Source: an uncultured Spirochaetota bacterium (lineage in GTDB: Bacteria > Spirochaetota > Brevinematia > Brevinematales > JAOACQ01). Taken from it: a stretch of 64,000 nucleotides of DNA. The position numbers and the translations under genes were made by a program. The notes under the pieces were generated by a model. That model worked only from the letters and a program-made list of their open reading frames with translations, was not told the origin of the DNA and did no database searches. The stretch spans positions 480,001 through 544,000 of the forward strand of contig CAWIGG010000002.1 of assembly GCA_963835575.1 (NCBI GenBank), given 5' to 3'. Below, in pieces: positions 1-64,000 of this stretch; positions within the stretch are counted from its first letter, which is position 1, and the number at the start of each line of letters is the position of its first letter.

Positions 1-172
1 ATAAATTAAGGATATTGTAAAAAATTTCCTTCATTTGAGGGTCACGAAGGACACGGAGAGCGGAATTAGGATGCTGAATGTTCTTTAAGGCCTTATTTTC
101 ATTTCATAGCTTTTATTTATTGATGGGCTTTTTATGGGAACCGGTAATTCAAAGTGGGTGGGGACGAAATGG

Positions 173-391
173 AACCACAGATTACACTGATTTCACTGAT
201 TGTATTTTGGATAACAAAGTGGAAACCGGAATGACCACGGAATATACGGAAAGAACGGAACGGGTGAGGGTGTGGGCTACGCCCTGGCAAACAGAAGATA
301 TTGTTTATAAATTCCTGATTGATAATATTAAAGCGGTTGCGCAGAACCCAATTAAGCAGGATCGGCAGGATTAAAACCAGGATTATCAGGA
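173..391 (+). repeat. Three forward 9-nt-period repeat arms (173-201, 234-260, 354-391)
   Basis: aaccac-agattacac-tgatttcac-tgatt; accac-ggaatatac-ggaaagaac-ggaa; aagc-aggatcggc-aggatt...aggatt; each repeats a core every ~9 nt. Confidence 0.7.
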
Positions 392-453
392 GGTATTTGC
401 ATATGAGAGGGGAAGTGAGGTATAATGAATGTGTTTTATTATATAAATGAGGT

Positions 454-876
454 ATGAATATGGATTATTTCAATTTTTTGTTACCAATTATTACTGCCAT
501 TATTGGATCATATTTGACTTTTTATTTTACAAATAGATCAAAAAGGAACGAAGCTATTCTAAAATATAAAGAAGAAAAATATTCTAAGCTTTTAATAAAA
601 CTTCAAGGATTTGTAGGTATTACTGCAAACAATAAAACCAAGAGAGAATTCTTTGAAGAACAATATCAATCTTGGTTATATTGTTCAGATGATGTTGTTA
701 TTGCGATAAACCGTATGGTTGATATAATAATGATAGAAAAAGGAAATATTCCAAATCCTGAAGAAGGTAGAAAAGCTATTGGAAACATTGTTCTTGCTAT
801 GCGTAAAGATTTGCTTGGTAAAACTTCTTTAGAATATAAAGATTTTAGGTATATAAATGTTATTGATAAAGATTAA
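454..876 (+). CDS. Hypothetical protein with N-terminal transmembrane helix (AT-rich cargo gene)
   Basis: 140-aa ORF, GAGG upstream, hydrophobic N-terminus FLLPIITAIIGSYLTFYF; visibly AT-richer than dnaN. Confidence 0.75.
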   Translation: MNMDYFNFLLPIITAIIGSYLTFYFTNRSKRNEAILKYKEEKYSKLLIKLQGFVGITANNKTKREFFEEQYQSWLYCSDDVVIAINRMVDIIMIEKGNIPNPEEGRKAIGNIVLAMRKDLLGKTSLEYKDFRYINVIDKD

Positions 877-988
877 TTAAACAGTAATGGCATTCACTAA
901 CCAAAATGATTATCCCCCTTAACTATCTCCATCCACTCAGGCTTTTTAATTTCTTCAAGCACTTCTATATAAAATAAATCCTCTAAAA

Positions 989-1150
989 CTTGTGGTGAGC
1001 CTGCCGAATCCATCCGTCTAATCCGTGAAAATCCGCGTGAACAATGGGATATTATAATAAGGAATTGTTTACAAAAGATTTGAATTTAACAACAAAGAAC
1101 CGTTAATCCCCGTTGGTGGTTCTTGGTGCTCTTGGTGTCTTGATGGTGAA
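989..1150 (-). repeat. Two reverse 9-nt-period arms (1012-1045, 1113-1150) plus GAG/CGAA mini-hairpin (989-1011)
   Basis: Reverse complements attgttcacgcggattttcacggattagacggat and ttcaccatcaagacaccaagagcaccaag match copies at 15560 and 21371. Confidence 0.75.
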
Positions 1151-1157
1151 TTGAAAT

Positions 1158-2282
1158 TTATTCGTATAATTTTAAAGGCATGGAGATATAAATATAATTC
1201 TCGTCCCCGATGGTTTTAAAGAGCATGGGACTTCCCTGAGAGTTTATGACAAATTCGATCCTTTTTCCATGCGTCACCTTAAGGAAATCGGCTATCGCTT
1301 TATAATTGCATGCTATTGTAATGGCGGCCCCTTTATATTCGATTTCCATTTCCTCTTTAGCGACGCCGTAAATCGGGTGGGAAGTCAGAATAGTAATTTT
1401 GTTTTCAGAAAGCTCCAGCTTTGTCTTTCCAGTGTCCGGGTCGCTCATTACGGAAACGATATCGAGCGCCTGAGAAAAGGAAGCGCTGTCGACAGTCGCT
1501 ATGTTGACCCTTTCCGTCGGGATCACGTCTTTATAATTGGGGAATTTCCCGTCGACGAGGTTGGAGAACATATAGACATTCCCGATCTTGAAAAACGCCT
1601 GGTTATTATGGATGGAAAGAAGCGCGTCGCCGGTTGTCAATATCGACTGCAGGGTTTTGAAGATCCGCTGGGGCACGATGACGCCCAGCTCTATGGTGCC
1701 TTTCTTTTCCTCATATTCCCTGGTTATGACGGCAAGCCTCTTCCCGTCGCTGGTCACAAAGGAAAGAAAGCCTTCCACCGATTCCTCGATATAAGTCCCG
1801 GTAAAAGCCGGTTTGGAAAAGTCTGTTGAAATGGAAAACTCAGTTGATGTTATCTGTTCGAGAAGGGTTTCCTGCGCGGTCTTTATATAGCTCTCCCAGT
1901 TGAACTCGAAAAATATCGGATAGGCGTCGCCGGATACTCCGTTGATGTTGAAAATCGGGTTTTCCTTTCCTTCGGGATGTATGATGATCTCATGGTCATT
2001 GTCCGGCTTGGTGCTGAGGGAAATCTTCTCGCCGGGGATTTTCCTGACCGCTTCCAGGAGCTTCTTGGAAAGAAGGGCTATCTTGCCGCTTTCTTCAACT
2101 TTACCCGTTGTCTCGACCTTGACGCCGTTTTCGCCGTTGTATGAAAGCAGAATGATCGATCCGTCGCTTTGCGCTTCGATGTAAATATTGAGGAGCATTG
2201 CCAGGGGGGTTTTAATGTTAATAATGGAATCGGCGATGCTGAGATTATGAATAAATTCGTCTTTATTGACAATGAATTTCAT
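1158..2282 (-). CDS. dnaN: DNA polymerase III subunit beta (sliding clamp)
   Basis: Beta-clamp length and motifs TSDGKRLA, LVDGKFPNYKDVIP, C-terminal ISMPLK; AAGGAG 7 nt before ATG 2282. Confidence 0.95.
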   Translation of the reverse strand: MKFIVNKDEFIHNLSIADSIINIKTPLAMLLNIYIEAQSDGSIILLSYNGENGVKVETTGKVEESGKIALLSKKLLEAVRKIPGEKISLSTKPDNDHEIIIHPEGKENPIFNINGVSGDAYPIFFEFNWESYIKTAQETLLEQITSTEFSISTDFSKPAFTGTYIEESVEGFLSFVTSDGKRLAVITREYEEKKGTIELGVIVPQRIFKTLQSILTTGDALLSIHNNQAFFKIGNVYMFSNLVDGKFPNYKDVIPTERVNIATVDSASFSQALDIVSVMSDPDTGKTKLELSENKITILTSHPIYGVAKEEMEIEYKGAAITIACNYKAIADFLKVTHGKRIEFVINSQGSPMLFKTIGDENYIYISMPLKLYE

Positions 2283-2321
2283 TTTCAATCTCCTTTTTAA
2301 TTTGTCAAAAATAGCAAAGGA

Positions 2322-2350
2322 ATTATAATTATTTTTAATAAAATTATCAA
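2322..2350 (-). promoter_or_regulatory. Sigma70-type promoter of dnaN
   Basis: TTGATA-N17-TATAAT on the minus strand, 40 nt upstream of the start. Confidence 0.6.
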
Positions 2351-2382
2351 GTTATCGGATAATATCGATAATTCAATTGATA

Positions 2383-4073
2383 CCTAAACTGAGCGATTCT
2401 TTTATTAATTCAAAAAATCGGCCTGTTAAACGGGTGGGGTTTTAGAAATTTTAAGGAGTGAGATATTACCCATCCAATTTAAAGTACAAGACCCTTTAGA
2501 AAAGGTCCTTATTTGTTGAAATTTTAGTTTTGAGCGCAATACCCCCTTATCCGGTTTTTTAGCTTTAATAATTTATATTGGGACAACGAACAGGCATTTG
2601 TCCCAAACTTTAAATAGCCCCAATTCGTCTATTACTTCATGCCGAAATTTCAATACAATTTTTCTGCTTCTTCTTACGATCTTTCCGGCTATGTCAATAA
2701 AAAGCCGTCTTACAGTGTCCGGATAACTGCCAATTGGGAAGCTATCTGAAAGCGCGTCTTCCTGCATAGCAATCAATAAATTGCGGGATATCAGCATCAG
2801 AAAATAGTATGCGGCATTTGAGATAAACCTTTTGAAAGGGAGTGTTTCATCCGCAAACTCCTTCACGCTCCGATTTACCAATTCATCCTTCGCCCTTAAG
2901 AGATAAAGTTCGATAATCTCTTTAGCCGCCAGGTATTTTTCCAGTCCTGCCTTTTTTAGTAATTCCTGATTATATAAATTTGTGTAAATTAAATTATCCG
3001 GTTTCGCAAAATCCAGAAGGTACTCATCTCCATTATTTGCCCTTTTACAGTAAATCGCCCGGCGGCCTTTGCTCCATTTCTCCCGTTTGTCTCTAAAATC
3101 ACAATATTCCCAGACATCGCCTTTTCTCTCAAAATTGCTCCAGCCTTGCGGAAGCTTGCGGATCAAATCCAGTTTGATGTCGTTGTACATTGTACCGCCG
3201 CAGATATAGTAATGTCCGTTTTCTTCCATCCATTCATAGTATTTCTGATCATTGAACCCACTATCTGAAACAACAATAACCGGCACGTCTTTATCGTATT
3301 CTTTACGGATCTTTCCGATGATTTTTTCAAGCGATTCGTTCAGGTCATTCCCGTGATTACAATGTGCGCTCCCTTCCCGAAACAGCGAATAAATCACATA
3401 AGGCCCCCAATAGAACAATAAAGGATGAAACCCTTTTACCATTTTATATGTCAGAGTTACGCCTTCCCGTTTTCGCGCGCTGTTATTGTCTAATACCGTC
3501 GAATCAACACCAAGTACAATTACCTTTGGCCGGGTTATTTTGAGCCGCCAGATAAACAACTCCAGTAAAAAATGACCTAAAGCATTCACCATTTTTTCCG
3601 TTACGGCGCCTAAGAACCGTTTCATTGTATGTGAGGATGCCATTTCATTCTTTGAGAACTCAATTGTCCCGGCATACCCCATATTGTTTTTCAGATCGTC
3701 AAACCTCGTCATAGTATTTTGGCTTCCGTCAACGAAAAAGCAGAATATCTGCTTTAGTATATTCTCGATCTTTTGCCCTTTTGAACTTTTCCGCAGGCCG
3801 TCAAATATTCCAGTAATCAGCGATAATACGTGTGTCCCTTTGAGGTATCTGCAAAAAAATGCCAATCCTCCCCTGCCGCTTAATAGATCATCCGTTATTC
3901 CAATTTCAGAAATCTCATTTTTGCAATATTTATTTTTTTCAGCCATAATTAACCTGCTTTTGCACCCAATGGGTGTTTTTTCGGGGTAAGGATGGCGGCA
4001 ACCATTTCCTTACCCCATTCTATTTTAGCATGGTTTTTTATAATTCGGCTAATAAAGAATCGCTCAGTTTAGG
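2383..4073 (-). mobile_element. IS1380-family insertion sequence
   Basis: 20-bp perfect terminal IR CCTAAACTGAGCGATTCTTT at 2383 and (reverse) ending 4073; 5-bp target duplication TGATA at 2378-2382 and 4074-4078. Confidence 0.92.
2573..3946 (-). CDS. IS1380-family DDE transposase
   Basis: 457 aa; SGRGGL, GVDSTV, GFHPLL, SDSGF, Y..RA..E motifs; lies within the IR pair. Confidence 0.9.
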   Translation of the reverse strand: MAEKNKYCKNEISEIGITDDLLSGRGGLAFFCRYLKGTHVLSLITGIFDGLRKSSKGQKIENILKQIFCFFVDGSQNTMTRFDDLKNNMGYAGTIEFSKNEMASSHTMKRFLGAVTEKMVNALGHFLLELFIWRLKITRPKVIVLGVDSTVLDNNSARKREGVTLTYKMVKGFHPLLFYWGPYVIYSLFREGSAHCNHGNDLNESLEKIIGKIRKEYDKDVPVIVVSDSGFNDQKYYEWMEENGHYYICGGTMYNDIKLDLIRKLPQGWSNFERKGDVWEYCDFRDKREKWSKGRRAIYCKRANNGDEYLLDFAKPDNLIYTNLYNQELLKKAGLEKYLAAKEIIELYLLRAKDELVNRSVKEFADETLPFKRFISNAAYYFLMLISRNLLIAMQEDALSDSFPIGSYPDTVRRLFIDIAGKIVRRSRKIVLKFRHEVIDELGLFKVWDKCLFVVPI

Positions 4074-4133
4074 TGATAATTCAAATTGGTATTTTTTCTT
4101 TGCGTTCATTTGCATGTCTTCTCGGATAGGAAA

Positions 4134-4301
4134 GTCTTCCGCTAAGCCACGCGAATATACGATAATATATTTTTTGATTTTTTCAAATAGTCTAGTACTG
4201 AAAATCAGGTTTTATTCATTATTAAAAAGTTAATGATAGAATCATTTTTTAAACCCCAATTGAACACAGATTTTCGCGGATTGAGCGGATCATCGCGGAT
4301 T
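4134..4301 (+). repeat. Repeat arms: family A (4134-4166) and a GGATT-type arm (4261-4301)
   Basis: gtcttccgctaagccacgcgaatatacgataat is nearly identical to 14934-14966; tgaacacagattttcgcggattgagcggat has a 9-nt period. Confidence 0.75.
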
Positions 4302-4386
4302 TACTATCGGGTGAAGAAAGCTATTTTTATTAGGCTGAACGGGTAGGGATCAGTTATACTTCGTTATGCTATGGCGAGGGTGAAAC

Positions 4387-5463
4387 TCAGTTGATAAATT
4401 TCTTAATTATATCCTGTTTATGGCTTAAATCATATCCGTTTAATATCTGTTCGATATTGACAAATTCCATATCAAGATCCAGCAGATCTTTATCCCGGAT
4501 CTCATTTTTAAGTTTTTCAATAATTCTATCCGCTTTGATGACTTTATACGGCCTGCCGTAATAATCGAATATTTTTATATCGACTGGATTATTGATGAAT
4601 ACGGAATTATGAAGCCGGAGTATTTTTTCATATAATTTAGAAAAAGTCCGTTCGATTCTATTGTCCGGACTTTTAAGCAGTCTTTTTATTAACGGCAAAG
4701 TTTCAGAGGCAGTTTTCAGTCGTTTAAAACAGCTTCCAAGCCATTTACTGTATGGTATATATTGATTTTCATAATAAAAGCACAGCTTCATAATATTGTT
4801 GATAATTCTATTCAAAATTAAACGGCACCCGGTGTCATCCTTGATTTCAAGGCATCTGCCTATAAAAGCCTCTTCATTTAATATCCCATACCATAAACCG
4901 ATCATTTTTACGATCAATACATCTTTCGGACAGGATGAATAATATTTTCTGATCGTGTTCAATTTTTCAAGGCCGTCATGAAAAACCTTTCCGCCGGTGA
5001 ATTCAATCAGTCCCTGTTCCGATATCTTCAGCCATTCAATGTTCGATAACCCGGATTCTTTATCGGTTCCCAGATAATAGTGCATGCATAACCGCACGGT
5101 TTGTATTTCAATCAGATGGTTTACAGGGACTTTATCTTTATATTCCATTTTTTGCGTGTTGTCTTTTCCGGGAGCAGTAAAATTGGTTGAAAAGCCTTTG
5201 TAAACCAATGGTAATTTTGTGGAAAACAGATCATTGATTCGAGTGAAGAAGTGAACATCATCTTCAGATATAAATATCTGCAATCGGGGACCCCAGTTAT
5301 GGTCCATCGATATCGCGGTGTCCAGGCCGAGGACATCGGAACCGTAACCCAATAACGCGGCGGAATATTTTAATCCGGGGAAGTTGCTTTCCAATAACGG
5401 CTTGACACATTCAAAATAAAAACCTCCATTAAGGATCAGACCGGCAATAAATTTCCGCTTCAT
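4387..5463 (-). CDS. DUF4037-domain protein (nucleotidyltransferase-like)
   Basis: GYGSDVLGLD..SMDHNWGPR, FTGGKVFHD and PYSKWLG motifs. Confidence 0.8.
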   Translation of the reverse strand: MKRKFIAGLILNGGFYFECVKPLLESNFPGLKYSAALLGYGSDVLGLDTAISMDHNWGPRLQIFISEDDVHFFTRINDLFSTKLPLVYKGFSTNFTAPGKDNTQKMEYKDKVPVNHLIEIQTVRLCMHYYLGTDKESGLSNIEWLKISEQGLIEFTGGKVFHDGLEKLNTIRKYYSSCPKDVLIVKMIGLWYGILNEEAFIGRCLEIKDDTGCRLILNRIINNIMKLCFYYENQYIPYSKWLGSCFKRLKTASETLPLIKRLLKSPDNRIERTFSKLYEKILRLHNSVFINNPVDIKIFDYYGRPYKVIKADRIIEKLKNEIRDKDLLDLDMEFVNIEQILNGYDLSHKQDIIKKFIN

Positions 5464-5475
5464 TAGAGCTCCATT

Positions 5476-7635
5476 CTACTCCGCTTTCACATTCCCTTTC
5501 TCGTCGAACTGGACGGTCATGCCGCCGGGGTATTTTCTGCCGCCGATCTTCGTGTCATCGGCGAGCATACCGCTTCTCAGTTTACCGGACTCGTAGAACG
5601 CGGCGGGCGTCCATTTCTGGAATGTGATGCCGTTGATCGACGTGTCGTCGCGGAGTGTCCCGCTCTGCAATTGACCGTTCGGGTGGAAAGAGGCGATGCT
5701 GCCTTTTTTAAAGACGAGGTCTTTCCCGGTGCCCTTGATATAGCAGTCTTCCGAGAGCATTCCGCTCTTTACGCTCCCGTTTTCATAGAGGCTGATCTCC
5801 GAGCCTTTTTTGAAACCGATCTGGAGGAGCGTCGCGTCCTGCGAGAGCGTCCCGCGCTCGACCTTGCCGGATTTATAGAACTGGACTGCGCCGATGAAGG
5901 AAATGTCCTGTATGGACGTTTCACCGGAAAGGATTCCCTGTTCCAGCGCGCCTGTGTCATAAAATGAAATGCAGGGCATATAAACGGCGGTGACAGAAGC
6001 GCTCAGATCGTTTGAGACTGTTTTCATGAACGGCTTGAAAGTCAGCCCCTCGAATACTTCGACCTCGGAAGCGAGTGCACCGTTGGAGATTGATCCGTTA
6101 GAAAAGAAAGTGACAAGCGTTTCGCCTTTGAAGATCAGCGGGGTTACGCCCTTCATAAGCTCCGAATCGTCGGCCAGAGTTCCGCTCAGAACCCGGCCGT
6201 TGGGGTGGAATTGGACTTCAGTATTGGATTTGTATGTGATCTTCTGTATTTCCAGCGGTTCCGTGATGACGAGGCTTGAAAGACTGCCGGATTCGTAATA
6301 GCGGACCCTTGTGCCGGCTTTATTGGTCACGCCGCGGAAGGCCGCGTCTTCACCCAGCGTTCCGTAACTGACCTTTCCGTTTGAGTAAAAACCTATTTCA
6401 GTATTTTCTTTATAAATCTTTTTGTCAACAGGCGTGTTTGTCGCGAGCGTTCCCAGCTCGAGTTTCCTGTTATTATAAAACGCGAACGGGGTACCGGACT
6501 GAAGGGATAAGGAATCGATAACGGTGTTTTCGGCCAGCGTGCCGGAAATAACAATGCCGGATTCGTCAAAGCCCGCGGCCGTCTCTTCCTTCAGGGCTAT
6601 TTTATTGAGATTGGTTTTTTCAGCGAGGGTCGCCGTTTTTATCGAGCCGTTCTCGTAAAAATCGATTTCGGCGTCGCCCTTGCAGGAGAGGCCTTTGATG
6701 ACGGCGTTGTCGTAGAGGGTGCCGAAGCTCACCTTGCCGGACTTATAAAAGCCGACAGGATTGTCGCCCTTGTACCGGACGCCGTCGATCCTGGCGTTAT
6801 CAGCGAGCCGAATCCTTTCCGGCAGTATCATCTGGCCGGATTTGGAGAGGTTCAGCCGGGCTCCGTCCGGGACCTTGATATGCTTCATCCGGACAGGAGC
6901 GGCCAGGATGCCGCTTCTCGGCCTGCCGCTTGAATAGAGGACCAGCTCGTTCTTTCCCCTGAAGGGAATATCGCGGACCATCGTGTCCTTCTCGAGGTCG
7001 ATTTTGTCCGGGAGGAGAGGAAAGCCGTTCTCGTCAAAGAGCATTTCCGTTCCCTTTGTAAAGAGGAAGCCGCCGATGACGGCATTACCGGGAAGGGAAA
7101 TCCCCATAATTTTTCCGGATTCATAAAAATGCATTTCGGTCTCCGCCGGGAATTTGAACCCCTGGATTTCCGAATCCTGCGCCAGCGTGCCGAAGCTCAC
7201 TATTCCGTTATCATAAAAATAGATCTCCCGGCTGCCCTTGAAGAGAATGTCCTGGAATTTTGTGTCTTCAGCCAGGTCCATTTTTGACGGCAGTTTTATA
7301 GCGCCTTTCTCGTCAAAAGATAAAGTAAGGCCCGCTGAGAATAGGATGCCCTGGATGCGGGTATTGGAGTCGATCTTCGCTGCCGTGATCTTTTTATTCT
7401 TTAAATAGATCTCGGAATAGGCGGGAAATTTGATCCCCTGGATTTCCGTGTCCGCGATCAGCTTGATGTAGATCAGGTCCTTGTTTTTATTTAAGAAGAC
7501 TTCCGTTCCCTCTTTCAGGAAAATCCCCTGGTATGTCCTGTCCTTATTGACCGTAACCGTTCCTTCCATTGTAAAAAGAGGCGTAACGAATCCTGTAAGA
7601 ATAAACAGGGAAATGATAAATAATCTATTTTTCAT
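5476..7635 (-). CDS. Secreted 30-aa-repeat (MORN-variant-like) protein, ~719 aa
   Basis: Signal-peptide-like MKNRLFIISLFILTG; tandem FYxxGxlxxGtLAEDTxIQGIxFKxGT repeats; start set at ATG 7635 (GAGGA upstream). Confidence 0.8.
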   Translation of the reverse strand: MKNRLFIISLFILTGFVTPLFTMEGTVTVNKDRTYQGIFLKEGTEVFLNKNKDLIYIKLIADTEIQGIKFPAYSEIYLKNKKITAAKIDSNTRIQGILFSAGLTLSFDEKGAIKLPSKMDLAEDTKFQDILFKGSREIYFYDNGIVSFGTLAQDSEIQGFKFPAETEMHFYESGKIMGISLPGNAVIGGFLFTKGTEMLFDENGFPLLPDKIDLEKDTMVRDIPFRGKNELVLYSSGRPRSGILAAPVRMKHIKVPDGARLNLSKSGQMILPERIRLADNARIDGVRYKGDNPVGFYKSGKVSFGTLYDNAVIKGLSCKGDAEIDFYENGSIKTATLAEKTNLNKIALKEETAAGFDESGIVISGTLAENTVIDSLSLQSGTPFAFYNNRKLELGTLATNTPVDKKIYKENTEIGFYSNGKVSYGTLGEDAAFRGVTNKAGTRVRYYESGSLSSLVITEPLEIQKITYKSNTEVQFHPNGRVLSGTLADDSELMKGVTPLIFKGETLVTFFSNGSISNGALASEVEVFEGLTFKPFMKTVSNDLSASVTAVYMPCISFYDTGALEQGILSGETSIQDISFIGAVQFYKSGKVERGTLSQDATLLQIGFKKGSEISLYENGSVKSGMLSEDCYIKGTGKDLVFKKGSIASFHPNGQLQSGTLRDDTSINGITFQKWTPAAFYESGKLRSGMLADDTKIGGRKYPGGMTVQFDEKGNVKAE

Positions 7636-7645
7636 ATGATCCTCG

Positions 7646-9067
7646 CTAATTTTTAATATTTCCGGAACTGTCGAATTTGATTTCTGTATAGGCCTCATAT
7701 TTCTTCCCGTTTATTTCGATAGATTTCGCGGGCTTGGCTGAGAGCAAATTTCCGGTTTCATCCAGAATGATCTGCGTGCCCGGCTCAAAATTGATCTTAT
7801 TGAATGTTTTACTTTCGCCCAGTGTCCCGCCGGAGAGTTTTCCCGATTCAAAGAGGCTGATACGGGTGTTTTTCTGGAATTTGATCCCCTGGAAAGCCAT
7901 GTCTTCCATCACCTGGAAAGATTTGAGTTTTCCGTTCTCAAGAAAATTCAAGTTCCATCCGTTCCTCAGGTTTATTCCCTGAATATTCATGTCCTCGGCC
8001 AGTTTAGCCGTTTTGATCTTTCCGGATTCGTAAAATGAAACGGCCGTGCCTGCTTTAAAAGTTGTTTCCTGGATTTGAGCGTTTTCAGAAAGGGTAATGG
8101 AATTGAGTTTTCCGGATGGGTAGAATGAAACCTTCGCGCCGGTCTTGAGGTTCAGGTCGTTGATCTTCGTATCCTCTGCAAGAACGCCTGCGGAAAGCTC
8201 GCCGGTTTCGTAAAATGTCACCGGCGTACCGGATTTGAAGGTGTATGAAAGGACCTTTGTGTTCTCCTGAAGCTGTGCGCTTTTCAGAGGTCCCGACTCA
8301 TAGAACTTCAGGCTAGTGCCCGTCTTGAGATTTATTTTCTGGACGGTCGAATCCTCGCCGAGGATCCCCGTCAGGACCGTTTCAAACGAACTGAAAACGA
8401 CTTCGCTTCCCGTCTTAAAAACCATATTCTGGATTTTTGTGTTTTCCAGAAGATTGAGCCTTTCCGGCATGATCAGTTCGCCGCTTTTATCGAAATAAAG
8501 GCGCGTTCCGGCGGGAAAGAGGATCCCCTGGATTTTCGCGCTTTCGCTCAAGAGCGCCGTGTCGAGCTTTCCGCTTGAGTTCAGGCCGATCTCGGTGCCT
8601 TTCGGCAGGGCCAGGCCCTGGATTTTAGCCGGTTCGGCGAGGACAGCCGTAGCGAGAGTGCCGGCCTCGATAAAATCGACGGTTGTGCCGCCTTTGCAGG
8701 GAATATTATTGAGTATCGTGTCTTCCGATAGGTAAGCGAAATCCAGCTTGCCGCTTTCATAAAAATAGACAGACGAATCGGCCTTGAATTTAAAGCCCTG
8801 GACAGCGGTATTGCCGGCGAGAACGCAGGATCTCAGGCTTCCGGACTCATAGAACGAGACCTTTTTATTTTTACCGCAGACAATGCCCTGAATTTTGGCG
8901 TCCTGCGCCAGGATGCCGAACTGCAGGCCGGCGGAGGAATAGCTCTGGATCCAGCCGCTCTTGATCGATAGCCCCTGGATTTTTTTTGTTTCGGGAATGT
9001 ATTCCCAATCCCCGTAGATGAAGAGCGGGAAAAGAATAAAAAACAGGGCAAAAAGCGCTTTTTTCAT
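7646..9067 (-). CDS. Secreted 30-aa-repeat (MORN-variant-like) protein, 473 aa
   Basis: Signal peptide MKKALFALFFILFPLFIYG; same repeat unit; GGAGG RBS. Confidence 0.8.
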   Translation of the reverse strand: MKKALFALFFILFPLFIYGDWEYIPETKKIQGLSIKSGWIQSYSSAGLQFGILAQDAKIQGIVCGKNKKVSFYESGSLRSCVLAGNTAVQGFKFKADSSVYFYESGKLDFAYLSEDTILNNIPCKGGTTVDFIEAGTLATAVLAEPAKIQGLALPKGTEIGLNSSGKLDTALLSESAKIQGILFPAGTRLYFDKSGELIMPERLNLLENTKIQNMVFKTGSEVVFSSFETVLTGILGEDSTVQKINLKTGTSLKFYESGPLKSAQLQENTKVLSYTFKSGTPVTFYETGELSAGVLAEDTKINDLNLKTGAKVSFYPSGKLNSITLSENAQIQETTFKAGTAVSFYESGKIKTAKLAEDMNIQGINLRNGWNLNFLENGKLKSFQVMEDMAFQGIKFQKNTRISLFESGKLSGGTLGESKTFNKINFEPGTQIILDETGNLLSAKPAKSIEINGKKYEAYTEIKFDSSGNIKN

Positions 9068-9117
9068 AATTCCTCCAAAGTAGAAATATGAATTTAAGGG
9101 TTCCTTCTATTATAGTA

Positions 9118-9666
9118 TTAAATTGAGCGATTGGTTAAATAATCCAGCGTATAAAATAATGAAGACACATGCAGAGGTTGATAAATCTTATTATTATTCA
9201 ATAAAGATTTAATTTCTTTAAAAGAATATTTTACGACTTCAATTTGCTCAGTGTCGTCCAAGATTTGATCTTGTTTTAATACCGCATCTAATGTCAGAAA
9301 ACAATATGCCATATTGCTATGATTCGCCGGATTAGGGGATAATTTACATAATTGAATGAAATTATCACTTCCATAACCTGTTTCTTCTAATAATTCCCGT
9401 TTAGCGGCTTCTAACGGTGATTTATCATCTGCTTCAACTGAGCCGCAAGGGAGTTCTAATATTGTGTCTTTCATGCCATGGCGATATTGTTTTATCATAA
9501 TTATCTCATTATTAGTTGTAATAGGAACTATATTAACCCAGTCGGAATATTCTAAAACATAATATGGTTCAATTGTTTTACCATTAGGCATGACACATTC
9601 ATCAGATCTCAGTGAAATCCATTTGTCCTTTATAATATGTTTTGAAGATTTAATCAGCCAATTCAT
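9118..9666 (-). CDS. NUDIX hydrolase (ADP-ribose pyrophosphatase-like)
   Basis: Nudix box LELPCGSVE...AAKRELLEETGY; KQYRH motif. Confidence 0.9.
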   Translation of the reverse strand: MNWLIKSSKHIIKDKWISLRSDECVMPNGKTIEPYYVLEYSDWVNIVPITTNNEIIMIKQYRHGMKDTILELPCGSVEADDKSPLEAAKRELLEETGYGSDNFIQLCKLSPNPANHSNMAYCFLTLDAVLKQDQILDDTEQIEVVKYSFKEIKSLLNNNKIYQPLHVSSLFYTLDYLTNRSI

Positions 9667-9788
9667 GCTTAATCCTATATATAATTTTATGAAAAAAGCA
9701 TAGTATACAACCTGTTATAGCTGAAAGCTATCACCATAAATGAGGAATTTCAATTAAACCGGGATGTTGTATTTAAAGTACCTCGAGT

Positions 9789-10943
9789 TTATTTTCCGTT
9801 CCACCGGAATTCTTTCAGTGCAGGGTCGTTTTTAAAATTGTTCTTGATCAGGTTCAGGTCGTCGCTCCCATAGCGGGCCATCAGGGCGTTGGCGATATCG
9901 ACGGCGGCCGCGTTTTCGATCACGACGCCGCATGCGGCCACGGCCGCGACGTCCGAACGCTCCGTCGCGGCGCTCTCGTCCTTTTTTGTTTTGACATTGA
10001 CAGTCTTGAGCGGACTCATCAGGGTAGGGATGGGCTTCATCACAGCCCGGAAAACAATGGGATTGCCGTTAGACATGCCGCCCTCAATACCGCCGGCGCG
10101 GTTCGTCCTTCTATAGTATTGCTTTTTTTTACCGTCAAAGAAAATCTCGTCATGGGCGTCTTTGCCTGAAGTGGAGGCGTTTAAAAAACCGATGCCGAAC
10201 TCGATGCCTTTGACGGCCTGGATGCTCATAACCGTCCGGGCGATGTTCGACTCCAGCTTTTCACAGGAATTCTGGTAGCTTCCGAGGAATGGCGGAACCG
10301 GGCGTATGATCGTTTCGATGATGCCGCCGATGGTGTCGCCCTCCACTTTGATTTTATCTATCAGAGCTTTGATTTCGGCCTCTTTTTCAGGAGAACCGGC
10401 GCTGCGGAGTTCAGAGGCCTCCGCTTTCCGCTTGATTTCGTCTATTGAAAGCGGCGCCGTATCGACGGTGATGCCGCCCCAGTTGACGACATGGGAAATA
10501 ATTTCAATGCCGAATTCCTCTAAAAAAATACGGGCAATGCTGCCGGCCGCTACCCGGGCGGCCGTTTCACGCGCGCTTGAGCGCTCGAGGACCTGGCGCA
10601 TATCATCTGTCAGGCCGTACTTGTACGCCCCGATCAGGTCGGCATGCCCTGGGCGCGGTTTTAAAACCGGCTCGGATTCCTTATTCTTCCAGTTTTCATA
10701 ATCCTTGTTCCAGATGATAAGAGTAATGGGTGCGCCGTTTGTTTTTCCCTTGATAATGCCCGAGATGATCTCGGTGCGGTCGCTTTCTATTTTCATCCGG
10801 GCGCCGCGGCCGTATCCGCCCTGCCTTCTCGAAAGCTCGCGGTTGATATAAGTTTCGTCAATCTTTAAATTGGAAGGGATGCCTTTTATTGTGACGGTCA
10901 TTCCCTTTCCATGCGATTCGCCGGATGTGATGTATTCGATCAT
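9789..10943 (-). CDS. aroC: Chorismate synthase
   Basis: TSGESHG, PRPGHADL, ERSSARETAARVAAG, RAVMKPIPT. Confidence 0.97.
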   Translation of the reverse strand: MIEYITSGESHGKGMTVTIKGIPSNLKIDETYINRELSRRQGGYGRGARMKIESDRTEIISGIIKGKTNGAPITLIIWNKDYENWKNKESEPVLKPRPGHADLIGAYKYGLTDDMRQVLERSSARETAARVAAGSIARIFLEEFGIEIISHVVNWGGITVDTAPLSIDEIKRKAEASELRSAGSPEKEAEIKALIDKIKVEGDTIGGIIETIIRPVPPFLGSYQNSCEKLESNIARTVMSIQAVKGIEFGIGFLNASTSGKDAHDEIFFDGKKKQYYRRTNRAGGIEGGMSNGNPIVFRAVMKPIPTLMSPLKTVNVKTKKDESAATERSDVAAVAACGVVIENAAAVDIANALMARYGSDDLNLIKNNFKNDPALKEFRWNGK

Positions 10944-11020
10944 AAACAATTCCTGATATATTTTTCATTATTTTAATGCTATTTAATTATAATATCAATC
11001 AAAGAAATTATAATTAATGG

Positions 11021-11107
11021 GTCTTCCGCTAAGGCACGCGAATGCACGCCAATGAATTCATAATCAAATACTTTAATTCGCGTTTATTCGCGTGTATTAG
11101 CGGATTA
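11021..11107. repeat. Family A inverted arm pair (REPIN-like)
   Basis: Left arm gtcttccgctaaggcacgcgaatgcacgccaat (11021-11053); right arm attcgcgtttattcgcgtgtattagcggatta (11076-11107). Confidence 0.8.
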
Positions 11108-11125
11108 TCAAGTTTCCAATACAGT

Positions 11126-12685
11126 TCAATCGACTCTATAGTGCGTCCCGATGCTTTCGCGGTTGGCCAGGGCATGCTTGGCGACGATCAGGCCCGTCTG
11201 GACGGCGTTGCGGAGCTCGATGATGGATTTGCAGACTTTCGTGTCGCGGTAGAAATCCTCAATGTCTTCCTTTAAATTATTGAGATCAACTATGGCCCTT
11301 CTGAGCCTTTTTGTACCCCTGACCGCCCCGACATAATTCCACATGATATTTTTCAGCAGGTTCCAGTCCTGATTGATCAATGCCGGGTCAACTTCTTCGG
11401 TAATGCCAGTGTCGATCCAATCCTGGATTTTTGAAAAACCCAGGTCTGTCATAAAATCCTTTCTGTTTTTAGTGATATGTTCGGCGATCCTTTTCCCGAA
11501 AATCACGCCTTCAAGGAGGGATGTGCTGGCCAGACGGTTCGCCCCATGCAGGCCGGTGCATGCTGATTCGCCGGCGGCAAAAAGCCTTTCGATGCTGGTC
11601 CTGCCGTTCATATCGGTCAGTATTCCACCGCATGAAAAATGAAAAGCCGGTACTACGGGGATCGGCTGCATCGTGATATCGAAGCCGTACTGCAGGCAGG
11701 TTTCGTAAATATTGGGAAAGCGGGCTTTGATATCCCCGCTGCCTATCCGGGTGACATCCAGATAAACAAATTTCTCGCCCGATTCCAGCATTTCGTTCAG
11801 CATGGCGCGCGTAACAATATCCCTGGGCGCGAGGTCTTTCTGCGGATGGTATTTCTCCATGAACTGGTGCCCGTTCTTATCAATAATGACGGCTCCCTCG
11901 CCCCGGACGGATTCGGAGATCAGAAAATTATTGGCCTTCGGATGGTAAAGAGTCGTCGGGTGGAACTGGGTATATTCCATATTAATAAGTCTGGCGCCGG
12001 CCCGGTTTGCCATAGCGTATCCGTCGCCCGTGGCCAGGTATGGATTTGTCGTATGAAGGTAAATCTGGCCCATGCCGCCCGTGGCCAGAATAACGACTTT
12101 TGAAAGGATCTTCTGGACTGTTTTGTTTTTATTATCAACGGTATAAACGCCCATGGATGTGATCGGCTGGTACATACGGAATTTATCCGTTGAATGGTGG
12201 TCCAGGGTAATGATATCAATGGCGGTATGATCGACAAGTTGTGTGATATTTTTACATTTTTCAATGGCTTTTACAGCCTTTTGCTCAACGCTTTTTCCAG
12301 TCGAGTCAAAGGCATGGAGGATCCTGCGGGTGGAATGAGCCCCTTCTTCCGTCAGGTCGTATTGCCCTCTTTCGTCTTTTGAAAATTCGACATGGAAATT
12401 CTTGATGAGGACTTCTTCCACGGCGCTGCCTGATTCCAGCGCGACAATGCGGGCAGCTTCGGGATTGGAAATGCCTCCGCCGGCGCTCATAATATCATTA
12501 TAGAGAAGTTCGGGCGAGTCTTTTTTTCCCCTGTAGACAATACCGCCCTGAGCATAGTATGTATTGCTTTCCTGTAATTGATCCGCTTTATTGATCAGGC
12601 CTATTGAAAAGCCTTCTTTAGAAAGGTAATAAGCGCAGACGCATCCGGCGATCCCGCTTCCCACAATAACTACATCAAATTCCAT
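11126..12685 (-). CDS. nadB: L-aspartate oxidase
   Basis: GSGIAG, SNTYYAQGG, QFHPT, LISESVRGEG, GLHGANRLASTSLLEG. Confidence 0.96.
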   Translation of the reverse strand: MEFDVVIVGSGIAGCVCAYYLSKEGFSIGLINKADQLQESNTYYAQGGIVYRGKKDSPELLYNDIMSAGGGISNPEAARIVALESGSAVEEVLIKNFHVEFSKDERGQYDLTEEGAHSTRRILHAFDSTGKSVEQKAVKAIEKCKNITQLVDHTAIDIITLDHHSTDKFRMYQPITSMGVYTVDNKNKTVQKILSKVVILATGGMGQIYLHTTNPYLATGDGYAMANRAGARLINMEYTQFHPTTLYHPKANNFLISESVRGEGAVIIDKNGHQFMEKYHPQKDLAPRDIVTRAMLNEMLESGEKFVYLDVTRIGSGDIKARFPNIYETCLQYGFDITMQPIPVVPAFHFSCGGILTDMNGRTSIERLFAAGESACTGLHGANRLASTSLLEGVIFGKRIAEHITKNRKDFMTDLGFSKIQDWIDTGITEEVDPALINQDWNLLKNIMWNYVGAVRGTKRLRRAIVDLNNLKEDIEDFYRDTKVCKSIIELRNAVQTGLIVAKHALANRESIGTHYRVD

Positions 12686-12700
12686 GAATATCTCCCGATG

Positions 12701-13468
12701 TTATAATTCGGATAATATAAGCGGTTTGCCGTCGGTAACAGCGATGGAATGTTCCCAGTGGGCGGCAGGCTTTTTATCCAGGGTGACCACGGTCCATCCG
12801 TCGCTTTCGGTCCTGACCTGATAGCCTCCGAGCGCGATCATCGGTTCGATCGCCAGGACCATCCCTTTTTTGAGCCGCGGGCCTTTCCGCTTCGGGTCAT
12901 AATAATTGACAATCGGCGGTTCTTCATGCAGGGCTTTTCCGACTCCGTGCCCGCAGTAATCCCGGATGATTCCGTAACCTTTGGGCTGGAGGTAAAAAGA
13001 TATGGTCTTGCCGATGTCATTTAAATAACTGCCTTCTCTTGCCGCGTTGATTCCCAGCAGTAAGGATTCATAAGTCTCGATCACAAGCTGTTTAACTTCA
13101 GGCATGACATTCCCCACCATATAGGTATAGGCCGCGTCCCCGTAATAACCGGACAGAATTGTCCCGACATCAATACTGACTATGTCGCCGTCTCTTATCA
13201 CCCGGCTGCCGGGTATGCCGTGGATCACCTGCTCGTTAATAGAAATGCATGTGGCGGCGGGATATCTCGGGAAATGAGGGGCCGGTTTATATCCCTTGAA
13301 AGATGGAATGGCGCCTTTTGAAAGGATAAAATCCTCGGCGATCCGGTCGATCTCCCCGGTCGTAATACCCGCCCTGACATAAGGTTTTAAATTAACAAAA
13401 AGCTCCGCTATGATATGATTGCTTTTTTTAATATATTCGATTTCAACGCTGTTTTTAATCAGTATCAT
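12701..13468 (-). CDS. map: Type I methionine aminopeptidase
   Basis: CISINEQVIHGIP, GHGVG..LHEEP, AIEPM, AHWEH. Confidence 0.97.
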   Translation of the reverse strand: MILIKNSVEIEYIKKSNHIIAELFVNLKPYVRAGITTGEIDRIAEDFILSKGAIPSFKGYKPAPHFPRYPAATCISINEQVIHGIPGSRVIRDGDIVSIDVGTILSGYYGDAAYTYMVGNVMPEVKQLVIETYESLLLGINAAREGSYLNDIGKTISFYLQPKGYGIIRDYCGHGVGKALHEEPPIVNYYDPKRKGPRLKKGMVLAIEPMIALGGYQVRTESDGWTVVTLDKKPAAHWEHSIAVTDGKPLILSEL

Positions 13469-13471
13469 GTT

Positions 13472-13942
13472 TTATTTTGCGGACGCTTCTTTGACTTTCA
13501 GATCGGACATTTTCTTTTTTTCTTCCTCAAAGATCGCGTCAAAATTAATGGACGGTCCGGAGACAAAAGCGTCTTCAATGATCTTATCGACATCCTTTTT
13601 CTGCCCGGCTGTAATGATAATATTCCCTTTCACGACAACGCCGGGTTCCATTGAAAGCTGGGGAGTGGTTATATTGCCCAGGACCCTGCCGGTGGAGAGA
13701 AGCTTTACTTCATCCAGCGCTTCGATATCGCCCAGGACAACCCCCGCTATGGTGACCTTTTTTGCCCGGATGACTTCGGTCTTGACCTTGCCGGTTTCGC
13801 CGACATAAAGGTGTTCCTCGGACCGGATTTCCCCCTCGAATTTTCCGTCAATCTGGAAAGAACCATGGACAAAAAATTTACCCTGAAATACCGAACCTTC
13901 ACCTATCATTGTATTGATTGAGCCTTCGGCTTTTGGCGGCAT
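13472..13942 (-). CDS. Bactofilin (polymer-forming cytoskeletal protein)
   Basis: TMIGEGSVFQG...IDGKFEG...VTIAGVVLGDI beta-helix pattern. Confidence 0.9.
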   Translation of the reverse strand: MPPKAEGSINTMIGEGSVFQGKFFVHGSFQIDGKFEGEIRSEEHLYVGETGKVKTEVIRAKKVTIAGVVLGDIEALDEVKLLSTGRVLGNITTPQLSMEPGVVVKGNIIITAGQKKDVDKIIEDAFVSGPSINFDAIFEEEKKKMSDLKVKEASAK

Positions 13943-14046
13943 AATGACCTCCTTTTATTGCGATCAGAGAAAAGTGCAATTGCGTATTATATCGTCAATT
14001 TAACCCTATGATTATAACATAAAAATTAATTTCACGTTATATTTAT

Positions 14047-14889
14047 TCAGTTATTTATAAAGGAAGGCACAAAACTGCGGAAATATTTTTCAGCCTGTGC
14101 CAGATCCAGGCCGAAACGGCCGATTTCCTCTTTGCTGTCATCTCCATGAAAATCGCTTCCCGCTGTCAGAATAAGGCTCTTTGAAAAGGTCTCTTCAATC
14201 TTCCTGGATAGATCATGCGAGATTTTCGGGTGTTTATATTCAATTCCAGACAGACCGGAAGAGATCATTTTATCGAGATAATTCCAGTTTTTTGAAGTAT
14301 ATAAAAAAGTCGGATGAGCGGCCACGGCATTTCCGTTATTTTCTTTGATGGTGCGGATGATATCATATGTGTTGACTTCTCTTCTCGGAATATGGCAGGG
14401 GCGCCCGCCTCCCAGGTATTTATCAAAAACCTCATGCGTGTCCGCCGCGTAACCCTGCCGCACCATTTCCCGCGCTATATGCATCCTTCCGACAGGGGCT
14501 TTGTTATTTTTGATAATATTATTGATGTCTAAATTTATGTTGTATTTCTTCAGGCAGTCCAGGATGCGCATCGCCCTTCCGAGGCGCGATTCCTTGAACT
14601 GCCGGGTGAGACCGTCCATTTTTTTATAGGAAAAATCAGAAAAATACCCCAGGATATGAAGTTCCCCCGTCTCTTCAAGAAAAGTCGAGAATTCGCATCC
14701 GGCGATAAAAAAAAGGCCGGTTTTTTTTCTCTGAAAAACTTTAATGACGGATTCAATCCCCTCAAAAGAGTCATGGTCGGTGAGGGCGAACCCGGGAAGG
14801 CCCTTCTGTATGGCCATAGAGGTTATGTCTTCCGGGCTGTAAAGCCCGTCCGAAAAATTTGAGTGTATATGCAAATCGACTAATTTCAA
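14047..14889 (-). CDS. PHP-domain phosphoesterase (TrpH-like)
   Basis: DLHIHSNFSDG, ALTDHD, AHP, GSDFHG. Confidence 0.92.
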   Translation of the reverse strand: MKLVDLHIHSNFSDGLYSPEDITSMAIQKGLPGFALTDHDSFEGIESVIKVFQRKKTGLFFIAGCEFSTFLEETGELHILGYFSDFSYKKMDGLTRQFKESRLGRAMRILDCLKKYNINLDINNIIKNNKAPVGRMHIAREMVRQGYAADTHEVFDKYLGGGRPCHIPRREVNTYDIIRTIKENNGNAVAAHPTFLYTSKNWNYLDKMISSGLSGIEYKHPKISHDLSRKIEETFSKSLILTAGSDFHGDDSKEEIGRFGLDLAQAEKYFRSFVPSFINN

Positions 14890-14933
14890 AGAAAAGCTCC
14901 TTTATTAACAATTTAATTCAAAAAGTCTTTTAA

Positions 14934-15064
14934 GTCTTCCGCTAAGCCACGCGAATACACGCTAATGATAATTATTTCAATTATAAATATATATTTTTGA
15001 AATTATATAAAAACATCAATTTTTAAATTATTATAATATCTTATTCGCGTCCATTAGCGGATTA
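14934..15064. repeat. Family A inverted arm pair; right arm overlaps the 3' end of the DUF1667 gene
   Basis: gtcttccgctaagccacgcgaatacacgctaat (14934-14966) and attcgcgtccattagcggatta (15043-15064). Confidence 0.75.
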
Positions 15065-15438
15065 CTCGTTCCTTTAGATTGACGATTTGTTCCTGATGTT
15101 GCTATCAGATTGACGCCTTTCATGATAAAATCGTGTATAAGTATCTGTCCCTCCGATACAGGCGCTTTAAAGGCTTTTTCCCTGATAATCGCCATTGCTT
15201 CAAACAGCTTTTTTTGGGGGATCGGCCTGTCGGTCCGGACGCTCGCAAGGCTTTCAATCCCGCCGGTTACTTTAACGGTCGATGTCAGCGTTCTCTGCGG
15301 ATTGTCCATTTCTTCGCGGGCATACTCAGCGCCTTTTTTGCAGACGGCGTTTTGGACTTCATAATGCCCGTTTTTTTGCTTTATAATTGTCATCAGGCAG
15401 CTTTTCGGGCAGAGTATGCAGGTGAGGGATGTTTTCAT
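15031..15438 (-). CDS. DUF1667 CxxC protein (usual third gene of GlpA-like oxidoreductase operons)
   Basis: TCILCPKSC, CKKGAEYA..E..NPQRTLTSTV; start at ATG 15438 with AAGGA upstream. Confidence 0.88.
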   Translation of the reverse strand: MKTSLTCILCPKSCLMTIIKQKNGHYEVQNAVCKKGAEYAREEMDNPQRTLTSTVKVTGGIESLASVRTDRPIPQKKLFEAMAIIREKAFKAPVSEGQILIHDFIMKGVNLIATSGTNRQSKGTSNPLMDANKIL

Positions 15439-15892
15439 AAAGATTCCTTTATATTTACCACAAAGACACAAAGAGCACGAAGAAACACGAAGATTGTATT
15501 AGCGGCATTTATTGTAATATAAAAAGCCATTTATTAACATACCTTTCTTATAATATCCGATTGTTCACGCGGATTAGACGGATGCCTCGACTACGATCGG
15601 CACAAGTTCCGCGGATTTGCGCGGATTGGGATTGGATTTTAATCGGAATTCTAATATTCATAATTAATTCCATTCATCTTTTCAAAATTAACATTAAAAA
15701 TATTGTTTAACTTTTTCCCATATTGAAAAATAATTGTATCTTTTCTTGTATTAATATAAATTAATCCGCTAGTCAGATTTTCATCATATAAAGATTTAAT
15801 AATTTCACCCTTATTATTAATGAATAATGCCCCCCCACCTCTTTTATCTTCTCTAATAAAACTATATAAAAAAATATTAAAATTTAATATAT

Positions 15893-17658
15893 GGCCCTAC
15901 TGCAAAAACAATCCTACCGATTCATGTACAAAAGTTGCATAACTCGTTATAATATATGCACATGAATCAGAGAGAGGTCAAAATGTTCAAGCTGAATCAG
16001 AGACATATAGAACAGGATTTATATCCGGTAAGATATGAAATGAACCAGGAAATGAGAGAAAGTTTAAATGAAAGCTGGGCCGGGCTTTTTTACCAGAAAG
16101 TTTTCTCAAAAATAAATGAGCGGAAGTTTGCTCCACTATATGACCCAAAACTTGGTAGGAGTAATTTCCCGGTCAACATATTAGCCGGGCTGGAAATCAT
16201 GAAAGAGCTATTCTCTCTGACCGATGAACAGTTGTTTGAGCGGTATCGATATGATTTATCGTTTCGATACGCGCTGGGATTGGAAGACATCAACGCGCAG
16301 CAGATGTCGATCAGGACGTTATACTATTTTCGTGCCGCTGTGGCGGAGAATCAGGACGGGCTTTTTGACGTTATATTTGATGAGTTTCGGGATCTTTTAA
16401 TTGGAGAGGTCGGGATCAAAACCGGACTGCAGAGGACAGATTCTGTAATGATTGGGGCCAATATCAAGCGGCTGAATCGGGTTATGCTGTTTCATAAAGT
16501 GTTGTCCAATATGGCGGAAGATGTTTCCAATGCTGGATTTTCCTTAAGTGAAAGATGTAAGGATTTTCTAAAACAAAATGAGGACGGATTCAGTTATCGA
16601 CTGAAAAAGGAGAATTACGAATCGAAAACGGTGGAAATTGGCGAGGAAATATTCGGGCTGATTACAGAGAACGTGTTTCACAATAAAGTCAGGAAACAAA
16701 AGAGTTTCCGGCAGGCAATGAGACTTTTGCGGGAACAATGCCGGATAGAAAAAGAAGGCAAGGTGACGCTGAAGCTGCCGCGGGAAATCAAAGCCTCATC
16801 GATGCAGTCGCCGGTGGACGAAGACGCGACCTACCGGGAGAAGCGGGGAAAACAGTATGTCGGGTATAAGGTGAACGCGGTTGAAACCTGTGACCCTCAA
16901 AATCCGATGCAGGTGATTACCAGCATAGAAACCGCATCGAATAATGCTGACGATGGGGATTTATTCCGCAGGCAACTATCTAATTTAAAAAAGGAAACGA
17001 ATATTGAAACAGCGATAAGCGATGGCGGTTATAATTCTGAAGACCTTCGGAATGAGAGCGGCGAAGACGTTCAACTGGTAATGAGCGCGATACGCGGCGT
17101 CGATCTGGAAGGGATAAAAAACAAAGCGAAACTTTCTGAGTATACAGACCCAAAAACCGGCAAATATGGGATGTGTCCGGCGGGAGAAATCCCGAATAGC
17201 ATTATTGAAAATGAAGATGGTTCCGTGGTATTGAATTTTGATGTAAAAAAATGTGCCGCCTGCGATAAGAAAGAAAATTGTCTGGCCTGTGTCGGCAAGA
17301 AGCAAAGTCGGCTGGTAATAGACGCCAAAAGGGAATGGATGGATGAATTTTTGGAATTGATATGTATGGATGCAGGAAAATTTCTGATGGGACTACGCCC
17401 TGCCGTAGAAGGATTGATGAGTTTATTGAAACCAAAGTATTTGAGCGGCAGGATTTTGTTCCGTGGTCTGGTAAAAGTCAAAACCCGCATGCTTTTAAGG
17501 GGAATCGGGATTAATTTCAAGAGATATCGGGGCTATTTGGCTGATAAATCGAAGGCTGCCGCCGACATGGCCTTTGATTTCTTAATCTTTTTCCTTGTGC
17601 GGTTGAAAATTTGCCGGAATATCCCCTATGCTTGTGTTTGAATTTTTTCAGCAGGGCC
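15893..17658 (+). mobile_element. IS1182/IS5-like insertion sequence
   Basis: IRs GGCCCTACTGCAAAAA and (reverse) GGCCCTGCTGAAAAAA, 14/16 match; duplication ATATAT at 15887-15892 and 17659-17664. Confidence 0.88.
15983..17641 (+). CDS. DDE transposase (IS1182/IS5-like, with Cys cluster)
   Basis: GRSNFPV, RTDS, SPVDEDATYREK, GYK, SDGGY, CPAG, CxxC, RPAVEG. Confidence 0.88.
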   Translation: MFKLNQRHIEQDLYPVRYEMNQEMRESLNESWAGLFYQKVFSKINERKFAPLYDPKLGRSNFPVNILAGLEIMKELFSLTDEQLFERYRYDLSFRYALGLEDINAQQMSIRTLYYFRAAVAENQDGLFDVIFDEFRDLLIGEVGIKTGLQRTDSVMIGANIKRLNRVMLFHKVLSNMAEDVSNAGFSLSERCKDFLKQNEDGFSYRLKKENYESKTVEIGEEIFGLITENVFHNKVRKQKSFRQAMRLLREQCRIEKEGKVTLKLPREIKASSMQSPVDEDATYREKRGKQYVGYKVNAVETCDPQNPMQVITSIETASNNADDGDLFRRQLSNLKKETNIETAISDGGYNSEDLRNESGEDVQLVMSAIRGVDLEGIKNKAKLSEYTDPKTGKYGMCPAGEIPNSIIENEDGSVVLNFDVKKCAACDKKENCLACVGKKQSRLVIDAKREWMDEFLELICMDAGKFLMGLRPAVEGLMSLLKPKYLSGRILFRGLVKVKTRMLLRGIGINFKRYRGYLADKSKAAADMAFDFLIFFLVRLKICRNIPYACV

Positions 17659-18274
17659 ATATATACTTTGCAAAAATACTTTTACTGAATTTTGCATTTT
17701 GATCAGGATTTTTAATATTTTCTTTTATATTTATTTTATTTAAATTTAAATTGATAAATTCAACAGGCATATGTATAGAAGTCTGATTATTATAATTATT
17801 TATTATATTTGTGATATTCAACCCGCTTTCCAAAATTAGTTTCTTTTCTATTTTCAGTTCTATGTTTTCAACTTTTAAAACATACTTCCTACCAATAAAG
17901 AAATTGGTGCCTGTATAATCAGGATATAGTATATATGTGTCCTTTCCCTCGATCATAGGCGGTAAGTTATTAATGAGGATTCCATTGTTGCCTACCCCAA
18001 TCTTAATAACCAGATCCCCATTATTATTCATTGAAATTGTTTTAGTTTCATTTAATGAATCCTCTAGGGCTCTTTTGAATGCAAATGTGCCACTAAATTC
18101 AAACTCCTTTATCTTTGCCAGATTGATATCCCTGGTATAAAGGGTTATTTTTATTATTTCCCGGAATTCCCCTTTTTTTTCCACAAATTCCACATATTTT
18201 ATGTAATCATCCCAGGTCAGGCTGTTATACTGGCCTTCCCAGTCCTTTTTTATTAGACTTCATATATTCATAAA

Positions 18275-19558
18275 GGGCGGTTTGAAAAACCCACGTATCA
18301 TATACAAATAGTATATAAAAACATATAATCATAGTCAAAGAAAACAGAGGTAAGGCTATGACAAAAATTAAGCGGAAAGACCGTAACTTGTTTGAATATC
18401 AGGAGCGGATGGAAAAGCTAAGCGGCGTAAAAACACCGCTGGATAAGCTTAACAGGGTTGTAGACTTTGAGATGTTCCGGCCGCTGTTAACAGAGATTTT
18501 GGCGCCGAAAGAGCAGAAGGCGCCGGGCGGAGCGCCACATTATGACTATGTTTTCATGTTCAAGATACTGATATTCCAGAGGTATTACAATCTTTCCGAT
18601 GAGCAAGCGGAATTTCAGATCAATGACAGGTTATCCGTTCAGCGATATCTTGGGATAACACTTTCGGACAAAGTTCCGGACTACAGTAAAATCTGGGAAT
18701 TCAAGGAAAAACTGATGAAAGCGAAAGCAATAGAGAAACTTTTTAAAATATTCGATGAGAATCTTGAGAATAAAGGTGTGATAGGGAAAGCGGGCGTTAT
18801 GGTAGACGCAAGTTTTGTGGATGTTCCCCGGCAGAGGAACAGCCGCGAAGAAAACAAGAAAATAAAAGAAGGCGAGGTTCCGGAAGATTGGAAAGATAAT
18901 ACGCATAAGCTTTCCCATAAAGACACGGATGCGCGCTGGATGACCAAGAATAAAGAGAGGCATTACGGATACAAAAACCATACAAAGGTTGATGTGAAGT
19001 CAAAACTTATTCGTTCTTATGTCACGACAGATGCGAGCGTTCACGATTCACAGGTAGTTGAACCTCTATTGAATGAGAAAGACAAAGGGAAGCCGTTTTA
19101 CGCGGACAGCGCATATGTTGGCCCAACGGTAGCAGGAATATTAGAAAAATTTGAGATGAAAAACCGGATTCACGAAAAAGGATACAGAAATAAGCCATTG
19201 ACGGAGAAGCAGAAAGAAAAAAATAGAAGAAAGAGCCGCATCCGAGTTCGTGTTGAGCATGTTTTTGGTTTTGTTGAAAATAGTATGAACGGCAGTACAA
19301 TACGATCGATAGGAAAAGAAAGGGCAGAGAGCCAAATCGGGCTGATGAATCTGGTTTATAATTTAGCACGGTATGTTGTGGTAAAAGGTCGAATTGCGTC
19401 TTGTGCGGCTTAAAATACAGAAGATATGGATAATATTGCCCGTGTTTGGCTGAATTTTGGTAATAGAAACAGTTTTTAACCTGTTGGCAGAAATATTTTT
19501 AAAATATTTTCTATTATCAGGGAAGTGTTGATAAATTAGGCGGTTTTTAAAACCGCCC
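18275..19558 (+). mobile_element. IS5-family insertion sequence
   Basis: IRs GGGCGGTTTGAAAAACC and (reverse) GGGCGGTTTTAAAAACC, 16/17 match; duplication TAAA at 18271-18274 and 19559-19562. Confidence 0.92.
18358..19413 (+). CDS. IS5-family transposase
   Basis: YNLSDEQAE, VDASFV, DTDARW, YGYKNH, SVHDS, ADSAY, RVRVEHVFG. Confidence 0.95.
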   Translation: MTKIKRKDRNLFEYQERMEKLSGVKTPLDKLNRVVDFEMFRPLLTEILAPKEQKAPGGAPHYDYVFMFKILIFQRYYNLSDEQAEFQINDRLSVQRYLGITLSDKVPDYSKIWEFKEKLMKAKAIEKLFKIFDENLENKGVIGKAGVMVDASFVDVPRQRNSREENKKIKEGEVPEDWKDNTHKLSHKDTDARWMTKNKERHYGYKNHTKVDVKSKLIRSYVTTDASVHDSQVVEPLLNEKDKGKPFYADSAYVGPTVAGILEKFEMKNRIHEKGYRNKPLTEKQKEKNRRKSRIRVRVEHVFGFVENSMNGSTIRSIGKERAESQIGLMNLVYNLARYVVVKGRIASCAA

Positions 19559-20209
19559 TAAAGATAATCGTTATATCCTCTGGGTATGCCGATATCAATA
19601 ACTGCTATCATTCCGAAGAAATTGAAAATAGTTTTGCGCTCAAAAATGTAAGATGTATTGCTGATATTTACAAATGGTATTAAAGGCTTCATATTCCGGA
19701 TAAACTCAGAACAATTCGTCTCTTTTCCATATTGTTTAAAGTATTTATCCTCACTTGAATAATAATTAAGCACCTGAAGCGCATTATCAAGACTTCCGTT
19801 TATTAAATCCACACTGCTATAATCATCCGGTAATATATCATATTCAATAGGTCTTCCAGTAATCTTGTTTGTCATTTTAGAATTAGGATTGTAAACATAT
19901 TCTTTTGCTTCTTTGTAGTTGAATCCCTTTGCTGTCAATTTAGTTTTATCAATACTTTTATTCTCAATCCACCCGCTCTTTCCTGAAGAACTGGCAACAA
20001 AAAATCCATCGCCGTTCCCTTTCAGCACACGGAACGTATAGCCAGGTTCAATATAATCGATTTTTGTTTTTTTAACATATATCCCCTGTATATCCTCATT
20101 ATAGGCGTATAGTTCTATCCGCTTATTTTCTTTGAAAACATTATCCTTCTGTTTTAGAAATTCCTCTGGTTTCCATTCGGCCAGGGTGTTGGTACTGACC
20201 CATCCTGAC

Positions 20210-21134
20210 GGAGACGCACCACCGTGCGTCTCTACGGTGATTTTTGCCCATTCGCCTTTGGTTTCCGTTACGGACACACGGTCGTATTTCATCAACTGGT
20301 CAATGTAACCTTTCACGTTCGTGTCGCCCGGCACGGCCAGGACGGCGGGGGCGTTCGAGTCTGAGGCTGACGGCAGGTCTTTATAAATTGGGACATTATT
20401 TGTAATACAGTACATATCCGTACCGGCGTGCGCCGTTGAAAATGCCGCCGTCAGGAGGAGGAATAGGGGGAGGAATAAGGGTTTATTCATAATCATATCC
20501 TCGTGGTTTATTCCATTGTAGAGACGTCCGTTCGGATGTCTCTACACATTATTGATCATCGCCGAACATTTCATCCTTTGCCCAATTCTGGGGGTTATCC
20601 GCAATGTATTTGCGGACCTGATGCAATTCTTTTTCATTACGGATCACACGGTCATGGTAACGGGATTGCCAGATTGTTTCACCTGGTGTATTCCTGGATT
20701 CATTGATCCGTTTCGTCGCCGCGGATTTAAAACCGGCGATAAATGACGATATTGATTTGGGTTTCCGGTTTGCCGCGCCATGTAGAGACGCACGGCCGTG
20801 CGTCTCTACATGCACCGTCGATTCATAATCAACAATTCCGACAACCGCATGAATATGGTTCGGCATAATGATGTTTGAATCACATTCTAATTCTTTGCGT
20901 ATTTTAAATGATTTTAACCATTCATCATGGACAATTTTCCCTATATCCGAAAATACCATTTCCCCTTCCTTAATATCACCAAACAACCATTCCCTGTTTT
21001 TCACGCAAATGGTTATAAAATAATATCCGGGTCCTGAATAATCCCAACCCGGCCGCCTGTTCGATTCAATTCGATATTTATTATTAAATAATGCCATATT
21101 TAATTTACAGGAGACGCACGCCGTGCGTCTCTAC
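20210..21134. repeat. Four GTAG-type REP palindromes (20210-20235, 20518-20545, 20779-20812, 21110-21134)
   Basis: Consensus GTAGAGACGCACGG.CGTGCGTCTC(TAC); 20779-20812 is a perfect 34-bp palindrome. Confidence 0.9.
20549..21097 (-). CDS. REP-associated tyrosine transposase (RAYT, Y1 HUH)
   Basis: R.PGWDYS.PGYYFITIC, MPNHIH (HUH), WQSRYHDRVIR, YIADNP; flanked by GTAG palindromes. Confidence 0.92.
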   Translation of the reverse strand: MALFNNKYRIESNRRPGWDYSGPGYYFITICVKNREWLFGDIKEGEMVFSDIGKIVHDEWLKSFKIRKELECDSNIIMPNHIHAVVGIVDYESTVHVETHGRASLHGAANRKPKSISSFIAGFKSAATKRINESRNTPGETIWQSRYHDRVIRNEKELHQVRKYIADNPQNWAKDEMFGDDQ

Positions 21135-21440
21135 GTTTCTTTTCCCCCGTTTCCGTGTTTGTGGTCTTCGTCCCTCTCCGTGCCCTCCGCAATCTCTGTG
21201 GTTTATTTCTAACGTACTATTATAAAGAGGCATCGAATGCCTGACAATAAACCATCGCCAATTCACCAGACACCCAAAATTTACCCAGTTCCCCGCACCC
21301 TGGTTCCTCTTCGTGCCTTCCCGTCTTGTTAATCCCATTCGCGTTTATTCGCGTGCATTCGCGGGCAACCCTTCGTGGTCCTTGGTGCTCTTGGTGTCTT
21401 TGTGTTTAAAATTTATCTAATCTATTACCATTAGGCAATC

Positions 21441-22673
21441 TTATTTATCCAATAAATCCACTGTCAGATTTTTCAAACCCATCCCCGCCGGATTAAAATC
21501 AAACCGAATCATCTCGGGTGGATTCACCCTGGCCAGCCGGATTTCCTTCAGCATTTCCTTATCGGATGACAGACGCAGTATCTTGTCTTTTCCCGGTTCT
21601 TTCACACGCATAGAGAACATGACCTCCCTTTCGCCGCTCACAAAAGAAGGCAGGACATAGCGGATGCCTCCGCTCCACGTTACTGGTTTTGAGGCTTTGA
21701 CGCTTTTTCCCAGAATATATTCCGCGGCTGCCTTTCCAACCGCTTCCGCTTCCCATGAAACATTGTCCACAAGGTCGTGGACATGGAGCACATTACCGCA
21801 GGCGAAAATTCCCGGTATTGAGGTTTGGCCCGTTTCGTCGACACTGGGGCCGAGCGTGAAGGGATTGATCGCAGCGCCGGCGTTCCTGGAAATCTCGTTT
21901 TCGGGAATAAGCCCGACAGAGAGAAGGACTGTATCGCAGTCAATCTTTTCGGCGCTGCCGGCTATGGGATTCCCGTTTTTACCCAGCCTGGCTATTGTGA
22001 CGGATTGAAGCCTGCCGGTCCCTTCGGTTTTTACGATCGTATGGCCGAGGAGGAGCGGTATATTGAAATCGTCGAGGCACTGCCTCAGATTTCTCGGCAG
22101 GCCCCCGGCAAAGGGAAGCTTTTCGACAACGACCTTTACCTTTGCCCCTTCCAGAGTGAGTCTCCGCGCCATGATAAGACCGATATCGCCTGAGCCGAGG
22201 ATGACGATATTCCTGCCGGGCATGATGTTCTGAAGGTTGATCAGCCTCTGCGCCACGCCGGCCGTATAGATGCCGGCCGGCCTCGAGCCCGGTATCGCCA
22301 GGGCGCCGAAGGCCCTTTCCCGGCAGCCCATTGCGAGGACCACGGCCTCCGCTTTTATTTTTTCCATTCCATGCCGGCTGTATATTGACAGCGTCCTGTC
22401 TTCCGTCAGCTTCATGACGCTCGAGTTCAGAAGCACCGGTATCCCGGTTTTTTTTATTTCACCGCTGTAAAGGCTTGAATATTCCGGTCCTGTTAAAGAT
22501 TTATTGAATTTCAAAAGGCCGAAGCCGTCGTGGATGCACTGGGGCAGGATTCCGCCCAGCCGGCTGTCCCTTTCGATGAGGACGATGTCTTCGATGCCGT
22601 TCTCTTTAAGCGAGAGCGCCGCAGCCATTCCGGCCGGCCCTCCGCCGATAACCGCCGCCTGTTTATAGACCAT
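21441..22673 (-). CDS. NAD(P)/FAD-dependent oxidoreductase (partner of GlpA-like dehydrogenase)
   Basis: GGGPAGMAAA, GGILPQCIHDGFG, MGCRER, GSGDIGLIMARR, CGNVLHVHDLVD. Confidence 0.9.
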   Translation of the reverse strand: MVYKQAAVIGGGPAGMAAALSLKENGIEDIVLIERDSRLGGILPQCIHDGFGLLKFNKSLTGPEYSSLYSGEIKKTGIPVLLNSSVMKLTEDRTLSIYSRHGMEKIKAEAVVLAMGCRERAFGALAIPGSRPAGIYTAGVAQRLINLQNIMPGRNIVILGSGDIGLIMARRLTLEGAKVKVVVEKLPFAGGLPRNLRQCLDDFNIPLLLGHTIVKTEGTGRLQSVTIARLGKNGNPIAGSAEKIDCDTVLLSVGLIPENEISRNAGAAINPFTLGPSVDETGQTSIPGIFACGNVLHVHDLVDNVSWEAEAVGKAAAEYILGKSVKASKPVTWSGGIRYVLPSFVSGEREVMFSMRVKEPGKDKILRLSSDKEMLKEIRLARVNPPEMIRFDFNPAGMGLKNLTVDLLDK

Positions 22674-22674
22674 A

Positions 22675-24135
22675 TTACTTGACCCTCCCCGTGAAGAGAT
22701 GAGAGCCTTTGCCTGCGAAGCTCATTTTGCCGGGAGGGATGCCGTACCTGTTTTCCAGGAGAGAGACAATTCTTGTGGTGCAGAAGCCGCCCTGACAGCG
22801 GCCGGTTGTGGCGCGGGTCCGGTTTTTTATGGACTTGAGTGTTGTGGCTCCGAACGGGTTTTCCAGGGCGGACAAGATATCCCGTTTTGTGACATGCTCG
22901 CATCGGCAGATCACTTCCCCCGAATCCGGATCTTCTTTAATTAAACGGGACTGTTCTTCCTCATTCATGGAAGATAAGGGTCTTCTCAGTTTATGAATAT
23001 GACAGGAAGTTTTCTTTTTGAAAGTTTCTTTCCGTGTCACTAAACCCGCCGTCATTTCGGCGATGGCCGGAGCGCTGGTCAGACCGGGCGATTCTATGCC
23101 GATGAGGTGGAACAGGTTTTCGTTTTTGTCTGATTCTTTTATAACGAAATCGTCAAAGCCGCCCTTTTTCTTTCCAGCCAGTTTCGGCCGCATTCCGGAA
23201 AAGGAGCGGATGACGGCGCTTTTTTCAAGAAGGGGCAGGAGCGATTCTGCCTCTTTCCAGAGCTTTTTCATGACCGGCGACGTTGTGGAGTAGTCCAGGC
23301 GCATTCTGACATATTCGGAGCTCGGGCCGATGAGGATATTGCCGTCGACGGTTGTCGTGAGGTGGACGCCCAGCCCCCCCTCGCCCGGCCTGGGCACGGG
23401 ATAGACAGGTCTTCCCAGAAGGGCGGATGTGTTTTTATCCAGGACAAAGTATTCGCCCCGGCATGGATAAATACGCCAGCCTGTATCGCCGGCAAGGGCG
23501 GCGATTTTATCGGAATTAAGCCCGGCGCAGTTGATGACATATTTTGATTCAAATGAAGGCTTCTTTTCATGATCGACTGAAATTTCATAAAGCCCGCGCC
23601 GTCGTTTGATTTTCGTGACCGGCGATTCAAAGAAAAAGGACGTCCCGTTCAGATGAGCGTTTTCCGCCAGTGCGATCGTGAGCTGTATGGGATTAGTGAC
23701 CGCCGTCCATGGCGAATAAAGCGCCGCTATTCCGGAAACGTTCGGCTCCAGCTCTTTTATTCTTCTGCTGTCGATGATCTCGAGGCCCAGAACCCCGTTT
23801 TTCTCGCCGGCCTCTTTGAGTTTCAAAAGGCCGGGCATATCGCTTTCAGACAGGGCCGTGACGAGCTTGCCTGTTTTTTTATAGAGGACCCCTAGTTCGC
23901 CGCAGAAGCTTTCAAATTTCCTGCAGCTTTCGGTGCAGAGCCCGGCTTTAAGTGTTCCCGGCTCGCAGTTGAAGCCGGCATGCACGACCCCGCTGTTGCG
24001 GGAGCTGGTGGCGTAACCGGCATCGCATTCTTTCTCGAGCACGGCGATGCTGGCTTCATATCTGGAAAGTTCCCCGGCTATGGCGCAGCCTATGACGCCT
24101 GCGCCTATGATGATGATGTCATATTGGTGCGGCAA
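22675..24135 (-). CDS. FAD-dependent oxidoreductase with C-terminal BFD-like [2Fe-2S] domain (glycerol-3-phosphate dehydrogenase-like)
   Basis: GAGVIG, SSRNSGVVHAG, RGEY, GIESPGLTSAPA, ICRCEHVT...GRCQGGFC. Confidence 0.88.
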   Translation of the reverse strand: MPHQYDIIIIGAGVIGCAIAGELSRYEASIAVLEKECDAGYATSSRNSGVVHAGFNCEPGTLKAGLCTESCRKFESFCGELGVLYKKTGKLVTALSESDMPGLLKLKEAGEKNGVLGLEIIDSRRIKELEPNVSGIAALYSPWTAVTNPIQLTIALAENAHLNGTSFFFESPVTKIKRRRGLYEISVDHEKKPSFESKYVINCAGLNSDKIAALAGDTGWRIYPCRGEYFVLDKNTSALLGRPVYPVPRPGEGGLGVHLTTTVDGNILIGPSSEYVRMRLDYSTTSPVMKKLWKEAESLLPLLEKSAVIRSFSGMRPKLAGKKKGGFDDFVIKESDKNENLFHLIGIESPGLTSAPAIAEMTAGLVTRKETFKKKTSCHIHKLRRPLSSMNEEEQSRLIKEDPDSGEVICRCEHVTKRDILSALENPFGATTLKSIKNRTRATTGRCQGGFCTTRIVSLLENRYGIPPGKMSFAGKGSHLFTGRVK

Positions 24136-24240
24136 GAGAATATCCTTCAGTAGATTTTATCAGTATTTTACTGAAGGCATCAGGATTAATCAAGAAAGTA
24201 AATATACTATGAATGGTATAAAAGGACAAAGAGGTGCGGA

Positions 24241-24456
24241 TAATCCGCTAATCCACGCGAATGAACGCGAATCAGGTATATTGTGAAACACGAAGAATGA
24301 AAGGCTGATAGGAGTTCTGAGACTTGCTGCAAAATGACAAGAAAAATAATGAATTAGGAATGAATGAAATAAAAAAAATAAGGACATGGGTTATACTTAT
24401 AAACTTTTAGTAAGTTTAAAAAAACATTGGCGTGCCTTAGCGTGGCTTCGCGGAAG
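24241..24456. repeat. Family A inverted arm pair, opposite orientation to 11021-11107
   Basis: taatccgctaatccacgcgaatgaacgcgaat (24241-24272) and attggcgtgccttagcgtggcttcgcggaag (24426-24456). Confidence 0.8.
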
Positions 24457-24510
24457 CCCAATAAATTAATCAAGAATCGGGAAAAACGGACAGGCATTGA
24501 AAGATAAAAG

Positions 24511-24539
24511 TTGAAAGTTTGCATGGGTTGGCTTAAAAT
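24511..24539 (+). promoter_or_regulatory. Sigma70-type promoter of leuS
   Basis: TTGAAA-N17-TAAAAT upstream of the AAGGAG RBS. Confidence 0.45.
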
Positions 24540-24582
24540 ATTATCTCATTGATGGAAAAGGACAAGAGAAGGAGATGATTAA

Positions 24583-27384
24583 ATGGAAAGATCATACGAT
24601 TTTCTGGCGATCGAAAAAAAATGGAGGGAATACTGGGATAAAGAGAAAACTTTTAAAGTGACCGAGGATGCCGGGTTCCCCGAGGATAAAAGGCTCTATG
24701 TCCTGGATATGTTTCCCTATCCCTCCGGTTCCGGCCTCCACGTCGGCCATCCGGAAGGGTATACCGCGACGGATATCTACACGCGTTTTAAGAAAATGAA
24801 CGGTTTCAATGTTCTCCATCCGATGGGCTTCGACTCCTTCGGCCTTCCGGCGGAGAATTACGCCATCCAGACGGGGAAGCATCCCGCGGAAATAACTTAT
24901 CAAAATATAGACCACTTCAGAGTCCAGATCAAGACTCTGGGTTTCTGCTATGACTGGGACAGGGAAGTCGCGACAAGCGACGCTGAATACTATAAATGGA
25001 CGCAGTGGATTTTCCTCCAGCTCTTTAATAAAGGGCTGGCCTACGAAGCGGAAATGCCGATCAACTGGTGCCCCCAGTGCGGTACGGGCCTGGCCAATGA
25101 GGAAGTCAAGGACGGAAAGTGCGACCGCTGCGGCACTCCTATAGAAAGGAAGAGGATCCGCCAGTGGGTGCTCAAGATCACGGCCTACGCTGAAAGGCTT
25201 TTAAAGGACCTGGATCTTCTCGACTGGAACGAGTCGATTAAGCTGATGCAGGAGAACTGGATCGGAAAAAGCGAGGGCGCGGAAGTCAATTTCAGGGTAG
25301 ACGGGAGCGGCGATCTGATCCGTGTTTATACCACACGGCCGGACACTCTTTTCGGCGCCACATATATGGTCCTCGCGCCGGAACACCCTCTTGTAGAAAA
25401 GATAACGGCGCCGGACGGCGCCGGCGATGTGGAAAAGTATATCGATAAAACAGTCGGCAAATCGGAGCTTCAGAGGACGGAGCTTAATAAGGAAAAAACA
25501 GGCGTCTTTACCGGCGCCTACGCGATAAACCCTGTGAACGGAAATAAAATCCCCATCTGGATCGCGGATTACGTTCTGTGGGGATACGGCACCGGGGCCA
25601 TTATGGCCGTGCCGGCGCATGACGAACGCGACTTTGAGTTCGCGAATAAATTCGACTTGCCGATTATACGGGTCATTCACAAAAAGGATGCCGATTATCT
25701 GAGCTTTATAATGGGGGCCGACTCTATCAGTGAAGATGATTTGAAGAATTCCGGGGCGGAAATACTTGAAAAGAAAAATGGCGGGTTATACTGGGTGAAA
25801 ATCCGGAAGGAAAAACTGGCTGTATTTAAAGATCTTATCCGGAATCTGTTGAAACCGGGTTTCTTTAATGAAATCGTCGGAGAAGAAATATGGTTTTTAT
25901 TTAAAACCAGAGACGGCATCAATAAGGAATATATTTTAAATCTTGAAAATGAGAAGGAAATCAATCAATTGGCCAAGCAGTTTAATAAGGGCATTCCGTC
26001 GCAGAAGACTGTCTGGACATGGCTGGCGCAGAATTCTTTTTATTTCAGCAGTATCATTCACCCTGATTCCGGCGTTATGGAAAATTCAGGTCAGTATGAT
26101 AAAATGGATTCGGAAAAATTCAAGGAAATAATTACAAAATGGCTTGAAGATAAAAAAATAGGCCAGAAGCAGGTTAATTACAAACTGCGCGACTGGGTTT
26201 TCTCGCGCCAGCGCTACTGGGGCGAACCGATTCCCGTCGTCCATTGCGAAAAGGACGGGATCGTTCCGCTTGACGAGAAAGACCTGCCTCTGATCCTGCC
26301 GGACGTCAAGAGCTATAAGCCGACGGGAACGGGCGAATCCCCGCTGGCCGCGATCACGGAGTGGGTGAACACAAAGTGTCCGAAGTGCGGAGGAAAAGCC
26401 AAGCGCGAGACAAACACGATGCCCCAATGGGCTGGAAGCTGCTGGTATTATATCCGGTTTACCGACCCGAATAACGATAAAGCCCCGGCCGAAAGGAAAA
26501 ATATAGATTACTGGCTGCCTGTCGACCTGTACATCGGCGGAGCGGAGCATGCCGTCCTGCACCTTCTGTACGCCCGGTTCTGGCATAAATTTCTCTATGA
26601 TATCGGCGTTGTCAATTCGCCCGAGCCGTTTATGAAGCTCCGGAACCAGGGAATGATTCTCGGCGAGAACGGCGATAAGATGTCGAAATCCAGGGGAAAT
26701 GTGGTGAACCCGGACAACGTTGTTCAGGAATACGGAGCCGACACGCTGAGGATTTATGAAATGTTCCTCGGGCCGCTGGCCGCCGATAAGCCATGGAACA
26801 CCCAGAGCATCATAGGCATCAAGCGCTTCCTGGACAAGGTCTGGCGCCTTTTCGAGAAGCCTCTGGATGAAAAGGCCGCTGTTCCCGATGAGCTGAATAG
26901 GCTGCGGCATAAAACAGTCAAGATCGTGACAGAAAAGATTGATTCCCTCGAATTCAACACAGCCGTCAGCCAGATGATGATTTTCTTGAACGCGCTTCAG
27001 AAGGAAGAGAAACTGAATAAAGATATGATGAGGGATTTTATTAAAATCCTCCATCCCTTTGCGCCTTTTGTAACGGAGGAAATGTGGGAAATGCTGGGTG
27101 AAAAGCCGTCGGTGCTGTTCTCAAAATGGCCGGTATATGATGAAATGCTGATAATAGAAGAAGTATCTGAAGTAGCTATCCAAGAAAATGGAAAGTTAAG
27201 AGGAACGATTCCGATGCCAAAAGATACAACTCAAGAAGATATGATTAATATAGTAAAAAATAATGAAAAAATGCAAAATATTTTTAAGGATAAAAATATC
27301 GTTAAGTATATACCTATACAAGGAAAAGTTGTTAATGTTGTTACGGTAACAAGATCTGTAACGTTTAATGTTGATAAAAAATAG
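24583..27384 (+). CDS. leuS: Leucine--tRNA ligase with an inserted domain
   Basis: [46 protein letters not shown]. Confidence 0.97.
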
Positions 27385-27438
27385 AAGGTGTTTTAAGTTT
27401 TGGATTTAAATAAAATCAAATTGGAAATTTATATTTTT

Positions 27439-27470
27439 ATTAGCGTGCTTTCGCGTGGCTTCGCGGAAGA
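27439..27470 (-). repeat. Solo family A arm
   Basis: attagcgtgctttcgcgtggcttcgcggaaga is close to 24426-24456. Confidence 0.75.
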
Positions 27471-27663
27471 TTTAAACAGTCATCAGTTATTCTTTGCATA
27501 AATAATGCTCTTCAGCCTGTTAAAAAAATATTTGAAATTTGACTTCTCTTTTATTAAAATGCTATTATAATAATAAAGCTGGAAATAAAAAAAACTGGGT
27601 AAATAATTATAACAATCTTGAGCATTGAAATTAATAAATGAATTTAATTTGGGGAGAGTCGTT

Positions 27664-28584
27664 ATGAATGAAACCAATCATTCCACCCAGCTTTCCCGGC
27701 TTCTGAAAAGCAGCCAGCCGCAGTATATCCTGAACGAAGTCAAAAGGATCTTTCTCTTTTCATATTCCAGCCATTTATTCTCAAGCGTTATGGGTAATTT
27801 TAAACATATTGTCAGTCTTTTTACCGGGAAATTCCCGGGCTATCAGAAATGCAATACCGAATACCATAACCTGGGGCACACACTGGACGCCCTGCTGGCC
27901 GCCGCGCGTTTGATAGACGGCTATAATATTTCGGGCAGTAAAATGGATGAAAATCTCGCGGTTAACCTTTTACTGGCCGCTCTTTTTCATGATACAGGAT
28001 ATATCCAGGAATCATGGGATATGGAAGGGACGGGCGCGAAGTATACTAAAATCCATGTGGAAAGAAGTATGACTTTTATTCAGAAAAACAACGCGCGGCT
28101 GGGGTTAAGCCTAAATGACGCGGAAATCATATCGAAGATCATTTCCTGTACCGGACTGCAGGTGAACTGGAAAGAAATCAGTTTTAAAAACCATGAAGAG
28201 GAGGTCGCCGGGGCAATACTTGGCACAGCCGATCTTCTGGGACAGATGGCGGACCGGTTGTACCTTGAAAAACTTTTATTCCTTTATTATGAATTCAGGG
28301 AAGCGGGAATACAGGGCTATGATACTGAGTATGATATTATAAAGAAAACCGTCGGTTTTTATGAAATAACAATGGATAAGTTTAAAGAAAACCTGATGAA
28401 TGTTTATGAATACGCTCAAGCCCATTTTAAGGAAAGGTTCGGAATTGACAGGAACCTCTATATCGATTCGATTCAGAAGCATATCGCTTATCTGAATAAA
28501 ATCATCGAAGATCATACGACAAATTTCAGAAAGAAGCTTAAACGTAAAAGCGAGTATATTCTTTCTTCCGCCGAGGCGCATTGA
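27664..28584 (+). CDS. HD-domain metal-dependent phosphohydrolase
   Basis: YHNLGHT, ALFHDTGY, HVERS, ADLLGQ. Confidence 0.85.
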   Translation: MNETNHSTQLSRLLKSSQPQYILNEVKRIFLFSYSSHLFSSVMGNFKHIVSLFTGKFPGYQKCNTEYHNLGHTLDALLAAARLIDGYNISGSKMDENLAVNLLLAALFHDTGYIQESWDMEGTGAKYTKIHVERSMTFIQKNNARLGLSLNDAEIISKIISCTGLQVNWKEISFKNHEEEVAGAILGTADLLGQMADRLYLEKLLFLYYEFREAGIQGYDTEYDIIKKTVGFYEITMDKFKENLMNVYEYAQAHFKERFGIDRNLYIDSIQKHIAYLNKIIEDHTTNFRKKLKRKSEYILSSAEAH

Positions 28585-28589
28585 TTTAA

Positions 28590-28733
28590 TTCGCCGCAAA
28601 GCGATGCACTGAGCGATAGTCGAAGTGTTCGCAGAGTATTATTATAGTTATTTATAAATATAAGAGTTATATTTTATTTCCTTTGCGTTCGGCGCCTGTC
28701 CCGAGTCCAATCGAGGGACGTCTATGCGGTGAA
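28590..28733. repeat. Inverted CCGCA(A/G)AG-type arm pair, each arm interrupted by a GAG/CGAA mini-hairpin
   Basis: ttcgccgcaaag...[cactgagcgatagtcgaagtg]..cgcagag and ctttgcg...[gcctgtcccgagtccaatcgaggga]..ctatgcggtgaa. Confidence 0.6.
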
Positions 28734-28982
28734 AAAACGGTATTTTTTGAATCAAATGATTTCAGTAAACAGGGTTTTTAACCCCGCTTTTTTATTAATA
28801 TGCCGGGCCGCCTTTCCCTTTCGGCACATTATCGCTGAAAAGCACTTCATATGGCTTCCAATTTAAAATATCCCCTTATAGTATGTTTTGGCTTTTAATT
28901 TAGTATGTTAAAAAAAATTTGCCGTTTATCATTGTATTGAGTAGCTTTTTTAATATGTTATTTAGTATTAAGGAGGTCATTT

Positions 28983-29375
28983 ATGGCAAAACTCGGCGAT
29001 TATATGAAGACTGAGGATTTCAAAAAAGAGAAGCATGTCCCTGTTATTGAAATCGGTCCGAACGCCGCTGCCGGAACGCCTTTTAATGTTACGGTAACCG
29101 TAGGCAAGGAAATACCGCATCCCAACTCAACAGAGCATTTTATTTCATGGATCAAGCTCTATTTTATGCCGGACGGCGGTAAGTTTATTTATGAAATTGG
29201 AACGAATTATTTCAGCACTCATGGCGCTTCGGCGGACGGACCGAATAAAGGCCCGGTCTATGCGAATTCCATGACGGTTTTTAATGTGAAACTGGATGTT
29301 CCTGGTAAATTAATAGCGGAAAGCTGCTGCAATATCCATGGTTTGTGGGAAAGCAGTCTGGACGTTAAATTTTAG
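28983..29375 (+). CDS. Superoxide reductase (neelaredoxin / class II SOR)
   Basis: EKHVPVIE, HPNSTEHFISWI, CNIHGLWE. Confidence 0.93.
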   Translation: MAKLGDYMKTEDFKKEKHVPVIEIGPNAAAGTPFNVTVTVGKEIPHPNSTEHFISWIKLYFMPDGGKFIYEIGTNYFSTHGASADGPNKGPVYANSMTVFNVKLDVPGKLIAESCCNIHGLWESSLDVKF

Positions 29376-29498
29376 TATAAGCATTTTATTCACTAAAAAT
29401 TTATCCGGGAAAAATTGCTGTTGACGCTCATATTCAAAAATAAGTTTTTTGTATTATTATGAAAAAGATAGTTTTATGTAATGAAAAAGGAGACGCAT

Positions 29499-30287
29499 AT
29501 GAAGTACATAATAACACTGATGCTTCTTGGAATGGTTTGGTCCGTATCCTATTCCGCGCTATTAAAGAAAACCGTTCAGTACAAAGAGGGCAGTACGGTT
29601 CTGGAAGGTTATCTGGTTTATGACGATTCCATTCAAGGCAAACGGCCGGGAATATTGGTCGCCCATGAATGGACCGGCGTCACACCGTATATTATGGGAA
29701 GGGCAGAACAGATCGCGCAGCTCGGTTATGTCGTTTTTGCCGAAGATATTTACGGGAAAGGCGTCAGGCCGAAGAATGCCGATGAGGCGGGTAAAGAAGC
29801 CGGTAAATTCCTGGCCGACAGGAAGCTGCTGTTGGAAAGGGCTTCGGCCGGTTTGAATGAACTGCTGAAGAACCCTTTTGTTGACCCGGCGCGGATCGCC
29901 GCGGTCGGCTACTGCTTCGGCGGAGCGGTTGTCCTGGACCTGGGACGGAGCGGGGCGGACCTGAAGGGCATAGTGACATTTCACGGCAATCTGGTTACAC
30001 CGCGTCCGGAAGATAACGCGAATATCAAAGCGAAGGTTTTGATCCTCCATGGCGCCGATGACCCTTATGTGAATGCCAAAGTTGTCAATGACTTTGAGGT
30101 CTCATTAAAAAAGACAAAGGTTGACTGGCAGGTTGTACTCTACAGCAGCACGGTGCATGGGTTTTCAAATCCCAACAATGGGAGCGATCCGTCAACCGGC
30201 CTGGCTTATAATCCGTTGTCAGACAAACGTTCCTGGCAGGCCATGAAGGATTTCCTGAACGAGATTTTTCCGGAATCCGGCAAATAA
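29499..30287 (+). CDS. Dienelactone hydrolase family protein, exported
   Basis: HEWTG, GYCFGG, HGADDP, HGF; signal peptide; AGGAG RBS before ATG 29499. Confidence 0.92.
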   Translation: MKYIITLMLLGMVWSVSYSALLKKTVQYKEGSTVLEGYLVYDDSIQGKRPGILVAHEWTGVTPYIMGRAEQIAQLGYVVFAEDIYGKGVRPKNADEAGKEAGKFLADRKLLLERASAGLNELLKNPFVDPARIAAVGYCFGGAVVLDLGRSGADLKGIVTFHGNLVTPRPEDNANIKAKVLILHGADDPYVNAKVVNDFEVSLKKTKVDWQVVLYSSTVHGFSNPNNGSDPSTGLAYNPLSDKRSWQAMKDFLNEIFPESGK

Positions 30288-30317
30288 AGATTGTTAATGT
30301 TTTTTGAACCATATAGG

Positions 30318-30358
30318 AACTCCTTACTCCGGCTCTTTAATAAGGACCGGAGGGAGTT
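30318..30358 (+). terminator. Hairpin downstream of the hydrolase gene, possible terminator
   Basis: aactcc..ctccgg / ccggag.ggagtt stem; only a short T tract follows. Confidence 0.35.
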
Positions 30359-30755
30359 TAGGATTAATGTCGAGCGGCCTTAATGTTAATTAAAAGCATT
30401 ACTCAACTATATATAAGAGGAAGAAAGGATTATTTGCAATTGACCTTAATGGGAAATTCTTTTTTTATTTCAGTTTTCTCATGTTTTTAAAGTAAGTATC
30501 GGATCCGGCTGCATTCATATAGGTTTTGTCTCTATTCTGTCTAAAAATCCCATAAATTACATTCAGTTCTGCCGGTGGGAAACGGGTTATTATTCAACTT
30601 TAATGAAAATATCAGGTATTTCCGGCGTCTTTTTTTTGAAATATTATCATTTATATATTAAGATTTATAAGGAAGAGGGAATAAGATATTTCCAAAGTTC
30701 CATTTTGGGAAATTGGAAATATCTTATTTTCATATTACTTTTTGGGGAGGAAAAG

Positions 30756-31001
30756 ATGGAAAATAATCTGAACGAAATGATGGAAAAGATCCTCAGTATT
30801 AAGCAGGAAATGGACAAGGTTGAGTTCAGAGTACTTAACACCAAAACCCATATTGAGAGCGTGGAGAAATCAATGGAAAAAATCAGTAAAGAGATTATTG
30901 AAGGTTTTCATATAGTCTCTTGTAAAGTAAATCATCTTGAAGAAGAAATGAAGAAAATTGAAATTCAGATTGAAACACTGTCAAAGAAAGGAAAGAAATA
31001 A
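30756..31001 (+). CDS. Small coiled-coil hypothetical protein
   Basis: GGGGAGG RBS before ATG 30756; heptad-like E/K-rich sequence. Confidence 0.65.
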   Translation: MENNLNEMMEKILSIKQEMDKVEFRVLNTKTHIESVEKSMEKISKEIIEGFHIVSCKVNHLEEEMKKIEIQIETLSKKGKK

Positions 31002-31026
31002 GCGCCGGAAGGCGCTTATTTCTTTT
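30996..31026 (+). terminator. Rho-independent terminator-like hairpin
   Basis: aaataagcgcc-ggaa-ggcgcttattt followed by tctttt. Confidence 0.6.
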
Positions 31027-31039
31027 ACGGGAGAAAAAG

Positions 31040-32407
31040 ATGCTTTCACAAATCACTGATAATATAAAAAAACTGCAGGCTGATTACGGTGAAATTCACT
31101 ATGAAGTTTTTTATTCAACAAAAATCGTCTATTCAAATAATAATATAGAAGCGGTTCATACTTCTAAAACAGCATCCGGCAATATCAGGGTCTTGATTAA
31201 CGGCGGGTGGGGCTTTTCTTCCTTTAATGAAGCCGATTTTGATAAAAACATATCTTCCGCAAGAAGAAACGCGGAACTGGTCAGCGGGCGGAAAGATATC
31301 AAGAAAAGCACGCTGTTTCTTTCAAAGCCTGTAAAAGCTGAAATAAAAACCGGTTTTAAGATATCTCCGGACAGTCTGTCTTTAAAAGAAAAAAATGAAA
31401 TAACCGGTAAATACAATAATCTTCTCAAGCATCCAAAGATTGCCTCGACCAGAGTCATTTATTCCGACTGGAAAACGGAGAAATACTTTGCCAATACCGA
31501 AGGGTCCGCGATATCGCAGACAAAAGTATTTACAGGAGTGTCCTACGGGGCCATGGCAAAAGACGGGAACAATGTTCAGCAGGCTTTTGAGTCGGTAGGA
31601 GAATACGGCGGGATGGAATTGGTACTGGGCCGGGAAGAAAAGGTCGAATTGATCAAGAAAAGGGCCATTGACCTTCTTTCCGCGAAGAAAGTTGAATCCG
31701 GAACTTATACTGTCATTTTAGACACGAACCTCGCCGGCGTTTTTGCCCATGAGGCGTTCGGCCATCTATCCGAATCCGATTTTCTCTATGAAAACCCAAA
31801 GATGCAGGAAGTGATGGTTTTAGGAAAAAAGTTCGGTCCCGGGATTTTAAATATTATTGACGACGGCTCCCTGCCGGGGCTCGCGGGCTTTACTCCCTAT
31901 GATGATGAGGGAATTAAGGCAAAGCAGAATTACCTGATAAAGGAAGGCGGATTAAACGCGCGGCTTCATTCGCGCGAAACTGCGGAAAAAATGAATGAAG
32001 GAGTTACCGGGAACGCACGTTCCATCAGTCCTCTTTACCAGCCTATTGTCCGTATGACGAATACTTATATAGACAGGGGCGAATCCGGTTTTGAGGAACT
32101 GCTTTCGTCTGTCGATGACGGTATTTACGCCATAGACTATCTGGGCGGCATGACCAATCTCGAAATGTTCACATTTTCATCCGCCTATGCCTACAGGATA
32201 AAAAATGGCAAAATCGGGGAGCTTGTCAGGGATGTTGTTCTTTCGGGGAATGTGTTTAAAACGCTTCATAATATAACAAAAATCGGAAACGATCTGACTT
32301 TTCATGGAGGATTGGGCGGCTGCGGGAAAGGCGGTCAGAGCGGCCTTCCCGTATCGACAGGAAGTCCCCATATTATTATAAAAGATGTTCTTATTGGAGG
32401 GGTATAA
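31040..32407 (+). CDS. tldD: TldD/PmbA family metalloprotease (TldD type)
   Basis: HEAFGHLSE.D, DDEG, RMTNT, GGCGKGGQ. Confidence 0.88.
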   Translation: MLSQITDNIKKLQADYGEIHYEVFYSTKIVYSNNNIEAVHTSKTASGNIRVLINGGWGFSSFNEADFDKNISSARRNAELVSGRKDIKKSTLFLSKPVKAEIKTGFKISPDSLSLKEKNEITGKYNNLLKHPKIASTRVIYSDWKTEKYFANTEGSAISQTKVFTGVSYGAMAKDGNNVQQAFESVGEYGGMELVLGREEKVELIKKRAIDLLSAKKVESGTYTVILDTNLAGVFAHEAFGHLSESDFLYENPKMQEVMVLGKKFGPGILNIIDDGSLPGLAGFTPYDDEGIKAKQNYLIKEGGLNARLHSRETAEKMNEGVTGNARSISPLYQPIVRMTNTYIDRGESGFEELLSSVDDGIYAIDYLGGMTNLEMFTFSSAYAYRIKNGKIGELVRDVVLSGNVFKTLHNITKIGNDLTFHGGLGGCGKGGQSGLPVSTGSPHIIIKDVLIGGV

Positions 32408-32520
32408 ACCCCAGGTATTTTGCTGAGGAGCATGAATATTCATTCTGTTGATTTATAATGGAAATGAAATTATAATAACTGTTTTAATAACAGGCTCAGT
32501 GTCAGCGTTAAGGAGACAGA

Positions 32521-33315
32521 ATGCTTAAGATAACCGTCACAGGCGCGGCCGGCAGGATGGGCAGAACAATCATCAAAGTTGTCGCTGAAGATAAAGAAGC
32601 CCAGATTGTCGGCGCGGTGGAAAAAAGCGATAGCCCGTATCTGGGTAATGACGCAGGGGAATTGAGCGGCATCGGCAGGAAATTAAATGTCCCGGTTCAG
32701 GATAATCTTGAAAAGGCTTTATCGCCTGCGGATGTATTGATCGATTTCACATCTCCTTCCGAAACAGGCTTCCATATCAAAACCGCCCTGCGGAAACAAA
32801 AGGCGCTGGTTATCGGAACGACCGGTGTAGGTGAAGAAGATAAAAAGCTCCTGCTGGAAGCGGGTAAAAAAATCCCGGTTATCTGGGCGCCTAATTTCAG
32901 CGTCGGCGTTAATTTAATCGCGAAGCTGACAAGGATCGCCGCGGAAGTCCTCGGGAAAGGGTTTGACCCGGAAATAGTCGAGGCGCACCACCGAATGAAG
33001 AAAGATTCGCCGAGCGGCACCGCCATAAAGCTTCTTAACGTTCTAAAAGATGTTTATAAAACAGATGATGTTGTTTACGGAAGGGAAGGCCTTATCGGAG
33101 AGCGGCCCGGCTCTCAGATAGGCGTTTTTGCTGTGAGAGGGGGGGATGTTGCCGGAGAACACACTGTTTCCTTTTTCGGGGACGGCGAGAGAGTGGAGAT
33201 AGTCCATAAGGCATCATCACGGGAAACATTCGCGCGCGGGGCTTTACGGGCGGCGAAATATATAGTAAAAAAAGGCCCTGGAATTTATACAATGGAGGAT
33301 GTCCTGGGTTTATAA
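32521..33315 (+). CDS. dapB: 4-hydroxy-tetrahydrodipicolinate reductase
   Basis: GAAGRMG, IGTTG, APNFSVG, EAHHRMKKDSPSGTA. Confidence 0.96.
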   Translation: MLKITVTGAAGRMGRTIIKVVAEDKEAQIVGAVEKSDSPYLGNDAGELSGIGRKLNVPVQDNLEKALSPADVLIDFTSPSETGFHIKTALRKQKALVIGTTGVGEEDKKLLLEAGKKIPVIWAPNFSVGVNLIAKLTRIAAEVLGKGFDPEIVEAHHRMKKDSPSGTAIKLLNVLKDVYKTDDVVYGREGLIGERPGSQIGVFAVRGGDVAGEHTVSFFGDGERVEIVHKASSRETFARGALRAAKYIVKKGPGIYTMEDVLGL

Positions 33316-33327
33316 AAGGGAGGCATT

Positions 33328-34839
33328 ATGTCAAATGAAAAGATCTATCCTGATAAATTTTATAAAGATATAGAAGGGCTGACTTTTGACGATGTGCTGA
33401 TCGTCCCCAATCAATCCGAAGTGATCCCGGCGCAGACGGACACATCTTCATTCCTGACCCAAAAGATTAAAATGAAAATTCCCATCATATCGGCTGCAAT
33501 GGATACCGTCACGGATTCGAACATGGCCATCGCCATTGCCCAGATGGGCGGGATCGGGATCATTCACCGCAATTATGACATTGAAAAACATATTGAAGAA
33601 GTCAAAAAGGTAAAGCGTTTTGAAAATATCGTGATCAATAATCCGATTGTTCTGAATCTGCATAAAAAAATCAAAGACGTGAAAGATGTGATGAAGGAAT
33701 ACAGCGTTTCCGGTATTCCGATTGTTAATGATAAAAATGAACTGGTCGGAATAGTGACAAAAAGGGACCTGGGTTTTGTCGACGCGGATAAGAACCCTGA
33801 TAAAAGCGTGAAAGATATCATGACCCCCCGCAATGAACTGGTTACATACGAAGGGACCGTCGATTTAAAAAAGGCAAGCGAGATCATGCGTGAAAACCGG
33901 GTCGAAAAGCTTCCCATCGTCGATAAAAACAATAAAATCACAGGGCTTATCACACTGAAGGACATCACAAAAATCGCCGAATTCCCCGACGCGACAAAGG
34001 ATGAAAAAGGCCGGCTCCGCGTCGGCGCGGCTGTCGGGACTTCAGAGGCCGATTTTGAAAGAGCTAAAAGGCTTCATGACGTCGAAGTCGATGTTATCGT
34101 TGTGGACACCGCCCATGGCCATTCAATAAAGGTCCTGAATATGGTTGAAAAACTTAAGAACGCCTATCCGGACCAGCAGCTGATCGCCGGGAATATCGCG
34201 ACGGCGGAAGCCGCAGAAGCCTTGATTAAAAGAGGCGCCGATGCCGTAAAAGTCGGCATAGGTCCCGGCTCAATCTGCACGACGCGTGTTGTCGCCGGGA
34301 TCGGAATTCCGCAAATCACGGCCATAATGGAAGTTTTTTCCATTGCCCAAAAATATAATGTGTCCATGATCGCTGACGGAGGAATTAAGTTCTCGGGGGA
34401 TATCGCCAAAGCCATCGCGGCGGGGGCTGACACAGTGATGATCGGAAATCTATTGGCCGGAACGACGGAAAGCCCGGGTGAATTTGTCATATATAAAGGA
34501 CGGAGATATAAATCCTACAGAGGGATGGGGTCGCTTGCGGCAATGCAGGAAGGCTCGAAAAACCGCTACTTTCAGGATGATTATGAGCCGGAAAAACTTG
34601 TCCCTGAAGGTATTGAAGGCCGCGTCCCTTATAAGGGAGACCTGAAGGATGTCATCTATCAGTTGATCGGCGGCCTGCGCTCCGCGATGGGTTACTGCGG
34701 CACGGCTGATATATCTGAGTTTAAAGAAAAAACAAGATTCTTGAAGATCACCAATGCTTCGCTCAGGGAGTCGCATCCTCACGATGTGATTATTACAAAA
34801 GAAGCGCCGAATTATATGGTTGATTCTGAAGAATATTGA
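33328..34839 (+). CDS. guaB: IMP dehydrogenase
   Basis: [18 protein letters not shown] pair, [17 protein letters not shown]. Confidence 0.98.
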
Positions 34840-34859
34840 TTAGACATGGGGGATCATTA

Positions 34860-35789
34860 ATGGAAGAATTTGTATTTCATATAAGCTCTCTGGAATCTGA
34901 AATTAAAAAGGGCAAAAACTATGTTCTGATTGATCCGATTCATGATTCCAAAATGAAAGTTCTTATCGGGACGCAGAAGATACTGACAGAAAAAGATATC
35001 GTAAAAATAAAAGAGTTGTTTGAAAATAATCCGCACACGACCATCCATGTCAGAACAGCCATACCTCATTATATAGAAGAAGATAAAAGGGTAAAATGGG
35101 TTTCATTGATTATTTCTAATTTCGAGGCTAAAGATTATGTAAAAAAACTGACCTATGAAAGAAAAGACTTCATCACCAAGTATCTTAAATCAATTATAAA
35201 AGAGGATGATTACGTTGTCTGGAAGCTGTATCAATTAAAAAATTTCTCGAAAAAATTATTTGATCATTCGTTGAATACATGTTTTATCGCGCTGATTACT
35301 TATTATAATTATAATTTGATGAACCAGTCCGGGATGATAGACGGGAAAATGGTTGAAAATGTCATAAATGCCAGTTTACTGCAAAGTATCGGTCTTTTGA
35401 AAAATGACGCGAAAATGCTGGAAAAGAAAAGGGTTGAAATTGTTCAAAACCGCCTGTCCGAATTTTACCAGCATACAAGTGAAGCATATAAGATTCTTAA
35501 ATCAGAAACCGCCCGGCATGATCTTCCCGAGGAAGTCCTTCAGGCTGTCTTAAACCATGAGGAATTCGCTGACGGGAGCGGTTCGCCCCGGGGGCTGGAT
35601 GGGAACGATATGCCGTTTCTGGCGAAGCTTCTTTCCCTGGCCAATTATTTTGAGCTGCTTCTTTCAGGGGAATGGAGTTTAAAAGACAGGACAAGCCGCG
35701 AACACTGCAGTAAACTCCGGCAGGAAAGAAAAAAATTCGACCCGCAGATTTTTGAAGCGCTGGATTCCAGCTTTAAGACTTTATTTTAG
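34860..35789 (+). CDS. Degenerate HD-GYP domain protein
   Basis: DHSLN...LLQSIG...HEEFADGSGSPRGL...FDP matches the HD-GYP layout with HD and GYP altered. Confidence 0.7.
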   Translation: MEEFVFHISSLESEIKKGKNYVLIDPIHDSKMKVLIGTQKILTEKDIVKIKELFENNPHTTIHVRTAIPHYIEEDKRVKWVSLIISNFEAKDYVKKLTYERKDFITKYLKSIIKEDDYVVWKLYQLKNFSKKLFDHSLNTCFIALITYYNYNLMNQSGMIDGKMVENVINASLLQSIGLLKNDAKMLEKKRVEIVQNRLSEFYQHTSEAYKILKSETARHDLPEEVLQAVLNHEEFADGSGSPRGLDGNDMPFLAKLLSLANYFELLLSGEWSLKDRTSREHCSKLRQERKKFDPQIFEALDSSFKTLF

Positions 35790-35857
35790 GAAGCTCTAAA
35801 AAACTTCAGTTGCCCTATATATATACTGATAAAATTTTATAAGCAGCGGATTTACAT

Positions 35858-37507
35858 ATGACCGGAAAATCCTATTCACCGGAAGAAATCAAGCAGTTTG
35901 CCCGCGCTCATTTTCATATAACCTGTTTCCGGGAACAACAGCTTGAAATAATCAAGTCCCTCTTAAATAAAAAAGATACTATCGTAGTCATGCCTACAGG
36001 CGGAGGAAAATCCATTACGTTTCAAATCCCGGCTTTGATGCGGGAAGGGTTGGCGCTGGTAGTGAGCCCGCTTATATCTCTCATGAAGGACCAGGTCAGG
36101 ATTTTAAAAGAAGAGAAAAATATCATCGGATGCGATTATTTATCATCAAACCGCCCCTATTCTGAAATTAAAGAAGTATACGGCCGTATAGATCAAATCA
36201 AGATTCTTTATGTTACTCCTGAAAGGCTTGAAAATCAGGAATTTATCAAGTTTCTCCGTTCCAAAAATCTGGTCGTTTCCATGATTATTGTTGATGAGGC
36301 TCACTGCATCTCTCTCTGGGGGAACACATTCCGGCCGTCATATCTGAAATTAAAAGCGGTAAAGAATAATTTCCCTGACGCTGTAGTCGGGGCTTTTACG
36401 GCTACGGCTACTCCAGAGATAATAAATGACATTATTTTTTTTCTGGGTTTGAAGGAGCCTGTCCTTTTCCGGAAAAGCATGAGACGGGACAATATTTTCA
36501 TCAGCATTTCTTTTATCCAGGATAAATTTCTGTATCTCTTAAAAAATATTCAGAAAGACCAATTTACCATTATTTACACCACATCAAAATATTTATGTGA
36601 TTCCCTGGTATATCTCCTGGAATCGCACGGCTATTCCGCCGCGGCCTATCACGCGGGCCTGCCTTCTGAGACACGGAATAAGAACCAGAATGATTTTATG
36701 GAAGGAAGAAAAAAGATCATGGTGGCGACATCAGCCTTCGGGATGGGCATCGATAAAAAGGATGTCCGCCATATTATACATTTCCAGGCCCCGCTGGAAC
36801 TGGAAGAGTACCTTCAGGAGATAGGAAGGGCCGGCAGGGACGGTAAAGCCGCCAGGGCGGATCTGCTCGCCGGCCTGGATGATTTCAATGATCTGGCATC
36901 ATTCTTAAATGATCAATACCCTCCATGGGATACCGTTAGAAAATGGCTTAATAAAAATCAGCTGAGCCGGGCGGAAAAGGAAAGACTGGAATCCATTTTT
37001 TCAGCCTTCGGGGATATCGAAGCGGATGAATTGAAAAAGTCTAAAGATCTGTATTTAAAAAAGAAGAAAATAAGAATGAATAAACTGAATGGGGTAACAG
37101 AATTCCTTTCTTCATCTGCCTGCAGAATGGTATTTTTAATGAAATATTTTGGGGAAAAAGCAACTCACAATTGCGGGCATTGCGACTATTGTATTTCAAA
37201 AAAAGATAAAGGCGGACTTAATCAAGATGAATTACGGATAAGCGCCTTACTATTTTCAATTAATAAAAGCATAATCATTAATAACTTGAAGGATATCGGA
37301 AGCGGTGTAAAATCTAATTTTACTGTTTTTCCCGGATTCGGCAAACTTAAGGGCATTTCCATTCAAAATTATAGAGAGATATTATATTCTTTAAAGAACA
37401 AAGGTATAATTGAATTTGATAAAGAAGGGAAAGCAGTTCTTTATAATAAAAAAAATAATCAAATAAGCTTGCCACATCCGTCAAAAAAAATTACAATAAA
37501 GATATAG
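35858..37507 (+). CDS. recQ: RecQ-family ATP-dependent DNA helicase
   Basis: MPTGGGKS, VDEAHCIS.WG..FRP.Y, AFGMGIDK, QEIGRAGRDG, CGHCDYC. Confidence 0.9.
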   Translation: MTGKSYSPEEIKQFARAHFHITCFREQQLEIIKSLLNKKDTIVVMPTGGGKSITFQIPALMREGLALVVSPLISLMKDQVRILKEEKNIIGCDYLSSNRPYSEIKEVYGRIDQIKILYVTPERLENQEFIKFLRSKNLVVSMIIVDEAHCISLWGNTFRPSYLKLKAVKNNFPDAVVGAFTATATPEIINDIIFFLGLKEPVLFRKSMRRDNIFISISFIQDKFLYLLKNIQKDQFTIIYTTSKYLCDSLVYLLESHGYSAAAYHAGLPSETRNKNQNDFMEGRKKIMVATSAFGMGIDKKDVRHIIHFQAPLELEEYLQEIGRAGRDGKAARADLLAGLDDFNDLASFLNDQYPPWDTVRKWLNKNQLSRAEKERLESIFSAFGDIEADELKKSKDLYLKKKKIRMNKLNGVTEFLSSSACRMVFLMKYFGEKATHNCGHCDYCISKKDKGGLNQDELRISALLFSINKSIIINNLKDIGSGVKSNFTVFPGFGKLKGISIQNYREILYSLKNKGIIEFDKEGKAVLYNKKNNQISLPHPSKKITIKI

Positions 37508-37650
37508 GGCATTTCCATCCCTCACCAGTTTGTCAGGCTGCACCTGAGGAGCAATCAAACTGGTGAGGGATTGGATATTCCTAAAATCTTATACTTGGAG
37601 AATAAAATGTTCTAAATTACGTAATATTTTGCCGGTTTTTAGAACTGCCC
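37507..37650. mobile_element. MITE with IS5-like ends and an internal hairpin
   Basis: Ends GGGCATTTC / GAACTGCCC flanked by TATA on both sides; 16-bp perfect stem 37517-37532 / 37556-37571. Confidence 0.6.
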
Positions 37651-37709
37651 TATAATTAAAAAGGGGGAGCCCTATTTAAAAATGTAATATTCAGGCTTGA
37701 GGGGGCTGA

Positions 37710-38972
37710 ATGGCCAGAACCAAGCTTCGCGTCTGGATCATGTCGGATGGGGGATACTGGCATGCGACCAGCTTATACAGCCAGTTTTATGAAACTTACC
37801 TGAAAAAAAAGATGGGCATGGAAATTGAATGGCATCTGGTTCCATGGAATAGCGTCTGGCAGGAGTTAATTGAATCTTTTAAAAACAACAGGTCTCCGGA
37901 TGTGTTTCAACTGGGAACCACGTGGCTCAGCTCAATGGCCCATATGGGGTTTTTAGCCCCTGTTCCTTCAGGATTAATAGGTCAAAAAGCCGTAGTAAAA
38001 TGGATGGAAGAAATTGTTCGTTATAACAGCCGTCATATGGCAGTTCCATGGTTTATAGATATTTCCATACTGATGGCAAGACAGGATATACTCCATTCCT
38101 ATCAAATTGATACAACGAAGCCGCTTAAATGGGAGGAATTTTACAATTTATGTTCGGAAATAGGTGAAAGCGCTTTAATTTCCAGACAGAAAAAGAAAGA
38201 AAATCCGGATAATCCTCTCCCGCTTGGAATTTCATTTCATCCGGAAATAACTACCCTTCATAACATCATACCCTGGCTCTGGGCCGGCGGCTGGAATTTC
38301 CCTGATTTTAAAAACCCGCCTTTCCGGATTTTTAACGATGAAAAAGCGAATGTCAGTTTTGATTATTTAAGCGGATTATACGCGGCATGTAAAATGCCGG
38401 GAAATATACTCCTGGCGCCTTCTCATACGCTCCAGCATGATTTCTTTCACAAAGGAGAATTTGTTTTTTTTATCAGCCACTGGTGTCTGGATATAATAAA
38501 AAAATATGGAATATTTCCCGACCAGTTTGAATACAATTGGCCTTTTACTGCCATACCTTTTCCAGCCGGTCCGTATGGCTCAATACCCTGGGGCGGCGGA
38601 TCGGTTCTCTGTGTCTCTTCACAATCGAAACATAAGGAAGAGAGCTGGAATCTCATCGGACATATGGCAAAAGATGACTTTATGAAAAGGAAAACCCAGC
38701 TTTCCGGGTCTTTCCCGGCTCTTGAAGGTCTTTTCTGGGAGGAAATCAGAGGTATAAAGAGCCTCGCTCCTTATTATGATATGATAAAAAATTCATCGAC
38801 ATATCCATCCCATCCCCTCTGGTGTTCAATTGAAATCTTATTAAGCAGCAGCTTGAGCGAGTTATTTACCCTGTTTGCCGGAGACGGCAGGAATATGGAT
38901 AAAGCGTCGGAAATAATAATAAAAGCAGACGATAAAATTAATGAATTGTTTTCATTGGCATGGGGTTTATAG
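37710..38972 (+). CDS. Family-1 solute-binding-type protein without a signal peptide
   Basis: PDVFQLGTTW, AVPWFID, WGGGSVL motifs; N-terminus begins directly with a beta-strand. Confidence 0.75.
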   Translation: MARTKLRVWIMSDGGYWHATSLYSQFYETYLKKKMGMEIEWHLVPWNSVWQELIESFKNNRSPDVFQLGTTWLSSMAHMGFLAPVPSGLIGQKAVVKWMEEIVRYNSRHMAVPWFIDISILMARQDILHSYQIDTTKPLKWEEFYNLCSEIGESALISRQKKKENPDNPLPLGISFHPEITTLHNIIPWLWAGGWNFPDFKNPPFRIFNDEKANVSFDYLSGLYAACKMPGNILLAPSHTLQHDFFHKGEFVFFISHWCLDIIKKYGIFPDQFEYNWPFTAIPFPAGPYGSIPWGGGSVLCVSSQSKHKEESWNLIGHMAKDDFMKRKTQLSGSFPALEGLFWEEIRGIKSLAPYYDMIKNSSTYPSHPLWCSIEILLSSSLSELFTLFAGDGRNMDKASEIIIKADDKINELFSLAWGL

Positions 38973-40373
38973 ATGGAAAATAATTCAAAAATTGACCCGA
39001 AAAATATCGGGATAAGATCGGCGGCGATCATTTTTTCATCAAGTAATTATAAAACAGCATTATCATCGGCAATGCAGATCATTTATCAATCGTTTTCCCA
39101 ATGGGTTAATGAACTGCATCTTTATATAATAGATGGAAGACATGAAAATTTAAGAGAAGAGGTTGTTGTCATAGATGGCGAAAACTACGGCGGAAGCGAT
39201 ATTTTTCCTGTCAATCAAATACAGCAGAAGTTTTCTTTAAAAAGCAGATTTATCAAACGTATGAACAACCAGAGAGAAGATGTGTTTATTCCTCTTAAAA
39301 TGAAAAATCAGCTGATCGGTCTGCTGGAATTAAATTTCAAAAATGTCCCGGATTTTTTAAATAGGGATGATCTGATATTGATGGGACAATCCCTTTCGTT
39401 TGGCATACAGTATGTCCTGCTTCATAAGAAAACCCGGAATTATTCCAGGCTCCTTCATGAAGCTGCCCGTCTCAGCCGTGAATTACATTCGCTTATCGGC
39501 ACCGAAAAACTCATTAACCGCTTTGCGGCAATGGCGGTAAAAAAGCTCGGATTTGACAGGGCTACGATTTTTATTTTCGGCGAAAATACGCAGACTGTTG
39601 TCCGTTGTGTTTCCGCCAATTGCGGGAAAAGGCCTTTTATAATTGAAAATATCAAATGCCCGCCGGATTTTAAAAGCGAACCGTTCCAGCTGGATATTAT
39701 CCCCGGCTTCTGGCTGCCGATTAAGATCGGTCCCCGGGTATTGGGCGGGCTTCTGGTTGATAATATATTCACTCTGGAGCCGGTCCCGAATGATATGATA
39801 GAAACGCTTTTCGAGCTGACCGGCCAGGTCGCCCTGGCGATTGAAAACACGGCTTTATTTAGAAATTTAAAGGAAAAAGCGATGAGGGACGATCTTACCG
39901 GGCTTTTCCGTTCCGGATTTTTTTATGAAGAGGTAAAAAAGGGTATAGAGAATTACATGAGTTCAGCCCTTATTTCCCTTGATATTGATTTTTTTAAATC
40001 TATAAATGATACTTTCGGGCATCCCGCCGGCGACGAGGTCCTCAAAGTCACAGCCCAGACATTGAAAAAGCTTCTCCGGGCCGGGGATATAGCCTGCCGG
40101 ATGGGCGGGGATGAATTCATGGTTTTCCTGCCGGGAGTTGATTCAAGGCATGCCTTAAATATTTCACAGAGGATCATTCATTATTTTCTGGACCATAAGA
40201 TCAAGATACAGGGTAATAAAAATTTTAAGATTTCGCTTTCAGCAGGCGTGGCGCTTTATCCTTCCGATGCGGATAATTTTCAGGAACTCCTCAATCAATC
40301 TGACGCCGCTCTGTATTTATCAAAGCAGAAAGGAAGGGGCAGGGTCCACATGGCGCAGGACTTACTCGACTAG
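38973..40373 (+). CDS. GAF-GGDEF diguanylate cyclase
   Basis: QVALAIEN, DDLTGL, DIDFFKSINDTFGH, RMGGDEF. Confidence 0.9.
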   Translation: MENNSKIDPKNIGIRSAAIIFSSSNYKTALSSAMQIIYQSFSQWVNELHLYIIDGRHENLREEVVVIDGENYGGSDIFPVNQIQQKFSLKSRFIKRMNNQREDVFIPLKMKNQLIGLLELNFKNVPDFLNRDDLILMGQSLSFGIQYVLLHKKTRNYSRLLHEAARLSRELHSLIGTEKLINRFAAMAVKKLGFDRATIFIFGENTQTVVRCVSANCGKRPFIIENIKCPPDFKSEPFQLDIIPGFWLPIKIGPRVLGGLLVDNIFTLEPVPNDMIETLFELTGQVALAIENTALFRNLKEKAMRDDLTGLFRSGFFYEEVKKGIENYMSSALISLDIDFFKSINDTFGHPAGDEVLKVTAQTLKKLLRAGDIACRMGGDEFMVFLPGVDSRHALNISQRIIHYFLDHKIKIQGNKNFKISLSAGVALYPSDADNFQELLNQSDAALYLSKQKGRGRVHMAQDLLD

Positions 40374-42326
40374 CTTAAGGCCGGTTTTTTCCTCATTCCT
40401 TTTATCGGATGTTTTTTCCTGCAGAACATATTTTTCCAGATATTGCTTCAAAGCCCGCGTTTTATCAGCATTGTCAAGAATATTGCCCTTTATCTGTTCT
40501 ATAGTTTTAATGAGATGGTTCATGGCTTCAATATGTTTTTTCGTGCTTTCCTTATTGTCAATGGACATATTTCTCAAATCGTTTAAAGCGCCGGAAAAGT
40601 CATAGGTGGCGTCCTTCTGCTCTATCATTGAAAGCTTTACTTCTTCCGTGATTTTAACCAGTTCCTGGGTTGATTTCAAGATCTCTTTGGCGCCGTTATT
40701 CTGCTCGGCTATGGCAACACTGAGCTGGCTGATGATCTGAACATTCTGGCCTGAATAAGCGGTGATCATATCAAGGCCCACGCCGGCCTTTTCGGCAAGT
40801 CTGACGGAATCGTCAATCCGTCCGACAATCGTACTTACGACATCTCCGATATCCCTGGCGTTTTTATTTGTATCTTCGGAAAGCCTTCTTATTTCGTCGG
40901 CGACAATGGCAAAACCCTTTCCGGCCTCGCCGGCATGCGCGGCCTCTATCGCGGCGTTCATAGCCAATAAATTTGTCTGTTTAGCGATATTTGATATTAA
41001 TCCCAGAAGTTTCAATATCTGCTGGGAATATTCGGCAACTTCCCGGATTGATTGAACTGAAGCCTTAACAGCCGTGCTCCCCTCAATGGAAACGCTGTTG
41101 AGGTTCTGCGATATGTCTTTTGTTTTGTTCGACATTTCTGTCGTGTTTTCAATGTTCCGCACCATTTCTTCAATGGAGCTCGCGCCTTCTTCAACGGCTG
41201 AAGCCTGCTTGACCATGATATTCATAATACTTTCAATATTGCGGACGACTTCTTCCAATGTGGCGGTCAATTCCTCAATCCCGGAAGTAGAACTTTCCGA
41301 CTGCGTGTCAAGCTTTTGGATTGTTTCCTTAATAATATCCAGATTCGGTTTAATAGAGCGGTCCATTAAATCCTTTGAGGTTTCGGATGTATCTTTTACT
41401 GTATTTGTTATATTCCCGACCTGTATCAGGTCTTCATTCAAACTGCTTATGAGCTCGTTAAAGCTTTTTGCCAGATCGCCCATTTCATCATTTCTGGTTA
41501 GAACTATCCTTTTTGTCAAATCCCCTTTTCCTTCGCTTATTTCCTTGAGCGAACGGATCGTTTCTTTTAAAGGTTTGATAAGGCGGCGTGTGAACAGGAA
41601 AATAAAGGGAAGGATAAGAATGCAGATAACAGCCAGGATTATTGTTATGGTAAAGAATAATCCGGTCATTTCCTTATCGGATTGTTCTTTTTCCTGATTG
41701 ACTTTGGTTTCTAAGTCATCGGTATAAATACCGGAGCCGATGATCCATCCCCATGGTTTGAAAAGCATAACAAAAGAAAGCTTCGGCTGGTCTTTCATGG
41801 CATTGTCGGCGCCTGGTTTCGGCCAGAGATATTCGATAAAGCCGCTCCCGTTTTTTTCACCTGTCTCAACAGCCGCCGCAAAAAGGTTCCTTTTTTCTTT
41901 TCCCATTGTATTGTATTTTGAATCGCTCAAAACCTTGTCGTTTAATTCCGGCATAACCGGATCCATTATCATGACAGGATAGGGTTTTGATGTATCATTA
42001 ATCCATAAATAACCGGCGTCCTCATCATACCTTATCTTTTTTATATCCTGCAGGATTTTCTTTTTTGCTTCTTCATCGTTTGTTTTATGACGGGATTGGT
42101 TTTTTTGAGAATTGTAGGCTTCCTGGATCAAATTATATCCGACAGAAACAATATTTTTCAGGCTGTATTTGCGTTCGGTAAACAATTCCTCTCTATAATT
42201 TTTTAATCTATAATTACTGCTGATAGAAAGCAGGGTCCATAAAGAAATTAAAGAAATAATATAAAACAAAACAAGAATTAAGAGATTGAATGAAGTAATC
42301 TTTGTACCGATTTTTACGCCTTTCAC
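40362..42326 (-). CDS. Methyl-accepting chemotaxis protein (Cache-HAMP-MCP)
   Basis: Two TM segments, Cache YLWPKP, IAKQTNLLAMNAAIEAAHAGEAGKGFAIVADEIRRL. Confidence 0.95.
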   Translation of the reverse strand: MKGVKIGTKITSFNLLILVLFYIISLISLWTLLSISSNYRLKNYREELFTERKYSLKNIVSVGYNLIQEAYNSQKNQSRHKTNDEEAKKKILQDIKKIRYDEDAGYLWINDTSKPYPVMIMDPVMPELNDKVLSDSKYNTMGKEKRNLFAAAVETGEKNGSGFIEYLWPKPGADNAMKDQPKLSFVMLFKPWGWIIGSGIYTDDLETKVNQEKEQSDKEMTGLFFTITIILAVICILILPFIFLFTRRLIKPLKETIRSLKEISEGKGDLTKRIVLTRNDEMGDLAKSFNELISSLNEDLIQVGNITNTVKDTSETSKDLMDRSIKPNLDIIKETIQKLDTQSESSTSGIEELTATLEEVVRNIESIMNIMVKQASAVEEGASSIEEMVRNIENTTEMSNKTKDISQNLNSVSIEGSTAVKASVQSIREVAEYSQQILKLLGLISNIAKQTNLLAMNAAIEAAHAGEAGKGFAIVADEIRRLSEDTNKNARDIGDVVSTIVGRIDDSVRLAEKAGVGLDMITAYSGQNVQIISQLSVAIAEQNNGAKEILKSTQELVKITEEVKLSMIEQKDATYDFSGALNDLRNMSIDNKESTKKHIEAMNHLIKTIEQIKGNILDNADKTRALKQYLEKYVLQEKTSDKRNEEKTGLKLVE

Positions 42327-42709
42327 AACTATCCTCCCGCTGTGAATTCCCCATTAAATAAACATCGACAAATCGATTCAAAATATGAAGCGGGCCGATC
42401 AATGGGAATAATTAATGCAGGAATGCGATTTAAAGTCCGCTCCGCTCTCAGGCTTATTTAAGGTTTTTTATAAAAACGGCACTGTTTTCCATACCATCTT
42501 TACGGGATATTCTATCAAGAGTATCTGTTTTTGGCAATAAAATATGTCCAGCAAAAAAGAGTAATACTGACATAAAAAAAGAATCTCAAAATTATTGGAA
42601 TAAATACAATGTAAATATCTGTTAAATAGTAATGAAGCCATTGAAAGGATTGACTGAAAATTTAGATGCTCTTTTATGTGAAAATGTATTAAATCAGTAT
42701 ATAATATAA

Positions 42710-42830
42710 GGGCGGTTCAAATAATGAAAAAATATCTTTTATCATCTTTCACCGGATAGATCGCTTCTCAAGCGGAGCCTGACAAACCGGTGAAGGAAAA
42801 TCCACTAAAATAATAACTATTGGAACATCC
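42710..42830. mobile_element. Second, inverted and more degenerate copy of the IS5-like MITE
   Basis: Starts GGGCGGTTCAAA; reverse complement contains tccttcaccggtttgtcaggct, similar to tccctcaccagtttgtcaggct at 37518. Confidence 0.5.
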
Positions 42831-42917
42831 TATAGTAAAGTTTGAAGAAAAACGTTTCTTTTACTACGGTTATACGGGCGCCGATATATATTACTGTTTT
42901 TTATCCGGGGTAATTCT

Positions 42918-45900
42918 TTGAAAAAAAATACCTGTTCCTGTATTATTACCTTAAGCTTGCTATTCTTACAAACATTTTGTTTTTCTTTAACAAACATGTC
43001 CAGTTCCTCTCAATTCACTGCATTATCGAACAGTTTATCCAATACAATCAGTCCGGGCTTATCCAATGCTGTCAGTCCGGGAACAAATATAATCTTTATG
43101 TTTTATGATCCTTTTCTGCCTCTGGAGGATATTGAATCGCCGGACGATCTCAAGCTTTCCATAGCCCGCTTGTTTTACCCTGTTGATGATTTACTTTTTG
43201 AAAAGCGGGAACCGAAGTTTGCCTTAAAAAGAACACTTTCAAAAGGATTGAAGCTGTTAACTGAGGAAGATCTAAAACTTTATTCTGAACAGGCTTTTAT
43301 CAGGCAAAATCAGCAGGGCGCGCCGAAAAGGCTTGAATTTTCCGAAGAGGAAAAAAAGCATCTCAGCTTTGGTTTTGAGCAATGGGAAACTAAAGTAATT
43401 GTAAGCGGCGGCATAAATCTGCAGACAGGCTACGGCTGGTCTTTAAAAGATGAGAATTTTCCCAATTCACCCTCCGGTATTCCTCTGGGATTTAATATGA
43501 ATCAGAATATGAGGGTTAATATTGTCGGTAAAATAGGAGAAAGGGTCTCTGTCAATATCAATCATAGTTCCGATAATCCGGATAATGAATATGAAATTGC
43601 GTATAAAGCGCTGGATGCGGATGAAGGGATATTAAGGGAGCTGCGGGCCGGAAATATTTCGCTTAATATTCCCCAATCAAGCTATTTTGTGAAATATGAC
43701 GGAACAAGCAAGGACAGTTATGGTTTAAAAGCCGTTTTTAAAGCAGGGGATGTTGATATACAAACAGTCTTAAGCCTCACAAAAAGCCTGAGAGGGTACA
43801 AAAAATTTATCGGGAACAGACAGGAGCAAAGATTTGAGCTCCAGGATGTGAGTTATGTAAAGAGAAAATATTATCTCCTTCCGGATACTCAGATTGACTA
43901 TGGAAGTCTTGAGCTTCTCTCCTCAACAAGTCTGACAAACCTGGCAACCCGCAGGATTGATTCTCATTATTTTATCCGGTTGATTGAAGGGAAAGATTAT
44001 TTTATTAATAATAATACGGGAGAACTGACACTGACCAATACGCTCGACAGGAATACGGACCTGGTTGTCAAATATACGAGAAGCGGCATGATGTTTACGA
44101 CAAACTCATTGAGTATAGTCGGCCAGGATGATAATACCGGGGAAAAGTTCCTGTACCTCTGGAAAGCGGTGATGAATTTTTCGCCTTATATCCATTACGG
44201 CTATTATTCACTGCCTTACAGAAATTTTGACACAACAAGAGGTTTTTCCCTGACCGTCGTCTATACAGCTGATAAGTCGAAATTATCGGACCTTCAATTC
44301 AGTTCATATGATTATCTCATTTCTTCCTTGAATGGGACCATTCAGTTTAAAAACAAACTCCCTTTTCCAGATCTTAATGGATCAATTTATTCAAATGCGA
44401 ATGATCCTTCCTCAATAGATTCTGTTAATACAATGGTTATTGTTTTATTTAATGAAGTCGGCACTTACCAGCTGGATTTCGGAATAATCGGGGGGACAGA
44501 GCGTGTTTATGTAAACGGCAGGCTCCTTTCACCTTCTGAATATACCCTGGTTTATTCTCTGGGGGAACTTGTTTTTAATAATTCCGCCATTATCAATGAA
44601 AATGATACAATAGAAGTTTATTACGAGTACAAACCCTTCTGGGCCGGTTCGCAGAAATTCAGCATTGCCGCCCGTATGGATTATAAACCTTCAAATATTT
44701 TCAATCTGGGCAGCACGCTTGTTTACAATATAGCTCAGCGTGACGTCGGAGCTCCGCATATTGAGGCAACGCCGGAAGGAGTATTTATGTCGGATCTGGA
44801 CGGGACCCTCAATATTGCTCGGGCTTTAAAGCTTCCCGACGATTTTGAGTTTACCCTGAAAGGGGAATATGCGTTATCGGTCGTGGACCCGAATATTGCC
44901 GGTTATGCCATAATTGAGGATTTTGAAAACTCAGGCGAATCATTCGGTTTTTCTAAAACAGAAAACAACTGGATTCTCTGTTCTCCCTGCACAAATATTC
45001 CGGGCATCTATTATACAAACCGGGGACAGCTTCTTTATAAAGACTACAGGGCGTATAATCTGGACGGGAGTTATTCAATGCTTTATTATTCGGCATATTT
45101 ATCCCCGGATAAAATTAAGGACTATTCATTCAAACCGGGGCCTTATATGACGCTGGGCGGACATCTCAATTCCGCGCTCTATCCGGATGTAAACCAGTCA
45201 TCCCTGGTTTTTGATTATGATTTCCGCCAGGGGGGAGATTGGGTCGGCGCCGTACTTCCTATTGCCGGCTCTTCAGGGATTGATTTAAGCCTGTATAATC
45301 AGATTTCCGTCTGGGCTTACCTTCAGAGTGATAGTGCCGGGGATAATAATTATTCTGATGATACAGGAGCCTCAGTTGATTTATATGTTGTCGCGGGGAC
45401 TTTGAACGAGGATAGCGACGGAGACGGGATTTTAGAAGGAGAAGTTGATCGTTCCCAGCCCGGGTATGATTTTCATAATTATCTCAATAAATCAATTGTG
45501 GAAACAAAAGTCGGAAGAGGGAGGCTTGGGGAAGGGGATGGTTATGAACAATCTGAGGATATAAACCGTAACGGCGTCTTGGACACAAACGAGGATGTGG
45601 TTGTTTTTCCCGGTATAGAAGGTTATACGGATATTACAAATGCTTCGGTTAACGGCGGCGGCTGGCAGAAAATAACAATTAATATTCAGTCGCTGTCGCA
45701 GAGCCAGATCGCGGCGCTTGAACATTCCAGCGCGCTGGCCGTTTATATAAAAAAGAAGAACGGATTAAAGGGCAGGGTAATTATTGATACTTTGGAATTT
45801 AAAAAAGTCAACTGGAATGAAAAAAGAATTGACGGATTCAGTGCCGATGATTCAAAAGTGTTTTCGGCTGAAATCCTCTCGGTATTGAACAATCCTTTTT

Positions 45901-48593
45901 ATTCGGCCAACCGTTTTTATAGAGTACAGTCCGGCGACAGCAGTGTTCAGGCGAGGGCTGATATTTTTGAAAAGCTCCATGGCCCGAAAACAATTGCGGA
46001 AGCCAACCAGTATGATGAAAAAGCCATGGCTCTTATTTATCATCTTTCAAATACAGGTTATGATACCAATTCTTCTTCAGGAGGGACTTCGGCAGTACTT
46101 GTCAAAAGAAATTTAGTCGCATATGATATTTCCCAATACCACTATTTGAATTATTATATTTATATACCGGATACGGATGAAAACGGCGATGCTCTAAAAA
46201 TTACCGGCGATACTTATTCAAATGAAAATTTTATTTTTGTTGTGGGCAGTTCTGACAATAGTTATTATAAATGGCGCATACCGCTGAGCTCTATCGCAAA
46301 AAACAAGTGGATACCGGTACAGATAAAGATATCTGAAGGTCTTTTAATGGAGGTGGATGGGAATCAGATCGGAGGTTATGAAAAGCCGGTATCAGTGGGA
46401 TACCCCAATCTGATTGATGTGAATTTTCTGGAAATCGGTGTTGAGCTTTCATCTACTAATGAACCGGTTAACAACGGTATTATATGGGTTAATGAAATGT
46501 ATACTTCATCAGATGTGAATAAAATAGGAACGGCATATTATATAAATCCGGTAATTGAATATAAAAAACCGCTGTTCAGCGTTGGCGATATTGAAATCCT
46601 TGGTCCTCTTTCGCTTAAAGGCACTTATGAAAACAGGGATTTGAATTTTATATCCGCCGAGGGAGCGACAACAGGAAGCTATAATAATAATTTGAGCATT
46701 GCCTATCTTTCAAGTGTTTTGAAAGATGTCAATTATGGAATATCTATGAGCGAGAATAATCAGGGTACCGCGACAAATATTATTCAGATGCCCCTCTACC
46801 TGCAGTGGAACAGCACAAGGCAGACTTATAACCATTCCATCAGCTACGGCGGCAAAAACTTTATGCCCACTATTTCTCATTCTTTTACCGAAAGCTTTGA
46901 TTACTTGCTTTCCAGGAACTTGGTCAATTCGTCTTCAAATGACAGTATTATCGGCTTATTAAATAATCAGTACTCCAGTTCCGCAAAGCTTGATTTGAGT
47001 CAGAATTTAAATATTTTAAGCCTGTTTGTTATCACTCCCAGGGTCGGCTTTGAAGATTCTTATTATTTAATTGATAATTCCAGCTTTACAAATGAAGAAG
47101 ATAAAAGTTATCTGACAAACAGCGGTGCCTATGGGATGAAAGATTTAAAAAAAACCCTTTTGTCGGGCCTGGGTTTATCAATCTGGGTTCTTAATCTTTC
47201 CGGTGAATATACTCATTCAGAGGAAAAATATGATAAAGTCCTGGATAGCGCGGGGTACAGAAAGGATATAGAAGATTTAAAACAGCTTTCAATGTTTGAG
47301 CGCTATTATCAAAGGCTGAGAAGCGCGTCTGAAGGGTTTTATTTTGTTGATGAAAAATTTGATATGCAGAATTCAGATTCTTACTCGATTATATTTTCAG
47401 GAGATAGACCGGTATCATTGTTCAGCTGGTGGCTCAATGATAAAATTGGAAGGAATGCGCAGGAATATAATTATCAGTCTGACGGAAGCCTGTATTCCCG
47501 TCTGGAAATGTATAATCTGCTGAGCGATTTTAAATTATCCATCTATCCAAAATTTATAATAGACACATTTATTTTCAAGATCAGGAGAACCCTTGGAACC
47601 AGCTATACTTCTGCCGTCCAGTCTATTTATTATACAAATATATTAAACTCATTCGGCCGGATTTATTATGACCAGCCTTTTAATTATTCTGATTTATTCT
47701 CAGGTACAGCCGGAAGGACAAACAGCCTTAATCTGGTAAAAGAATATTCCGCGCCGGATTACAACAGCGTGGTCAATTATAATGATTATCTGGAATTTGA
47801 ATTAAATCTTCCTGAAATGAAAAATGTGCTGGACACATTTGTTCCGAAAAGATATTTCCTATCAACTTCGCTATCCACAAGCAGAAATCTCAGTTCTTAT
47901 TCTCAAAGTCATGAGAATCTATTCTTATTATCTTTTCCCATAAAAATTTCTGAATGGGGAATTAATGATCCGGCTAATCAGGCTTTTAGAATAGGGGATA
48001 TTACAATTGATTTGAGTACCAAAAATGATGTCAATTTTAATGATAGATCGGTTATTAATACAGTCGCTGCCGGGATCAGCGAGCCTTTCTTTTTCAGTAC
48101 AAACGCGAATTTATTAATTAAATACAGTCTGGCGTATAGTTCGGAAGATTATTTGCAGAATGCGGAGGAATTTGAAAAGGATTACGGGTTTACCGTGGAT
48201 GCCACCAATTATTCGCCGATGCAGAAGTACAGCCATACTGCCGGAATCGTTTATAACTGGCTTATTCCCAATGTAAAAGAAGTCAATCTTCTATTATTTA
48301 AAATCAAGCTGGCCGGTTATACAGTCAATAATCAGGAGGGATTGACTTATACAGCGGATTCGATTTCTTATCAGGGATACCGTTTCATCCAATTTACTCA
48401 AAAGATTTATGAAATTACTCTGGACCATAATACACAGTTTCAATTTTCCGATTTTGTAAAAGGCGGTATAATATTAAAAGCTGTTTTTAATCAATATGCG
48501 GAAATCACCCCGCTTGATAATTCGATTAAGACTTCATACTTCAAGCCGGGTTTCGGTTTTCTTGCGGCTATTGACGTGAAGATCACATTTTAA
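42918..48593 (+). CDS. Very large outer-membrane protein, SprA (T9SS translocon)-like
   Basis: 1891 aa, signal peptide, QNMRVNIVGKIGERVSVNI, ELRAGNISL, YGLKA, EYTLVYSLGEL, IEDFE, EDINRNGVLD; C-terminal F. Confidence 0.65.
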   Translation: MKKNTCSCIITLSLLFLQTFCFSLTNMSSSSQFTALSNSLSNTISPGLSNAVSPGTNIIFMFYDPFLPLEDIESPDDLKLSIARLFYPVDDLLFEKREPKFALKRTLSKGLKLLTEEDLKLYSEQAFIRQNQQGAPKRLEFSEEEKKHLSFGFEQWETKVIVSGGINLQTGYGWSLKDENFPNSPSGIPLGFNMNQNMRVNIVGKIGERVSVNINHSSDNPDNEYEIAYKALDADEGILRELRAGNISLNIPQSSYFVKYDGTSKDSYGLKAVFKAGDVDIQTVLSLTKSLRGYKKFIGNRQEQRFELQDVSYVKRKYYLLPDTQIDYGSLELLSSTSLTNLATRRIDSHYFIRLIEGKDYFINNNTGELTLTNTLDRNTDLVVKYTRSGMMFTTNSLSIVGQDDNTGEKFLYLWKAVMNFSPYIHYGYYSLPYRNFDTTRGFSLTVVYTADKSKLSDLQFSSYDYLISSLNGTIQFKNKLPFPDLNGSIYSNANDPSSIDSVNTMVIVLFNEVGTYQLDFGIIGGTERVYVNGRLLSPSEYTLVYSLGELVFNNSAIINENDTIEVYYEYKPFWAGSQKFSIAARMDYKPSNIFNLGSTLVYNIAQRDVGAPHIEATPEGVFMSDLDGTLNIARALKLPDDFEFTLKGEYALSVVDPNIAGYAIIEDFENSGESFGFSKTENNWILCSPCTNIPGIYYTNRGQLLYKDYRAYNLDGSYSMLYYSAYLSPDKIKDYSFKPGPYMTLGGHLNSALYPDVNQSSLVFDYDFRQGGDWVGAVLPIAGSSGIDLSLYNQISVWAYLQSDSAGDNNYSDDTGASVDLYVVAGTLNEDSDGDGILEGEVDRSQPGYDFHNYLNKSIVETKVGRGRLGEGDGYEQSEDINRNGVLDTNEDVVVFPGIEGYTDITNASVNGGGWQKITINIQSLSQSQIAALEHSSALAVYIKKKNGLKGRVIIDTLEFKKVNWNEKRIDGFSADDSKVFSAEILSVLNNPFYSANRFYRVQSGDSSVQARADIFEKLHGPKTIAEANQYDEKAMALIYHLSNTGYDTNSSSGGTSAVLVKRNLVAYDISQYHYLNYYIYIPDTDENGDALKITGDTYSNENFIFVVGSSDNSYYKWRIPLSSIAKNKWIPVQIKISEGLLMEVDGNQIGGYEKPVSVGYPNLIDVNFLEIGVELSSTNEPVNNGIIWVNEMYTSSDVNKIGTAYYINPVIEYKKPLFSVGDIEILGPLSLKGTYENRDLNFISAEGATTGSYNNNLSIAYLSSVLKDVNYGISMSENNQGTATNIIQMPLYLQWNSTRQTYNHSISYGGKNFMPTISHSFTESFDYLLSRNLVNSSSNDSIIGLLNNQYSSSAKLDLSQNLNILSLFVITPRVGFEDSYYLIDNSSFTNEEDKSYLTNSGAYGMKDLKKTLLSGLGLSIWVLNLSGEYTHSEEKYDKVLDSAGYRKDIEDLKQLSMFERYYQRLRSASEGFYFVDEKFDMQNSDSYSIIFSGDRPVSLFSWWLNDKIGRNAQEYNYQSDGSLYSRLEMYNLLSDFKLSIYPKFIIDTFIFKIRRTLGTSYTSAVQSIYYTNILNSFGRIYYDQPFNYSDLFSGTAGRTNSLNLVKEYSAPDYNSVVNYNDYLEFELNLPEMKNVLDTFVPKRYFLSTSLSTSRNLSSYSQSHENLFLLSFPIKISEWGINDPANQAFRIGDITIDLSTKNDVNFNDRSVINTVAAGISEPFFFSTNANLLIKYSLAYSSEDYLQNAEEFEKDYGFTVDATNYSPMQKYSHTAGIVYNWLIPNVKEVNLLLFKIKLAGYTVNNQEGLTYTADSISYQGYRFIQFTQKIYEITLDHNTQFQFSDFVKGGIILKAVFNQYAEITPLDNSIKTSYFKPGFGFLAAIDVKITF

Positions 48594-48608
48594 ATGATAT
48601 AAACATTT

Positions 48609-48923
48609 ATCACGAATAAATCCGCTTATGCACGCAAACTTGTAGTGAGCCTGCCTATAAAAGCGAAGGGGAATAGAAAATATTAGCCCGCTAATGACGC
48701 TAATTAACGAGAATAATAAAAAGCTGAAGTATATTCAGCACCAAGGACACAAAGCAATGCCCCGAGCCTGCCGAGGGGAAAACCAAGTATAAAAAATTCC
48801 TTCTTGGTGTCCTTAATGACCTAGTGGTGAATAAATTCCCGATTTGCGTGATTCGCGTGAAAGTAAACTCATATAGTTCATAATTCTTTGTGTCTGGAGC
48901 CTGTCCTGAGCGGAAGCGAAGGA
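48609..48923. repeat. Nested cluster of inverted repeat arms with three GAG/CGAA mini-hairpins
   Basis: Forward arms at 48609, 48688, 48734; reverse arms at 48803-48831 and 48835-48860; mini-hairpins at 48639, 48758, 48899. Confidence 0.65.
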
Positions 48924-48937
48924 AGTCTTTTTTTATG

Positions 48938-51475
48938 TTATTCGATATTAACACAGATAATACAGACGTCATCCTGGAAGTCATCGCTCCCATGAAACTC
49001 AACAAGTTTGAGATAAGTTTCAGCCACAAATATATTGGCGGGAGTTTTCTGAAATTTAAGGAAAGTCTCCTGGAGAGAAGCGGACTCAAAATCTTCGTCC
49101 ATATTTTTCTGATTGACAGCTTCAGTCAAACCGTCGGTATAAAGGATCAGCTTGCTTCCCGGTTTAAGAGAAATAGTCTGATTCTGGTAACCCTTCTGCA
49201 TTTTCAGCATTAATTCATTGCTGAGAATTGCGAGGGGAAGGCCCCGCCTGTAGGAGGATATCTGTTCAATCTTATTGTCGCGGATAATATAAGGCATATT
49301 ATGGCCTGCATTGGCATAAATGAATTCTTTAGAGTCGAATTTGTAAATCCCGTAAAAAGCAGTGGCAAAATTATCGCCGGTCTGATTAATCAGGGATTCG
49401 TTCAAAAGCTGCAGGAGAAACGCCGGATTATCCTGAAGCAGGCGCGTCTGAAGGATATTACTTTTAACCATTGATGTGACGAAAGCCGCAGGGACCCCAT
49501 GCCCTGAAACATCACTCACAAAGATTCCCACCCAGTTTTTTTCCCTGAATTCCAGGAAATCAAAAAAATCGCCCCCGATTTTTTCCATGGGTTTATAACA
49601 GAAAGCGATGTTGGGTTTGGGGCTTTTTGCAGGGATAAGCTGGGATTGTATCCGGCGCGCAAGGAGTATATCGTTTTCCATCTCCAGATTTCTTTTTTTT
49701 AACTCATACTGCTCTTCTTCCAATTGCGACATCAGCTGGATCCTTATAAAAGTATTGCAGATGGACTGTGTGAGAAATTCATAAATATTTCCGTATTTTA
49801 AATCAAGTTCATAGACAATATACCCGTACTGGTCTTCCAGATAAAAGAGAGGTGTGGCCATATAGGTATGCCGCCTGTGCTGGTCGTAGTACTCCTGCGG
49901 AATAAAATCGAATGGGCTGACGGGATTATTGTTTATTTTAATGAGTCTTGTGTTTGTTTTGATGTCAAAGGCAAGGGATAGATTGACTTTACCAGGAAAT
50001 TGCCATTTTTGATTTCTTTTATGTCTTATAATATTATCATAAATAAAAACATAACAGGATGTGAGCGTCAATTTGGGAAAGTTTAGAGCGATATTATTAA
50101 ATAATTCTTCCTGTGTGAAGGATGTTTGAAAAGTATTAATGACATCGCGGTTTTTCAATTCAAGCCTTTCTCTCTGGATTCTTTCGGTAATCTGAATACT
50201 GAGCTGAATGTCCTGGATAATATTAAAAGCAGATTGAAAAAGTCGGTCGATTTCCTTTTTCTGCTCAGAAATCTTATTTATATAGCAATAGAGGATATTA
50301 AGGATACCAGGCCAGAATGAAATATTAATTCCCTCTTTCTTCTGGATATTGAGTTTTTTATTAAGCTTTTTTAGAAAAACTGTAATATTATCTTCTGTCA
50401 GATTTTTATCTTCGAGAATAAGAAGCAGGTCATCAAGCAGGTCGCTGACAGAAAATGATTTCGGACCGATAAAATCTGTTAAATCTATAATCTTACGGAT
50501 TTCACTATAGAGTTTTACCCTGTCTGCTTCTTCCCCGCAATGAGATGTTTTTTCTTTTTCATCCGTATTGATGGATCTGAAGATCTCGGCAGAGCTGCTG
50601 AAGCATCCGCAGGAAGAACGGATGAGAAGCGAGGTGGGGAGAATGACTTCCGGCGGGACATCTTTCCCGTTGATAATGTCAAGGGCCAGCTCTACAGCCT
50701 TTTTACCCTGCTGATAGATCGGCTGCTTAATGGTGGTGAGCGGCGGTGATACGATTTCGCAGTCCATAATATTATCGAAACCGATAACAGCCGCTTCATC
50801 CGGCACATCGATGCCGCGGCGGGATAATTCATTAACAGCTTCTATGGCCATAGTGTCGTTCGCGGCGATTAAGCCGTCAAAAAAAGCCTTCCGGTAATCC
50901 AGCAGTTCTTTGACGGCATTGCGTCCTGAGATTTCATCAAAATTACCGGGAACAATAAGATTATCGTCGGCTTTTATTCCATATTTACGCATACTTTCAA
51001 TATAAGCTTTTAACCGGATTTGAGCTTCCTCGTTATTTTCCGGTCCGCTGATAAAGGCTATTTTTTTACGATGGTGCACAGAGACTAAATGTTTAACCGC
51101 CTCTTCAATTCCATTGGAATTATCAACAAGAATGCTGGGAATATTCTTGAGAGGAATTGACAGGCTGATGAGCGGAATGTCCTTGAGATTTTCAATGAAA
51201 GTGTAAAAATTCTCCTTTGTGCTGTAATTGCAGAGCGTTCCGGATGCAATGATCAAAGCATCGAGATAATCGGGGCGCATTAAATCATAAATAACGTTAA
51301 GCTGGTATCCGTAGCTGTAAGGATTATACAGAGCCTCTCCGCGGAATATAATAATATCCGCGTCTTTTTCCTGGGCCATGTCCAGCACGCCCTGCCAGAT
51401 AAGTTTGGGGTATTCTTCATGTAAATTTGTGATCTGCAGGCCAATGGTCGGCCTTCTTTTATTCTGCTTGAACAT
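48938..51475 (-). CDS. LacI-type sugar-binding sensor fused to a SpoIIE/PP2C phosphatase
   Basis: AANDTMA, VIGFDN, PPLTT.KQP, RSSCGC; GGDFFDF, SDVSGHG, YTDGLTE, DDVC. Confidence 0.9.
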   Translation of the reverse strand: MFKQNKRRPTIGLQITNLHEEYPKLIWQGVLDMAQEKDADIIIFRGEALYNPYSYGYQLNVIYDLMRPDYLDALIIASGTLCNYSTKENFYTFIENLKDIPLISLSIPLKNIPSILVDNSNGIEEAVKHLVSVHHRKKIAFISGPENNEEAQIRLKAYIESMRKYGIKADDNLIVPGNFDEISGRNAVKELLDYRKAFFDGLIAANDTMAIEAVNELSRRGIDVPDEAAVIGFDNIMDCEIVSPPLTTIKQPIYQQGKKAVELALDIINGKDVPPEVILPTSLLIRSSCGCFSSSAEIFRSINTDEKEKTSHCGEEADRVKLYSEIRKIIDLTDFIGPKSFSVSDLLDDLLLILEDKNLTEDNITVFLKKLNKKLNIQKKEGINISFWPGILNILYCYINKISEQKKEIDRLFQSAFNIIQDIQLSIQITERIQRERLELKNRDVINTFQTSFTQEELFNNIALNFPKLTLTSCYVFIYDNIIRHKRNQKWQFPGKVNLSLAFDIKTNTRLIKINNNPVSPFDFIPQEYYDQHRRHTYMATPLFYLEDQYGYIVYELDLKYGNIYEFLTQSICNTFIRIQLMSQLEEEQYELKKRNLEMENDILLARRIQSQLIPAKSPKPNIAFCYKPMEKIGGDFFDFLEFREKNWVGIFVSDVSGHGVPAAFVTSMVKSNILQTRLLQDNPAFLLQLLNESLINQTGDNFATAFYGIYKFDSKEFIYANAGHNMPYIIRDNKIEQISSYRRGLPLAILSNELMLKMQKGYQNQTISLKPGSKLILYTDGLTEAVNQKNMDEDFESASLQETFLKFQKTPANIFVAETYLKLVEFHGSDDFQDDVCIICVNIE

Positions 51476-51497
51476 TTAAATATTTTAACCTCGAATT

Positions 51498-53813
51498 TTA
51501 TGTATCCGCGGGCTTTTTTTTCTCTTTATTATTATAGAGATCTTTATCAGCCAGAGCGAGAAGCGTTTCAATATCTGTTGATTCCCGGCCGTTGAATTCT
51601 GAAATTCCGAAACTCATGTCAAGAAGATAAGGCAAAGGTTCGTTTTCATTAAATTTCTTAATGTTAAGGTTGATTTTATTCTTGATTTTATCCAGATTTT
51701 CAATAGGAGTGTCCGGCGTTATTATCACAAATTCATCACCGCCGATACGCGATATGATATCTGACTTACGGAATGTTGTCTGCAGTATTTTCACGGCGCT
51801 GCGTAAGGCCCGGTCGCCTTCGCTATGCCCGTATTTGTCATTGATCTTTTTCAGACCGTCCATATCGGCGAAAAAGATAAGGAAATTCCTGCCTGCACGG
51901 AGGGCAAGGTTTTTCTGCTGTTCGGCAAATGTAAAAAACCCCCTTCTGTTGTAAAGGCCTGTTAATTCATCGATGATAGAAAGATTCTCAAGCTTTTTAT
52001 TGGTGTCCTCCAGTACAAGAAGGGTTGATTTGAGCTTTTCTTCAACCTCCAGCCGCTCATGATAAAGAATACTGCTCATGATAACACTGCTGATCTGGGA
52101 GGTCAGGGTTTCAAATATTACATTATTTTTCGGTTCAGACTCATAAACAGCGAAACCGAAGTTTTCTTCCCTGAAAACAAGAGGTTCAATTAGAAAATCC
52201 AGCTTGCCTTTGTTAAAGATTTTGTTGATTTTGGAAAAATCCTCAAAAAAAGTTTTCTGGTAAAATTCCTTCTGCATATTTATCAGATCAAGCTTGACGC
52301 CGTTATGATAAGCCGCGGTCAGGTAAAACTTTTTAGAAAGAAGCTCTTTGCATCTTTTCCCTGCCACCGCCTCTTTATAGATAAACATAAAAAAAGTTTT
52401 GATATTAAGCCTGGGAAGCTCCTGCATAACTATGTCTGCAAGCTTCTGCATATCATAAAGAGTGATGATAGTACCGCTGACGATGCGCAGGGTCTCGGAC
52501 TGTTTTTCCTGCTGGATCATCTTTAATTTTGGAATCCTGTAAGCGAAATGGGCAATAAGAAGAAACGCCGAATCCCAGAGAACTGTCGCGGATTCAATAT
52601 CATCCTTTTCTTCAAGAAATTCATGGGTTTTTGTCCTGAATGATGAAACGACGCCGTGCCAGAATAAAATATTATTATCAGACTCAACGGTCTCATTGAG
52701 TATTAAAGACAAGCTGGGACAAAAACTTTTGGCCGGGTTTCTTTCTTCAATATCTTTAATAAATGCATCAAAAAGCATATTCAGTCTGTTTTCAATATAT
52801 TGTTTGTCTAATGATGTGTTGAATTGGTCAATTATAGAGGTAATTATTTCATTTTTGTGCTGTTTAATCCCGGACAAACCGGAAAAATTGAGATTGTTTT
52901 TTAAATGTTTATGAATAAATTTTGTCTGTGAACAGCCGCAGGATTCCCGCACTATCAGTTCTGAATTGAGTGTCTTTTTAATGGGGATAATTTCTCCCCT
53001 GAGCGATTTAATCAATATTTCAACCGAGGCATACCCCAGTTGTTTTATGGGTGATTTTATGGTAGTAAGCGAGGGCGATGAAACCGCCGTTTCTTCAATA
53101 TCGTCATATCCGCCTACAGCTATTTTATCGGGTATGGATATTTCCCTTTTTTTCAACTCTGCCATTGCACCCAGGGCCATATTGTCATTAACGCCGATGA
53201 TTGCATCGATTTCCATTTTTTTTTCATCGAGAAGATATTCGACGGCCCTTTTACCGGATTCCGGCATAAGATCGCCGATTATAACCATTTCAGGATCAAA
53301 TTCAATATTATTTTCTTTTAAAGCATCCAGATAGGCACTAAAACGGTCTTTCATTTCCGGCAGACCCAGCGGTCCGCGTATAAAAGCTATCCTTTTTTTA
53401 TGATGGTAATTAATAAAATGATTGACCAGCTGCTTCATGCCTGAATAATTTTCTTCAACAACGGATGTGATATCTTCCATAGGCCTTCCAATACTGATAG
53501 TGGGAATAGGGGAAAAATGAAGATGGAATGATTTAAATTCATCGATACTGATAAAACTTCCCACACAAGTTATAATGATAAGCCCGTCAAAGTAGTCCGT
53601 TTTAATCAGGTTATAAACGGAATTCCTTCTTTTTTCATAAATGTTTACAGGCGAATGTTCCAGCGTACCGCCGCAGATGGCAATAAAATCGATATCATTT
53701 TTCCTGGCGGCTTCCGATGCTCCCTCCCAGATCAGCGTCTGATATTTACCAATGCTGATTATATTGTCAGTTAGAAATCCTATTTTTAGGCGGGGCTTGT
53801 TTCTCAAAGCCAT
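51498..53813 (-). CDS. LacI-type sugar-binding sensor fused to a GGDEF diguanylate cyclase
   Basis: NDNMALG, GGYDD, PSLTT, RESCGC; DELTGLYNRR, RIGGDEF. Confidence 0.9.
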   Translation of the reverse strand: MALRNKPRLKIGFLTDNIISIGKYQTLIWEGASEAARKNDIDFIAICGGTLEHSPVNIYEKRRNSVYNLIKTDYFDGLIIITCVGSFISIDEFKSFHLHFSPIPTISIGRPMEDITSVVEENYSGMKQLVNHFINYHHKKRIAFIRGPLGLPEMKDRFSAYLDALKENNIEFDPEMVIIGDLMPESGKRAVEYLLDEKKMEIDAIIGVNDNMALGAMAELKKREISIPDKIAVGGYDDIEETAVSSPSLTTIKSPIKQLGYASVEILIKSLRGEIIPIKKTLNSELIVRESCGCSQTKFIHKHLKNNLNFSGLSGIKQHKNEIITSIIDQFNTSLDKQYIENRLNMLFDAFIKDIEERNPAKSFCPSLSLILNETVESDNNILFWHGVVSSFRTKTHEFLEEKDDIESATVLWDSAFLLIAHFAYRIPKLKMIQQEKQSETLRIVSGTIITLYDMQKLADIVMQELPRLNIKTFFMFIYKEAVAGKRCKELLSKKFYLTAAYHNGVKLDLINMQKEFYQKTFFEDFSKINKIFNKGKLDFLIEPLVFREENFGFAVYESEPKNNVIFETLTSQISSVIMSSILYHERLEVEEKLKSTLLVLEDTNKKLENLSIIDELTGLYNRRGFFTFAEQQKNLALRAGRNFLIFFADMDGLKKINDKYGHSEGDRALRSAVKILQTTFRKSDIISRIGGDEFVIITPDTPIENLDKIKNKINLNIKKFNENEPLPYLLDMSFGISEFNGRESTDIETLLALADKDLYNNKEKKKPADT

Positions 53814-54006
53814 ATCAAATATCCTGAAATCATATTTTTGAAAACATTATTTCAATTATTAGTTTAATTGATTTGATAATTTTGTCAAAGGTTTAAATCT
53901 TAAATTAATTTCAGCCTGATATCTGAATAGTGTAAACCTTTTTTTGAGTTTTTGAAAAGAATTTCATATAATATGAAAAAGTTTTAATGATCCGGGGAAA
54001 ATTAAA

Positions 54007-56490
54007 ATGGTTAAAAATAATATCTATCTTATTATCCATGGGCATTTCTACCAGCCGCCGAGGGAAGAGCCGGGCACAGATGAGATAGACCGTCAGCCGT
54101 CCGCTGGGCCTTTTCATGACTGGAATCAAAGGATCAATAAAGAATGCTATGCCGCGAATGCGGCGTCCAGGATCCTGGACAGCTCGGGAAGGATAGAAGA
54201 AATTATTAATAATTATAAGTATATCAGCTTTAACTTCGGGCCGACTTTGATGAAGTGGCTGAAACGGAATGATCCTTTAACATACGGTTTGATTATTGAT
54301 GCTGATAAAGAAAGCAGGACAATTCAGAATAGACATGGGAACGCCATTGCTCAGGTCTATAATCATATTATACTCCCCCTGGCCAATGACAGGGATATTA
54401 TCACGGAAATAGACTGGGGTATCCGTTCGTTTCAAAAGGATTTCGGCAGAGACCCGGAAGGGATCTGGCTTTCAGAAACGGCCATTAATAACCGCGTGGC
54501 AGAGCATTTAATAAGTTTCGGCATTAAATTTGTCATACTTTCCCCCGACCAGGCAGAGGAAACAAAGCAATTCCATGCGCACAATTGGCATTCCGTCACT
54601 CACGGTACAATAGATCCGTCAAAACCATATTTGTTGAATGAACTTAACGGCAGTCTTACAGTCTTTTTCTTAAATCCGGACATTGCACGGAAAATCAGTT
54701 TTGAACATCTTTTAAGAAATGTGGAATATTTAAGGGGTGAAATACTTTCACATAATAAAGCCGAACAGGAAAACATTCTCATCCATACCGCTACTGACGG
54801 CGAATCGTACGGCCATCATGAACCGTTCGGCGATATGTGCCTTGCGCGTCTGATTTATGATAATAAAGCATTGAATGATTTTAAGTTTACAAATTACGGC
54901 CGCTATCTGGAAATGTTCCCGCCGCAGGATTTTGTCCGGCTGAAGGAATTGGGCGAACAAAAGGGATCTTCTTGGAGCTGTCCTCATGGCGTCGGAAGGT
55001 GGTATGAGGACTGCGGCTGTTCGACCGGTGGAAAACCCGGCTGGAACCAGAAATGGAGAACACCCCTCCGCGAAGCATTTGATTTTTTAAGAGATAATCT
55101 ATACGGTGCGGCCGAAGAAAAATTAACTTCCTGCCTGGAAAATTTATGGGAAGCGCGCAATGAATATCACAGGGTTATTTATGCTGATACAGATGAAGAA
55201 AAGAAACAAGCCGCCGCTGTATTTTTAAAAGAACTGACTAAAATGAAACCCGGCAGCCCGGAAGGGATTTTTATTTTGAAAATCATGGAAGCCCTCTATA
55301 ATACGCTTCTTATGTATACCAGCTGCGGCTGGTTTTTTTCAGATATTTCGGGTATTGAGACTGTCCAGAATATGAAATATGCCTTGCAGGTTCTTGATCT
55401 GGCCTGTGATATAATACCTGAAGAAACCAGGGAAAAATTTCTCATTATGCTCGGTATGGCCAGGTCTAATATTCCCGAATTACGGGACGGCAGATGGATT
55501 TTTGAAAACAGAGCCGAAAAAACTTTCTATTATGAAGAACAGGCGGCAATGGAATGTTTGTTAAATGCCGTTTTAACAGGCCGGAAAATAAAGCCTTTGC
55601 AGAAAATGAAAAAGTATTTTTATGAGCTGTATTTTTCTTTTTTTCAGGGAATGATAAAAAAGGGTTTTGAAATTTATAAATCAATAATCGGGATAATCAA
55701 TATCTTTTTATCTGAAGAGAAGAATTATATTATTTATCTTATTAAAAAGGGAAATGAATATCATTTTTTCATCAAGCAAACTGATGATAATTCTCTTATC
55801 GGCTACCTGGACAGAATAATAGAAAAGAAAAACGGCAATGATATTTTAAGATATTTTGCCGATTGGTTCGGGAAAAGCTACACTCTTAAAAATTTTACAC
55901 ATGATGCGAGAGAATATATTCTTAGGAAAATATTTGAAGATGTGATGCTCTGCCTTCATAAAAATAAAGAAAAAGCATTAAACCGGATTGAGGATTATCT
56001 ATCCGCCGTCAGGCTTTATTGTGAACTGGATATAAAAATGCCTGAAAATGATTCGGCGGCTATAGAAGGATATTTTAATGAGATTATTCTGACTGAACTT
56101 GGGAAATTGGAAAGCTTTGATATCGATTCTTATGACTTTTCCTATCTGGTCCGGATAATCCAGACCATTCGGCAGGGTGATATGACAATTGATTATGCTG
56201 ATATACTTCCGTATATCCGCAATTATGTTTTAAAGCGTATGAATGAAGCGATCATAAGGCAAAACACAAGGGAACTTAAACATATAGAAAGAGTCATTGA
56301 TTTTACAAATTTTGCCGGGATTGATTTTGAGAAGTATGAAATTCAGAATTTACTTTATATTGAGTTGTCAAACCTTGCTTCAATGCAGATAAAAATGTCT
56401 GAAAATGTCATTGAACTCCTTCTCCGTATTGCGTCAAAATTTAATATTGCCGTTCATCATTTCGAAGAAAAATTAAGAAGCGGTCGTTAG
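54007..56490 (+). CDS. Glycoside hydrolase family 57 / DUF3536 protein
   Basis: HGHFYQPPRE, SFNFGPTL, GIWLSE, ATDGESYGHH, SWSCPHG, MYTSCGWFF. Confidence 0.9.
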   Translation: MVKNNIYLIIHGHFYQPPREEPGTDEIDRQPSAGPFHDWNQRINKECYAANAASRILDSSGRIEEIINNYKYISFNFGPTLMKWLKRNDPLTYGLIIDADKESRTIQNRHGNAIAQVYNHIILPLANDRDIITEIDWGIRSFQKDFGRDPEGIWLSETAINNRVAEHLISFGIKFVILSPDQAEETKQFHAHNWHSVTHGTIDPSKPYLLNELNGSLTVFFLNPDIARKISFEHLLRNVEYLRGEILSHNKAEQENILIHTATDGESYGHHEPFGDMCLARLIYDNKALNDFKFTNYGRYLEMFPPQDFVRLKELGEQKGSSWSCPHGVGRWYEDCGCSTGGKPGWNQKWRTPLREAFDFLRDNLYGAAEEKLTSCLENLWEARNEYHRVIYADTDEEKKQAAAVFLKELTKMKPGSPEGIFILKIMEALYNTLLMYTSCGWFFSDISGIETVQNMKYALQVLDLACDIIPEETREKFLIMLGMARSNIPELRDGRWIFENRAEKTFYYEEQAAMECLLNAVLTGRKIKPLQKMKKYFYELYFSFFQGMIKKGFEIYKSIIGIINIFLSEEKNYIIYLIKKGNEYHFFIKQTDDNSLIGYLDRIIEKKNGNDILRYFADWFGKSYTLKNFTHDAREYILRKIFEDVMLCLHKNKEKALNRIEDYLSAVRLYCELDIKMPENDSAAIEGYFNEIILTELGKLESFDIDSYDFSYLVRIIQTIRQGDMTIDYADILPYIRNYVLKRMNEAIIRQNTRELKHIERVIDFTNFAGIDFEKYEIQNLLYIELSNLASMQIKMSENVIELLLRIASKFNIAVHHFEEKLRSGR

Positions 56491-56542
56491 CAGGAAGACT
56501 AAAGGATTTGTTCCTTTTTCCTGAAGGTATATAAGACGGGAT

Positions 56543-56613
56543 AGCGGCCAGCGGGAATCGAACCCGCGCCATTAGCTTGGAAGGCTAAGGTACTGCCACT
56601 GTACGATGGCCGC
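56543..56613 (-). tRNA. tRNA-Gly (anticodon TCC), CCA not encoded
   Basis: GCGGCCA acceptor stem; anticodon arm TTAGC-CTTCCAA-GCTAA; T-arm GCGGG-TTCGATT-CCCGC. Confidence 0.95.
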
Positions 56614-56622
56614 AGCTTATGA

Positions 56623-57048
56623 TTAGAAAAGAATCTGCTTGTATAATACAAGATGCAGTAAACCGGCAAATACAGTGACTATTCCGGCAATACCTTTATA
56701 TTTTTCAATATATGTGTAATATTTTTTCTTTCCCTCTTCAGGGACATTGAGAATTTCTATTACATTGGGGTAGATGATAGTGCTGTCAATGATCAGAAGC
56801 AAAGCAGGAATCAAAGCTCCAATGACAGGAGGAGCAAATATCGCTGTAAAATCCGGCGCAAATAAATTCCAGATCCCGATAATAATTCCTGCAAAAGCCA
56901 GAAAAAGCCTTGCGGCTCCTTTTTCAATCATTTTATCCACTTTGCTGAAAAAGGCTTTACTCTGCGGAAAAGCCTTAATGACAACCTCGCCAGATAAAAT
57001 AAAACCGTAAAATAACAATATGAGAGAAAATAAAATAACCCCCAGCAT
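56623..57048 (-). CDS. Hypothetical membrane protein (~4 TM)
   Basis: 141-aa hydrophobic ORF with AAGGAGG RBS. Confidence 0.75.
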   Translation of the reverse strand: MLGVILFSLILLFYGFILSGEVVIKAFPQSKAFFSKVDKMIEKGAARLFLAFAGIIIGIWNLFAPDFTAIFAPPVIGALIPALLLIIDSTIIYPNVIEILNVPEEGKKKYYTYIEKYKGIAGIVTVFAGLLHLVLYKQILF

Positions 57049-57079
57049 CCTTTTCCTCCTTCTCTATGATAAGAAATAA

Positions 57080-57108
57080 ATTATAAAATTTCTTATAAAG
57101 AAAGTCAA
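57080..57108 (-). promoter_or_regulatory. Sigma70 promoter for the membrane protein / tRNA-Gly unit
   Basis: TTGACT-N17-TATAAT on the minus strand. Confidence 0.6.
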
Positions 57109-57165
57109 TAAATTGCCGGGTTTCATAATAATTCCGGGTTGAATCGGAATATTCGTTTTATATTT

Positions 57166-58455
57166 TTAAAAACGGCTGCTTATTGTGACAAAATTTACTT
57201 TTAGTTCGTTATTAAAAGAAAGAGAATCTGAGAACTCGATTTTAGGAATAAAACTGATTTTGCTATTGTAATTAAAATAATAAATGGGGGCTCCGATCAG
57301 ATCGAATAAATATCCCAGTGCAAATAAGCCGATGCTGCCGTAAGTGAGAGCTTTATATGCATCGGGATCGGTAATGATATTTTCTTTTGCGCAGTATTGT
57401 GTGCCCAAAAAAACCGCGGCTGAAAAAAAAGATATGCCGAGGACTGTAAACCCTCCTCCGGCATCCCCGACAATAAAATGCGCCAGCCCGCTGCCTGGGA
57501 GACAGAGGCCGGTAATTCCTCCGATTATTAAGTTCTTTAGAGGTATTATAGTATTTCTTTCTGAAACGGGAGGTTTATGCAGGGTAGAGTCGTTCTTATT
57601 TTCATTTTCTGATTGAGAGCTGTCTGATTCTTTATTCTTACTTTGAGACTCCATATATTTTGTTTTATTTTGCTTTACTCTTTTTATCGTTTGGTCCAGG
57701 GTCTCTTCATCAGAATCTGGAATATTTTGATCGTCAGTATTTGTATTTAAGTTTGTAATATTTTCTGTGCTCAATGAATCATCAGTTTTATTAGTGCTGA
57801 CAGATGAGCCCTGCATATTATTTAATTGATTTGATTCTTTCATATTTTTGACAAAAACTTTTATCTTTTCTAAAAAGTAATGAATGGTAGAATCGATTGA
57901 AAATGAACTCGCGGGATTATTATTAACAGCCGGAGGATTTTCTAATGCGGTTTGATCGACTGCTCTTCCATGTACCATATTATTTATCAGCAAACTGCAG
58001 GTATAAGATAAATCCGATAAAGAAGAAGCTTCTCCTGTATCTCCGTATTCCATTATACCTGACTGGACATGTATCATGCGCATATTGATGTAATATTTTT
58101 TGTCTAAAAGATTCACAGTGCCGAGCATTATTTTTTGAGCGGAAAGAAATTCGCCGATTTTAACTGCGTAATCATTGCCGCTTAGACCGGAAAGCTGGAG
58201 CTTTTTTTCCTCGAGTATTTTTTTCATGTCCTTTCTTTCCAGGATTTTATATTTGCCTGTTTTGAAAATTTCGATACGTATCCTCTCTGTTACAAATTCA
58301 GCAGTTTCAGGATCAACACCTTTCTTCGGCTCAAAATCTATTATGGCTATTGGAATCTGGTCATTAGGCCCGTTTTCAGCGAAGATAAAGCTTTTTACAG
58401 AAATAAGAATAAATACAGAACTAACTAATATGAGTATCTTTTTATAGGAATCCAT
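57166..58455 (-). CDS. CsgG/HfaB-like domain exported protein with a low-complexity linker
   Basis: IAIIDF...YKILERKDMKKILEEKKLQLSGL...KIGEFLSAQKIMLG pattern. Confidence 0.7.
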   Translation of the reverse strand: MDSYKKILILVSSVFILISVKSFIFAENGPNDQIPIAIIDFEPKKGVDPETAEFVTERIRIEIFKTGKYKILERKDMKKILEEKKLQLSGLSGNDYAVKIGEFLSAQKIMLGTVNLLDKKYYINMRMIHVQSGIMEYGDTGEASSLSDLSYTCSLLINNMVHGRAVDQTALENPPAVNNNPASSFSIDSTIHYFLEKIKVFVKNMKESNQLNNMQGSSVSTNKTDDSLSTENITNLNTNTDDQNIPDSDEETLDQTIKRVKQNKTKYMESQSKNKESDSSQSENENKNDSTLHKPPVSERNTIIPLKNLIIGGITGLCLPGSGLAHFIVGDAGGGFTVLGISFFSAAVFLGTQYCAKENIITDPDAYKALTYGSIGLFALGYLFDLIGAPIYYFNYNSKISFIPKIEFSDSLSFNNELKVNFVTISSRF

Positions 58456-58644
58456 TATGCCTCCATTTATAATTGTTATAGCAACATATATGCCAGATAT
58501 TTTATTTAAAATAAAAATAAAATCAGGACTTTATTTATTATAATATATGAAGATATAAAAATCTTTATTTTTATTAAAATATCTGCAGTCAGGTTGATAC
58601 TTTAAGAATAATAATTTTATCAAATTAGATATATCGAAAGTGAT

Positions 58645-59502
58645 TTATCCGGCAGCTTTGAAATGGGCTTTTGCATATTTTAAAAAATCAGCTGACGATA
58701 AATCCTTTTTCATTTTTAAAAACAATCTGGAAGCATCCTTTCCGCAGCCTTTTGGAATTTCTATCCCCAGTTCATTCGACTTTTTTTCTATCCAATCCAG
58801 AAAATGATACCGCGCCATTATTGATGCGGCCGCAACGGCGGTAAACGATTCCCCTTTCTCAACAATAATGGAATCCTGCGAAAGATTATTTCTGAAATTA
58901 TCATTGAGATCTTCAGAACTGGTGAATTTATCAAGTATAACAGTATTAAACGGTTGCTTTTTCATATAATTAACTAAATTGATATACTCTGCCATCATAA
59001 GTTTATTGAGGTTGCCGTGTTTTTCATAGAGTTTATTATATTCCTGCGGTTCAATAACCCTGACGGAATAAATGATTTTATTTTTCAACCGGGTGAAAAG
59101 CTGCCGGATCATGAAGTCTGTAATTTTTTTCGAATCCATAACCCCGTCTTTGATGATTGGATCTTTTTGTTCTTTATTGATAACAGCTCCGGCGAGCACC
59201 AATGGTCCGAAATAGTCGCCCTTTCCGGATTCGTCCAGACCGAGGACTGGATATTTTAAAGAATCGTCTGCCTTCTTAAATAAAGAAGTTATATTAAGAT
59301 TATGAAGAATTGTATTTATGGTATTTTCATTACCCTGAAAAAGAACGCTCCCGTTCTTATAAAAAATAATACTGGCATTATTTCCTTTGGCTCTCCAGAA
59401 GGCGTGCTCATTTTCATGAAAATCAAAATTCTCTTTTTGCAGAATCACTGCGAGGTCCTTCTGGCAGCTTGTGTCAAGAACAATCTTTTTTGAGATTAAC
59501 AT
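58645..59502 (-). CDS. rnhC: Ribonuclease HIII
   Basis: N-terminal TBP-like YKNGSVLFQG; GLDESGKGDYFGPLV, DSKK, VAAASIMAR, AKAHFK. Confidence 0.9.
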   Translation of the reverse strand: MLISKKIVLDTSCQKDLAVILQKENFDFHENEHAFWRAKGNNASIIFYKNGSVLFQGNENTINTILHNLNITSLFKKADDSLKYPVLGLDESGKGDYFGPLVLAGAVINKEQKDPIIKDGVMDSKKITDFMIRQLFTRLKNKIIYSVRVIEPQEYNKLYEKHGNLNKLMMAEYINLVNYMKKQPFNTVILDKFTSSEDLNDNFRNNLSQDSIIVEKGESFTAVAAASIMARYHFLDWIEKKSNELGIEIPKGCGKDASRLFLKMKKDLSSADFLKYAKAHFKAAG

Positions 59503-59607
59503 ACTTTAATCCTTAATAGTTAATACTACCTGATGTATAATGCTTATCAAATCTAATATAAAAATAACGGCGTATTATTTTAAGGTATAAATACTTCAAA
59601 AGCAAAT

Positions 59608-59635
59608 TTGACATTTGGCGTTTATCAATTAAAAT
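59608..59635 (+). promoter_or_regulatory. Sigma70-type promoter upstream of the ComFB-family gene
   Basis: TTGACA-N16-TAAAAT. Confidence 0.5.
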
Positions 59636-59799
59636 ATACCGATACCCTGATGCTTCCGGAAAAATTGGAAATTAATACAGGGCAGTGCACTGAACCAAAT
59701 AGATGACCTTATCAATAGGATTGCGTTGAGCATTTCGGCGATCATGTTTTTTGTAAATGAATATAATTTGTATTGGTTCATTGTACAGGCGAGCGTAAT

Positions 59800-60462
59800 A
59801 TGGTTGATTTAAAAAATATATTGGAAGACATTGTTTTTGATTTAATTGATAATCTGGATGAAGCGAAAAAAGGCGAAATCAATAAAAGTAAGAGAAAAGA
59901 AATAGCGGCTTATGTCCTTAACAGAATTAAACCGATGTATATTACAAGCAACAAAGGCTTTAATAATGTAATAGTAAAATATCAGAAAGACCCTCAATTT
60001 GTTGCGGATATTATTCTGCAGATTTCAGAGGCTTTGAAAATCATAAAAAAGTCATCCATACAAAATTATATACCGGAGAGCCTGGAAAGAGATAAATTAT
60101 ACTATATTTTTCCTAAAATATATGGTAAGATAATCTCTTTAAAAGGGCTTTTGCCTGTAGATAAAGCGCAAGTATCTCTTTTAGTTGATAATAAATTAGC
60201 TTCGACATTATATGAACTCTGGAAAAACCCAGCTGAGATTATGCCTCGGGATGAAGGTATATTTTCCTTTGCGCCCAGACCGGTAATTGCTGTGCCGCCA
60301 TTTGAAAAAAAGAATTTTGTTATGACGGTTTGTATTGAGAAAAACAGAAAAAAATACGATAAAATATTCTCATACGAAACAGAGCCTTCTTTAACGGCTG
60401 AAGACAGCAGCGATTTCTACGAGAATGTACTTCAGCTGGAAGATATTTATGTGCCTTTTTAA
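59800..60462 (+). CDS. ComFB (late competence development) family protein
   Basis: LKNILEDIV...IAAYVLNRIKPMYITS.KG pattern. Confidence 0.75.
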   Translation: MVDLKNILEDIVFDLIDNLDEAKKGEINKSKRKEIAAYVLNRIKPMYITSNKGFNNVIVKYQKDPQFVADIILQISEALKIIKKSSIQNYIPESLERDKLYYIFPKIYGKIISLKGLLPVDKAQVSLLVDNKLASTLYELWKNPAEIMPRDEGIFSFAPRPVIAVPPFEKKNFVMTVCIEKNRKKYDKIFSYETEPSLTAEDSSDFYENVLQLEDIYVPF

Positions 60463-60665
60463 ATTCTGTTGATAGAGTTTTTGAATTTTTAAGAAAATGG
60501 AGGAAGAGATGGATCAGGGTTCAAAGAATGGATTATTAAAGGATTTTTTCAAAAATCCTGCCGCAGTGATTATATTAGTAATAATTATATTATTTTTAAT
60601 TGTGGTTTTAATTCCGCAGAGCTTTTGGGTAAATTTATCCATGAAATATTTTAAGTAGGTGAATT

Positions 60666-61577
60666 ATGGCTGAAGATATTACTTTTTACTCTAAAAATGA
60701 TATCGAATGCCCCGTCTGCAATACAACATTTAAAAGGGAAGAGCTTCTTACAGGAAGGGGGAGATTAAGCGCGGGAGATCTGACAAACGAGTTGAGAAGA
60801 ACATATATCCCCACTCAGAAATTCGGAGCGGTAAATCCTCTGCTTTATCCCATGACTGTCTGTCCGACATGCCTTTATGCCGTTGATGATTTTGATTTTC
60901 TGAGCATACCTTCAAAAGCGGTACAGAATATAAAAAATTTTAAGGATGTCAGAGCGAGCTATCTCGTTAAGATCTTCGGCAGAATGCCGTCATTCCGGGA
61001 AAACCGGGATCTCGTCAGCGGTATATCAAGCTATATTTTATCAATCAGCTGTTATCCTTTCTTTGATAAGAAAAAGTTCTCACCATCTATTAAGATCGGT
61101 ATTTATTCTCTCAGAACAGCCTGGCTCTTTGAAGATTTATTTAAAGAAACAAAAGATAATAAATATCAGGATTTATCCCAGATGTTTCATTTAAAAGCGC
61201 TGGAGTTTTATGATTACGCCATAGCAAATCAATCCAAAGCGGCCGAACCGATGGAAAACATCAGATCGCTCGGACCTGATACGGATAAAAATTTTGGATA
61301 TGACGGCGTGCTTTATGTGAACGCCATCCTGAAATTCAAAAATTCTCATCTGATAGAAGACCCCTATCAAAAGCTGAAAGTATATGATGATGTCAAAAGG
61401 ATTCTCAGCAAGGTCTTTGGTATAGGCAAGAAAGCGAAGGACAAACCGGAAGTGCTGCTTAATTTCGCAAAAGAAATCTATGAAAAAATAGGGGAAGAAA
61501 CCGAGATGCTCCAGAATTCTCTTCAAAATATTGAAACAGACGGTGATAATACCGGGCAGAACAACGGTACGGCTTAG
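60666..61577 (+). CDS. DUF2225 domain protein
   Basis: CPVC...NPLLY...VCPTC.YA; LGPDTDKNFGYDGVLY. Confidence 0.85.
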   Translation: MAEDITFYSKNDIECPVCNTTFKREELLTGRGRLSAGDLTNELRRTYIPTQKFGAVNPLLYPMTVCPTCLYAVDDFDFLSIPSKAVQNIKNFKDVRASYLVKIFGRMPSFRENRDLVSGISSYILSISCYPFFDKKKFSPSIKIGIYSLRTAWLFEDLFKETKDNKYQDLSQMFHLKALEFYDYAIANQSKAAEPMENIRSLGPDTDKNFGYDGVLYVNAILKFKNSHLIEDPYQKLKVYDDVKRILSKVFGIGKKAKDKPEVLLNFAKEIYEKIGEETEMLQNSLQNIETDGDNTGQNNGTA

Positions 61578-61613
61578 GGTAATATAATTGCTGAAAAAGA
61601 CCAAGGGGTTTTA

Positions 61614-63551
61614 ATGAAAAGCTGCTATGGCGGTATAATTTCAAGATTAATATTAATAACGGTTTGTTTTGTCGCTTTCCAGCGAAGTATTATATTTCCG
61701 GAAGAAACAGGCATTAATGCCAAGTTTTATCTGGATGCGGGAATTAATTTATACAAGCAGGAGAAGTATTTTGATGCTATCGATTCATTCCGGAATGCGC
61801 TTGAAATCAACCCGTATTACGGTGATGCTTATAAATATATGGCTGAAGTCTATTTTGTTCTGGGCGAATATCAGGTAAGCCTTGAAAATTCCCTGAATGC
61901 CTTAAAATATGCGAACAATGACCCGGATGCGATGCTTTTAGTGGCTAATTCTTACCGGGAATTGGGTCAGTATGATCAGTCCGTCCGTTATTATAATACG
62001 ATTATCAGTAAATTTCCCTCCTATGTCGAGGTTTACCGGAATCTGGCTGAACTCTATATGAAAATGAATAAACTGCCGCTGGCTTTATCTACACTGAATA
62101 AAGCTGACAGGATCAATAAAAATTACTGGAAAAATTATATTTCTTTCGGAAACTATTATCTAAAAAATAATGATCCCGCTAAAGCCGAGGATTATTTCCA
62201 TAAGGCTTTTATAATTAATCCCTCGGAAAGAATTGTTTATGTAACTCTGGCTGATTTCTACAGGTCGGAAGGAAATTACGATGAAGCCATTGCACTTTTG
62301 GAAAGCGGTGAAAAGCTTTTTAATAATTTTTATTCAGGCATCCTTTTATTGGCGGATTGTTATTTAAGCAAAGCTGTCCTGTCAGGCAGAGGCTATGACA
62401 AAGCGATTGAAAAATATGTCTGGATAAAAGACAACAATCTGCAGAAAGATATACATTTCAAGAGCAGTCTGTATTATAAAATCGGTTTTGCCTATGAAAC
62501 TATTGATGTTAATAAAGCTGTTGAGAATTACAGAGAGGCTTTGAAAATTGATCCAGGCAATGAATTTGTCAGAAACGCCTTTGAGTATTTTGTTATGAGT
62601 TGTTTTAAGGTCGACTCTCCTGTTAGAAAAGAATTGGCGTTATTTCATTTGAATGCGTCTGAAGAATATTATAAAAAAGGGGAGAATAAAACGTACTTTT
62701 TTCATCTCAAAAGGTCAATAACTCTTTATCCATTACTGATAGAACCCAGAAGGAAATTGGTCAGCTATTTTGAATCAAGAAAAGATACTTTTAATGCTTA
62801 TCAGGAGTTGAAATCGCTGTCAAAAGTCGATCCCAGTATTAAAGTCAGGGATAAAATAGAAAATTATGAGTGGATGATCAAGAATAATAAAATTAAACTG
62901 GAACCCCAGAATTATTATAATTACAATGGGCTTTTTCTTGTCCAGGCTGATTATCTTAATTTTCCGAAGGTTTATGCTGATATTCTGCTTTATAATTCTC
63001 AGTACTATAATAAATTCAAGTTATCAACCATGGATTACCGAAAAGAACAAGGCATTAATGCCGTATTAGAGTATTTGCGGGCAAATAATTACAGCTTTTT
63101 TGTCATCGGCGCAATGGACAAATCTCTTTCTTATATGCAGTTCATGTTGTATGATAAAAACGGCAAATTAATAGATGCTTTAACCGAAAGTTATAAAATG
63201 GAAGAAATGAACACTTCAGTCAATCGTTTTTTAGAATGGATGGATAATGTATTTCCTTCCATCTGGACTATCGGAGATGAAACCTCTCCGGAAGTTTATT
63301 ACCTGTCAGCAGGCGGAATGAATGGAATGAAAAATAGTGAGACGTTTGTTGCTTTTGATGTGGCCGAGGATGGATTTAAACCGCTGTCTTTTTTAAAAAT
63401 AAAAAATTTAGAGGATTATTATTCTTTAATCAGTATTGTGTCGAATTATAAAGAGAGAAATTATGAGCCTTTAAAAGATAAATTCGTAATCAGGAACGAG
63501 TATTTCTCTCCAAAATACTTGACAAATTTAAAAAGGATTTTAGGATATTAG
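61614..63551 (+). CDS. Tetratricopeptide repeat protein, exported
   Basis: Multiple TPR units (ALEINPYY, ALKIDPGN); hydrophobic N-terminus. Confidence 0.85.
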   Translation: MKSCYGGIISRLILITVCFVAFQRSIIFPEETGINAKFYLDAGINLYKQEKYFDAIDSFRNALEINPYYGDAYKYMAEVYFVLGEYQVSLENSLNALKYANNDPDAMLLVANSYRELGQYDQSVRYYNTIISKFPSYVEVYRNLAELYMKMNKLPLALSTLNKADRINKNYWKNYISFGNYYLKNNDPAKAEDYFHKAFIINPSERIVYVTLADFYRSEGNYDEAIALLESGEKLFNNFYSGILLLADCYLSKAVLSGRGYDKAIEKYVWIKDNNLQKDIHFKSSLYYKIGFAYETIDVNKAVENYREALKIDPGNEFVRNAFEYFVMSCFKVDSPVRKELALFHLNASEEYYKKGENKTYFFHLKRSITLYPLLIEPRRKLVSYFESRKDTFNAYQELKSLSKVDPSIKVRDKIENYEWMIKNNKIKLEPQNYYNYNGLFLVQADYLNFPKVYADILLYNSQYYNKFKLSTMDYRKEQGINAVLEYLRANNYSFFVIGAMDKSLSYMQFMLYDKNGKLIDALTESYKMEEMNTSVNRFLEWMDNVFPSIWTIGDETSPEVYYLSAGGMNGMKNSETFVAFDVAEDGFKPLSFLKIKNLEDYYSLISIVSNYKERNYEPLKDKFVIRNEYFSPKYLTNLKRILGY

Positions 63552-63575
63552 AATGACCGCTGTGAGGAGGGCGTA

Positions 63576-64000
63576 ATGGGCTGGAATGTGAGTTTTTGGA
63601 TTGAAGCCATCATAGCAATTTTCTTCGGGCTCCTGATGCTTATCAATAGTTTCAGATATAAAGAAAGAATGTTCCGGCTGATGTTTTTCCTTTTCTTTAT
63701 TCTGATGGTCAAATCATTTGTCTATATTTCTCTCCGATTAACTGATGTATCATGGACTCTGGTTCAAACAACATCCGGTGTAAAGAAAGTCCTGGAAGAA
63801 AGCATGGTTCCGCTTTATAACTTGAAGTATATCATATTCCAGGCGCTCGAATTTATTTATCTTATGATGTTTTATTACATTATAATGTCCAACCGTAAAA
63901 AAGCTGAGGAAAAGAGCAGCAGAGGGACATTTATTTTTACCGGGCTGCTTATTTTAATATCAATATTATTTACTTCGGCAGTTATTTATCTTTCTGTCCA
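63576..64000 (+). CDS. Membrane protein, 5' part only (runs off the window)
   Basis: GAGGAGG RBS, ATG 63576, hydrophobic frame MGWNVSFWIEAIIAIFFGLL... Confidence 0.65.
   Translation, partial: MGWNVSFWIEAIIAIFFGLLMLINSFRYKERMFRLMFFLFFILMVKSFVYISLRLTDVSWTLVQTTSGVKKVLEESMVPLYNLKYIIFQALEFIYLMMFYYIIMSNRKKAEEKSSRGTFIFTGLLILISILFTSAVIYLSV

Follow-up and report, generated by a model that had tools for sequence, protein, structure and literature searches.

Inverted arms of short repeated words bracket a probable insertion in an FngABC-like operon of an uncultured Spirochaetota bacterium

ORF-bearing intervening sequences of 23S rRNA genes carry inverted arms, able to pair in RNA, around a passenger gene. 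The locus described here, part of a 64,000-nucleotide stretch of one contig (the window), has such arms, but it differs in lying in a protein-coding operon, in its kilobase-sized cargo and in showing no evidence of processing. MITEs and the integron mobilization unit, as presented in the accessible text of PMC3184786, share several features with our locus: their inverted ends are short, copies without genes lie in intergenic spacers and operons, copies fuse in frame with neighbor genes, and foreign genes are bracketed by the ends; terminal inverted repeats, a feature also of composite transposons, are present here (32/38 identical). Their ends, however, are IS-type terminal repeats, whereas ours are arrays of 7-letter words and the two ends are unlike modules; the integron mobilization unit consists of two identical whole elements, our locus of one open shell; and here there is no target duplication and the associated gene belongs to a GxxExxY nuclease family rather than encoding a DDE transposase. 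For RAYT–REPIN systems (REPtrons), the available portions of two papers state that TnpA(REP) requires a palindrome with a conserved motif in front of it (PMC8266576) and that flanking REP hairpins together with a REP inside the gene are features of TnpA(Y1) subclass 2.4 (PMC6006769). The RAYT inside our insert, with flanking GTAG hairpins and an internal REP, appears to fit that subclass, but the outer arms are not REPs and do not accompany RAYT relatives in other genomes. The host operon resembles FngABC, which the openly available part of PMC13689815 describes as an electron-bifurcating, ferredoxin- and NAD-dependent glycerol-3-phosphate oxidoreductase, with complexes called at gene spacings of ≤300 bp. 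The paper also names InterPro family IPR051691. Subunits and their order are the same here (DAO+BFD, FAD/NAD(P), DUF1667) and the three frames are intact, but the 6 kb between fngB and fngC exceed that spacing.

The split operon

The operon comprises the following genes.

15031..15438, minus strand: fngC-like gene (DUF1667), 135 aa; Pfam PF07892, 4e-28
21441..22673, minus strand: fngB-like NAD(P)/FAD oxidoreductase, 410 aa, intact; PF07992
22675..24135, minus strand: fngA-like FAD oxidoreductase with a BFD [2Fe-2S] domain, 486 aa, intact; PF01266 and PF04324 over cut-off

The initial annotation called these genes GlpA-like. A GlpA assignment fails (TIGR03377, 120.9 bits against a cut-off of 552.8; the third subunit is DUF1667), and the subunit composition suggests, more precisely, that this is likely an FngABC-like operon for a glycerol-phosphate enzyme. 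The same annotation held that such genes are normally contiguous and that the start of the DUF1667 gene (15438) and the stop of its partner (21441) are about 6 kb apart here, and both points stand: fngA and fngB are separated by 1 nt and fngB and fngC by 6,002 nt, whereas 41 of the 45 measurable homologous loci have a fngB–fngC junction of −14 to +27 nt. Since none of those junctions exceeds 27 nt, the 5,954 bp are most likely an insertion, outside whose arms only 48 nt of the junction are left, against the usual −14 to +27 nt. The last ten codons and stop of the fngC-like gene are a C-type arm (15029–15063) read in frame.

Searches for an empty version of the split junction, with DUF1667 in 60 relatives and with fngB in metagenome contigs, returned distant homologues only (best ≤61%). 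Sequencing run X1 contains small exact pieces of the locus, and its contigs bridge none of the junctions. The genome holds a second, paralogous operon copy with arms in both of its junctions; four congeners carry the orthologue of that copy (65–68% identical, contiguous), not of the split one.

A promoter-like motif that stands 39–41 nt upstream of a PHP gene in four congeneric genomes is found here before fngA, at 24185, which indicates that the operon entered between PHP and its promoter and not at arms. We had considered a 9.5-kb arm-bounded island containing the whole operon, which this displaced motif rules out. A further copy of the motif lies at 24464. Arms are present in each of the four wide spacers around the operon, and Rfam gave no match in 14800–21600.

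Build of the insert and its cargo

The insert reads as follows, from the fngC side to the fngB side.

15455..15492, plus strand: outer arm on the left, of long A type, with four CACNAAG words; separated from the fngC start by 16 nt
15493..15640, plus strand: AT-rich linker ending in TATAAT, then a B-type array (CRCGGAT words; array part 15557–15640)
15651..15891, minus strand: SH3 cargo gene, 3' piece, GC 0.20; matches residues 609–685 of homologue P0001
15892..17659, plus strand: IS1182-like element, 1,768 bp, transposase 15956–17641; 4-bp target duplication TATA, terminal repeats
17664..18274, minus strand: SH3 cargo gene, middle piece; matches P0001 410–540
18275..19558, plus strand: IS5-family element, 1,284 bp, transposase 18358–19413; target duplication TAAA, terminal repeats
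19563..20496, minus strand: SH3 cargo gene, 5' piece, signal-like N-terminus and SH3_3 domain
20208..20235, minus strand: GTAG REP hairpin translated in frame (VETHGGASP) as part of the SH3 loop, where GC steps from 0.54 to 0.39
20517..20546, minus strand: REP hairpin just downstream of the RAYT gene
20549..21097, minus strand: RAYT / TnpA(REP), 182 aa; PF01797 over cut-off
20779–20812: in-frame REP inside the RAYT gene, as in subclass 2.4
21108..21134, minus strand: GTAG REP hairpin 10 nt upstream of the RAYT start
21157..21204, minus strand: E-type word array (CACAGAG/CACGGAG), inward-facing
21213..21290, minus strand: recurrent linker with a sigma-70-like site (11/12, 21247–21219; consensus match only)
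21297..21365, minus strand: degenerate A-like array and C-type arm (CGCGAAT three times; 21333–21365), a recurrent A–C end
21371..21408, minus strand: outer arm on the right, of long A type; separated from the fngB stop by 32 nt

The inverted 38-nt outer arms, 32/38 identical and 16 and 32 nt from the genes, were described correctly from the start, as were the inward-facing inner arms (placed here at 15557–15640, 21157–21204 and 21333–21365) and the RAYT gene with its GTAG hairpins (20549–21097). Both outer arms are near consensus by profile (48 bits each), and matches of ≥27/38 to each occur at 28 sites in the genome, compared with a best of 25/38 in a shuffled genome, which excludes chance. 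On the left, the end of the B-type array lies near the SH3 stop codon, and this A–linker–B end type is seen at many other loci; on the right, GGTTGCC joins the C-type arm to the outer arm, and the A–C end also recurs elsewhere. The sigma-70-like site is directed at the RAYT gene, the cargo gene and fngC. Only 4–5-nt AT-rich matches at varying offsets were found as candidate target duplications at the insert ends.

The two IS elements, which had been overlooked, make up 3,060 of the 5,954 bp, leaving an older insert of 2,894 bp. Both look like any other DDE element: their terminal repeats are short and they duplicated 4 bp of target. The IS5-family element (NF033581, 269 bits, cut-off 140) has 22 full copies in the genome (99.3–100% identical) and the IS1182-like element 12 (99.9–100%), its transposase having IS1182 as best model (146 bits, cut-off 270). 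They landed after the SH3 gene, which they broke into three, such that the AT-rich secreted-protein gene of the initial annotation, although a genuine gene piece, is the 5' part of a longer gene. When the IS1182-like element is set aside, the frame of the middle piece runs on into the 3' piece; the middle piece has a one-base frameshift in a T run near 18246–18251, real or an assembly error. The whole gene would span ~595 codons, its intact homologues have 599–705 aa, and it was nearly intact before the IS hits. The middle piece alone as query found no longer homologue. The protein matches no NCBIfam family and has no Atlas match; its model (pLDDT 77) has low-TM Foldseek matches only, the confident ones being to SH3b-bearing NlpC/P60 proteins over ~140 columns. 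In another genome (G005), two SH3 paralogues share 98–100% identity as far as an arm that is translated in frame within the SH3 loop, and ~30–70% identity past it; the REP here occupies the same loop, at the GC step.

Could the arms, the RAYT gene and the SH3 gene (2.9 kb) have come together as a single mobile unit bordered by the arms and transported in trans by an arm-cognate enzyme, like a composite transposon or integron mobilization unit, with the IS elements following later? The near-intact state of the SH3 gene before the IS hits speaks for this possibility, as does a paralogous RAYT at C2:456247 that retains the same upstream C arm, linker and REP, without the E-type array; arm and cargo thus stayed together through at least one event. 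In three other genomes, SH3 homologues have a closing arm 51–1017 nt after the stop in 5/6 loci with downstream DNA (a count that leaves out 4 loci at contig ends), compared with 10/147 background windows; the arm is often preceded by a variably cut gene start that, from its motif, we take to be M23-like. These loci, however, are paralogues in three genomes and not independent, and tblastn found no RAYT at ten SH3 loci. Target duplication amounts to no more than 4–5 AT-rich bases, and no second copy of the whole unit turned up in this genome, among 34 genomes from the order or among 300 from the phylum. We consider one-step arrival possible but unlikely. The earlier claim of mobilized cargo is not supported for a single unit, given that half of it is later IS and that neither a second copy nor a target duplication nor a nucleotide-level empty site was found in the genomes searched.

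The RAYT translation contains HIH and WQSRYHD (HUH-Y1 core and W-Q-x-R guide-recognition region) and scores 66.5 bits in two stretches against NF047646 (cut-off 80). A link between this enzyme and the arms had been proposed, and mobilization of the arms, or of the arm-bounded insert, by the RAYT would agree with the arm detected within 200–300 nt upstream at 2/5 RAYT-like loci of the genome and with a third locus (C2:257021) that lies between a B end at a distance of 1.3 kb and a degenerate array recognized by eye. Yet folding energies of the REPs, four in number, are −8.8 to −17.4 kcal/mol, whereas the arm strands (both strands of both outer arms) fold to 0 kcal/mol and contain no GTAG; the accessible text of PMC8266576 has TnpA(REP) needing its palindrome after a conserved motif. 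Among RAYT-relative loci in other genomes, profile-detected arms are found at 0/13 and 0/10 (0/23 in total) and the REP motif at 11/13 and 5/10, and only 1/23 A pairs encloses a RAYT. Mobilization by the RAYT is very improbable on this evidence, and the proposed link is not supported: the arms are not REP-like and hug GxxExxY genes.

The arms might instead act in RNA like an intervening sequence, pairing so that the insert is cut or looped out and the fngB stop comes near the fngC ribosome site, an explanation that concerns tolerance of the insert, not its arrival. The arm duplex on the transcribed strand reaches −46 kcal/mol and arms occur in 18/453 operon-like junctions, but the opposite strand pairs equally well (−45.6 kcal/mol), only 1/6 mismatches turns into G-U on the transcribed strand, the loop would be 2.8–5.9 kb, and transcription of fngC is more simply explained by the strong promoter-like site within the insert. 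We regard an RNA-level role as very unlikely.

Arms, shells and GxxExxY genes across the genome

The arms belong to a word-array family with 361 members in this genome, compared with 15–18 in shuffled sequence. Closed inward pairs are the usual state of A arms (15/17 neighbors within 500 nt), and neither focal outer arm has a local partner, from which it is likely that the two pair with each other. Their 32/38 identity is the best among 23 A pairs; the resemblance between long A arms and their partners does not significantly exceed that of shuffled partners (88/1000), and we no longer take such similarity to prove pairing. Cargo-free shells of the same build occur as A–C … B–A at C2:732423-732777, C5:74732-75134 and C6:178957-179571, and as A ends around a C pair at C4:992824-993081, where the congener genes overlap by 4 nt.

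Comparison with a congener (G002; 2.4 of 3.7 Mb covered) shows that arm-bearing junctions are longer here by ≥100 nt in 63/69 cases (median 381 nt), against a median of 4 nt for junctions without arms (n=727). At the 118 junctions expanded by ≥450 nt, inward arms stand at both ends of 5 and at one end of 23, and outward arms at both ends of 0 and at one end of 2, such that terminal arms are mostly inward (28 vs 2). Where AT-rich inserts of kilobase size carry an inward arm at either end, the congeneric genome has a compact site, and the cargo of arm-bracketed inserts elsewhere is mostly AT-rich and often IS-hit. That arms stand at both ends of the extra DNA, as the initial annotation said, holds for the focal locus, and the same layout with a compact congener site recurs in the genome; its description as the clearest case of arms delimiting cargo does not hold, given that other sites have real empty-site comparators and the focal one has none. 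Arms are also not needed for cargo in this genome, as 90/118 expanded junctions have no terminal arm and 54/78 inserts of ≥1 kb no arm at all; the armless entry junction of the operon itself weighs the same way.

These data bear on the possibility that the cargo is independent of the arms: an AT-rich island would have come by another route, and arm elements would have settled in the two new spacers, where their partners decayed. Arm elements colonize nearly every spacer, including all four wide ones of the operon, 23/118 expanded junctions are armed at one end only, and partner similarity is not significant. Against this, both focal arms are near consensus (48 bits each) and still without a local partner, the ends agree with the cargo-free shells in their modules and module order, and terminal arms are almost all inward (28 vs 2). 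We judge independence improbable.

Arms flank every GxxExxY gene of the genome (8/9 detected automatically; both sides of 9/9 by eye) and 2/2 in the covered part of G002. They are inward arrays of 7-letter words, of which gene-less copies exist, and are of A type at C2:747052. This association suggests that the outer arms likely belong with the GxxExxY nuclease gene family and not with the enclosed RAYT. In the openly accessible literature, we found nothing in titles and abstract openings on repeats with GxxExxY, nor anything on a word-arm system.

A shell that may take in cargo

At about even probability, we favor a resident arm shell, likely inserted at fngB–fngC, that took in foreign cargo stepwise. 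The two A arms would be the outer ends of this repeat shell and mark the true ends of the focal insertion, and the shell would then admit foreign DNA at its center: in a first step the promoter-linker with the RAYT gene and its REPs, and the SH3 gene (2,894 bp in all), and in a later step the two IS elements (3,060 bp) that break the SH3 gene. A GxxExxY nuclease may, by a putative activity, spread the arms and open them to cargo, with the RAYT as passenger; the predicted internal promoter would keep fngC expressed, and the split would be tolerated for that reason. Several findings count against stepwise loading of a shell: no close relative carrying this operon was present among those searched, leaving the junctions unmapped at the nucleotide level; for 5/27 DUF1667 matches in relatives, the nearest 1.5 kb lacks fngB; and the focal insert contains no GxxExxY gene. 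We offer as a doubtful speculation that word arms are the ends of a so far undescribed gene-capture system driven by the GxxExxY nuclease, which would open operon junctions, load them with multi-kilobase foreign cargo and a promoter and, with its repeats acting as in-frame joints, swap the variable C-terminal part of secreted SH3 proteins onto a constant N-terminus.

What is new here is the empty-site comparison and the finding that repeats are translated in frame within one SH3 loop. The focal site, riddled with IS elements and without a close empty site, is a poor test case; C4:710381-714829, C4:308207-311205 and C4:466097-467149 are better ones. Complex calling based on spacing (300 bp for FngABC) misses intact complexes split by such inserts. 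If arms of this family both delimit and admit kilobase-sized foreign DNA in operons, they would constitute a route of gene acquisition beside IS, integron and REPIN systems, and the uncharacterized GxxExxY family would gain a testable substrate.

The divided operon and its setting

A three-gene operon of the window is split between its second and third genes by 5,954 bp of extra DNA that holds two insertion sequences.

Operon genes and insertion sequences at the split junction
22675–24135, minus strand, FAD/BFD oxidoreductase gene (fngA), intact
21441–22673, minus strand, NAD(P)/FAD oxidoreductase gene (fngB), intact
15031–15438, minus strand, DUF1667 gene (fngC), intact
15892–17659, IS1182-like element, 12 full copies in the genome
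18275–19558, IS5 element, 22 full copies in the genome

The domain make-up of the trio fits FngABC, a bifurcating glycerol-3-phosphate oxidoreductase, better than GlpABC, going by the published account (PMC13689815). The initial annotation held that such operons are normally contiguous, and our survey of 54 homologous loci agrees: the fngB–fngC gap, measurable at 45, is −14 to +27 nt at 41 of them, so the extra DNA is, from this sequence comparison, most likely an insertion. The other four comprise gaps of 132, 156, and 311 nt, the last in a second copy in the source genome (G000), and one apparent frameshift; DUF1667 lacks fngB within 1.5 kb at five of the 54 loci and has no match at four, mostly at contig ends. 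The inverted arms described earlier, A-type arrays of 7-letter words at 15455–15492 and 21371–21408, are also confirmed, being 32/38 identical and lying 16 and 32 nt from the flanking genes, with 48 nt of the junction outside them. A C-type arm (15029–15063), read in frame, encodes the ten C-terminal residues of DUF1667 together with its stop codon. In the second fngABC-like operon (G000:C2:1957300–1961250), arm modules lie upstream as well as in each of the two junctions; its orthologues are contiguous in four congeners.

The focal operon is absent from close relatives, and in four congeners PHP and leuS adjoin there, divergent and 140–1,868 nt apart. The operon is inserted between PHP and the promoter-like motif that precedes it in those congeners, which now precedes fngA (24136–24200). 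This motif occurs twice (24136–24200; 24464–24474), one copy on each side of a C/F arm pair. The leuS gene (24583–27384) encodes 933 aa versus open frames of 816–842 aa in five relatives, against which residues ~370–493 are unaligned. In one congener (G004, locus L072), the PHP–leuS spacer holds a small inserted gene flanked by a different 7-letter tandem repeat.

Layered contents of the insert

The arms and ~5.95-kb size of the insert were correctly noted at the outset; the two insertion sequences, 3,060 of its 5,954 bp and each with 4-bp target duplications, were overlooked. Both interrupt one gene spanning 20496 to 15651, the SH3 gene, whose three pieces align to successive parts of intact 599–705-aa homologues and which also has one frameshift. 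The older insert of 2,894 bp reads A arm, C arm, linker, E array, REP, RAYT (REP-associated Y1 gene; 20549–21097, minus strand), REP, SH3 gene, B array, linker, A arm; the RAYT holds an internal REP, and the first linker has a sigma-70-like site matching 11/12 consensus positions. The contents of the whole 5,954 bp thus accumulated stepwise, over three steps or more.

Three of the order's 34 other genomes carry SH3 homologues, and matches at E below 1e-10 fall in 16 clusters; the homologues have a host-like 5′ part common to paralogues followed by an AT-rich variable remainder. A closing arm lies 51–1017 nt past the gene at five of the six loci with downstream DNA versus 10/147 background windows, the loci being paralogues, not independent, and gene ends being richer in spacers than random windows. 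The SH3 loop is short in proteins P0003, P0012, and P0014, and elsewhere holds in-frame inserts: a GTAG REP here (20208–20235), an A arm in L075 (8535–8572), and in L076 (7271–7300) a REP-like palindrome together with an A arm, both loci of relatives. The loops of P0001, P0002, and P0011, known at the protein level, probably contain REP-like peptides. The loop repeats differ by lineage and lie near the step from the constant 5′ part to the variable AT-rich 3′ part. Identity among G005 paralogues falls from 98–100% to about 60% at the loop arm; the loop is not the sole breakpoint, since in G013 and G017 the drop comes some 300 nt further on.

Arms across the genome

The word arms form a family spread across the whole genome: strict word matching found 361, versus 18 and 15 in shuffles, and a scored scan placed 342 of 388 in intergenic DNA of a genome that is 84% coding. 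We found no published description of them in the open-access literature. Of 17 cases in which A-type arms lie at most 500 nt apart, 15 are inward-facing. Among the 23 possible inward A pairs, the focal one is both the most widely spaced and the most alike, but in 13 long A pairs partner identity does not exceed that of shuffled partners (88 of 1000). At G000:C5:111622–112419, arms and a recurrent linker make up a unit present three times in tandem, and this linker recurs at window 21213–21290 and upstream of the RAYT paralogue.

Because close relatives lack the focal operon, the general claim that arms delimit cargo was checked against 2.4 Mb of the congener G002, which at a median protein identity of 68% is too distant for spacer alignment. 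Among 796 syntenic junctions, 69 bear arms in G000, of which 63 exceed their G002 counterparts by 100 nt or more. In the 118 junctions expanded by at least 450 nt, two-word inward arms within 160 nt of gene ends occur at both ends in 5, one end in 23, and neither in 90, versus 0, 2, and 116 for outward arms. At C4:710381–714829, 4,447 bp separate two genes that in G002 share a 4-nt overlap; further arm-bracketed inserts with compact G002 sites are C4:380195–385213 and C3:96790–98127 and, identified by eye, C4:308207–311205 and C4:466097–467149, their cargo being mostly AT-rich, often with later IS copies. No arm accompanies 54 of the 78 inserts of at least 1 kb. From this comparison and the second fngABC copy, arms do flank a number of this lineage's foreign inserts, yet they are not necessary for inserts, and joint movement of the two is a candidate reading.

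An automatic scan found arms on at least one side of eight of the nine GxxExxY genes of G000, and by eye all nine are bracketed on both sides, as are both of those in the examined part of G002 (genome total five). Co-location makes GxxExxY a candidate arm-acting enzyme. One such gene, with A-type arms (G000:C2:747052–747333), has its downstream arm interrupted by a REP-like palindrome.

The RAYT and a proposed assembly of the insert

By sequence the RAYT resembles subclass 2.4, of which REPs inside the gene are described as typical (PMC6006769). The initial annotation suggested a possible link between it and the arm-delimited cargo. In favour of a link, its paralogue at C2:456247 has kept the same C arm on its upstream side, along with the linker, and a third copy sits between arm-like arrays. 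However, the REPs of the focal RAYT are GTAG hairpins, whereas the arms have neither GTAG nor hairpin, both required for TnpA(REP) activity according to PMC8266576. Loci of RAYT relatives in other genomes had no profile-detected arms (0/13 and 0/10), and one of the 23 A pairs encloses a RAYT. The link is unlikely, and we read the RAYT as a frequent passenger. Three GTAG REP copies lie on one strand, 215–660 nt apart and possibly intragenic, at G000:C4:1034563–1035442. At G000:C5:408849–412472 and C4:784587–788230, RAYT-like sequence lies inside a 1,207-aa ORF in one case and in the other overlaps a 1,041-aa ORF at its stop; the two ORFs are presumably restriction-modification genes.

Both composite ends of the insert, A-linker-B and A-C modules, recur at many loci, and short cargo-free shells of matching build stand at C2:732423, C5:74732, C6:178957, and C4:992824. 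In the most likely history, which we put at about even odds, an arm shell resident in the fngB–fngC junction would have taken in RAYT–SH3 cargo with its own predicted promoter, which IS elements would later have struck. The main rival, that arms and cargo arrived as one unit, we consider rather improbable. The arm system is of interest; among its examples, the focal site belongs to the messier ones.
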